Shown here: piece by piece, positions 1 through 32,000 of the stretch | Layout of the letters: each line of letters begins with the position of its first letter | Position numbering within the stretch: the first letter of the stretch is position 1 | Source: Crocosphaera subtropica ATCC 51142 | GTDB taxonomy: Bacteria > Cyanobacteriota > Cyanobacteriia > Cyanobacteriales > Microcystaceae | DNA: 32,000 nt | Direction of reading: 5' to 3' | Assembly: GCF_000017845.1 (NCBI RefSeq) | Contig: NC_010546.1 | Span: 990,001 to 1,022,000, forward strand | Notes under the pieces: generated by a model | Seen by the model: the letters and a program-made list of their open reading frames with translations, nothing else | Databases searched by the model: none | Told to the model about the DNA's origin: nothing | Translations under genes and position numbers: made by a program

Positions 1-1142
1 ACGCTTTTATTGCTAAGGATTACACCACCCAAGCAGCACTCTATACCCATCACCAGTACATCGCTGGCTTCTTGATGGTGGGTGCCTTTGCTCACGGTGC
101 TATCTTCTTCGTTCGTGATTACGATCCCGAAGCGAATAAAGATAACGTTTTAGCTCGGATGCTAGAACACAAAGAGGCCATTATTTCCCACTTAAGTTGG
201 GTGTCTCTGTTCCTCGGTTTCCACACCTTAGGGTTATACGTCCATAACGACGTTGTGGTTGCTTTTGGAACCCCTGAAAAGCAAATCTTAATTGAGCCTG
301 TGTTTGCTCAATGGATTCAAGCGGCTCACGGTAAAGCGTTATACGGATTTGATGTACTTCTGTCTAATCCTGATAGTATTGCTTCTACCGCTTATCCTAA
401 CTACGGCAATGTTTGGTTACCTGGCTGGTTAGATGCGATCAACAGTGGCACGAACTCTTTGTTCTTAACCATTGGACCTGGAGACTTCTTAGTTCACCAT
501 GCGATCGCCCTTGGTTTACATACCACCACCTTAATCTTAGTTAAGGGTGCATTAGATGCACGGGGTTCTAAATTAATGCCCGATAAAAAAGACTTCGGTT
601 ACTCCTTCCCTTGTGACGGTCCTGGCCGCGGTGGTACTTGTGACATCTCTGCTTGGGATGCTTTTTACCTCGCTATGTTCTGGATGTTGAACACCTTGGG
701 CTGGTTAACTTTCTACTGGCATTGGAAGCATTTAGGAGTTTGGACGGGCAACGTTGCTCAGTTCAATGAAAACTCCACCTACCTCATGGGCTGGTTCCGT
801 GACTATCTCTGGGCGAACTCTGCTCAGTTGATCAACGGTTACAACCCTTATGGTGTAAATAACCTCTCTGTCTGGGCTTGGATGTTCTTATTTGGACACT
901 TGGTTTGGGCAACTGGGTTTATGTTCCTCATCTCTTGGCGTGGATATTGGCAAGAGTTGATTGAAACCATCGTTTGGGCCCATGAACGGACACCGTTAGC
1001 GAACTTAGTTCGTTGGAAAGATAAGCCGGTGGCTCTTTCTATCGTTCAAGCTCGTTTAGTTGGTTTAGCTCACTTTACCGTGGGTTATGTGCTGACTTAT
1101 GCGGCGTTCCTCATCGCTTCTACTGCAGGTAAGTTTGGTTAA
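1..1142 (+). CDS. psaB: Photosystem I P700 chlorophyll a apoprotein A2 (PsaB), 5'-truncated by the window edge
   Basis: The frame is open from nt 3 ([32 protein letters not shown]...), so the gene starts upstream of the window. It contains the Fx cluster loop [15 protein letters not shown] (about nt 604-648). The C-terminus [16 protein letters not shown] is characteristic of PsaB rather than PsaA. Confidence 0.97.
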
Positions 1143-1175
1143 GAAACTTCCTAGTTAGCATGAGATAATAAATCC

Positions 1176-1205
1176 GTCCCCTGCCTTTCGGTGGGGGATT
1201 TTATT
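1176..1205 (+). terminator. Rho-independent terminator candidate after psaB
   Basis: Stem 1177-1185 pairs with 1190-1198 (tccccTGCC / GGTgggga, 9 bp including 2 G-U). The loop is tttc and ttttatt follows. Confidence 0.6.
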
Positions 1206-1340
1206 ATCTGTAAATCAAAAAAATTATCTTCAGAAGCTAGGAATATTCAAACAAAATCAGTTACGTTATCAACAACCTCAAAAATTTGAAAACGATATTT
1301 TCAAAAATGTTTGAGATGATATGTAGAAGGATGACCCGTA

Positions 1341-2297
1341 ATGACTCAATACTTAATTAAACGCTTATTAATCGCTGTACCCACTCTGATTGCTATTAGT
1401 TTAGTTTTGTTTACTATCTTAGCATTAGCTCCAGGAGATCCCCTGGGAGAATTTGCCTCGAACCCTTCTATTACTGAAGAAGTTAGGGAAAACATTCGTA
1501 AAACCTTAGGACTGGATCAACCCATTCATATCCGTTATATTAAATGGTTTTTTGCCTTTATCAGAGGAGATTTAGGCTATTCTTTTACCAGTCGTAGTCC
1601 TGTTTTAAACCTTATATTACAACGTTTACCTACAACTTTATGGGTGGTAGGAACTGCTTATATATTCAGTGTTTTGATTGCTTTTCCTTTGGGGGTACTT
1701 TCTGCCATTAAACGCTATTCTTGGTTAGATCAAATCGTCACAACCTTTGCATTTTTAGGTTATTCTTTACCTACTTTTTTAACAGGATTATTATTAATTG
1801 TTATCTTTAGTGTTCAATTAAAATGGTTTCCTTTTATTTATAACAGTACCCTAAAAGTTACGAATTTTTCTACTTTTGTCGAACAAGTTAAACAGTCTAT
1901 AATGCCAATTGCTGTCTTAGCTTTATATCAATCTGCTGTTTTAATGCGCTTCATTCGTTCAGCTATTTTAGATGAATTGACCCATGATTATGTTCGGACA
2001 GCACAAGCCAAAGGATTAAACAATTGGGCTATTTTAAAAAATCATATTGTTCGCAATGCTTTAATTCCTGTTGTCACGTTAATTGCCCTAGATATTCCTA
2101 CTATTTTTACTGGTGCATTAGTAACAGAACAAATCTTTAGGGTACCAGGAATAGGGGCATTATTAATTGATTCAATTTATCGTAGTGATACCCCTGTTAT
2201 TATGGGCATCACCTTTATTTATGGCATTTTAATTGTTATTTTCAATCTGATTGCTGATTTAACCTATGGGTTTCTTGATCCTAGAGTTAAATATTAA
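1341..2297 (+). CDS. ABC transporter permease, DppB/OppB (peptide/nickel) family
   Basis: 318 aa. The N-terminus MTQYLIKRLL is typical of the family, there are about 6 hydrophobic spans, and the protein ends in DPRVKY. No partner ABC genes are adjacent. Confidence 0.88.
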   Translation: MTQYLIKRLLIAVPTLIAISLVLFTILALAPGDPLGEFASNPSITEEVRENIRKTLGLDQPIHIRYIKWFFAFIRGDLGYSFTSRSPVLNLILQRLPTTLWVVGTAYIFSVLIAFPLGVLSAIKRYSWLDQIVTTFAFLGYSLPTFLTGLLLIVIFSVQLKWFPFIYNSTLKVTNFSTFVEQVKQSIMPIAVLALYQSAVLMRFIRSAILDELTHDYVRTAQAKGLNNWAILKNHIVRNALIPVVTLIALDIPTIFTGALVTEQIFRVPGIGALLIDSIYRSDTPVIMGITFIYGILIVIFNLIADLTYGFLDPRVKY

Positions 2298-2432
2298 GAA
2301 AATGTGGAGATAGGAATATAATATTTAGGATGTCGTTACAAAGACTAACGTAAAGATATTTATCAAAACCTGTGAATTTGCACTCATTTCTTTCAATAAT
2401 ATAGACAGGACAGTAAAGGAGCAAATTCTAAC

Positions 2433-2942
2433 ATGAATGCCTTATCTAATCGTCGTTGGAAGTTTCTTAGCTGGACAACTGTTGTGATGTTTTCTCTTGG
2501 TTTCTGGCTAAGCAGTAGTATCCTTCTTGATTGTGTTGTCATTCCAGGTTTATCCTTATCAGGAATGATGAATGAGGGAGGGTTTGCCAGTGCGGGTTTT
2601 ATTATTTTTGGATTATTCAACCGCATTGAATTAGTGTGTGCAGCTATTGTTTTAACGGGATTTTTAATTTTCCGTCGTCATCATCTTCTTATTCATCTTC
2701 AGGAACGCTGGTCAGTCATTTTAGCCAGTGTTTTGCTTGGTATTGCTTTGATTTATACTTATTTCTTAACCCCAGAATTAAGTGCTTTTGGTTTAGAAAT
2801 TAATCCTTTTGAAGCAACCAACACTATGCCTTCTGCTATGATTTCTCTGCATTGGAGTTATTGGGTATTAGAAGTCATAAAATTTGCTATGGGATTCACC
2901 TTACTGCGCTGGTGTTATCGAGATTCCTGTGAATTAAAGTAA
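2433..2942 (+). CDS. Hypothetical multi-pass membrane protein
   Basis: 169 aa with about 4 hydrophobic segments. A terminator-like hairpin lies downstream. I do not recognise the family. Confidence 0.6.
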   Translation: MNALSNRRWKFLSWTTVVMFSLGFWLSSSILLDCVVIPGLSLSGMMNEGGFASAGFIIFGLFNRIELVCAAIVLTGFLIFRRHHLLIHLQERWSVILASVLLGIALIYTYFLTPELSAFGLEINPFEATNTMPSAMISLHWSYWVLEVIKFAMGFTLLRWCYRDSCELK

Positions 2943-2970
2943 ATTGAACAATACAATTAAGTAATTATTG

Positions 2971-2996
2971 CCTCCCATTTTGGGGGGATTTTTTAT
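2971..2996 (+). terminator. Rho-independent terminator candidate
   Basis: cctccc-atttt-gggggg hairpin followed by attttttatt. Confidence 0.5.
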
Positions 2997-3046
2997 TCTA
3001 AAATATAGCAACAGTTACTGTAGGGTGTCCATTGCCCACCTTATAC

Positions 3047-3085
3047 CAATTCTCTTTATTGACAATAGTGATTATTAGGTGAGGT
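3047..3085 (+). repeat. Dispersed repeat family, copy A (core only)
   Basis: caattctctttattGacaatagTgattattagGtgagg matches the cores at 13768-13805 and 22343-22377 with a few substitutions. Confidence 0.65.
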
Positions 3086-3207
3086 TTTGTAATAACCGCC
3101 ATATCATCAAATTCTCAGATAACTTAAGTAACTCTTATTTTTAACTCAGAATTCAATCATATCCTTTTCATATAACTTCCCCATACTAAGAATAACGAAA
3201 CAAAGCA

Positions 3208-3567
3208 ATGGAGTTATTAATGATGAAAGGATTTATTATTACTGGTTTATCTTCTCTGGTTTTAGGTAGTTTTTTCACTCCTGTTCATGCAAATGAAATC
3301 ATGGCAGTTAATTCTACTGTAGAACAAAATCAAATTTCTTATTTATCCCCCATTAACTTAGTAAGTCACGGAAGAGGTGGTACTTTTAGGGAACAAGGAA
3401 TCCCCAGTCATATTCAATTTAGTTTAGCGATTAAATCGGGTAAAGTTGATGCTGAATCTTTAGTTCAAGCTGCTGTGGAAGCTGGACGTTTATCTTCTGA
3501 AACCCTTAATAATTCAAATTATTTATCGAATGTTCAATTTGAGTTATCTCAAGTTAATAATGATTGA
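3208..3567 (+). CDS. Hypothetical secreted protein
   Basis: 119 aa. The N-terminal hydrophobic signal-like segment (GFIITGLSSLVLGSFFTPVHA/NE) ends in an AxA-like cleavage context. No family recognised. Confidence 0.55.
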   Translation: MELLMMKGFIITGLSSLVLGSFFTPVHANEIMAVNSTVEQNQISYLSPINLVSHGRGGTFREQGIPSHIQFSLAIKSGKVDAESLVQAAVEAGRLSSETLNNSNYLSNVQFELSQVNND

Positions 3568-3624
3568 TTGTTTTCACATCATTCTCTCATTACTGTAACA
3601 GACTAATATCTTTTTAATCTTGAG

Positions 3625-3662
3625 TCCTACTATTTTCTAATTGATTGAAAATAGTAGGATTT
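3625..3662 (+). terminator. Hairpin / terminator candidate
   Basis: Perfect 13-bp inverted repeat: tcctactattttc (3625-3637) and gaaaatagtagga (3647-3659). Only ttt follows it. Confidence 0.5.
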
Positions 3663-3770
3663 ACGTTAAGAAAATAAGATGGATATTACTTAAAATTTTC
3701 TTATAAAATTTTCCATTTTTCTAAGTATTTTTATTTCTATTTTGGGCTTCGATTCTATCATAACTCTCAG

Positions 3771-3796
3771 CAAAAAGGGTGAGACTTGCCCACCCC
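3771..3796 (-). terminator. Rho-independent terminator candidate for petH
   Basis: On the minus strand: ggggtgggcaagtctcaccc, then tttttg, starting about 30 nt after the petH stop. Confidence 0.6.
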
Positions 3797-3826
3797 TTGC
3801 TTGTACATTCAAAATAACGCTGAAAT

Positions 3827-5053
<1,227 letters not shown>

Positions 5054-5524
5054 CTATCTCTCCTGAATTTATGTTACATATCATAACTGCTCTATTTAGC
5101 CTACCATCGGGTGGTAATCTTAAAAATACAGTGTTATAAATTGCTTAATCAAGAGGGGAAACCTTCAATCAGATCAGTGCGTTCATAGAGCATAACGAAA
5201 TTATCTGTAAAAATCTGTTAAACTTGCATCAGTTTTAGATTTTTTTCCAACAACGGTTTTTGGAACATTTTTAGAACATTGATTGACGATAAATGCCTTG
5301 TCTCTTGTGAAGAGTGATGTCGGTCTGGTAAAATCCATTGTCAGTATTTAATACGTATCTGGATCTTGTTAGGATCTCGTCAACTTTGGGGTTACAAAAC
5401 AGAGTCATGACTCTGCAAAAAATTTTACCCAATAATTGACCAATAATGCTCCCTTTATGGGAGACTTTAATGACAAGGTAATGAAACCGGGTTAACAATT
5501 CTGTTTTGCATTTAGAGGGAAGCT
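5054..5524. promoter_or_regulatory. Divergent petH / prk intergenic control region
   Basis: A 471-nt spacer separates two divergently oriented, highly expressed genes. The same petH-prk arrangement with a shared divergent operator is described for Synechocystis PCC 6803. I could not place individual promoter elements. Confidence 0.5.
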
Positions 5525-6523
5525 ATGACCACAAATTTAGACCGCGTGGTTCTTATTGCAGTTGCCGGAGACTCCGGTTGCGGTAAATCTACTTTTTTAC
5601 GTCGTTTAACCGATTTATTTGGTGAAGAGTTTATGACGGTCATCTGTTTGGATGACTATCACAGTTTAGACCGCAAAGGAAGAAAAGCAGCCGGTGTGAC
5701 TGCTTTAAATCCTAAAGCGAATAATTTTGATTTGATGTACGAGCAAATTAAGGCTCTAAAATCAGGTCAAGCCATTGATAAACCTATTTATAATCACGAA
5801 ACGGGAGAACTTGATCCCCCTGAACGGGTCGAACCTAATAAGGTAGTGGTCATTGAAGGATTACACCCTTTATTTGATGAGAGAGTTCGTGAATTGGTTG
5901 ATTTTGGGGTTTATCTCGATATCAGTGATGAAGTTAAAATTAACTGGAAAATTCAACGGGATATGGCAGAAAGGGGACATTCTTATGAGGATGTCTTAGC
6001 CTCTATTAATGCGAGAAAGCCTGATTTTACGGCTTATATCGAACCTCAAAAACAATACGCTGATGTGGTGATTCAAGTCTTACCCACTCAGTTAATTGAA
6101 GACCACGAAAGTAAATTATTACGGGTTCGTTTGGTTCAAAAAGAAGGTGTTGCTAACTTTGAACCCGCTTACTTATTCGATGAAGGATCGACCATTGACT
6201 GGCGGCCCTGTGGACGTAAGTTAACTTGTGCTTATCCTGGTATCAAGATGTACTATGGCCCTGATAACTTCATGGGTAATGAAGTGTCTATCCTAGAAGT
6301 AGATGGTCAATTCGATAACCTCGAAGAAATGATCTACATCGAAAGTCATCTGAGTAAGACTGGAACCAAATATTATGGTGAGATGACCGAACTTTTACTA
6401 CAACATAAAGACTATCCTGGTTCTACTAATGGAACTGGTTTATTCCAGGTGTTAGTCGGTCTCAAAATGAGAGAAACCTATGAAAAGTTAACGGCAGATC
6501 AACAAGTTCCTGCTCAAGTTTAA
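5525..6523 (+). CDS. prk: Phosphoribulokinase
   Basis: 332 aa. The P-loop is VAGDSGCGKSTF, and the protein resembles cyanobacterial/plant-type PRK along its full length (ICLDDYHSLDR, VIEGLHP...). Confidence 0.96.
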   Translation: MTTNLDRVVLIAVAGDSGCGKSTFLRRLTDLFGEEFMTVICLDDYHSLDRKGRKAAGVTALNPKANNFDLMYEQIKALKSGQAIDKPIYNHETGELDPPERVEPNKVVVIEGLHPLFDERVRELVDFGVYLDISDEVKINWKIQRDMAERGHSYEDVLASINARKPDFTAYIEPQKQYADVVIQVLPTQLIEDHESKLLRVRLVQKEGVANFEPAYLFDEGSTIDWRPCGRKLTCAYPGIKMYYGPDNFMGNEVSILEVDGQFDNLEEMIYIESHLSKTGTKYYGEMTELLLQHKDYPGSTNGTGLFQVLVGLKMRETYEKLTADQQVPAQV

Positions 6524-6549
6524 TTAGTAAATTCCATTCATCTAAAAAC

Positions 6550-6583
6550 CGTGAGAAAAATTCGTTTTTCTCACGATTTTTTG
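6550..6583 (+). terminator. Rho-independent terminator of prk
   Basis: Perfect 11-bp stem, cgtgagaaaaa (6550-6560) with tttttctcacg (6565-6575). The loop is ttcg and attttttg follows. Confidence 0.8.
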
Positions 6584-6627
6584 TGCCAAAAATAAGTGCA
6601 AAACCCATATCTTGCACTTTTGATTCA

Positions 6628-6660
6628 ATTAGCTAGTTTGTAAGCGTTCAGCTATCAGCC
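6628..6660 (+). repeat. 34-nt dispersed repeat, copy 1
   Basis: aattagctagtttGtaagcgttcagctatcagcC equals the reverse complement of 31367-31400 with 2 mismatches. Confidence 0.7.
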
Positions 6661-6846
6661 TAGGTGCGCTTTCCAATGCGCTGTGTGACGGCACTTGGGT
6701 CGCACCTCAGCCATCAACTTCAAACTAACCTTGAACATGAATATTGTATGACATCAATTCCGGATAAGCTCAAAGGTTAATAAAATCGTTCCCTAAAACC
6801 CCCATTATTTCGTTGCATATGCTCTAACTCCGTTGCGTAGCACGAC

Positions 6847-6880
6847 GTAGTTGCACTCCGAACTCCTAACTCCGAACTCA
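6847..6880 (+). repeat. STRR-like heptamer tract (AACTCCG family)
   Basis: The tract reads gtagttgc ACTCCG AACTCCT AACTCCG AACTCA. A closely related tract lies in reverse orientation at 25519-25552. Confidence 0.7.
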
Positions 6881-7016
6881 GGTTGTCTGTGTTTATGGGC
6901 TTTAATTCATAAGAAACCCTATATTAATATATAATAATAAGTTATATATTTACGTTAACATGATTCCTGATTCTCGTGATTACAATAACTTGTAAACTTC
7001 AAATAAAAATAATCCA

Positions 7017-7493
7017 ATGGCAAAAGTAACAGAAAACGACCTAAAAAGATTAGAAGGCTTAATTATGAGTCGTTTTGATCAGTTAGAAGAAGGACAACGG
7101 ATTTTAGAGAATCGATTAAATTCTTTTGAGACAAGACAAACTACAATTAAAGAAGATATTGAACCCGTTATAGTAGGACAAAATAAACTCAAAGAAGATA
7201 TTAAAAACTTGAAAGCAGTAGACACGGAATTTCAAAGGGAAGTTAAAGAACAAATTAGCAAAATTACTATAGAAAAAACTGAACTTCAAGGAGACAAAAA
7301 AACCATTAATGCCAAACTGGATGGAGTAAGCGATCGCTTAAAAATAATAGAAACAGCGATAGCAAAAATTCCTGATCTCGCCGAAAAAGTTGGAGAATTG
7401 AAGTATTGGAGGCAGATAGTATACATTACATTAACAGCTATGATTAGCGGTTTTGTTGGCTGGTTAATTGGAGCAGGAAACTTCATTTTTTAA
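7017..7493 (+). CDS. Hypothetical tail-anchored coiled-coil protein
   Basis: 158 aa. About 130 aa are charged with heptad-like periodicity (LKRLEGL...LEEGQRILENRLNSFE...). A single C-terminal TM follows (IVYITLTAMISGFVGWLIGAG). The gene is AT-rich. Confidence 0.6.
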   Translation: MAKVTENDLKRLEGLIMSRFDQLEEGQRILENRLNSFETRQTTIKEDIEPVIVGQNKLKEDIKNLKAVDTEFQREVKEQISKITIEKTELQGDKKTINAKLDGVSDRLKIIETAIAKIPDLAEKVGELKYWRQIVYITLTAMISGFVGWLIGAGNFIF

Positions 7494-7543
7494 ACTATTT
7501 TGTAGGATAAGCACCTGGACAAAAATAAACGTTACTGTTAAGT

Positions 7544-7580
7544 GAGCGGGGGAGCGGGGAGAAGGGAGCAGGGAGAGGAG
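7544..7580 (+). repeat. Purine-rich heptamer tract (GGGAGCN family)
   Basis: gagcggg ggagcgg ggagaag ggagcag ggagagg ag. GAGC/GAGA recurs every 7 nt (once 8). It resembles the purine-rich tails of repeat copies B and C. Confidence 0.6.
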
Positions 7581-7705
7581 TTACGACTTATTTACCTTTT
7601 AGATTAAGGAGTTATCTTGACTAAAATATCCTAAAAGATCAAAGTAAATTTCCAGAAAACAAGTAATTTTTTTAGATTCAGTTTATACAAAAAACTCCAA
7701 AAACG

Positions 7706-7737
7706 CATAAAAATCTCCTTATAACCAATAAGGAGAC
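7706..7737 (-). terminator. Rho-independent terminator candidate for gdhA
   Basis: On the minus strand: tctcctta-ttggtta-taaggaga, followed by tttttat. Confidence 0.65.
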
Positions 7738-7778
7738 TTCTAAATTATTTTGGATTAAGATGACTTTATCTTGATAGG

Positions 7779-9071
7779 TTAATGATGGGAACCATTCAGA
7801 TAATAATCTCTCGTTCCTTTGGCATCTAATGCATCTCCTAAACGATTTAAAGCATGAATATAGGCAGAGGTTCGCATAGAAACCCCATCTTGTTGTGCGA
7901 TCGACCAAACTTGTTCCGCTTCTGTCATCATTTTGTCTTTCATTCGCTCATTAACTTCTGTCCTTGTCCAATACAAACCACTACGATTTTGTACCCATTC
8001 AAAATAACTCACCGTTACCCCTCCTGCGTTGACCAAAATATCAGGAAAAACATAGATGCCTTTGTCATCTAAAATAGAATCCGCTGAGGATGTAATCGGG
8101 CCATTAGCAACTTCAAAAATGAATTTTGCTTTGACATTATTAGCATTTTCTGCTGTTATTTGATTTTCTAAAGCAGCCGGAATTAAAACATCCACATCTA
8201 ACTCTAATAACTGCTCATTAGTGATACTTTCATGATCACCAATATTACAGACTGTATCTTCACAATAAATGGCTGTAATCCCTCGATGTTCTTTTTTATA
8301 GTTACGAATGCTGAGAATATCTAAACCATTTTCTGTATAAATTCCTCCTTTTGAGTCACTTACTGCCACCACTTTATAACCAGATTTTGCTAATAATTCC
8401 GCTACAACTCCCCCTGCTTTTCCAAATCCTTGCACCGCAACAGTTGTCTTTTCTGGTATCAATTCAAATTTAGGAAGAATGGTTTGAATCACATAATAAG
8501 CACCGGTTCCGGTGGCGGTATCTCTTCCTTGACTGCCTCCCATAGTGAGGGGTTTTCCTGTGACCACACCGGGGCTAATTTTTCGCTGGATAATGCTATA
8601 TTGGTCCATCATCCACCCCATGATCATTTGATTGGTATATACATCGGGGGCAAGGATATCAATATCTGGACCAATAAAGTCAGCGATCGCCTCAATATAA
8701 CCCCGACTCAGCCGTTCTAATTCTTGTTTTGATAACTCCTTGGGATTAAGGGTAATTCCCCCTTTTGCTCCCCCAAAGGGTAAGTTTAATAAGGCACATT
8801 TAAACGTCATCCAAAAGGCTAAAGATTGTACTTCATCCATGGTGACATTGGGATGATAACGAACTCCACCTTTTCCTGGTCCTCTGGTATCGTCATAGCG
8901 TACTCGATACCCTTGAAAAATCTTTAAAGAACCATCATCCATCCTAACAGGAATAGAAACACTTAAACTGGTTTTAGGATGCTTTAACCGTTCGCTGGCA
9001 TCCTCAGAAATTGACGTATATTTTAAGGCTTTTTCTAGCCTTGTACTAGCATCAGCAAGGAGTCCATTCAT
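7779..9071 (-). CDS. gdhA: Glutamate dehydrogenase (Glu/Leu/Phe/Val dehydrogenase family)
   Basis: 430 aa. The catalytic Lys region is LPFGGAKGGI, the dinucleotide fold is VAVQGFGKAGG, and the length is typical of bacterial GDH. Confidence 0.93.
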   Translation of the reverse strand: MNGLLADASTRLEKALKYTSISEDASERLKHPKTSLSVSIPVRMDDGSLKIFQGYRVRYDDTRGPGKGGVRYHPNVTMDEVQSLAFWMTFKCALLNLPFGGAKGGITLNPKELSKQELERLSRGYIEAIADFIGPDIDILAPDVYTNQMIMGWMMDQYSIIQRKISPGVVTGKPLTMGGSQGRDTATGTGAYYVIQTILPKFELIPEKTTVAVQGFGKAGGVVAELLAKSGYKVVAVSDSKGGIYTENGLDILSIRNYKKEHRGITAIYCEDTVCNIGDHESITNEQLLELDVDVLIPAALENQITAENANNVKAKFIFEVANGPITSSADSILDDKGIYVFPDILVNAGGVTVSYFEWVQNRSGLYWTRTEVNERMKDKMMTEAEQVWSIAQQDGVSMRTSAYIHALNRLGDALDAKGTRDYYLNGSHH

Positions 9072-9423
9072 AATTTTTTTATTCCTTTTATTTAAGAGAC
9101 GTTTATCAGAGAACTCTAGTAACGATGAATGAAAAACAACAGCCTCCTAACCTTCCTTGACTGACTCAATAAAGGAATATCATGCGGAACTTAAGACATG
9201 GAAACTGTTGCTAATTATCTTGGGTGAGTCTTTGTTAAATAAAATGACTGAAGCCATTATCTTTCAAGTCATACAATGGTGTGATCAATCAACAATATTT
9301 ACCAAAGATTTTTTTTCTTAATTAAATTTTAATATATTAAGATGAACCTTGTTAACCCAACTTAGCAATTATTTAATATTTGCAGTTTTTTGTAACAAAC
9401 TAGAAAAAAGGAAAGAGATTTTA

Positions 9424-10056
9424 TCAGTTTATTTTACGTAAATTTTCTAGTAATTGAGTCACTTTCAGTATATCTTTATCCCCAGGCGATCGCTCAACCC
9501 CACTGGATAAATCAATGCCATCAGGACTAAGACCCTCAAGAGCGTGTAAAACATTATCAGGGGTCAACCCTCCTGCTAAAAACCAAGGTCGACCAGGGTG
9601 AAAATTCCTGAGAAGATCCCAATTTAAGGTTTTACCCGTTCCTCCTAACTGGTGAGGATCATAAGCATCTAAAAGTAACGTATCAATCACCTCCACATAC
9701 TCACAGATGTTTACCAAAGACTTGCTCGTTTTAATTCTAAAAGCCTTAATAATTTCCAGATGAGGAAATAATTGCTTGACTTGGGTGCAAAACTCAGGGG
9801 TTTCTTCTCCATGAAGTTGTATGGCTGTTAATTGAGCCACTTTTAGAACTCCTTCAATATCTGTTAGACTGGCATTGGCAAAAACGCCGATGGAATCAAC
9901 CGTTGTCGGAAGGGTTTGAATAATGGGTTGAATTTTTTGAGCATTGATATAACGAGGCGATCGCTCAACACAAATAAACCCTAAAGCCGTCGCTCCTAAT
10001 GCTGCGATCGCTTGTCCTTGTTCGGCTTGAGTAATCCCACAAATTTTAACTCGCAT
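9424..10056 (-). CDS. trpF: N-(5'-phosphoribosyl)anthranilate isomerase
   Basis: 210 aa. It starts with MRVKICGIT, contains IQLHG and GGTGKT..W, and ends the barrel with LAGGLTPDNV. Confidence 0.93.
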   Translation of the reverse strand: MRVKICGITQAEQGQAIAALGATALGFICVERSPRYINAQKIQPIIQTLPTTVDSIGVFANASLTDIEGVLKVAQLTAIQLHGEETPEFCTQVKQLFPHLEIIKAFRIKTSKSLVNICEYVEVIDTLLLDAYDPHQLGGTGKTLNWDLLRNFHPGRPWFLAGGLTPDNVLHALEGLSPDGIDLSSGVERSPGDKDILKVTQLLENLRKIN

Positions 10057-10168
10057 TCTGTTTAGTTCCTAATAATTGTTAAGTATTCAAACAAAGTGAG
10101 ATTTTTCTAACAGAGATCCTTATAATGCCTTTTGTTTAGATTTATAGATTCAGACAGGAGTTAAACCC

Positions 10169-10444
10169 ATGCTCTCGAATATCATCATACTTGCTGAGGC
10201 CACTTCTGCACTCACAACCCCCTGGAATTTGTCTGTAGGGATGATTATGATTACCGCTAATCTATTTAGCTTTATTCTGGGTTATTTTGCCATCCAAAAA
10301 ACAGGTGCAGGGCCTGAACTTCCTTTACCTCAGTTAGCCTCAAAGAAGAAATTTGGACTCCCAGAATTATTGGCAACTGCTAGTTTTGGTCATATTATAG
10401 GGGCCGGAATTATACTGGGTTTATCTAATGCTGGTCTTCTGTAA
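10169..10444 (+). CDS. psaK: Photosystem I subunit PsaK
   Basis: 91 aa with two TM helices. The conserved C-terminal block is LLATASFGHIIGAGIILGL. AGGAG lies about 8 nt upstream of the ATG. Confidence 0.9.
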   Translation: MLSNIIILAEATSALTTPWNLSVGMIMITANLFSFILGYFAIQKTGAGPELPLPQLASKKKFGLPELLATASFGHIIGAGIILGLSNAGLL

Positions 10445-10514
10445 GGAAATCTTGACAGTGAACAGTAAAAAGAGGGAGTTAATGACTAATCTTTGTGGAT
10501 GAATTCCCCTATTT

Positions 10515-10562
10515 AACTGGTCAGTGATCACTGATAACTGATCACTGATAACTGGTCACTCA
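10515..10562. repeat. STRR-like heptamer tandem tract
   Basis: tcagtga tcactga taactga tcactga taactgg tcactca. The period is 7. It includes the perfect palindrome tcagtgatcactga. Confidence 0.75.
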
Positions 10563-10683
10563 TCCTTGTCTTACTCAATTTTTCCTAAGAATTCATTGTA
10601 TGGGCTTAACAACGATTTATTATAAGAATAAGTTTCAACACTGTATGAGCCTTTTTTGTTGAGGCATCAATAAATATACAGTT

Positions 10684-11082
10684 ATGAAATGCCCTTTATT
10701 AACTAAAATTTCGGTGATCACTTTAACCTTACTCCATCCGACTAAAACCACACCTATCCAAAGTTGGACGTTTGAGACAACAGCGACCATTCGTATTGGC
10801 CGTTCTATGGATAACGAGGTAGTTCTTTATAGTGCAGTCGTTTCTCGTCATCATTTAGAAATTCGCTACGAAGAAAACCACTGGCAAGTGGTTAACCTAG
10901 GAACCAATGGCACTTATATTGATGGAGAATTAATTAGTCAAAAACAAGCCAAAGATGGCATGATAATTCGCTTAGCTAGTTCTGGCCCCACCATTCAAAT
11001 TCACTTATCACCAGAAGAGTCATCCGTTAAACGTCAAACTGCCCAGATTCATCAATCTAACTCATCCTCTTCTGTTCAATAG
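10684..11082 (+). CDS. FHA domain protein
   Basis: 132 aa with an FHA core: IRIGRS..NEVVL....VSRHHLEI......W.V.NLGTNGTYIDG. The true start may be the GTG at 10714, giving (V)ITLTLLHP. Confidence 0.85.
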   Translation: MKCPLLTKISVITLTLLHPTKTTPIQSWTFETTATIRIGRSMDNEVVLYSAVVSRHHLEIRYEENHWQVVNLGTNGTYIDGELISQKQAKDGMIIRLASSGPTIQIHLSPEESSVKRQTAQIHQSNSSSSVQ

Positions 11083-11313
11083 AGATTAGTCCCCAACAAC
11101 AGCCCACTATTCACAGTTTGTTAAATTAATTTAGATGAGACACGATTAACCGCATCAATTTCGAGTCTGTTATTGTAGATTAACCCTTACCTGTTCCCTT
11201 CATCGAAACGTCCTCGGTATTGATTACGGCTATCCTCACCACATCTCTCGCCAAAAAACGATACAGTATGAATATAGTATGAAGAAATGTAACAAACCGT
11301 AACCCAAGAACTT

Positions 11314-13683
11314 ATGTTTGAGAATTTTACTGATAAAGCCATCAAAACCATTATGCTTGCCCAAGAAGAGGCCCAACGCATGGGACAGAACTTAGTCGGA
11401 ACAGAACACCTGTTATTAGGGTTACTGGGTCAAGGAAACTCTTTATCCGCTAAAATTTTGCAAGGGATGGGGCTAAACTTAACCACCACAAGGCAAGCTA
11501 TAGAAAAATTAAGGGGGAAAGGGGTGGGATTTAGTCCGAATAATTTACCGTTTACCCCCACTGTGAAACAGATTTTAGAAAAATCTTTTGAGGTAGCCCG
11601 GAAAGATAATAGTTACGTCACCCCAGAATATATTTTTCTGGTACTGCTATCTGACCCCAACACAGTAGCAGTCAAGGTTTTAGTCGCTCAGGGGATCGAT
11701 ATTCAGCAATTACGCACCACCTTAGTGAAACGATTAGGAGAAGAGGAACCTATACCTGTGACCGCAGGACAAAAACCCTCTCCATTTGATAGTTTTTCCC
11801 AACCTAAGCCCACCTTAGAACAGTTTGGGACAGATTTAACCAAAAAAGCTAGAGAAGGGCAACTAGACCCTGTTGTGGGGCGAACGCGAGAAATAGAAAG
11901 AGTCATCCAAGTATTAGGTCGTCGGACTAAAAACAATCCTGTTTTAGTGGGAGAACCTGGGGTGGGGAAAACTGCGATCGCAGAAGGACTAGCCCAGCGT
12001 ATCGTAGAAGGAGATATCCCTGAACTCCTACAAGATAAGCGAGTCATTGCCCTTGATATGGGGTTATTAGTGGCCGGAACTCGCTTCCGAGGTGAATTTG
12101 AAGAACGACTCAAATCCATTGTCAACCAGGTTAAAGAAGACGGCAATATTATTCTCGTTATTGACGAAATTCATACCTTAGTGGGTGCCGGAAGCATGGG
12201 AGGGGCGATGGATGCTTCTAACCTCTTAAAACCGGCGTTAGCGAGAGGTGAATTACAATGTTTAGGAACCACAACCCTAGATGAATATCGCAAGCATATC
12301 GAAAAAGATGCAGCCCTCGAAAGACGATTTCAACCGGTGATGGTAGGAGAACCTTCCGTTGAAGAAACCATCGAAATTTTACAAGGGTTACGGAAAGAAT
12401 ATGAAGCCCATCATCAAGTGAAATTTTCTCAAGAAGCTTTAGAAGCGGCCGCTTCTTTAGGAGAAAGATATATTAGCGATCGCTTCTTACCTGATAAGGC
12501 GATTGATCTCATTGATGAAGCGGGATCTCGTATTCATTTACGCCACTCTTTACAGAAGAAAATGCAGCCTTCCTTTGAAGCTGAACAAGAAGCCCCTGTT
12601 ATTAACCCTGATTCTTTAGTTCCTGTGGTTGATGAAGAAGATATCGCCCAAATTGTTACATCTTGGACGGGTGTTCCTGTCAACAAGCTGACAGAAACCG
12701 AGTCAGAATCTTTGATGTATTTAGAAGATAATTTACATGAGAGGATTATCGGTCAAGAAGAAGCTGTAAAAGCGGTATCTAAAGCAATTCGCCGATCGAG
12801 AATTGGCTTACAAAATCCGAAACGTCCCATTGCAAGTTTCATTTTTGCAGGACCAACTGGAGTGGGTAAAACGGAATTAACAAAGGCATTGGCACAATTT
12901 TTATTCGGTTCAAAAGATGCCATGATTCGGTTAGATATGTCCGAATACATGGAACGTCATACCGTTTCTAAATTAATCGGAACAGCCCCCGGTTTCATTG
13001 GTTACGAAGAGGGAGGACAACTAACCGAAGCGGTTCGCCGTAAACCCTATAGTGTGGTTCTCTTTGATGAGATCGAAAAAGCCCATCCTGATGTCTTTAA
13101 TTTACTCTTACAACTGTTAGAAGATGGACGGTTGACCGATAGTAAAGGACGGACGGTTGATTTTAGAAACACCTTAATTATCATGACTTCTAACCTAGGG
13201 TCAAAAGTGATTGAGAAAGGGGGTTATAATTTCGGGTTTGAAACAGAAAGCGATGACGTAAATCTTCAGTATAAGCGTATTCAAGAAGCGGTTAATGATG
13301 AGTTAAAACAGTATTTCCGTCCTGAATTTTTGAATCGTTTAGATGAGATGATTGTCTTCCGTCAACTGACTAAACCTGAAGTCACAGAAATCGCTGATAT
13401 TTTATTAGCAGAAGTGGCTCAACAATTGTACGAACAACGTCAAATCACGTTAACCGTAAGTGATGGATTTAAAGGTTTAGTGGTAGAAGAAGGTTATGAC
13501 CCCAGTTATGGTGCAAGACCTTTACGCCGTGCGATTATGAGACGGTTAGAAGACAGTTTAGCTGAATCAATTTTAGCTGGAAATATCCAGGATGGCGATA
13601 GCGTGAAAGTAGATGTTGCTGACAATAATCAAGTCATAATTGAGCCTACTTTACAACCCAATTATGCCTATGTTGATCGTTAG
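11314..13683 (+). CDS. Class I Clp/Hsp100 AAA+ unfoldase, ClpC-like paralog without a middle/UVR domain
   Basis: 789 aa with a Clp_N N-terminus ([38 protein letters not shown]). D1 has Walker A GEPGVGKT and Walker B LVIDEIH. D2 has Walker A GPTGVGKT and Walker [11 protein letters not shown] ClpP-type loop FGF lies at 13231-13239. Confidence 0.93.
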
Positions 13684-13721
13684 AGTATCTCAGTAAAAAT
13701 TAAAGATTCTTTCCCAACAAT

Positions 13722-13757
13722 GCACTGTATTTTCATAGAGAATATGGTGCTTTTTTC
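13722..13757 (+). terminator. Rho-independent terminator of the clpC-like gene
   Basis: 13-bp stem gcactgtattttc / gagaatatggtgc (3 G-U pairs), loop ata, followed by tttttt. Confidence 0.7.
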
Positions 13758-13767
13758 TAGCTTATAT

Positions 13768-13831
13768 CAATTCTCTTTATTAACAATAGCGATTATTAGT
13801 TGAGGTAAGCAGAGGAAGCAGGGGAGATAAA
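13768..13831 (+). repeat. Dispersed repeat family, copy B
   Basis: caattctctttattaacaatagcgattattagttgaggtaagcagaggaagcaggggagataaa. The core is shared with copies A and C. The purine-rich tail is shared with C. Confidence 0.75.
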
Positions 13832-13882
13832 GCAAAAAGAAGATTAATTAAGTCTCCAGTTACTTTTGACAATTAGTATTAA

Positions 13883-16060
13883 TTATTGACTTTTTCGTAA
13901 AAAATGAGGACGAACTAAAACTTTTAACATTAACCAAATAGATTTTAATTCTCCTGGTGTTTTCTTGGGTTTCCATTGATCTGAATTGCCATATAAAAGT
14001 GCAATTAATTTTCTTTCTTCTAATAAACTTAGATCAGGAAATGTAACTATTAGTTGACTGTCGGATTGATAAGAATTAATGTCTGTAATCACAGCAGCAA
14101 TAATCAGATCGTTTTCTAGAAACTTTATTTTAATCCTTTGGTTAAGGGAGAATTGATGATTATTTAATTTAATTTCTCCTCCTATTTCTGATAATTTAGT
14201 CATTACTCCTTCTGTATCAGAATAAGAATCTAATTCAAATATTTTAACTTTTTTTCTAACCATTAACCAATGATAAATATCAGATTTTGGTGCATCTACC
14301 ATCATATATAGTGAAATAATTAAAATGAGAATATTATATAAATTAAATAACCAAATTAATTGGAATCCTCCCAATAACTGTGGTTCTAGGATACTAGAAT
14401 GATCGCTGAAAACTAGAAATATACTATAGATAAGACTAATACAATTTAATGCTAATAAAATGAATAGGGGAAACGCTAATTTTTCATTAAAGATAAAATG
14501 CTTTTGCGATAATCCTTTTGGGGTCACTTTAAACCCTTCAGAAAAAGGACGAGAAAGAACTTTAAAGACATTAGTTGCCAGAGGAATACATTGACTAACG
14601 GAATATAAATCAGAGATAATGGCAGAGCGAGAATAACGATTAATCCACCTGTAGGTTTGCCAAGTTAATAAATAGTAAGGTAAGCCATAGGTTAACCATC
14701 CCACTAAGGTTAATTTTAAAGGAATAATGCCGAAACAAGTGATCAATAATGGAAATAATAAGAACAGTATTCGAGGAATTTCACCAAACCATTGTAAGAT
14801 TCCTTCAAAATGGGCTAACCTTTGTATTAAAGTTAAACCAGGAATTGTTAGAGGATTAGCATCAATAAAAAATGCTTGAAGGGTTCCTCGACTCCATCTT
14901 AATCTTTGCGATAAACGACCTGAAATATTTTCGGGGGCTAATCCTGCACTCAATTTTTCATCTAAATAAATACATTTATAGCCTTTTGCACTCAATTTTA
15001 TTCCAGTATAATAATCCTCACTAACTGATTCGGTAACAAAACCATCTATCTCATCAAGATAACCTTTTCTAACAATAAAAGAACTACCATAACAAACCAT
15101 CGTTTCGATAGAATCTCTAATTAACTGATAGTGACGAGAAAAAATTTCTACTTCATCAGTCAACTCTTGTTCTAATCCCAAATTACGGGCAACTGGATCA
15201 ATATTATAAAAGTTTTGATTCGTTTGAACTAAGGCAATTGTTGAACTTTGAAAAAAGCCCACGGTTCGATTTAAAAAATTAATAGAAGGGATAAAGTCGG
15301 CATCAAAAACAGCTATTAAGTCTTCATGAATTTGATTAAGTGCATTGTTTAAATTACCAGCCTTGGCATAATCATTATTCTCCCTAGTAATATAGTGACA
15401 GCCTAACTCTTCCGTTAATTGCTTCATTTCTTTTCGTCCACCGTCATCCAGTAAATAAATATTTTTATGAGGATAATTGATATTTTGACAGCCTAAAATC
15501 GTTCGTCTAAGAATAAATACGGGTTCGTTATAAGTGGTAATTAAAATAGCAACAGAAGGAAGAAATTGATGATTGATGACATCACGGGAAAGTTCAGCAG
15601 CTTGATGACTGCGATTTTTAACATTTAACGTTAAATAAAGTTGTAAAAGTGTACCAAAGGTGAATATTAATTCTATCCCTAATAACAGTAAACTAAAAAT
15701 ACTATTGGTTAAATTAGATAAATTTAAAGTTGACAGCGATCGCCAATATAAATAACGAAGGGTTAATGCAATTAAAATAGTAATAATTAATCCCCGTGAC
15801 CAAGATTTAGGATGAGGGGATAATTTCATAATAATTTGAGTCAGAATAACTAAAAGAATAGTCGGTAAATAGAGATAAATCTTGTCTAAGCCGATATTTA
15901 CTTCTCCTAAGCAGTCAAATAAAGCAATCGCTATCAAAAAGCCCACTATTGCTAATAATATAAAAATAATAGAGGGTTGAGATAAATTGCTTAGAAGCAA
16001 TTGTAATATGGATTTTTTCTGATCTGTTTGATGGGGGTGACGGTTTACGCTTCTAAACAT
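13883..16060 (-). CDS. Family 2 glycosyltransferase, cellulose-synthase-like (BcsA/CesA type) with a C-terminal PilZ-like domain
   Basis: 725 aa with N-terminal TMs. Motifs: LLDDGG, DADF (DxD), SEDYYTG (TED-like) and QRLRW (QxxRW, nt 14894-14908). More TMs follow, then a soluble tail of about 120 aa. Confidence 0.85.
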   Translation of the reverse strand: MFRSVNRHPHQTDQKKSILQLLLSNLSQPSIIFILLAIVGFLIAIALFDCLGEVNIGLDKIYLYLPTILLVILTQIIMKLSPHPKSWSRGLIITILIALTLRYLYWRSLSTLNLSNLTNSIFSLLLLGIELIFTFGTLLQLYLTLNVKNRSHQAAELSRDVINHQFLPSVAILITTYNEPVFILRRTILGCQNINYPHKNIYLLDDGGRKEMKQLTEELGCHYITRENNDYAKAGNLNNALNQIHEDLIAVFDADFIPSINFLNRTVGFFQSSTIALVQTNQNFYNIDPVARNLGLEQELTDEVEIFSRHYQLIRDSIETMVCYGSSFIVRKGYLDEIDGFVTESVSEDYYTGIKLSAKGYKCIYLDEKLSAGLAPENISGRLSQRLRWSRGTLQAFFIDANPLTIPGLTLIQRLAHFEGILQWFGEIPRILFLLFPLLITCFGIIPLKLTLVGWLTYGLPYYLLTWQTYRWINRYSRSAIISDLYSVSQCIPLATNVFKVLSRPFSEGFKVTPKGLSQKHFIFNEKLAFPLFILLALNCISLIYSIFLVFSDHSSILEPQLLGGFQLIWLFNLYNILILIISLYMMVDAPKSDIYHWLMVRKKVKIFELDSYSDTEGVMTKLSEIGGEIKLNNHQFSLNQRIKIKFLENDLIIAAVITDINSYQSDSQLIVTFPDLSLLEERKLIALLYGNSDQWKPKKTPGELKSIWLMLKVLVRPHFLRKSQ

Positions 16061-16221
16061 GAATGATCAAAGGAGAGATATAGAGTGATGTTTCTATTCT
16101 AATCATTCAAAAGTTAAATTATGGTGAGAAAAAAATGAGAATTCCTTTAATCATTAAAGACACAGAAACTTATCAAACAGATTAGATAAATGGTATCTTA
16201 TTTTACTAAAATTTTAAGCAT

Positions 16222-16246
16222 GAAAAAGGTGGGACGATCCCACCCC
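16222..16246 (-). terminator. Rho-independent terminator of sufS
   Basis: On the minus strand: ggtggga-tcg-tcccacc followed by ttttt. It starts about 25 nt after the stop codon. Confidence 0.7.
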
Positions 16247-16269
16247 CAAAAACGCAGGCTATATATTTA

Positions 16270-17532
16270 TTATCCCATCATATTAGTAAAGAAATCAATA
16301 GTTTCTTTTAAAACCATGACAAATTGATCAATTTCTTCATAACTATTATAAAAATATAAACTGACTCTCGCACTTCCTGAAGCATTAAATAAACGGTGTA
16401 AGGGTTGGGTACAATGATGTCCGGAACGAATAGCAACTCCTTCATGATCTAACAGCGTTGATAAGTCACTTCCGTGAATTCCTGGAATATTAAATGCAGC
16501 CAAAGCAGCCCTTCCTTTTCCTTCTTTTGTGGGTAGAGGTCCATAAATTCTCAGGTTAGGAACTTCCTCCAATTTACGAAACAAATAACCGGTTAATTCT
16601 TCTTCATAAGCATGAATTTTATCCATGCCAATATGGGTTAAATAATCAACCGCTGCCCCTAAAGCGATCGCTTCTCCAATAGCGGGGGTTCCGGCTTCAA
16701 ATTTATGGGGTAATTCTCCACAAGTAAAGCCATCAAAAAACACTTCATCAATCATTTCCCCACCCCCTAAAAAGGGAGGCATGGCTTCTAAAATTGATTG
16801 CTTTCCGTACAAGAAACCCACCCCCGATGGACCACACATTTTATGGCCACTGGCCACTAACCAATCACAGTCCATTTCCTGGACATTAATAGGCATATGG
16901 GGAACACTTTGACAAGCATCAATTAATACTTTAACTCCCTTTTCGTGGGCTAATTTAATGACTTCTTCAACAGGATTAATACAGCCTAATGTGTTAGAAA
17001 CATGAACGATAGTGACTAATTTAGTTTTATCCGATAACAAGGATTTGAAAGCGTCTACATTAAAGCTTTCGTTCTCAGTTAATGGCACATATTTAATCAC
17101 TGCCCCGGTTTGTTTCGCAATAATTTGCCAAGGAACTAAATTACTGTGATGTTCCATCACAGAGGTAATAATTTCATCCCCTGGTTGCAGATGATTTAAA
17201 CCCCAACTATAGGCAACCAAATTAATCGCTTCGGTGGCATTTCTGGTGAAAACAATTTCTTTTGAAGAAGCAGCATGAATAAACCTAGCTATCTTATCTC
17301 TTGCCCCTTCATAAGCTTCTGTTGCCCTCACGCTTAAAGTATGGGCCCCACGATGAACATTGGCATTATCTTTTTCATAGTAATGACTTAGGGCATCGAG
17401 TACCGCTACAGGTTTTTGAGACGTAGCAGCATTGTCTAAATAAACTAAAGGCTTACCATGAATTTCCTGATGCAAAATTGGGAAATCGTTGCGGACTTTT
17501 GAAGCTAGGGTTTTTTCTTGGATAGCAGTCAT
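16270..17532 (-). CDS. sufS: Cysteine desulfurase, SufS type (class V aminotransferase, group II)
   Basis: 420 aa. Contains FPIL...[11 protein letters not shown], the PLP lysine context SGHKMCGP, and the active-site region RSGHHCTQP. Confidence 0.95.
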
Positions 17533-17577
17533 AATGAAGTTAGAATTCAGAAGTTTTCTTATATTTAGAGGTCTAAT

Positions 17578-18927
17578 TTATGCTTCTGCGGTACGACAAA
17601 CCACACATTGAGTTAATCGTTGTTGCAAAGATTCCAGGGGAATCCGTTCTAAAATTTCAGTGGCAAAGGCATCAATTAAAAGATGACGGGCATCGGTTTC
17701 ATTTAAGCCCCGACTCTGTAAATAAAAGAGTTCATCGGCTTCTAATTGACTAATAGTTGCCCCGTGGGAACATTTAACATTATCTGCCGTAATTTGCAGT
17801 TCTGGTTTAGTATTAATTCGGGCTTTAGGTGACAGCAATAAATTACGGTTTAATTGGGTTGCATTGGTTAATTGTGCTGGTTTGGGAACAAAGATTTTGC
17901 CATTAAAAACCCCACGACCATTACCATCAATAATACACTTATGTAATTGATGGGTAATACCATAAGGATGATTCAGACAAACAGCAGTATGAGTATCCGC
18001 TAGTTGTTCATGATCAATCATGGTTAACCCATTAAGATGGGTTTCGGTTTGTGTTCCTTGTTGCCACATTTGTAGGGTATGACGAGATAGTTTTGCCCCT
18101 AAATTAACTTCGTTACAAGTGTAGTGACTATCTTGATTTTGGCTAATGGCACTCTTGCCAATGTGAAAGCTATCTCCTAACTCTCTTTGAATACGACTAT
18201 GATTAATCTGGGCATTATTATCTAACCAAATTTCTGTTACAGAATTGGTAAAATAAGGTTGATTCTTTTCATCATCTGAACAAGATTCTGTTACCGTGGC
18301 ATAATACTCAACAAATGATAAACTAGATCCAGTTTCTGCTATGACTAAAGTTCTCGGTTGTATTAAGCTTGGAGTCTCGTTACCAACGGTAAGAAAGAGC
18401 AATTGAATGGGGGTTTCAACTACAATATTTTTGTTAACCCAAATCACCGCAACATCCTTAAAACCGGCTGTATTTAAGGCGGTAAATGCGTCTTTTTCTC
18501 CTTCTTGTTTCCCTAAGTAATCAGCAATTTTATTGTTTTTTGGGTCGGGTAAATCACTTAGGTTACCCACATAGATGTCTTCAGGTAACTCAGATACATT
18601 AGACAACTCAGAACTATATTCCCCGTTAACGAAAACAAGGTAACTTTGTTGGGCTTCAGGTAAGATAAAATTATCAATAATACTTTGAGTAACTGTCTCA
18701 GTCTTCGCTGTTTGAAATTCTAATTGGTATAATTCCGATAAATCCGTAAACCGCCATTCTTCATCCTTTTTGCTAGGAAGGGTTAATTCTTGAACTTGAG
18801 AAACGGCATTTTTCCTTAAGGTTTGCATATACCCAGTGTCAATGATGGGAGCATTAGCTTGACACTGTTGTAATAAATTGGTTAGGCAGGTTTCTGGACT
18901 GGTTTTGTCGAGGGTTGGGTTATTCAT
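17578..18927 (-). CDS. sufD: Fe-S cluster assembly protein SufD
   Basis: 449 aa. Contains EEWRFTDLS near the N-terminus. The C-terminal beta-helix block is LLLSPKARINTKPELQITADNVKCSHGATISQLEADELFYLQSRGL. It lies 45 nt upstream of sufS. Confidence 0.92.
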   Translation of the reverse strand: MNNPTLDKTSPETCLTNLLQQCQANAPIIDTGYMQTLRKNAVSQVQELTLPSKKDEEWRFTDLSELYQLEFQTAKTETVTQSIIDNFILPEAQQSYLVFVNGEYSSELSNVSELPEDIYVGNLSDLPDPKNNKIADYLGKQEGEKDAFTALNTAGFKDVAVIWVNKNIVVETPIQLLFLTVGNETPSLIQPRTLVIAETGSSLSFVEYYATVTESCSDDEKNQPYFTNSVTEIWLDNNAQINHSRIQRELGDSFHIGKSAISQNQDSHYTCNEVNLGAKLSRHTLQMWQQGTQTETHLNGLTMIDHEQLADTHTAVCLNHPYGITHQLHKCIIDGNGRGVFNGKIFVPKPAQLTNATQLNRNLLLSPKARINTKPELQITADNVKCSHGATISQLEADELFYLQSRGLNETDARHLLIDAFATEILERIPLESLQQRLTQCVVCRTAEA

Positions 18928-19157
18928 GCAGTTAAGGTCAATAATCGACAGTTAAACTCTCTGTTGATGCAGGTTTCGTCTGTTTCAAAGGTTAATGCAA
19001 TCTAGGGACTCAACCTGAGTCTATATCCATTTTACAATACTTTAGCAACAAAAATGTTGTTAAAGTTGCTTTTTGCCATGAACAGATCCTAAGGATGGGC
19101 AAAATATAAATACAAATGTTCACCACCAGACTATAATAGTTACAATTTCAAAAATAA

Positions 19158-20486
19158 TTAGACGTTATTTTGAATCATCATTTTACCGGGATTCATTAAA
19201 CTGTAGGGGTCAACTTCTTTTTTGAAGTTTAACTGTGGTGAATCAATAGTTTTGCGGCCGCCTCCTTCTAATAAATAGGTGTGAGGATTAGCAATACCGG
19301 CACCCTTTTCTTCGTGATAACGGATGATTTCATTAACCCTTTCTTCTGTTGTAAAATGAAACAACTGTAACCCTGCAGGAATGACTTTACCTTGAAACTT
19401 AATAAACTCTAAATGAATCATTACTTCATCCCCAAAATGATCATAGAAATGTTCCACCTTATCTAAAGTAAAGTAAAAGGTTTGTAAGTAAGTAATACTC
19501 GGATCAATACTACGAGCATGAAGCGTAGTATGATTCCAAGTATATTCTAATAAACTGGTGCGATGGCTGGCTTCTTCTGCCGTTTTAAAATAACTAATTT
19601 TCCCATTATATTCATGAACTAAATCACGAAACGCCTCTAAATCGTATTCTGAAACCATGACTAAAGCAGCGTGTTTGTTCTCAGGTAAATAGTCTTTTAA
19701 CTGATGTAAATAACGACAAATCGATGTAGCATGAACGGTGATTAACTTTTTAACAATACCATCACTTTCTCCTAACCCTTGACCAAACCTAGCAGCTTGC
19801 ATAAAATCATCAAAAATAACAATAATTTCGGCCCAAGGATAAGCCGGAGCTAAAGGAATTTCTAATTGTGTAATAATGCCATTAGTGCCATAAGCATGAT
19901 TTACCTTTTGGACTTCGTCCCCTCGTAACTCGATGAGACAGGGTTCATCTTCTAAGGTAACCACTCGCAAAGCTTGAAGATTTCCGCGATCGCGTAATTG
20001 TCCATAGGTAATTGATCCCATCCCGACACTACCACCCCCAATAAACCCCCCAATGGTTGCGCTACGGTAGGTAGACGGGGCCATACGCAACTCCCATCCG
20101 GTTTGTTTAGCTAGTTTATCAAAAGCGGCCATTTTCACCCCAGGTTCCACACAAGCAACCCCTTGTTCTAACCAAAGAATTTGATTCATTTTGGTCATGT
20201 CGAGGATGACACCCCCTTCTAAGGGAATACATTGACCATAATTACCAGTTCCAGCCCCTCTAACGGTGATGGGAACTTTGTATTTAACGCAAGTTTGGGC
20301 GACTTGTATCACTTCTTCTTCTGTGGTGGGACGAATTACGATGTCTCCCCGTTTATCTTGCAGTTGTTTGTGTAAAATAGGGCTAAAATGATAATAATCT
20401 AGAGATAGTTTAGTAATTTGATTAGGATCGGTAATAATTTCTAAGTGGGATAAGTCCTTTTTTACTTTATCGATGGTTTGATTCAT
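19158..20486 (-). CDS. FAD-linked oxidase (PCMH-type FAD-binding domain; GlcD / D-lactate dehydrogenase-like superfamily)
   Basis: 442 aa. The N-terminal FAD_binding_4-like region is IVIRPTTEEEVIQVAQTC..YKVPITVRGAGTGNYGQ. The specific substrate is not recognisable. Confidence 0.82.
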   Translation of the reverse strand: MNQTIDKVKKDLSHLEIITDPNQITKLSLDYYHFSPILHKQLQDKRGDIVIRPTTEEEVIQVAQTCVKYKVPITVRGAGTGNYGQCIPLEGGVILDMTKMNQILWLEQGVACVEPGVKMAAFDKLAKQTGWELRMAPSTYRSATIGGFIGGGSVGMGSITYGQLRDRGNLQALRVVTLEDEPCLIELRGDEVQKVNHAYGTNGIITQLEIPLAPAYPWAEIIVIFDDFMQAARFGQGLGESDGIVKKLITVHATSICRYLHQLKDYLPENKHAALVMVSEYDLEAFRDLVHEYNGKISYFKTAEEASHRTSLLEYTWNHTTLHARSIDPSITYLQTFYFTLDKVEHFYDHFGDEVMIHLEFIKFQGKVIPAGLQLFHFTTEERVNEIIRYHEEKGAGIANPHTYLLEGGGRKTIDSPQLNFKKEVDPYSLMNPGKMMIQNNV

Positions 20487-20553
20487 AATTTATGTTTTAA
20501 TTAGGGATAATATTTTTAATGTACCAAATAACTGACAATTATTAATTACTAAC

Positions 20554-21585
20554 TTATCGTTGTAATAAAAATAGCTGTGTAAAATAGTATTCACCCTCAG
20601 GATTTTTCGCAATTCCTATCCCTGTTAAATTAAAATTTCCTTCCATATTTTTACGATGACCAGGACTATTAATCCACCCTTTAACGGCGACATCAGCTAA
20701 GTCAGGATACCCTTTTATATAAGCTAAATTTTCTGCAAAGGATTTATAAGGAATGCTTTTTCCTACTGATTTAGCCCTGTTATCAAACCCATCATGACTA
20801 AACGTTGCTTGTTTACTGGCCATATCTTGACTATGTTGTCTCGCAACGTAACTAATTTCTGCATTCATGGTTAATGGGGGTAAATTCTTCGATAAACGAT
20901 ATTGATTAACCCGACGATTGATTTCTTGTTCTAAGGCAATTAAAAACTGACTATCTTGACCTGCTTTTTCCAGTAAAGGCTCCGAATTTTTCCACGGTTC
21001 TAAACTATTATCAAGTTCAGGAGAACGAGTAATAATCGAAGACTTTTCTTTAATGAAAATCTGTGTAAAATAGTATTCTCCTCGGCTATTTTGTGCAACC
21101 CCTATCCCAGTTGCGTCATATTTTCCTTCAATATTTTTAAGATTTTTAGCATTGTTTAACCACTGTTTCATCGTAGCTTTAACAGGATCATAACTATCTT
21201 GATGGGTAGCTAAATTTTCCACTCCCTTTTCATGGGGTGTCGTAAAACTAATAATTTTTAATCGTTGTTCTAAGTCTTCATGACCAACAGGAATAATACC
21301 AGCAGCCATTCTTTCACTATGAATTCTCGCTTGTTGAGTAATTTGAGGATTCAGATTTAACGAAGGCAAATTTTTAGATAAACGATATTGATTAATTTCT
21401 CGATAGGTTGCTTCTTCGAGGGCTTCAAGGAAAGCAGGATCGGTTAAACTAGGGGAAGGGTCAGAAGGTCGAGTTTCTGTAATAGGAATCTTTTCGATAG
21501 GAATCGGTTCAATAGACTCACAACCCATTAAACTCATCATGAGTAATGGAAAAGTTAATAATAGTCGTTCAAAATAATGTTTCAT
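20554..21585 (-). CDS. Lipoprotein with two tandem CAP/SCP (YkwD-like) domains
   Basis: 343 aa with the signal plus lipobox LLMMSLMGC. Two repeats each run from YRLSKNLP[SP]L to GEYYFTQ[IL]F and contain GH..N motifs. Confidence 0.8.
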   Translation of the reverse strand: MKHYFERLLLTFPLLMMSLMGCESIEPIPIEKIPITETRPSDPSPSLTDPAFLEALEEATYREINQYRLSKNLPSLNLNPQITQQARIHSERMAAGIIPVGHEDLEQRLKIISFTTPHEKGVENLATHQDSYDPVKATMKQWLNNAKNLKNIEGKYDATGIGVAQNSRGEYYFTQIFIKEKSSIITRSPELDNSLEPWKNSEPLLEKAGQDSQFLIALEQEINRRVNQYRLSKNLPPLTMNAEISYVARQHSQDMASKQATFSHDGFDNRAKSVGKSIPYKSFAENLAYIKGYPDLADVAVKGWINSPGHRKNMEGNFNLTGIGIAKNPEGEYYFTQLFLLQR

Positions 21586-21635
21586 AACACAACAGAAAAA
21601 GCCGTTAGAATTGTTAGAAGTATTAATAATAGGTT

Positions 21636-22277
21636 ATGAATAGTTTAGCGTCAGTTGACATGAAAGCGATCGCACCTCAATTAATGACTTATCCCATTGT
21701 AGAAATCTTTCACTCCTTGCAAGGAGAAGGGACATGGACAGGGATGAGTGCTTTTTTCATTCGTTTAGCCGGGTGTGATGTTCATTGTCCTTGGTGTGAC
21801 CAAAAAGAATCATGGACAAGCAAAATATATCCCCAACAGTCTATTAAAACCTTAGCAGAAGCAGCCAAAGCAGCTAACCCTGCCATGGTGGTTATTACAG
21901 GGGGAGAACCCTTGATGTATGATTTATTCCCCCTAACCAAAGCATTAAAAAAGTTAGGGTTACGGGTTCATTTAGAAACTTCTGGGGCCTATCCCTTTAG
22001 TGGTCAGTTCGACTGGGTTACCTTGTCACCTAAACCGTTTAAAGTTCCCCATGAAAGTATCTATCCCCAGGTTAATGAATTAAAGGTTGTCATTACTAAT
22101 CAAGAGGACTTCCACTGGGCAGAAGAACAAGAGAAAAAGGTTCCTCCTCAAGCCCTTAAATACTTACAACCTGAATGGAATTATCCCGAAAGTCAATCTT
22201 TAATTTTTGATTATATTCGTAAGGCTCCTCAATGGCGTATGAGCTTACAAATTCATAAATTTTTAGGAGTTAGATAA
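21636..22277 (+). CDS. queE: 7-carboxy-7-deazaguanine synthase (radical SAM)
   Basis: 213 aa. Contains YPIVEIFHSLQGEG and the radical SAM cluster CDVHCPWCD. The true start may be an internal Met (21660 or 21684). Confidence 0.88.
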   Translation: MNSLASVDMKAIAPQLMTYPIVEIFHSLQGEGTWTGMSAFFIRLAGCDVHCPWCDQKESWTSKIYPQQSIKTLAEAAKAANPAMVVITGGEPLMYDLFPLTKALKKLGLRVHLETSGAYPFSGQFDWVTLSPKPFKVPHESIYPQVNELKVVITNQEDFHWAEEQEKKVPPQALKYLQPEWNYPESQSLIFDYIRKAPQWRMSLQIHKFLGVR

Positions 22278-22316
22278 GTACCTAAACATAATTAATTACA
22301 CAATAAGTGAATTGAC

Positions 22317-22338
22317 AATTGCATCGATGCAATTTTTA
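22317..22338 (+). terminator. Terminator candidate after queE
   Basis: Palindrome aattgcatcgatgcaatt followed by ttt. Confidence 0.55.
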
Positions 22339-22342
22339 ATCC

Positions 22343-22421
22343 TTTTCTTTATTAACAATAGAGATTATTAGTTGAGGTAAGCAGAGGGAGCAAAGTAAGC
22401 AGAGGAAGCAGGGGAGATAAA
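22343..22421 (+). repeat. Dispersed repeat family, copy C (tail partly duplicated)
   Basis: ttttctttattaacaatagagattattagttgaggtaagcagagggagcaaagtaagcagaggaagcaggggagataaa. The gtaagcagagg segment occurs twice. Confidence 0.75.
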
Positions 22422-22566
22422 AGATTATCTGCAAAAATGGGATGCTCTCCTAAAGAAGTTGATTAGTATACATAAGATCAATTATCATTAAAGGGTAACC
22501 ATAGGGGTAATGTCCTGACAGGGGATCGACTGAACTTAATCCTGAACCACAAGGAAATAGAGAATT

Positions 22567-23100
22567 ATGAATCAAGCTTCTGTTGCAACAACTGATGAAA
22601 ACCAATTGCAAGTAGCTGAAGAAAAACTCATCCAATTTCTCAACGATCATAGTGAAATTGAGATGATTCTTCCCGTTATTCTAGGTATCTTTATTACCAG
22701 TCGCTTGCAATTGAGGGGAGCCAACGCACTGATTGTTAATTTGGCCATTGCTAGTATTTCTCGTCAAATCTTTACTAACCTTAAAAACATAACCCCTACA
22801 GTACCTGTTAGTAGCTCTAACGGAGTCAAAACAGCAAAAGCTCAAGAAGATAGCCTATATACTATCGTTCACTCTGTTCCTGGAAGAATTCGCATTAAAA
22901 TTCCTAGACTCAGCCAAGATATAGAATTTTGTGAGATTTTATCCCAATTATTAGCAGAAGATGATCATGTTATTGAGGCTCGTATTAACCGAGCAGCCGC
23001 CTCAGTGGTTATTCATTATGAAGCTCAAGGATTATCGGATGTTGAATTAGGCTTGCGCTTATTAAATCTTATGAACAGAGCAGAAGAAGCTGTGTCATGA
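22567..23100 (+). CDS. Membrane protein with a C-terminal CxxC-less HMA-like domain (PGRxRxK motif)
   Basis: 177 aa with hydrophobic segments at about residues 33-68. Residues 100-152 align without gaps to residues 7-59 of the downstream ATPase, with about 24 of 53 identical by hand. It lies 40 nt upstream of the ATPase. Confidence 0.72.
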   Translation: MNQASVATTDENQLQVAEEKLIQFLNDHSEIEMILPVILGIFITSRLQLRGANALIVNLAIASISRQIFTNLKNITPTVPVSSSNGVKTAKAQEDSLYTIVHSVPGRIRIKIPRLSQDIEFCEILSQLLAEDDHVIEARINRAAASVVIHYEAQGLSDVELGLRLLNLMNRAEEAVS

Positions 23101-23140
23101 AACAAAAAAATCACCTCCTCAAAAATTCCAATCATCTCCC

Positions 23141-25255
23141 ATGAAGACTATTCCCCAGATTATCCATCATATACCTGGAAGAGTCAGATTTCGTATCCAT
23201 CGTTTAAGCTATGATCGGCGTTTTGCTCTGCGTCTAAAACAACTTTTAAAAGCAGCATATCCGATTCAAACTGTTCGCTTAAATGATTGGGCTGCTTGTG
23301 TTGTCATTGCTTATCATGCTAAAAAAGAGTTCGATATTGAGACATATATCATTCATCTTATAGAAAAAGCAGAAAGTTATCATTATCTAATTGCAGAAAA
23401 TAAAGCCAATAATCCCCTAGAAGAATGGTCAAGTTTAACTCTCCCTAGTTTAGCTACTCTACTAGGGTTTGGAGCCAGCAAATTACCCATTCCTGGATTA
23501 AAACTAATCGCTAGTTTAATGTTACTAAAGGCTGCTTTCCCTGTGGTCAAAAGAGCTTATGAAAGTTTGTCCTCTGAACAAAAAATAAATATCGATTGTT
23601 TAGATAGCTTAGCTTTACTATTTAGCGGTTTACAAGGACAAATGGTCACCCCGGCCTTAGTCATTACCCTACACGAATTAGGAGATATTATTCGGGAAAA
23701 AACCGCTCGTTCCACAGAAATAAAAACCAGCAATTTATTGGATACCATTGGTCATTTTGCTTGGGTTGAACAAGATAACCAAATTATCCATGTTGAAAGT
23801 CATCGGGTAGAAATTGGGGATACGGTGGTCGTTTATCCAGGAGAAAGTATTCCCGTAGACGGCAAAGTCATCAAAGGAAAAGCTATCATTGATCAACAAC
23901 AATTAACAGGGGAATCTATGCCCATTGTGGCAGAAAAAGACAGCTATGTTTATGCTTCTACCCTATTAAGATCCGGGGAAATTCGCATTAAATGTGAGAA
24001 AGTCGCTTATGAAACCCGTGCAGCAGCCAGTATCGAACTCCTAGACAAAGCCCCCGTCCATGACACCCGTATGGCAAACTATGCAGCCAATTTAGCCGAA
24101 CAATTAATGATGCCATCCCTATGCTTAGCTGGCATGATTTTAATCATTACGAAAGACCCCCAACGGGTGGCTTCTATTCTGACCTTAGATTTTGTCACAG
24201 GAATTCGGGTTTCTATTCCTACCGCCTTTTTAGGGGCATTAAACCACACCACTCGCCACGGGATTTTAGTCAGAAGTGGTCGGACGTTGGAACTGTTATC
24301 AGAAATTGATACCATTGTCTTCGATAAAACCGGAACCCTAACGGAAGGAAATATTAAAGTTGTGGGGGTAGAAACCGTCAGAGAAACATTAGATCCTAGA
24401 ACCCTTGTTCAGTTAGCAGCATCGGCTGAACAACGCATTACTCACCCCGTAGCCGAAGCGATCGCCCATTATGCCCAACAGGAAAACATTGATATTTTAC
24501 CCCGTGACCATTGGGACTATGAGGTGGGGTTAGGGATGGTGGCCACCATCATAGGAAAAACCATATTAGTGGGGAGTAAAAAGTTATTAATCAGTAAGGG
24601 AGTAATTATCCACGAAACCGAGAAAATGCAAGAAAAATCCGCATTATCTCCGATTTATGTCGCTTGTAATGGAGAATTTCAGGGCATTATTTACTATACT
24701 GATCCCCTCCGTCCCCAAAGTGCTAAATTAATCCATCACTTACAACATCAGTATGATATTGAAGTTCATTTGCTCACAGGAGACAATCAAACACGGGCGA
24801 CAGAAGTAGGTAAACAGTTACAGATTCCCCTGTCTAACGTCCATGCAGAGGCGTTTCCCGAAGATAAAGCTAGAATTGTCAGTGGCTTACATCATCGGGG
24901 TAAAACCGTCGCTTTTGTGGGGGACGGCCTGAACGACTCGGTAGCCTTAGCCTATGCAGATGTGTCCATCTCCTTTGAAAATGGGTCTGATATTGCTAGA
25001 GACACCGCCGATGTGGTGTTAATGAATAATGACCTAACGGATTTGTTAGAGGCGATCGCCATTGCCAAAGAAACCAAAGCCTTAATTAATCAAAATACCC
25101 TGATGGTGGTTGCCCCCAACTTAGCAGCCTTAGGGTTAGCCACCACCGTTGGCCTTAACCCTTTATTAGCTACTCTGGTTCATAATGGAACGGCCATCGT
25201 TGCCGGACTGAATAGTTTACGGCCTCTTGTTCAACATCATCTAGAAACCAATTAA
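23141..25255 (+). CDS. P-type ATPase, P1B-like architecture, atypical (no CPx-type transmembrane metal motif)
   Basis: 704 aa. Motifs: TGES (256-259), DKTGTLT (395-401), P1B-style HP dipeptide (ITHPVAEAI), TGDN, GDGLND. The N-terminal domain is HMA-like but lacks CxxC. FVT (nt 24191-24199) sits where CPC/SPC is expected. Confidence 0.92.
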   Translation: MKTIPQIIHHIPGRVRFRIHRLSYDRRFALRLKQLLKAAYPIQTVRLNDWAACVVIAYHAKKEFDIETYIIHLIEKAESYHYLIAENKANNPLEEWSSLTLPSLATLLGFGASKLPIPGLKLIASLMLLKAAFPVVKRAYESLSSEQKINIDCLDSLALLFSGLQGQMVTPALVITLHELGDIIREKTARSTEIKTSNLLDTIGHFAWVEQDNQIIHVESHRVEIGDTVVVYPGESIPVDGKVIKGKAIIDQQQLTGESMPIVAEKDSYVYASTLLRSGEIRIKCEKVAYETRAAASIELLDKAPVHDTRMANYAANLAEQLMMPSLCLAGMILIITKDPQRVASILTLDFVTGIRVSIPTAFLGALNHTTRHGILVRSGRTLELLSEIDTIVFDKTGTLTEGNIKVVGVETVRETLDPRTLVQLAASAEQRITHPVAEAIAHYAQQENIDILPRDHWDYEVGLGMVATIIGKTILVGSKKLLISKGVIIHETEKMQEKSALSPIYVACNGEFQGIIYYTDPLRPQSAKLIHHLQHQYDIEVHLLTGDNQTRATEVGKQLQIPLSNVHAEAFPEDKARIVSGLHHRGKTVAFVGDGLNDSVALAYADVSISFENGSDIARDTADVVLMNNDLTDLLEAIAIAKETKALINQNTLMVVAPNLAALGLATTVGLNPLLATLVHNGTAIVAGLNSLRPLVQHHLETN

Positions 25256-25288
25256 TTTTGTCCAATTCAATTTAGGAGTTCTTTACTC

Positions 25289-25516
25289 ATGTCATTGATT
25301 CACTGGGATAAATCTGTTTTCAGCTTACACCTCAAAGAAATCATTGAAGATCATCATCAAAAAGGTGATTCGAGTGGAGTTGTTGGTTTAGGGGCAATTT
25401 TACTGGGAACCATTGCCCTTCCGGCTGCTGCTAAATATAGTCGTCCCATTCTGAAATCTGTGATTAAAACAGGAATCGCTTTGTCCTACGAACTGTCTGA
25501 AAAAAAGGGTAAATAA
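25289..25516 (+). CDS. Small membrane protein, paralog of the 25653-25964 ORF (DUF5132-like by recollection)
   Basis: 75 aa. AGGAG lies 10 nt upstream, and the gene starts 33 nt after the ATPase stop. Contains GLGAILLG...P...RPILKSVIKTGIAL. Confidence 0.65.
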   Translation: MSLIHWDKSVFSLHLKEIIEDHHQKGDSSGVVGLGAILLGTIALPAAAKYSRPILKSVIKTGIALSYELSEKKGK

Positions 25517-25518
25517 CG

Positions 25519-25552
25519 TAAGTTCGGAGTTCGGAGTTCAGAGTTTAACTAC
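25519..25552 (-). repeat. STRR-like heptamer tract (reverse orientation of the 6847-6880 tract)
   Basis: agttcgg agttcgg agttcag agtttaactac. Its reverse complement aligns with gtagttgcactccgaactcctaactccgaact. Confidence 0.7.
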
Positions 25553-25594
25553 ACAGAAAATTTTCACAACTCATTTAAACTGGCTATAGTGAAT

Positions 25595-25624
25595 AGTTAA
25601 TAGTTATCTAACTAACTATTAACT
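25595..25624. terminator. AT-rich hairpin between convergent genes (possible bidirectional terminator)
   Basis: Perfect 11-bp arms, agttaatagtt (25595-25605) and aactattaact (25614-25624), with an 8-nt loop. There is no clear U-tract. Confidence 0.4.
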
Positions 25625-25652
25625 CAAATTCCTATGCTATGTACCCAGAAAA

Positions 25653-25964
25653 CTAATCTTCAATGCCATTAAGACCCTCTGATTTAGCCGTGGGAAGGGC
25701 ATTTCTTTGAGCTTGTTCGGCAATGACTTCTGCCTTGGCTTCTGCAACAATATCTCCCATGACTTCCCCTGCTTCGGCTAAGGTTCCCTTGGTTTTTTGG
25801 TATAAAATTACCCCAGTTTTGACCGTTGCTTTGGCTACAGGTTTTAAGAGGGGAAGAATAACGGGGGTTAAGACTAAAGCCCCAACTCCAATAGCAAGGG
25901 TACGATTAGGATTGTCCTGATAAGCTTTTTTTAAGGATTCTAACATTTTATATTCCTCATTCAT
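25653..25964 (-). CDS. Small membrane protein with an amphipathic Ala/Glu-rich tail (DUF5132-like by recollection)
   Basis: 103 aa. Contains IGVGALVLTPVILPLLKPVAKATVKTGVILY followed by AEAGEVMGDIVAEAKAEVIAEQAQ. It shares the [RK]P[IV]xK[SA]x[IV]KTG[IV]xL block with the 25289 ORF. Confidence 0.7.
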   Translation of the reverse strand: MNEEYKMLESLKKAYQDNPNRTLAIGVGALVLTPVILPLLKPVAKATVKTGVILYQKTKGTLAEAGEVMGDIVAEAKAEVIAEQAQRNALPTAKSEGLNGIED

Positions 25965-25993
25965 TGACTGGACTAATGCCTGCCTTATTAACT

Positions 25994-25999
25994 ATTATA
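25994..25999 (-). promoter_or_regulatory. Candidate -10 box (TATAAT) for the 25653-25964 gene
   Basis: A perfect TATAAT on the minus strand ends 29 nt upstream of the ATG. No good -35 element. It is wedged directly after the rbp terminator. Confidence 0.3.
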
Positions 26000-26013
26000 T
26001 CGGTAATTTTAAC

Positions 26014-26050
26014 GAATAAAAAACACGCTTTTTTTTAAGATTAAAAGCGC
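26014..26050 (-). terminator. Rho-independent terminator candidate of the rbp gene
   Basis: On the minus strand: cgctttt-aatcttaaa-aaaagcg, followed by tgttttttatt. Confidence 0.6.
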
Positions 26051-26108
26051 GAAAAAAGATACTAAACTATAATAAATATACTGTCAACAGTTTCTCAGCA
26101 GAATTTGA

Positions 26109-26405
26109 CTAGGAAAAACTTCCTTGCTTACGAAAACTACCGGAACCGTTGCGGCCTGAATTCTCACGAGGTTTCGCTTTATTAACTCTCATTTGTCGCC
26201 CCATCCAGTCAGCCCCGTCTAAGGTTTCAATGGCGGCAGTTTCTTGGTCATCACTTTCCATTTCCACAAAACCAAACCCTCTGGGTCTTCCTGTTTCGCG
26301 GTCTGTGGGTAGAGATACCCGTTTAACTGTGCCGTATTCGCTGAAAACCTCTGTTAAATCTTCAGACGTTACATCATATACTAAGTTGCCTACATAAATT
26401 GTCAT
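26109..26405 (-). CDS. RRM-type RNA-binding protein (cyanobacterial Rbp family)
   Basis: 98 aa with RNP2 IYVGNL and RNP1 RGFGFVEM. It has a short Gly/Ser/Arg tail. Confidence 0.94.
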   Translation of the reverse strand: MTIYVGNLVYDVTSEDLTEVFSEYGTVKRVSLPTDRETGRPRGFGFVEMESDDQETAAIETLDGADWMGRQMRVNKAKPRENSGRNGSGSFRKQGSFS

Positions 26406-26749
26406 GGGATGTCTCCAAAATGTGTTAGAAGGTTACGAGAGAATCAACTAAGACTTCGGAAACCCACCGAGCGATGTAGACAGGAACAAACCAATTACTA
26501 ATCACAACCAATGCTGAAACCGAACTAACAAAACTCTCAATCTTCTATACCCTAGCATAGCCTGGCAAGCTTAGGCAGTAGAAACCCCCAGGTTTTGTAA
26601 CAAAATGAAATATTAGTCATTAATAGAAAAATATAGCTTTATTTTTGTCTTATTTTTTGTGCTAGGATCAAAAATTGATAAATAAAATAGGGGCTTTATG
26701 TTTAATTATTAACCCCATCAATCCTGAGACCTGTAAATAGCTAATCTCA

Positions 26750-27400
26750 ATGGAAAACAGCGAATTCAAAGAAAGAGAGCCGATTTCAAGTTTAGCTCTA
26801 TATTATCTCTTCAAAGGCTCTATTATTGTCCCTACATTCTATGCTTACTTTCGTGGACGGGTCTATGGTCGAGACAATGTGCCGAAAAAGCATCCCCTAG
26901 TGGTGGTCAGTAATCATGGAAGTTATTTTGATCCTCCCTTGTTATCTTCTTGTGTCGGTCGTCCCGTTGCTTTCATGGCCAAAGAAGAATTATTTAAAGT
27001 ACCGATCTTAAAAGAAGGTATCCGTTTATATGGAGCGTATCCCGTCAAGAGAGGAAAAGGCGATCGAGCAGCTATTCGCTCAGCCTTAACTGCCCTTAAA
27101 GACGGTTGGTTAGTAGGAATCTTTTTACAAGGAACCCGTACCCCTGACGGTCGAATTGATGACCCAAAATTAGGGGCGGCCATGATTGCAGCTAAGGCGC
27201 AAGTTCCTCTGTTGCCAGTATCCTTATGGGGAACCGAGAAAATCTTAAAAAAAGGCTCCCCTTTTCCTCGTCCTGTCCCCTTAACCATTCGTATTGGAGA
27301 AATGGTTGCGCCTCCTGAGTCGAATAAACGCCAAGCGTTAGAAAGGGTAACCGAAAAATGCGCTACGATTATTAATGAACTCCATGATTTAGGACGGTAG
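26750..27400 (+). CDS. plsC: 1-acyl-sn-glycerol-3-phosphate acyltransferase
   Basis: 216 aa. The HX4D motif is NHGSYFD, and an FLQGTRT block corresponds to the FPEGTR motif. Confidence 0.87.
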   Translation: MENSEFKEREPISSLALYYLFKGSIIVPTFYAYFRGRVYGRDNVPKKHPLVVVSNHGSYFDPPLLSSCVGRPVAFMAKEELFKVPILKEGIRLYGAYPVKRGKGDRAAIRSALTALKDGWLVGIFLQGTRTPDGRIDDPKLGAAMIAAKAQVPLLPVSLWGTEKILKKGSPFPRPVPLTIRIGEMVAPPESNKRQALERVTEKCATIINELHDLGR

Positions 27401-27567
27401 TGCTGCTATGCCCATGTCAAAAAAGAAAAGAGATATTCAAGACAGGCAAAAGTTTCATGGGAAACAGTCTAAAATAAATTAGTTTCTATGCTTAAGAAAT
27501 TGTTGTTTTTTAGAGAAAAATAAGCAAAATCAGGTAAGTTAATATCGGACAATTTGATATCATAATA

Positions 27568-28212
27568 ATGACTCAATCTTCAGAAAAAAGTAACAAATTT
27601 CAAGTCTGCGATCGGGATCTTTCCCCAGAAACCTTAGACCGTTACTTACAAGCCAAAGCTATTGCCATTGATACAGAAACGATGGGCTTAATTCCCCAAA
27701 GAGATCGGTTATGCTTAGTGCAATTATGTGATCCTAGCGGTTATGTTACTGCTATTAGAATTGAAAAAGGACAACAAACAGCAGAGAATTTAAAACAATT
27801 ACTGGAAAATCAAAATATTATTAAAATTTTCCACTATGCTCGTTTTGATGTGGCGCAATTTAAGTATAATTTTGCCATAGAAACAGAACCAATTTTTTGT
27901 ACGAAAGTTGCAAGCAAATTAGCGAGAACCTATACTGGATCTCATGGTTTAAAAGCCTTAGTGCAAGAAATAGAAGGAGTAGAATTAGATAAAAGTTCTC
28001 AGAGTTCTGACTGGGGAAATAGCCAAAATTTATCCGAAGCACAATTAAGTTATGCAGCTAATGATGTTAGATATTTAATACCACTAAAAGAACAATTAAT
28101 TACCATGTTGCAAAGAGAAGAAAGATGGGAACTTGCCCAAAAGTGTATGAAGGTTATTCCCCTATTTGTAGAATTAGACTTAATGTATTATAAAGATATT
28201 TTTGAACATTAA
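27568..28212 (+). CDS. 3'-5' exonuclease, DEDDy (RNase D-like catalytic domain only)
   Basis: 214 aa. ExoI is AIDTETMGL, ExoII is FHYARFD and ExoIII is YAANDVRYL. The protein is too short to include HRDC domains. Confidence 0.85.
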   Translation: MTQSSEKSNKFQVCDRDLSPETLDRYLQAKAIAIDTETMGLIPQRDRLCLVQLCDPSGYVTAIRIEKGQQTAENLKQLLENQNIIKIFHYARFDVAQFKYNFAIETEPIFCTKVASKLARTYTGSHGLKALVQEIEGVELDKSSQSSDWGNSQNLSEAQLSYAANDVRYLIPLKEQLITMLQREERWELAQKCMKVIPLFVELDLMYYKDIFEH

Positions 28213-28474
28213 ACTGACATCTTATAACAGGATAAAAAACTTGATTGAAAAATAAAGAAAATCAATTCTACAAAGTTTGTTTCGAGGTAGTTAGAGTCAA
28301 AAAAATTTCTATTGTCTATTCTCTATTGCCGATCAACACTAGCTGAGTTTAAACAAGGTAAAAGATTTAAGTTCAAGAAATGATGGGTAATTGACAATTG
28401 ATAATGGATAATTAGAAAAGTTCAAGGTAGGATAAAGATAGCGTCGTTTGAAAGAATCAGAGTAGAGGTAAATT

Positions 28475-28717
28475 ATGACACAAGCAATGGCCTTAACCCC
28501 CGACAATGTAGAACAAGTCTTAGATGAAATGCGTCCCTATTTAATGGCAGACGGTGGCAATGTTGAATTAGTGGAAATCGAAGGACCCATCGTTAAACTT
28601 CGGTTACAGGGAGCTTGTGGCTCTTGTCCTAGCTCAACCATGACCCTAAAGATGGGCATTGAAAGACGCTTAAGAGAAATGATCCCTGAAATTGCCGAAG
28701 TAGAACAAGCATTCTAA
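28475..28717 (+). CDS. nfuA: NifU C-terminal-domain (Nfu-type) Fe-S scaffold protein
   Basis: 80 aa. Contains [28 protein letters not shown] (CxxC). Confidence 0.9.
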
Positions 28718-28820
28718 AGGATGACAACCCTCGTCAGTAAAAACGGGGGTTTTTTAATAAATAATTTTGCCAGGAGGCCATCACCCAGATAAGATAGAAT
28801 TCATCCCCAATCATTAACTT

Positions 28821-29567
28821 TTGCTGAGGACAAACGTGAAGCTATTTGTCTATCATACGCCTGAACTAACCCCAACAGACCATTTGCCAGACTGTGCCGT
28901 TGTCATCGATGTCTTACGAGCAACCACCACCATTGCCACAGTTCTAGAAGCCGGTGCAGAAGCAGTCCAAACCTTCAGCGATATTGATAAATTGATCGCA
29001 GTTAGTGAGCAATGGCTACCAGAAAAACGCATTCGAGCAGGGGAAAGGGGTGGAGCAAAAGTAGAAGGCTTTGATCTCGGTAATTCGCCCTTAGAGTGTC
29101 CCCCTGATACCGTAGCCGACAAACGTTTCTTTTTAACCACCACCAATGGCACTCGCGCTCTACAACGGGTTGAAAAAGCCTCAACAGTCATCACTGCGGC
29201 CATGATTAATCGACAAGCTGCGGTTGACTATATTATCAAAAATCAACCCGAAACCGTCTGGTTAGTAGGATCGGGATGGGAAGGGGGTTATTCCCTCGAA
29301 GATACCGTGTGTGCAGGTGCGATCGCCCATGCTTTGATTATTCATGATCCTCAAATGGTAGAAGTGAGTAACGATGAAGTCATTGCAGCGACCGCTTTAT
29401 ATGCTCAATGGCATGATAATCTTCTAGAGATGTTTCACCGTTCCAGTCACGGCCAAAGATTGTTACGGTTAAACTGTCATGAGGATTTACAATACTGCGC
29501 TAAAAGTGACATTATAGAAGTATTACCGATACAAAAAGAACCAGGAGTCTTGGTTAAATTCTCCTAA
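28821..29567 (+). CDS. comB: 2-phosphosulfolactate phosphatase family protein (ComB-like)
   Basis: The family block is [12 protein letters not shown], with ...[15 protein letters not shown]. The track start is TTG at 28821. The GTG at 28836, giving (M)KLFVYHTPE, is the more likely start. Confidence 0.85.
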
Positions 29568-29616
29568 GCATCCTATGCTGGTTTAGCTTCAGTGAATCGC
29601 CGAGGAAAGCCGAGTT

Positions 29617-30807
29617 ATGAAAATTTTGGTATTGACTTGGGAATTCCCCCCCCGTCTTGTGGGAGGTATTGCCCGTCATGTTGCCGAATTATATCCAGAA
29701 ATTGTCAAATTAGGCCACGAAATCCATTTAGTCACCGTAGAATTCGGCCAAAGTCCCCCCTATGAAGTGGTTGATGGGGTTCATGTTTATCGAGTTCCGG
29801 TGCAAGAAGCTAACAACTTTTTTCAATGGATTGTCCACATGAATAATAGCATGGGTCATCATGGGGGACAATTAATCCAAGAAAAAGGTCCCTTTGATTT
29901 AATTCATGCCCATGACTGGTTGGTGGGAGATGCAGCGATCGCTCTCAAACATTTATTTAAAATTCCTCTCATTGCCACCATTCACGCCACAGAATATGGT
30001 CGTTACAACGGCATCCATAATGATACTCAACGCTACATCTCCAATAAAGAGGGAAGCTTAATCTATGATTCTTGGCGAGTGATTGTTTGTAGTGATTATA
30101 TGCGTTACGAACTCAAACGGGCTTTTGAAACCCCTTTAGATAAGGTCGATATTATTTATAATGGCATTCGACCTGAGAAGAAGCATAAAGATCCTAATTT
30201 TGATTATCTGGCTTTTCGTCGTCAATTTGCCTTAGATCACGAAAAAATTATCTATTATGTGGGGAGAATGACCCGTGAAAAGGGGGTTTCTATCCTCCTA
30301 CAAGCAGCAGCTAAAGTATTATGGGAGTTACAGGGGAATGCCAAAATAGTGATTATTGGTGGAGGCAATACTCAGCATCTGCAAGTAGAAGCTTTTGAAT
30401 TGGGCATTGGCAACCGCTGTTGTTTTACTGGATTTATGTCCGATGAAGATTTAGATCGCTTTCAAACCATCGCTGACTGTGCTGTCTTTCCCAGTTTATA
30501 CGAACCCTTTGGGATTGTCGCCTTAGAAAGTTTCGCAGCCCGTGTCCCAGTAGTGGTATCCAGTACGGGGGGATTACCTGAAGTGGTTCATCATCAAAAA
30601 ACAGGCATCGTGACCGAGGTGAATAACCCTGATTCTTTGGCTTGGGGAATTTTAGAAATATTAAGAAACCCTGATTATGGTCAACAGTTAGTGGAAAAAG
30701 CCTATGAAGAATTAGCTTTGCGTTTTGGCTGGCCACAACTAGCAAAACAAACGGAAGCCGTTTATGAGGTAGTGTGTGAACAGCGATCGCAAATTCATTG
30801 GGAGTAG
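29617..30807 (+). CDS. Glycosyltransferase family 4 (GT-B, group 1)
   Basis: 396 aa with the N-terminus MKILVLTWEFPPRLVGGIARHV. The E-x7-E region is EPFGIVALESFAA, followed by GGLPEVV. Confidence 0.88.
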   Translation: MKILVLTWEFPPRLVGGIARHVAELYPEIVKLGHEIHLVTVEFGQSPPYEVVDGVHVYRVPVQEANNFFQWIVHMNNSMGHHGGQLIQEKGPFDLIHAHDWLVGDAAIALKHLFKIPLIATIHATEYGRYNGIHNDTQRYISNKEGSLIYDSWRVIVCSDYMRYELKRAFETPLDKVDIIYNGIRPEKKHKDPNFDYLAFRRQFALDHEKIIYYVGRMTREKGVSILLQAAAKVLWELQGNAKIVIIGGGNTQHLQVEAFELGIGNRCCFTGFMSDEDLDRFQTIADCAVFPSLYEPFGIVALESFAARVPVVVSSTGGLPEVVHHQKTGIVTEVNNPDSLAWGILEILRNPDYGQQLVEKAYEELALRFGWPQLAKQTEAVYEVVCEQRSQIHWE

Positions 30808-30866
30808 TTATGAATTCAAAATTAAGGATAATATAGTTATGATAATAAGCCGATGGGGTATTATCA

Positions 30867-31316
30867 ATGAAATGGATCGTTTATGTTGTAATAACTATCA
30901 TTGTTTATAGTATTATCATTATTAAACTAAAAGTCAAAACCCAAAGAGAAAAAGTTAGAGAAGCTTACATTTTTTGGAATACTCTAATATTTTTTCTTGT
31001 GTTTGAATTTATTTTTATTGAGTCTATTGTTAGTCAATTTTTATTACATCTTTTTGGTTTATTACTATCCTTTATTTACTCAGTTTCTATCTACCTTTAC
31101 TTAAAATCTATTAGGAAAGATATTGATACTATTTTTTATAAATTATTAGAACAAAGTCATGGTAAAATTAGTATATTAACCTTTATGCAAGCCACAGAAT
31201 TACCTCCCAATAAAGCTCAAGATTATTTAGACAAAAAAATGAGGGAATTAAAAGGTAATCGTCATAGTACCCGTGGTAATATTTATTATGAATTTAGTGG
31301 GTGGCAAAACTATTAA
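30867..31316 (+). CDS. Hypothetical membrane protein
   Basis: 149 aa. Three hydrophobic spans are followed by a soluble tail of about 60 aa. The gene is very AT-rich and I recognise no family. Confidence 0.5.
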   Translation: MKWIVYVVITIIVYSIIIIKLKVKTQREKVREAYIFWNTLIFFLVFEFIFIESIVSQFLLHLFGLLLSFIYSVSIYLYLKSIRKDIDTIFYKLLEQSHGKISILTFMQATELPPNKAQDYLDKKMRELKGNRHSTRGNIYYEFSGWQNY

Positions 31317-31366
31317 ATGGCTAAATAAAAAATAAATACACTCAGCGTTCAGTGTTATAAGAATAT

Positions 31367-31400
31367 AGCTGATAGCTGAACGCTTATAAACTAGCTAATT
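31367..31400 (-). repeat. 34-nt dispersed repeat, copy 2 (overlaps the stop and last codons of the adjacent gene)
   Basis: The reverse complement aattagctagtttAtaagcgttcagctatcagcT matches 6628-6660. It encodes the ...KLASL* end of the minus-strand ORF. Confidence 0.7.
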
Positions 31401-32000
31401 TAATCGAAGGTACAAGATAGGAGTGTGACTTTTCATCCTTTCTAAGAACTTCCTCTATATCATCAATAACTTGAGGATAGTTCTGATGATATCGTTGTTG
31501 ATCAGAACGAATTTTTTTTAGATGTTGATGAATATTATTTTGATTAATAATGACTCCAAAATCTTGAGGAATATTAGCTTTTTTTTGGCGGTTCCTATTA
31601 ACAACTAATTCTATGATCAAGTTACCAACTTCTGGGCGATAGTGGTCGGAATCAATATAGCCTTTTAAATGATATTTCTGATCAACATTAGGAATATCTT
31701 CTGTTGTAATACTATTATAACCAGTAAAATCCCATAAATCAACTTGATTAGATAACCCAAGATTATTATGAGCTTTTTCAATAACATTGACTAAATCTTT
31801 TTTCCATCGTTCAAACATAGGAAACTGGCCAGCAATTCTCATGGCTTCTAAATTTTGTATATGAATAGGAGAAATAAATAAATAGAGTTTAATATTATTT
31901 TCTAAACAATGGCTAACAATATCCTCAAATGCTTTCAGCTGAGACTGTTGGTAGTCAACCCGTTGATAACGAATAAAATTATATCGTAGTTTTTGAGTAA
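31384..32000 (-). CDS. Hypothetical protein, 5'-truncated by the window edge
   Basis: The track gives 31384-31842 from the first Met. My hand translation upstream of 31842 finds no stop through nt 32000 (...YNFIRYQRVDYQQSQLKAFEDIVSHCLENNIKLYLFISPIHIQNLEAMRIAG...). The gene therefore probably starts outside the window. Family not recognised. Confidence 0.6.
   Translation of the reverse strand, partial: TQKLRYNFIRYQRVDYQQSQLKAFEDIVSHCLENNIKLYLFISPIHIQNLEAMRIAGQFPMFERWKKDLVNVIEKAHNNLGLSNQVDLWDFTGYNSITTEDIPNVDQKYHLKGYIDSDHYRPEVGNLIIELVVNRNRQKKANIPQDFGVIINQNNIHQHLKKIRSDQQRYHQNYPQVIDDIEEVLRKDEKSHSYLVPSIKLASL

What the first reader, a model, noticed from the sequence alone, without database searches (positions are those of the whole stretch)
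22567..25964. Compact four-gene module: HMA-like membrane protein, atypical P1B-like ATPase and two paralogous small membrane proteins
Three + strand genes are packed like an operon, with gaps of 40 and 33 nt. The third has an AGGAG 10 nt before its ATG. They encode (i) a 177-aa membrane protein ending in a CxxC-less HMA-like domain. (ii) A 704-aa P-type ATPase starts with the same domain and lacks the canonical transmembrane metal ligands. (iii) The third product is a 75-aa single-pass protein. A paralog of (iii), 103 aa, converges on the operon from the other strand.

This does not look like a copper, zinc or cobalt efflux cassette. There is no CxxC, no CPC/SPC motif, and no MerR/ArsR/CopY-type regulator or chaperone nearby. 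The layout of a divergent P1B pump plus several tiny membrane proteins recalls the fez (ferrosome) operons, where the P1B-6 ATPase FezB acts with small hydrophobic proteins. Ferrosomes are described for anaerobes, so a relative in an oxygenic phototroph would be unexpected.

From memory, the small proteins resemble DUF5132 and the N-terminal domain resembles the 'HMA2' family. I cannot verify either. The function of this combination appears uncharacterised.
Basis: partly seen in the sequence, partly recalled or inferred. Interest (0 to 1): 0.78.

Follow-up and report, generated by a model that had tools for sequence, protein, structure and literature searches.

The report
Feo-linked cysteine-less pump module in cyanobacteria
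This is a real four-gene module, conserved across cyanobacteria, that encodes an unusual metal pump related to (but distinct from) the pump that builds bacterial iron-storage organelles, together with three small helper membrane proteins; in relatives it usually sits beside ferrous-iron uptake genes, so it probably handles iron, although nobody has tested its function.

Summary
Four ORFs lie at the stated coordinates with 40- and 33-nt gaps and an AGGAG before gene 3. Pfam confirms HMA_2 (the CoBaHMA domain) in genes 1 and 2 and DUF5132 in gene 4; gene 3 is a weaker, shortened paralog.

The window is from Crocosphaera subtropica (Cyanothece ATCC 51142). Its ATPase is cce_1010, which Grant et al. 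placed outside FezB in an unnamed Cys-less clade (TM4 DFVTG, TM6 HNGT). My NJ tree agrees: the FezB split has 60/60 bootstraps.

Of 51 cyanobacterial ortholog loci:
- 43 keep the CoBaHMA gene upstream;
- 38 keep a DUF5132 gene downstream;
- 27 have the convergent second copy;
- 27 have feoA/feoB nearby.

A Melainabacteria relative keeps the triad.

DUF5132 resembles mycobacterial PacL scaffolds in size, architecture, position next to an HMA_2-type pump and a D[IV]VAEA[KR] core. The profile score beats 400/400 shuffles, but homology remains unproven.

Best reading: a Feo-coupled pump for Fe(II) or another hard cation, with PacL-like scaffolds, related to fez but not a fez cluster. Function is untested. 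Novelty: a new variant of a known kind.

The parts
22567..23100 (+). Gene 1: a 177-aa membrane protein. It has an N-terminal conserved hydrophobic hairpin (about residues 29-70) and a C-terminal CoBaHMA (Pfam HMA_2) domain (residues 99-175) with no CxxC.
   Evidence: ORF. HMA_2 at 38.6 bits, above the gathering score of 30. TM-like segment at 31-49. Family of 54 homologs: His102, Arg107 and Arg109 each 98% conserved, K/R111 91%, Arg139 91%, and 0 of 54 with CxxC. Present within 2 kb upstream on the same strand in 43 of 51 ortholog loci.
23141..25255 (+). Gene 2: a 704-aa P1B-type ATPase (cce_1010 of Crocosphaera subtropica / Cyanothece ATCC 51142). It has an N-terminal CoBaHMA domain, eight predicted TM helices and intact catalytic motifs, but no Cys or Pro at the TM4 metal site.
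   Evidence: TIGR01525 at 489 bits against a cut-off of 346. Pfam domains. TGES256, DKTGTLT395, H435-P436, TGDN546 and GDGLND594 are present; CxxC and CPx are absent. AF2 model with pLDDT 69 shows 8 TM helices. The motif strings DFVTGIR/HNGTA/HHIPGRVRFRIH are identical to cce_1010 in Grant et al. Table S1. Organism identified from a 100% match of gene 4.
23150..23377 (+). N-terminal CoBaHMA ('R-rich') domain of the ATPase (residues about 4-79), including the HHIPGRVRFRIHRL motif.
   Evidence: HMA_2 at 28 bits. 41% identical to the domain of gene 1. AF2 gives beta6-11, beta14-18, alpha26-38, beta42-48, beta53-58, alpha66-79, i.e. a ferredoxin-like fold with the extra beta0 strand. The R-rich motif is defined in 10.1101/2020.01.10.902569 and CoBaHMA in PMC8890360.
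24185..24202 (+). TM4 ion-site motif L349-D-F-V-T-G354, which replaces the canonical CPC/SPC.
   Evidence: Aligns to CopA ACPCA. D350, F351, V352, T353 and G354 are invariant in 46 orthologs. The AF2 M4 helix is broken at residues 349-350.
25181..25192 (+). TM6 motif H681-N-G-T684. It fits the H-N-x-(S/T) pattern shared with the P1B-6 and CtpC groups.
   Evidence: H681, N682 and G683 are invariant in orthologs. The hallmark is described in PMC13460109.
25274..25278 (+). AGGAG ribosome-binding site for gene 3.
   Evidence: Read directly from the sequence.
25289..25516 (+). Gene 3: a 75-aa single-pass DUF5132-family protein. It is a shortened form that lacks the Glu/Ala-rich helix.
   Evidence: ORF. 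Paralogy with gene 4 at E = 6e-6. The family HMM converges on the same set of ORFs. A DUF5132 gene lies within 500 nt downstream on the same strand in 38 of 51 ortholog loci. In other genomes this copy has a median length of 101 aa and keeps the E/A helix.
25653..25964 (-). Gene 4: a DUF5132 protein (103 aa from the first ATG; RefSeq aa starting at 25946). It consists of an N-terminal short helix, a TM segment (residues 22-40), a basic amphipathic stretch and a Glu/Ala-rich helix with a GDIVAEAKAE core.
   Evidence: DUF5132 at E = 2.7e-19. 100% match to a Crocosphaera subtropica protein. AF2 model with pLDDT 76 is all-helical over residues 3-89. A convergent copy is present in 27 of 51 ortholog loci. 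Invariant residues are G28, P34, K41, P42, A44, K45, K57, E64, E67, D71, A74, E75 and E79.
25595..25624 (.). AT-rich perfect 12-nt inverted repeat between the convergent genes 3 and 4. It may act as a bidirectional terminator.
   Evidence: Its function was not tested.

Best explanation
The region is a conserved cyanobacterial module built around a catalytically intact P1B-type ATPase. The pump belongs to an uncharacterised, cysteine-less sister clade of FezB and CtpC (TM4 D-F-V-T-G, TM6 H-N-G-T).

Most likely role: the pump moves Fe(II), or possibly another hard divalent cation such as Mn(II), out of the cytosol. The destination would be an intracellular membrane compartment or the periplasm. 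It would act downstream of FeoAB uptake, because feoAB sits in the same gene string in about half of the orthologous loci.

The two DUF5132 proteins would act like mycobacterial PacL proteins. They would be single-pass membrane scaffolds or chaperones whose Glu/Ala-rich helix docks on the basic face of a CoBaHMA domain. Two such domains are available, one at the pump's N-terminus and one on the separate membrane-anchored gene-1 protein. Docking would stabilise, cluster or regulate the pump.

Shown here: gene structure, domain identities, catalytic motifs, clade placement, synteny, the Feo linkage in orthologs, and the architectural and motif parallel to PacL.

Inferred: the substrate, the direction and destination of transport, the DUF5132-CoBaHMA contact, and co-transcription.
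For: - Intact P-type motifs and a P1B family score of 489 bits. 8-TM P1B fold, closest to CopA/ZntA structures.
- The candidate ligands are O/N donors only and are invariant in 46 orthologs: D350, T353, N652, N660, H681 and N682, plus D152, D155 and H178.
- Synteny in 51 independent ortholog loci: CoBaHMA gene 43, downstream DUF5132 38, convergent DUF5132 27, and feoA/feoB within the held flank 27, of which 24 are directly upstream on the same strand. A DUF2202 ferritin-like gene is present in 5 loci.
- None of 20 unrelated CPC/HEGST pump loci has a DUF5132 gene.
- The triad persists in a 43%-identical plasmid paralog and in a Melainabacteria relative.
- HMA_2 N-termini are shared by FezB-like, CtpC-like and this clade. 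A genuine fez cluster also carries stand-alone HMA_2 proteins.
- PacL parallel. Genuine DUF1490 genes abut CtpC-type pumps whose N-terminus is HMA_2-like. PacL binds the pump's metal-binding domain through its EA repeats (PMC13460109). The hhalign score for DUF5132 against DUF1490 is 19.9 (E = 0.016) with aligned cores DIVAEAKAE and DVVAEARER. That exceeds 0/200 column shuffles and 0/200 segment-preserving shuffles.
Against: - In this window, and in its closest Crocosphaera relatives, no feo gene lies next to the module. The iron link therefore rests on orthologs.
- No Fur box within 3 mismatches and no riboswitch were found.
- The substrate cannot be read from the sequence.
- Paralogs of the clade sit in other contexts: GDT1, an SDF transporter, bestrophin. 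CoBaHMA and DUF5132 genes also flank the calcium-carbonate marker ccyA in Microcystis. The accessory pair is therefore not iron-specific.
- The hhalign probability for DUF5132 against PacL is only 2.8%, and Pfam finds no DUF1490/DUF6110 match in 57 members.
- Gene 3 of this genome lacks the Glu/Ala helix.
- Gaschignard et al. 2024 proposed anionic lipids as the partner of the CoBaHMA basic patch, as cited. I could not read that paper itself.
Confidence: 0.5

Rival explanations
1. It is a general metal-detoxification efflux platform, like the CtpC-PacL1 'effluxosome'. It would export a toxic soft or borderline metal (Zn, Cd, Co, Ni) across the plasma membrane and have no particular link to iron.
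For: CtpC belongs to the same wider HMA_2-bearing group with an HNx(S/T) motif and exports zinc with a PacL scaffold. The DUF5132/PacL parallel supports this. This window itself has no feo neighbour.
Against: CtpC keeps CPC in TM4, whereas this clade has no Cys or Pro at the site, which is a poor fit for thiophilic metals. DUF5132 has no His/Cys metal-binding tail. There is no metal-sensing regulator nearby. Direct placement downstream of feoABC in many orthologs is hard to explain for a Zn/Cd pump.
Confidence: 0.18
2. It belongs to the machinery for intracellular amorphous calcium carbonate (iACC). It would pump Ca(II), or Sr/Ba, into inclusions together with CoBaHMA and DUF5132 partners.
For: CoBaHMA is the N-terminal domain of many calcyanins. 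In Microcystis PCC 7806, two DUF5132 genes and two CoBaHMA genes flank ccyA, and some are co-expressed with it. The O/N-only ligand set would suit a hard cation. A marine Synechococcus paralog lies near a GDT1 Ca/Mn transporter gene.
Against: None of the window ORFs scanned against Pfam resembles a calcyanin or a Ca transporter. I did not survey ccyA across the ortholog-bearing genomes. The orthologous subclade is tied to feoABC and not to cax or ccyA. In Microcystis this pump sits at the feo locus, whereas Bruley et al. describe no P1B pump among the immediate ccyA neighbours.
Confidence: 0.05
3. The pump does not transport a metal ion. Having lost the canonical site, it could translocate another substrate, or act mainly as a regulator or membrane-remodelling factor with its CoBaHMA partners binding anionic lipids.
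For: The conserved TM4 proline and cysteines are absent. CoBaHMA was proposed to bind anionic lipids, and such domains are fused to lipid-metabolism proteins (a lipid kinase gene lies near the Gloeothece paralog).
Against: All catalytic motifs, and a set of invariant polar TM residues at the canonical ion-site positions, are under strong conservation. The M4 helix break falls at the site. The related FezB and CtpC are metal pumps.
Confidence: 0.07

Closest known systems
fez (ferrosome) gene clusters with the P1B-6 ATPase FezB (Grant et al., bioRxiv 10.1101/2020.01.10.902569; Pi lab preprint PMC13307979)
   Same: - The P1B pump has an N-terminal R-rich/HMA_2 domain and a D-[F/Y] start to the TM4 motif plus H-N in TM6.
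- A separate protein carries the same domain, as FezC/FezD do. A genuine Vibrio fez cluster has two such proteins.
- Several small single-pass membrane proteins are present.
- The genes are linked to feoAB, and a DUF2202 ferritin-like gene is sometimes present.
   Different: - TM4 is DFVTG and not D[Y/F]SCA.
- The sequence is placed outside FezB in Grant's table and in my tree.
- The AF2 model has 8 TM helices, against 6 reported for FezB.
- The small proteins are DUF5132. They are not homologous to the Vibrio Fez small proteins and have no GxxxG inside the TM segment.
- Gene 1 has its TM hairpin N-terminal and its domain C-terminal, the reverse of FezC.
- The host is an oxygenic phototroph.
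- No granule phenotype is known.
CtpC/CtpG-PacL 'effluxosomes' of Mycobacterium tuberculosis (review PMC13460109)
   Same: - The P1B pump's N-terminal domain lacks CxxC and is HMA_2-like (25-28 bits in both).
- TM6 has H-N-x-(S/T).
- An adjacent protein of about 95-100 aa has one Gly/Ala-rich TM segment followed by a Glu/Ala-rich helix.
- The two families share a D[IV]VAEA[KR] core, and the profile score lies above all shuffles.
   Different: - CtpC keeps CPC in TM4.
- PacL is DUF1490, is encoded upstream of the pump and often ends in a His-rich metal-binding motif.
- DUF5132 is encoded downstream or convergent, comes in two copies and has no His or Cys.
- Sequence homology is unproven (probability 2.8%; no Pfam cross-hit).
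- No stand-alone CoBaHMA membrane protein is described for the mycobacterial system.
CoBaHMA (HMA_2) and DUF5132 genes around ccyA in Microcystis aeruginosa PCC 7806 (Bruley et al., bioRxiv 10.1101/2024.07.07.602159; Benzerara et al. PMC8890360)
   Same: The same two accessory families (a CoBaHMA domain joined to a helical membrane hairpin, and DUF5132) occur together in a cyanobacterium. The AF2 description of DUF5132 is the same: a TM helix plus a long soluble helix.
   Different: There the partners are calcyanin and a Ca/H exchanger, and no P1B pump is described among the immediate neighbours. Here the core is a P1B ATPase, and the linkage in orthologs is to feoABC.
Canonical P1B pumps with solved structures (CopA 4bbj/7r0g, ZntA 4umw, sCoaT 7qbz)
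   Same: Overall fold, 8-TM topology and catalytic motifs.
   Different: Only 22-30% identity. There is no CPC/SPC, no CxxC domain and no soluble chaperone. No structure exists for this subgroup.

Membership tests
P1B-type (heavy-metal) P-type ATPase | Family HMM above the curated cut-off, plus the catalytic motifs (TGE, DKTGT, HP, GDGxND) | tested here: met
   TIGR01525 at 489.3 bits against a cut-off of 346. TGES256, DKTGTLT395, H435-P436 and GDGLND594 are present.
P1B-6 / FezB | TM4 signature D[Y/F]SCA | tested here: not met
   The window has D-F-V-T-G, so Ser-Cys-Ala is absent.
P1B-6 / FezB | TM6 signature HNxxT, or N-x18-H-N-x-(S/T) | tested here: inconclusive
   H681-N-G-T-A fits H-N-x-(S/T) but has Ala at the HNxxT threonine position. 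The nearest upstream TM5 Asn is at x20, not x18.
P1B-6 / FezB | Groups phylogenetically with FezB | tested here: not met
   In the NJ tree of 124 representatives, the FezB-type clade separates in 60/60 bootstraps. The window lies in an 82-member Cys-less clade supported in 52/60. Grant et al. Table S1 lists cce_1010 in a different colour group from FezB.
fez gene cluster | One or more small proteins with a hydrophobic region containing GxxxG | tested here: not met
   Neither TM segment contains GxxxG; only small-xxx-small patterns occur (SGVVG, AILLG, AIGVG). hhalign of DUF5132 against the Vibrio Fez small proteins gives a probability of about 0.3%.
fez gene cluster | Companion protein(s) carrying the same R-rich motif as the pump | tested here: met
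   Gene 1 has VHSVPGRIRIKIPRL, and its domain is 41% identical to the pump's N-terminal domain.
fez gene cluster | Genomic association with iron-homeostasis genes | tested here: inconclusive
   Met in orthologs: feoA/feoB in 27 of 51 loci and a DUF2202-like gene in 5. Not met in this window, where only sufS and sufD lie 4-6 kb away.
fez gene cluster | Required for membrane-bound iron-phosphate granules | not testable with these tools
   This needs genetics combined with TEM/cryo-ET.
CoBaHMA / Pfam HMA_2 (PF19991) | Pfam match, a conserved His in beta0, basic residues in beta1/beta2, and no CxxC | tested here: met
   Gene 1 scores 38.6 bits (gathering score 30). The pump's N-terminus scores 28.0 bits, just below, but orthologs carry PF19991 in the precomputed annotation. 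His102, Arg107 and Arg109 are 98% conserved, and 0 of 54 members have CxxC. AF2 shows the extra N-terminal strand.
DUF5132 (PF17195) | Pfam match above the gathering score | tested here: met
   Gene 4 scores 69.4 bits against 25. Gene 3 reaches only 12.5 bits (E = 0.16), but it joins the family through pairwise and iterated-HMM evidence.
PacL (DUF1490) scaffold of P-ATPases | Membership of DUF1490 or DUF6110 by sequence | tested here: inconclusive
   No Pfam DUF1490/DUF6110 hit in 57 members at E <= 10. The profile-profile comparison gives score 19.9, E = 0.016 and probability 2.8%, yet the score exceeds all 400 shuffled controls.
PacL (DUF1490) scaffold of P-ATPases | A single TM segment followed by a cytoplasmic Glu/Ala-rich region, with the gene adjacent to a P1B pump whose metal-binding domain lacks CxxC | tested here: met
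   Gene 4. Adjacency. The pump domains are HMA_2-like in both systems. Gene 3 of this genome lacks the E/A region.
PacL (DUF1490) scaffold of P-ATPases | Binds the pump's N-terminal domain and is needed for pump stability and clustering | not testable with these tools
   This needs interaction and localisation experiments.

The most novel reading that the evidence does not exclude
Cyanobacteria, which are oxygenic phototrophs, build a ferrosome-like membrane-bounded Fe(II) store using this Feo-coupled, cysteine-less CoBaHMA pump with DUF5132 scaffolds. In the night-time nitrogen fixer Crocosphaera it would serve as the temporary depot for iron that is shuttled daily between the photosynthetic and nitrogenase machineries. 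More generally, CoBaHMA plus DUF5132/PacL-type proteins would be a universal adaptor pair. That pair would organise P1B pumps and biomineralisation proteins (ferrosomes, effluxosomes, calcium-carbonate inclusions) into membrane microdomains or organelles.
Probability: 0.12. Interest if true: 0.9.

Novelty: new variant of a known kind. Interest (0 to 1): 0.6.

Why it matters
Ferrosomes and their pumps are currently described as a feature of anaerobes. This module shows that a sister pump, with the same domain logic and a direct operon-level link to ferrous-iron uptake, is widespread in oxygenic cyanobacteria, including bloom-formers and marine nitrogen fixers for which iron economy is ecologically decisive.

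It also connects three separately described topics through two shared accessory families (CoBaHMA, and DUF5132/PacL-like proteins). The topics are ferrosomes, mycobacterial effluxosomes and cyanobacterial calcium-carbonate inclusions. That connection yields a concrete, testable hypothesis for what these domains of unknown function do.

Finally, the pump represents a P1B subgroup with no thiol ligand, no known substrate and no solved structure.

Tried and rejected
- **Fur box.** The 19-mer consensus with up to 3 mismatches gave 0 hits in the window.
- **Riboswitch or other known RNA** in 22200-26200: none at E <= 1.
- **Palindrome** AATTGCATCGATGCAATT upstream of gene 1 as a conserved operator: it was found in none of the 79 fetched loci scanned, which include the related Crocosphaera loci.
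- **Homology of DUF5132 to genuine Fez small proteins:** rejected.
- **Homology to PacL via Pfam:** no hit. With single sequences the comparison is too weak. Only profile against profile gave a signal.
- **Distant loci from the genome scan (L059-L079)** were hoped to be fez clusters. They turned out to be CPC/HEGST pumps and were used as negative controls.
- **First iterated gene-1 HMM** absorbed whole ATPases. I repeated it with ORFs of 420 aa or less; the counts did not change.
- **Literature searches** for cce_1009 to cce_1012, and for Feo plus P-type ATPase in cyanobacteria, found nothing specific.
- **Gaschignard et al. 2024** (the CoBaHMA paper) is not held in the library. Its content is cited only through other papers.
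- **Alignment of upstream regions** used badly chosen coordinates and was uninformative.
- **Source genome** is absent from the genome-contig collection (best match 86%). The organism was identified from a 100% protein match instead.
- **Foldseek on the all-helical gene-4 model** was not run, because helical matches would be meaningless.

Full report
**1. Observation**

- 22567-23100 (+, 177 aa)
- 23141-25255 (+, 704 aa)
- 25289-25516 (+, 75 aa)
- 25653-25964 (-, 103 aa)

The gaps are 40 and 33 nt, and AGGAG (25274-25278) lies 10 nt before the third ATG.

Pfam gives:
- gene 1: HMA_2, residues 99-175, 38.6 bits, above the gathering score;
- gene 2: E1-E2_ATPase, Hydrolase and HMA_2 (residues 4-74, 28 bits, just under the gathering score);
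- gene 4: DUF5132, E = 2.7e-19;
- gene 3: only a faint DUF5132 hit (E = 0.16).

Gene 3 is still a paralog of gene 4. BLASTP gives E = 6e-6, and HMMs iterated from either gene converge on the same 91 ORFs. The domain of gene 1 and the pump's N-terminus are 41% identical.

NCBIfam places gene 2 firmly in the P1B family (489 bits). Alignment with A. fulgidus CopA puts D-F-V-T-G where CopA has A-C-P-C-A. There is no CxxC and no CPx/SPC motif, while TGES, DKTGTLT, HP, TGDN and GDGLND are all intact.

**2. Source and prior knowledge**

A 100% match of gene 4 to a Crocosphaera subtropica protein on a 4.93-Mb contig identifies the genome. This organism was formerly Cyanothece sp. ATCC 51142. RefSeq starts that gene at Met7.

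[quoted passage not shown] It was first described as the N-terminus of calcyanin, the marker of intracellular calcium-carbonate formation in cyanobacteria.

The same motif was noticed independently by Grant et al. as the 'R-rich motif' of FezB, FezC, FezH and CtpC. Their Supplementary Table 1 lists Cyanothece ATCC 51142 cce_1010 with DFVTGIR / HNGTA / HHIPGRVRFRIH. These are the window's exact strings. The entry is in a colour group separate from three others: FezB (D[YF]SCA/HNxxT), a D[FY]xCG group, and the CtpC group (ACPCA/HNxS[ST]).

**3. Placement of the pump**

An exhaustive search returned 150 representatives at 50% identity. Their TM4, TM6 and N-terminal motifs sort into the same classes.

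In an NJ tree of 124 near-full-length sequences:
- the FezB-type sequences split off in 60/60 bootstraps;
- the window lies in an 82-member clade that contains every D-x-x-T-G sequence and no FezB, D-x-x-C-G or CPC member (52/60).

HMA_2 N-termini occur in all these groups.

The AF2 model (pLDDT 69) shows:
- a ferredoxin-like N-domain with an extra first strand;
- eight TM helices;
- a break in M4 exactly at L349-D350.

The nearest solved structures are CopA, ZntA and sCoaT at 22-30% identity.

Across 46 orthologs the invariant TM residues are all O/N donors: D350, T353, N652, N660, H681 and N682, plus D152, D155 and H178. This is a working pump with a thiol-free site, related to FezB but not a member of P1B-6.

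**4. Conservation of the neighbourhood**

Four look-ups covered Microcystis, Picosynechococcus PCC 11901, Capilliphycus and Geminocystis. All showed the HMA_2 gene and DUF5132 genes beside the pump, with feoA/feoB within a few kilobases. Picosynechococcus also has a DUF2202 ferritin-like gene, which is a known fez-cluster component, and a fur gene nearby.

A scan of one genome per species returned 53 cyanobacterial loci. Using seed-based HMMs on six-frame ORFs, I counted features in 51 full-length ortholog loci (52-86% identity) (clean-model check):

| Feature | Loci (of 51) |
|---|---|
| CoBaHMA gene within 2 kb upstream, same strand | 43 |
| DUF5132 gene within 500 nt downstream, same strand | 38 |
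| Convergent second DUF5132 | 27 |
| All three, exactly as in the window | 24 |
| feoA/feoB in the held flank | 27 (24 directly upstream, same strand) |

Several contigs are truncated, so these are lower bounds.

Twenty unrelated CPC or HEGST pump loci had no DUF5132 gene.

The triad survives in a 43%-identical paralog on a Gloeothece plasmid and in a Melainabacteria MAG. Other paralogs sit next to GDT1, SDF or bestrophin genes and lack feo. The CoBaHMA/DUF5132 partnership is therefore general to the clade, whereas the Feo link is specific to the window's orthologous subclade.

In this window and its closest Crocosphaera relatives the feo linkage has been lost. The flanks here are a queE-like radical-SAM gene and an RRM protein gene, with sufS and sufD 4-6 kb upstream.

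**5. The small proteins**

The DUF5132 consensus is a short N-terminal helix, a Gly/Ala-rich TM segment (near-invariant G26 and G28), a basic stretch P-x-x-K-P-x-A-K-A-x-I-K-x-G, and then a Glu/Ala-rich helix with the core G-D-I-V-A-E-A-K-A-E. There is no His or Cys. AF2 predicts a helix through residue 89.

A genuine fez cluster was found on a Vibrio replicon. Its FezB has DYSCALK/HNGTT, and two stand-alone HMA_2 proteins accompany it. This allowed a direct comparison: its small Gly-rich proteins are not related to DUF5132.

PacL proteins (DUF1490) are the scaffolds that stabilise and cluster CtpC and CtpG in M. tuberculosis by binding the pump's N-terminal domain through Glu/Ala repeats. They match DUF5132 in several ways:
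- the same size and the same order of elements;
- a gene abutting a pump whose N-terminus scores as HMA_2-like at 25-28 bits, the same as here;
- a shared core, D-[IV]-V-A-E-A-[KR].

Pfam finds no cross-hit. The profile-profile comparison gives score 19.9, E = 0.016 and probability 2.8%. None of 200 column shuffles and none of 200 segment-preserving shuffles reaches that score.

I treat common ancestry as open. The functional parallel is the best available model: an acidic helix docking on the conserved basic face of CoBaHMA. In the gene-1 family, H102, R107, R109, K111 and R139 are 91-98% conserved.

Gene 3 of this genome is a shortened copy without the acidic helix; in most genomes that copy is about 101 aa and keeps it.

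**6. Mechanism and rivals**

Most likely (about 0.5): the pump exports Fe(II), or another hard divalent cation, from the cytosol, working in series with Feo uptake.

Placing an importer and a P1B exporter in one gene string argues for vectorial transfer into a different compartment rather than a futile cycle across one membrane. This step is inference. Gene 1 and the DUF5132 proteins would organise or regulate the pump.

Rivals:
- a Zn/Cd/Co effluxosome-type detoxifier (0.18; weakened by the thiol-free site and the Feo link);
- a calcium pump for carbonate inclusions (0.05; none of the window ORFs scanned resembles a calcyanin, and the orthologs are tied to feo);
- a non-metal or purely regulatory role (0.07; weakened by the conserved catalytic and ion-site residues).

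No Fur box or riboswitch was found upstream.

**7. Novelty**

The pump clade appears, unnamed, in a published tree. CoBaHMA and DUF5132 are described families. I found no paper that describes three things: this conserved operon, its Feo linkage in cyanobacteria, or the DUF5132-PacL parallel. A 2026 preprint still describes ferrosome clusters as confined mainly to anaerobes.

I rate it a new variant of a known kind, with interest 0.6. The boldest reading not excluded is a ferrosome-like iron store in oxygenic phototrophs. I put it at about 0.12 probability, and it would be of high interest if true.

Noticed in passing
window 22317-22334: A perfect 18-nt palindrome, AATTGCATCGATGCAATT, lies about 230 nt upstream of gene 1 inside a longer imperfect inverted repeat (22302-22349). 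It looks like an operator, but it was found in none of the 79 fetched loci scanned, which include the related Crocosphaera loci.
   Followed up: partly
window 22378-22413 and 25522-25542: Two short direct repeats. Upstream of gene 1 there are two copies of about 18 nt, GTAAGCAGAGG(G/A)AGCA. Just after the stop of gene 3 there are three tandem heptamers, GTTCGGA GTTCGGA GTTCAGA.
   Followed up: no
window 16270-18927 (- strand): sufS and sufD (Fe-S cluster assembly) lie 4-6 kb upstream of the module on the opposite strand. They are the only iron-related genes near it in this genome, and the proximity may be coincidental.
   Followed up: no
L004 12493-13866, L022, L045 (Capilliphycus, Limnoraphis): A second, pump-less pair lies a few kb from the module: a longer CoBaHMA protein (327-348 aa) followed by a DUF5132 gene (about 100 aa). 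This suggests that CoBaHMA and DUF5132 form a unit that can work with partners other than the ATPase.
   Followed up: partly
L087 312-7532 (unnamed metagenome contig): A distant clade member (P0181, 847 aa) lies in a same-strand string that begins with an FtsZ/tubulin-like gene and includes an HMA_2 protein, an SDF-family transporter and several small ORFs. An SDF gene also follows the Melainabacteria pump (L083). A cytoskeletal gene in such a cluster is reminiscent of organelle-positioning systems.
   Followed up: no
L082 4833-9049 (Vibrio sp. THAF190c, 1.7-Mb replicon, unannotated in PLSDB): A complete, unannotated fez-type cluster. It has two HMA_2 proteins, three small Gly-rich membrane proteins (one weakly YtxH-like) and a FezB with DYSCALK/HNGTT.
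   Followed up: partly
Grant et al. Suppl. Table 1: Several cyanobacteria named as ccyA carriers in Benzerara et al. 2022 carry additional paralogs of this Cys-less clade with NNG[ST]/SNGAT in TM6. Examples from the table are Synechococcus RS9917, Chlorogloeopsis fritschii PCC 6912 and Microcystis PCC 7806; from memory, Thermosynechococcus BP-1 and Cyanothece PCC 7425 are also carbonate formers. Whether those paralogs are tied to calcium handling was not examined.
   Followed up: no
L001 10160-10324 (Microcystis): In Microcystis a 54-aa Lys-rich ORF overlaps the stop of the pump gene, ahead of the DUF5132 gene. It has only 3 homologs among the fetched loci and no counterpart in the window.
   Followed up: partly

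Follow-up and report, generated by a model that had tools for sequence, protein, structure and literature searches.

A P1B-fold ATPase of Crocosphaera subtropica with a cysteine-free ion site, small conserved partners and a possible role in ferrous iron transport

Introduction

Which ion, if any, does a P-type ATPase move when it is built on the heavy-metal pump scaffold and lacks the cysteines of the heavy-metal site? The question is raised by a gene in a 32,000-nt stretch of the genome of Crocosphaera subtropica ATCC 51142 (hereafter, the window; contig NC_010546.1, positions 990,001–1,022,000). An initial sequence-only reading of this DNA had placed Phe-Val-Thr where P1B pumps carry their Cys-Pro-x triplet and had argued for either a different, non-thiophilic substrate or a role other than transport. 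It had passed over the putative N-terminal CoBaHMA (R-rich) domain of the protein, the partner genes, the kinship to FezB and an earlier supplementary listing of the protein.

Identity and catalytic core of the ATPase

The 704-residue protein contains the Pfam domains E1-E2_ATPase and Hydrolase and belongs to the P1B family by profile score (489 bits for TIGR01525, with a cut-off of 346). It also exceeds the cut-off of TIGR01512, and falls short of the Cu-model, ZntA-equivalog and CopA-equivalog cut-offs. The catalytic machinery, already described as intact, was located in full by motif scan, with TGES starting at residue 256, DKTGT at 395, HP at 435, TGDN at 546 and GDGLND at 594 (Table 1).

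Judging from the identity of the motif strings, the ATPase is cce_1010 of Cyanothece sp. ATCC 51142. The ferrosome preprint already tabulates this protein, with exactly these motifs, in its Supplementary Table 1, where it is marked in another colour and placed in a non-FezB group (Grant et al., bioRxiv 10.1101/2020.01.10.902569). In our literature search, no main text named cce_1010, the genes beside it or any of six locus tags of orthologs. Source annotations name these proteins 'Cu2+-exporting ATPase' or 'cadmium-translocating'; as database names for these genes, copper or cadmium exporter is almost certainly wrong. Three canonical CPC pumps are encoded in the same genome as paralogs.

Table 1 Features of the ATPase and its partner genes, in positions of the window
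Feature	Coordinates	Strand	Basis
Small partner protein, 177 aa	22567..23100	+	HMA_2, 38.6 bits (cut-off 30)
P1B-fold P-type ATPase, 704 aa	23141..25255	+	Open reading frame, TIGR01525, Pfam, AlphaFold
Putative CoBaHMA ('R-rich') domain at the N terminus of the ATPase, residues ~4–80	23150..23380	+	Pfam HMA_2, AlphaFold
TGES motif, actuator domain (T256–S259)	23906..23917	+	Motif scan; invariant in 16-ortholog alignment
M4 ion-site segment LDFVTGIRVSIPTAFLGAL, residues 349–367	24185..24241	+	Alignments, motif scan
DKTGT phosphorylation motif (D395, phosphorylated Asp)	24323..24337	+	Motif scan; invariant in 16-ortholog and 85-member alignments
N660 in M5 (PN dipeptide)	25118..25120	+	Alignment, opposite Asn of the CopA YN motif
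M6 motif H681-N682-G683-T684	25181..25192	+	Motif scan, alignments; fits P1B-6 hallmark HNx(S/T)
Small membrane protein, 75 aa, divergent DUF5132 paralog	25289..25516	+	hhalign
DUF5132 (PF17195) protein, 103 aa, in convergent orientation to the pump operon	25653..25964	-	69.4 bits (cut-off 25)

Ion site

M4 of the ATPase reads DFVTG.R in place of A-CPC-A.G and retains the PT of the canonical ATPT. The motif scan, phmmer searches of the PDB and MAFFT alignments agree with the earlier hand alignment in placing F351-V352-T353 (nt 24191–24199) at the CPx position, and the alignments bear out the loss of the proline of that triplet; M4 holds no cysteine-containing tripeptide of the CPx/xPC, SCA, CSC or PCP type. 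The Asp that precedes the triplet had been numbered D349 and is D350. In the phmmer comparison, 'ltldFVTgirvsiPTaf' lies opposite 'vvaCPCafglatPTal' of A. fulgidus CopA, and L. pneumophila CopA aligns likewise. In a MAFFT alignment that included the three CPC paralogs encoded in this genome, F-V-T fell opposite C-P-C, P659-N660 opposite Y-N and H681 opposite the Met of MxxSS. The sequence-only reading had allowed that a better alignment might shift a Cys-, His- or Pro-containing motif into the TM4 position; in the alignments to CopA structures and to the CPC paralogs, no shift of register brought any of these residues to the CPx position.

For the M6 motif, a TM5–6 fragment aligned HNGTA opposite HEGST of sCoaT (7QBZ) and H681 opposite D714 of ZntA (4UMV), with E-values that are weak because the query is short and with a result that is consistent with the full-length phmmer matches. 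The match to 7QBZ upholds the previous alignment of HNGT with the HEGxT motif of Zn/Co-type pumps. Rather than as a Glu-to-Asn replacement, the motif is better described as the HNx(S/T) of P1B-6 and FezB proteins, in which Asn is the norm. Cys, Met and Pro are absent from every canonical ligand position in the three alignments. The ATPase contains five cysteines, two of which lie in predicted membrane helices (C153, within NIDCLD, and C328, in M3), neither at a canonical ligand position.

Conservation of the site

The sequence-only reading had called for a survey of orthologs as a check on decay. Among 16 orthologs with 58–86% identity (mean column identity, 67%), D350, F351, V352, T353, G354, R356, N660, H681, N682 and G683 are invariant, and the M6 motif takes the form HNG(T/S) throughout; decay is thus not indicated. 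The invariance of the replacement residues in M4, M5 and M6 suggests that the site was re-made, not lost, and the conservation of these polar residues makes a non-thiophilic substrate, as had been proposed, a reasonable expectation. The companion proposal of a non-transport role is not supported, given the strong constraint on the polar ligands in M4, M5 and M6 and the helix break modelled in M4 (see below).

The site residues are largely kept across 85 family members with identity down to 39%, and N660 is invariant in this set too. Laboratory strains with an ortholog include Picosynechococcus PCC 7002/11901 and Anabaena variabilis (Ava_0992). A broad alignment of 151 sequences (the query and 150 representatives at 50% clustering) has D350 in 137/151, T353 in 84/151 (with Cys instead in 40), G354 in 110/151 and Arg or Lys at position 356 in 131/151. 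N660 is present in 122 of the 136 sequences that reach M5, and N682 in 117/151.

N-terminal domain and predicted structure

CoBaHMA domains (Pfam HMA_2, PF19991) are ferredoxin-like HMA folds that have an additional, His-bearing beta0 strand and conserved basic residues in beta1, and that lack CxxC. The N terminus of the ATPase scored 28 bits against this Pfam model, just short of the cut-off of 30. Its signature consists of H9 and PGRVRFR (R14, R16 and R18) without CxxC, and the R-rich motif HHIPGRVRFRIH in a CxxC-free N terminus is as found in P1B-6/FezB proteins. The model of this region has a beta0-beta1-alpha-beta-beta-alpha topology (pLDDT 80–94). In the broad alignment, R14 is found in 112/151 and R16 in 110/151 sequences, with a gap at these positions in 29 and 27, respectively.

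An AlphaFold model based on the 85-sequence alignment (pLDDT 85, pTM 0.70) superseded that from the 16-sequence alignment (pLDDT 64, with M4 below 50). Its eight membrane helices (residues 92–114, 120–146, 151–165, 169–202, 312–337, 340–372, 633–669 and 674–691) fit the P1B architecture of MA and MB followed by M1–M6, without long C-terminal helices. The best Foldseek matches were ZntA 4UMW, CopA 4BBJ/3RFU and sCoaT 7QBZ, with ATP7B also among them. The modelled M4 helix is broken at residues 349–350 even though it lacks the proline; the alignment to solved pumps would bring the putative ligands of M4, M5 and M6 together in three dimensions.

Partner genes

New here is a four-gene module that comprises the pump, a small membrane protein with a CoBaHMA domain and two proteins of the DUF5132 type. 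The 177-aa partner has two short hydrophobic segments in its N-terminal half and a cysteine-less CoBaHMA/HMA_2 C-terminal half with the motif HSVPGRIRIKIPRL; a homolog is encoded within 8 kb of the ATPase, mostly directly upstream, at 16 of the 23 ortholog loci in other genomes (17/24 with the window). The 75-aa protein is composed of a Gly-rich transmembrane segment and a following basic helix. Pfam alone gave it 12.5 bits (below the cut-off of 25), and hhalign against the DUF5132 alignment returned a probability of 96% (E 2.7e-9); homologs occur at 15/23 ortholog loci of other genomes (16/24 with the window). Homologs of the 103-aa DUF5132 protein were found at 17/23 such loci (18/24 with the window).

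Elsewhere in the C. subtropica genome, P2A (Ca-type) ATPases also have CoBaHMA and DUF5132 partners, and the partners are therefore uninformative on the substrate. Their recurrence beside two different kinds of P-type ATPase points to an accessory system of general use to such pumps. A homology between DUF5132 and DUF6110, the FezA-like family encoded beside FezB, was not borne out by hhalign (probability, 4%), architecture alone being alike.

A 27-nt motif (AAGTACCTA..CA.AATTAATTACACA) that lies upstream here and in Microcystis and resembled an operator was rejected as such. It has seven copies in the genome (control, 0), some with an inverted partner downstream, and this dispersed and partly inverted-paired arrangement is that of a MITE-like repeat and provides no evidence of regulation. 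Promoter and terminator scans were at chance level. By eye, Fur-box-like sequences were seen upstream in several loci.

Phylogeny and comparison with known pumps

In the tree, a Cys-free clade (77 tips; support, 0.97) and the DYSCA/HN FezB clade (26 tips; support, 0.998) are sisters (support of the joint node, 0.997), and the ATPase lies in the former, outside the FezB clade. The Cys-free clade is marked by the wider pattern D-[FY]-x-T-G together with [H/N/S]-N-G, of which the motifs of the ATPase are the local form, and carries a cysteine-less 'PGRxRxR' N terminus of CoBaHMA type. FezB, too, has the His of position 681, a residue that few members of the Cys-free clade carry (2/77 tips).

FezB is defined by D[Y/F]SCA, HNxxT and an R-rich N terminus, and fez clusters also hold R-rich HMA, FeoA-domain and DUF2202 ferritin-like proteins (Grant et al., bioRxiv 10.1101/2020.01.10.902569, later Nature). 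The protein is needed for ferrosome formation and is tied genetically to iron granules; its transport of Fe2+ was inferred from genetics, not measured (bioRxiv 10.1101/2020.01.10.902569). At one betaproteobacterial locus, FezB is accompanied by an R-rich protein, FeoA/B/C and a DUF2202-like protein. A locus search with the FezB alignment was swamped by generic P-type motifs, approximately 12 of 80 loci being FezB-like.

FezB and the ATPase have in common the P1B fold, a cysteine-less R-rich (putative CoBaHMA) N terminus, an Asp-aromatic pair at the M4 kink (DF/DY), Arg or Lys six positions past this Asp, and the P1B-6 features of an M5 Asn and an M6 HNx(S/T), with the N-X20-HN spacing of a Dorea FezB-like protein being the same as that of the ATPase. 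Both adjoin a gene for an R-rich HMA membrane protein, and Feo and DUF2202 genes are found near orthologs of the ATPase. In M4, however, FezB has SCA where the ATPase has VTG: the Asp and the aromatic residue of D[Y/F]SCA are retained, and a Thr takes the place of the only Cys in the FezB site. The small partners of FezB belong to DUF6110 and those of the ATPase to DUF5132, and the hydrophobic part follows the domain in FezC whereas it precedes the domain in the CoBaHMA partner of the ATPase. The hosts differ as well, those of FezB being anaerobes with granules and those of the ATPase oxygenic phototrophs in which no granules are known.

CtpC, which with PacL1 is one of the 'effluxosome' pairs of Mycobacterium tuberculosis, has P1B-6-like M5/M6 motifs and is linked to Zn (PMC9374683; review PMC13460109). 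It resembles the ATPase in these motifs and in an N-terminal domain without CxxC, and it depends on a small single-pass membrane protein from a neighbouring gene, a likeness to the module described here that is one of arrangement; CtpC retains CPC in M4, unlike the ATPase. The match between a Collinsella FezA-like DUF6110 protein and DUF1490 of PacL was weak (24 bits, below the cut-off). In P1B-4 pumps of the Co/Zn/Fe type (CoaT, CzcP and sCoaT 7QBZ), the His and Gly of HEGxT align with H681-x-G of the ATPase, whereas M4 has SPC and the M6 His is followed by Glu, at the positions of FVT and Asn in the ATPase; the ATPase is further set apart from them by its eight predicted helices, with MA and MB among them, and by the putative CoBaHMA N terminus. 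The P1B-4 family includes the Fe2+ exporter PfeT. The three P1B-1 paralogs, Cu+ pumps of the CopA/CtaA/PacS type, share the fold, the catalytic motifs, the PT after M4 and the Asn in M5 with the ATPase, but their N-terminal HMA domain with GMxCxxC, CPC (M4), YN (M5) and MxxSS (M6) are all replaced in it.

Linkage to feo genes

Also new is the linkage of the ortholog group to FeoB, in contrast to paralogs and distant relatives. FeoB is encoded within 8 kb at 16 of 23 ortholog loci in other genomes, representing at least seven GTDB families, as against 0 of 20 loci that belong to paralogs or to more distant relatives, although these counts are drawn from related genomes and are thus statistically non-independent. 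Several ortholog loci also encode FeoA and/or FeoC, and five encode a DUF2202-like (ferritin-like) protein; neither Feo nor DUF2202 genes were present at the 20 comparison loci, and in 19 of these residue 681 is Asn or Ser. Most of the NNG-type loci among the 20 retain the CoBaHMA and DUF5132 partners. The genes that neighbour the orthologs suggest ferrous iron, not copper or zinc, and the way in which His versus Asn at a single M6 position follows Feo linkage may provide a simple selectivity rule for this P1B branch.

In the C. subtropica ATCC 51142 genome, the module is not adjacent to feo; FeoB homologs are located at 27.5 kb and 578 kb, and a DUF2202-like gene at 3.51 Mb, of contig C1. The sole other His681 representative (P0128) is on a contig that is short upstream, so Feo linkage is not readable there.

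Proposed function and alternatives

Taken on its motifs, conservation and predicted fold, the ATPase is very probably a functional pump with a non-thiol site. With the usual Cys-Pro-Cys site and its Met, Ser or Asp ligands apparently gone, the ion site would have been remade with O and N ligands, supplied in M4 by D350 and T353, where the helix is unwound, in M5 by N660 and in M6 by H681, N682 and T684. The pump would be co-produced with the small CoBaHMA membrane protein and the two DUF5132-type single-pass proteins, which are probably scaffold, targeting or regulatory components. Motifs, conservation, fold, place in the tree and gene linkage are shown by the analysis; from them we infer what is transported, in which direction and across which membrane, and how the partners interact with the pump. 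The ATPase may draw Fe2+ from the cytosol and move it across the plasma membrane, the thylakoid or the membrane of a storage vesicle. That Fe2+ is the substrate has, in our estimation, an even chance of being correct, and we hold the reading as a whole (a working pump on the P1B scaffold with an O/N-ligand site, most likely for Fe2+ and embedded in a partnered module) to be similarly balanced.

It is possible, if on the unlikely side, that the pump serves a different divalent cation of hard or borderline character (Mn2+, Ca2+, Mg2+, Co2+ or Zn2+) and that the Feo neighbourhood reflects shared regulation or general divalent-metal balance. Nothing in the ligand set (Asp, Thr, Asn, His, Asn and Thr) is peculiar to Fe2+; CtpC, a relative that is P1B-6-like by its M5/M6 motifs, is linked to export of Zn (and Mn); partners of the same kinds stand beside the P2A (Ca-type) ATPases of C. 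subtropica; and the module in the window has no feo neighbour. Set against this are the specificity of the Feo linkage for the His681 ortholog group, the DUF2202 ferritin-like gene that adjoins the pump in five loci and the genetic tie to iron granules of FezB, the closest characterized relative. A non-transporting or decaying ATPase, that is, a regulator or relic that lost its ion site and perhaps kept ATP hydrolysis, would be in keeping with the joint absence of CPC, the M4 proline and the N-terminal CxxC and with a patchy distribution in the phylum (a family member in 48 of 401 sampled genomes, and none in the sole same-genus genome sampled), but is highly improbable given that the polar residues of M4, M5 and M6 are invariant against a column mean of 67%, that the same positions are kept across a deep clade, that the partner genes are conserved and that the reading frame is intact in all family matches of the phylum survey but one, which has an internal TAG. 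An ordinary Cu, Zn or Cd exporter, as suggested by the annotation names and by scores above the TIGR01525 and TIGR01512 cut-offs, is equally hard to credit in view of canonical ligand positions devoid of Cys, Met and Pro, scores under the Cu-model, ZntA and CopA equivalog cut-offs, and the three CPC pumps that the genome already has.

Returning to the Fe2+ pump, a wider proposal, which we regard as rather doubtful, is that a four-gene fez-like module in many cyanobacteria, often fused to feoABC, loads Fe2+ into a membrane-bounded store or the thylakoid lumen, and that His681 versus Asn/Ser separates iron-type pumps from paralogs for other cations. If true, this module would be the oxygen-phototroph counterpart of the ferrosome system, and would offer an iron route in diazotrophs, such as Cyanothece/Crocosphaera, whose daytime and night-time enzymes share iron that is shuttled between them. 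If the pump does move Fe2+, it would represent a missing part of cyanobacterial iron handling, whether in export, storage or delivery to internal compartments, and would extend ferrosome-type machinery from anaerobes to oxygenic phototrophs.

Ion-site motifs and conservation

The sequence-only reading had placed FVT of the pump (the 704-aa P1B-type ATPase of the window) at the CPC position, with the proline absent, and this register was backed by three independent checks. In a phmmer search against all PDB chains, 'ltldFVTgirvsiPTaf' of the pump lay opposite 'vvaCPCafglatPTal' of A. fulgidus CopA, and L. pneumophila CopA gave an agreeing register. MAFFT alignment of the pump with 150 family representatives and the three canonical copper-type paralogs of its own genome (with GMxCxxC, CPCALGLATPT, YN and MxxSS) paired F-V-T with C-P-C, P659-N660 with Y-N and H681 with the Met of MxxSS. 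The M5–M6 fragment placed HNGTA opposite HEGST of sCoaT (7QBZ), a cobalt/zinc pump, and H681 opposite D714 of ZntA. No alternative register brought a Cys, His or Pro to the CPx position. The Asp preceding FVT is D350 (motif scan), correcting an earlier numbering as D349.

ILTLDFVTG(I/V)RVSxPTAFLGAL and HNG(T/S) were invariant in 16 orthologs (58–86% identity; genera including Crocosphaera, Microcystis, Okeania, Trichodesmium, Lyngbya, Spirulina, Geminocystis, Picosynechococcus and Synechocystis), as were N652, P659 and N660. Decay of the ion site was rejected, given that these M4, M5 and M6 residues are invariant against a mean column identity of only 67% in the same alignment. An AlphaFold model based on 85 family members (pLDDT 85, pTM 0.70; a run from only 16 sequences was too poor) contained eight membrane helices, with M4 interrupted at 349–350 despite having no proline, and its best Foldseek matches were ZntA, CopA, ATP7B and sCoaT. 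The earlier suggestion that the substrate differs from thiophilic metals is a reasonable one; the non-transport role raised alongside it found no support.

Features of the pump and its gene module in the window, with occurrence near orthologs at 23 loci of other genomes (window excluded; approximately 5–8 kb of flank per side where the contig allowed; the genomes behind the Feo linkage counts are related, and the counts are not independent of one another). Motifs are from a motif scan.
Feature	Residues	Window position (nt)	Strand	Loci with feature near ortholog
Small partner, 177 aa, C-terminal CoBaHMA domain		22567-23100		16/23 (small CoBaHMA protein)
Pump, 704 aa		23141-25255	+	
TGES	256			
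M4 segment LDFVTGIRVSIPTAFLGAL	349-367	24185-24241		
FVT	351-353	24191-24199		
DKTGT	395			
HP	435			
TGDN	546			
GDGLND	594			
HNGT	681-684	25181-25192		
Small membrane protein, 75 aa		25289-25516		15/23 (75-aa type)
DUF5132 protein, convergent		25653-25964	minus	17/23
FeoB				16/23
DUF2202-like ferritin-type protein				5/23

Placement beside P1B-6/FezB

We ran HMMER over 1.8 billion cluster representatives and obtained 150 relatives, down to 28% identity; most of these carry an N-terminal PGRxRxR, D-[FY]-x-[T/C]-[G/A]-x-[R/K] in M4, N in M5 and [H/N/S]-N-G in M6. The pump N-terminus, HHIPGRVRFRIH, lacks CxxC and has a Pfam HMA_2 match that scores just under the cut-off, which would make it a CoBaHMA domain as defined by the Benzerara/Callebaut groups. 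In a tree rooted on the CPC paralogs of its own genome, the pump fell within a Cys-free clade (77 tips; support, 0.97), the sister of which was a DYSCA/HN clade (26 tips; support, 0.998); support for the node joining both was 0.997. Judged from sequence, the DYSCA/HN clade represents P1B-6/FezB: FezB, the P1B-6 ATPase of fez clusters, is defined by D[Y/F]SCA, HNxxT and an 'R-rich' N-terminal motif (bioRxiv 10.1101/2020.01.10.902569), and the P1B-6 hallmark is SCA plus N-X-H-N-X-(S/T) (2026 review, PMC13460109). Given the family motif pattern and the tree placement, FVT is a local spelling of D-F-x-T-G. HNGT had been taken for HEGxT with its Glu replaced, and is better read as the P1B-6 M6 hallmark, because it fits the P1B-6 definition and agrees with the tree. 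The pump is Cys-free, P1B-6-like and as yet uncharacterised.

Family members (E ≤ 1e-100) occurred in 48 of the 401 sampled genomes of the phylum, and orthologs of at least 55% identity in only about 21; the one other sampled genome of the same genus had no family member. A pump match in a genome of the same order (G008:C1:3171907-3173355) contains an internal TAG and covers residues 6–480 only; it is probably a pseudogene, which would fit the patchy gene distribution.

Partner proteins and upstream region

All three partner genes are present in the window; by hhalign (probability, 96%), the 75-aa protein belongs with DUF5132 as a divergent paralog. Away from the module, the same genome has CoBaHMA and DUF5132 at two further places. 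On the second chromosome (L156, C2:404000-418000), a DUF5132 gene is flanked by two P2A (Ca-type) ATPases, one of which (1000 aa) has CoBaHMA fused at its N-terminus; at C1:2.447 Mb (L157, C1:2444000-2451000), thioredoxin, CoBaHMA and DUF5132 genes form a trio. A further P2A ATPase with fused CoBaHMA (998 aa) lies at C1:2.667 Mb (L158, C1:2664000-2672000). Occurring also beside or fused to P2A ATPases, CoBaHMA and DUF5132 are general P-type pump accessories and not iron markers, and they seem to serve several classes of P-type ATPase. In Firmicutes and Collinsella, the small proteins encoded next to FezB belong to DUF6110 and match DUF1490 of PacL weakly; hhalign did not demonstrate homology between DUF5132 and DUF6110.

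Upstream of the module, just past the queE stop codon (22276-22302), lies a 27-nt motif, AAGTACCTAAACATAATTAATTACACA, that recurs in Microcystis (L013, 4326-4352). It has seven copies in its own genome (three exact; control, 0), some with an imperfect inverted copy approximately 100 nt downstream. A role as an operator was rejected given this dispersal and the inverted partners; the motif resembles the terminus of a dispersed MITE-type element that Microcystis shares. AT-rich Fur/iron-box look-alikes were seen, by eye only, at 22478-22492 (TCAATTATCATT), upstream in L055 (TTGATAATCTTTGTCAA) and in L063 (GTGATAAAATTTCTCAATTATC), where the CoBaHMA gene follows approximately 60 nt downstream, the latter two being loci other than the window. 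Genes for SufS (class-V aminotransferase) and a SufB/D-family protein (Fe–S cluster assembly) lie on the opposite strand (16270-18927, minus), approximately 4 kb upstream of the module.

Linkage to Feo genes

Several of the FeoB loci also encode FeoA and/or FeoC, and in Microcystis feoA-feoB-feoC-CoBaHMA-pump-DUF5132 all lie on one strand. Feo-linked loci span at least seven GTDB families. The window contains neither FeoB nor a DUF2202-like gene; in its genome, FeoB homologs are located at C1:27.5 kb and C1:578 kb and a DUF2202-like gene at C1:3.51 Mb, so that the module stands apart from feo. The same accessory set, R-rich HMA proteins, FeoA-domain proteins and DUF2202 proteins, is found in fez clusters (bioRxiv 10.1101/2020.01.10.902569), and in a betaproteobacterial locus examined here FezB is accompanied by an R-rich protein, a DUF2202-like protein and FeoA/B/C.

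As a contrast set, we used 20 further loci with 43–51% identity to the query, mostly of paralogous subfamilies. Nineteen have DFATG, DLCTG, DLGTG or similar in M4, and Asn or Ser at 681 where readable; the other (L161) encodes a more distant His-type pump. No Feo or DUF2202 gene was found within 8 kb at any of the 20, and most NNG-type loci among them retain CoBaHMA and DUF5132 neighbours. His681, the FezB state, occurs in 2 of the 77 tips of the Cys-free clade. With Feo genes near His681 orthologs and at none of the contrast loci, the iron-gene context tracks with the M6 histidine.

The contrast loci L159–L178 comprise two or more paralogous Cys-free subfamilies (DFATG/DLCTG with NNGS; DLGTG with NNGT), with pumps of up to about 1100 aa, often two to three extra CoBaHMA proteins and one DUF5132 gene; in several genomes two or three such pumps adjoin each other. 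These pumps may handle a different substrate from the His681 group.

Proposed mechanism and substrate

A cytosolic cation would enter between M1/M2 and M4, with conserved E179 and D182 (M2) and D152 and D155 (M1) as candidate entry-path carboxylates. It would then be bound at the unwound M4 through the D350 carboxylate and the T353 hydroxyl, with N660 (M5) and H681, N682 and T684 (M6) as further ligands; once D395 is phosphorylated, it would leave on the other side. R356 may be a built-in counter-charge to D350; of 151 aligned sequences, 131 have Arg or Lys at position 356, and in ZntA K693 is the counter-charge to D714. As predicted from these residues, a site made of O/N ligands suits Fe2+ or a different divalent ion of hard or borderline character, and not Cu+ or Cd2+. 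Fe2+ is the leading candidate substrate; that of FezB was itself inferred from genetics (bioRxiv 10.1101/2020.01.10.902569). By analogy with PacL–CtpC, the small membrane partner and P1B pump of Mycobacterium tuberculosis (PMC13460109), the most likely task of the CoBaHMA domains and of the DUF5132 proteins is to position, stabilise or regulate the pump. Anionic-lipid binding by CoBaHMA is a proposal of its describing authors.

Supplementary Table 1 of the ferrosome preprint (bioRxiv 10.1101/2020.01.10.902569) lists 'Cyanothece sp. BH68, ATCC 51142', cce_1010, with DFVTGIR, HNGTA and HHIPGRVRFRIH. All three strings are identical to those of the pump, which makes it very probable that the window comes from this genome; the motifs had therefore already been tabulated. 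The row gives motifs only, with no function or experiment attached, in a colour group other than that of FezB; this non-FezB group also includes orthologs (for example, Ava_0992 and Cyan10605_3086) and myxobacterial, rhizobial and methanotroph relatives. The tag cce_1010 and six ortholog tags were not found in the main text of the papers searched. Beyond these previously tabulated motifs, our analysis contributes the four-gene module and a Feo link specific to His681.
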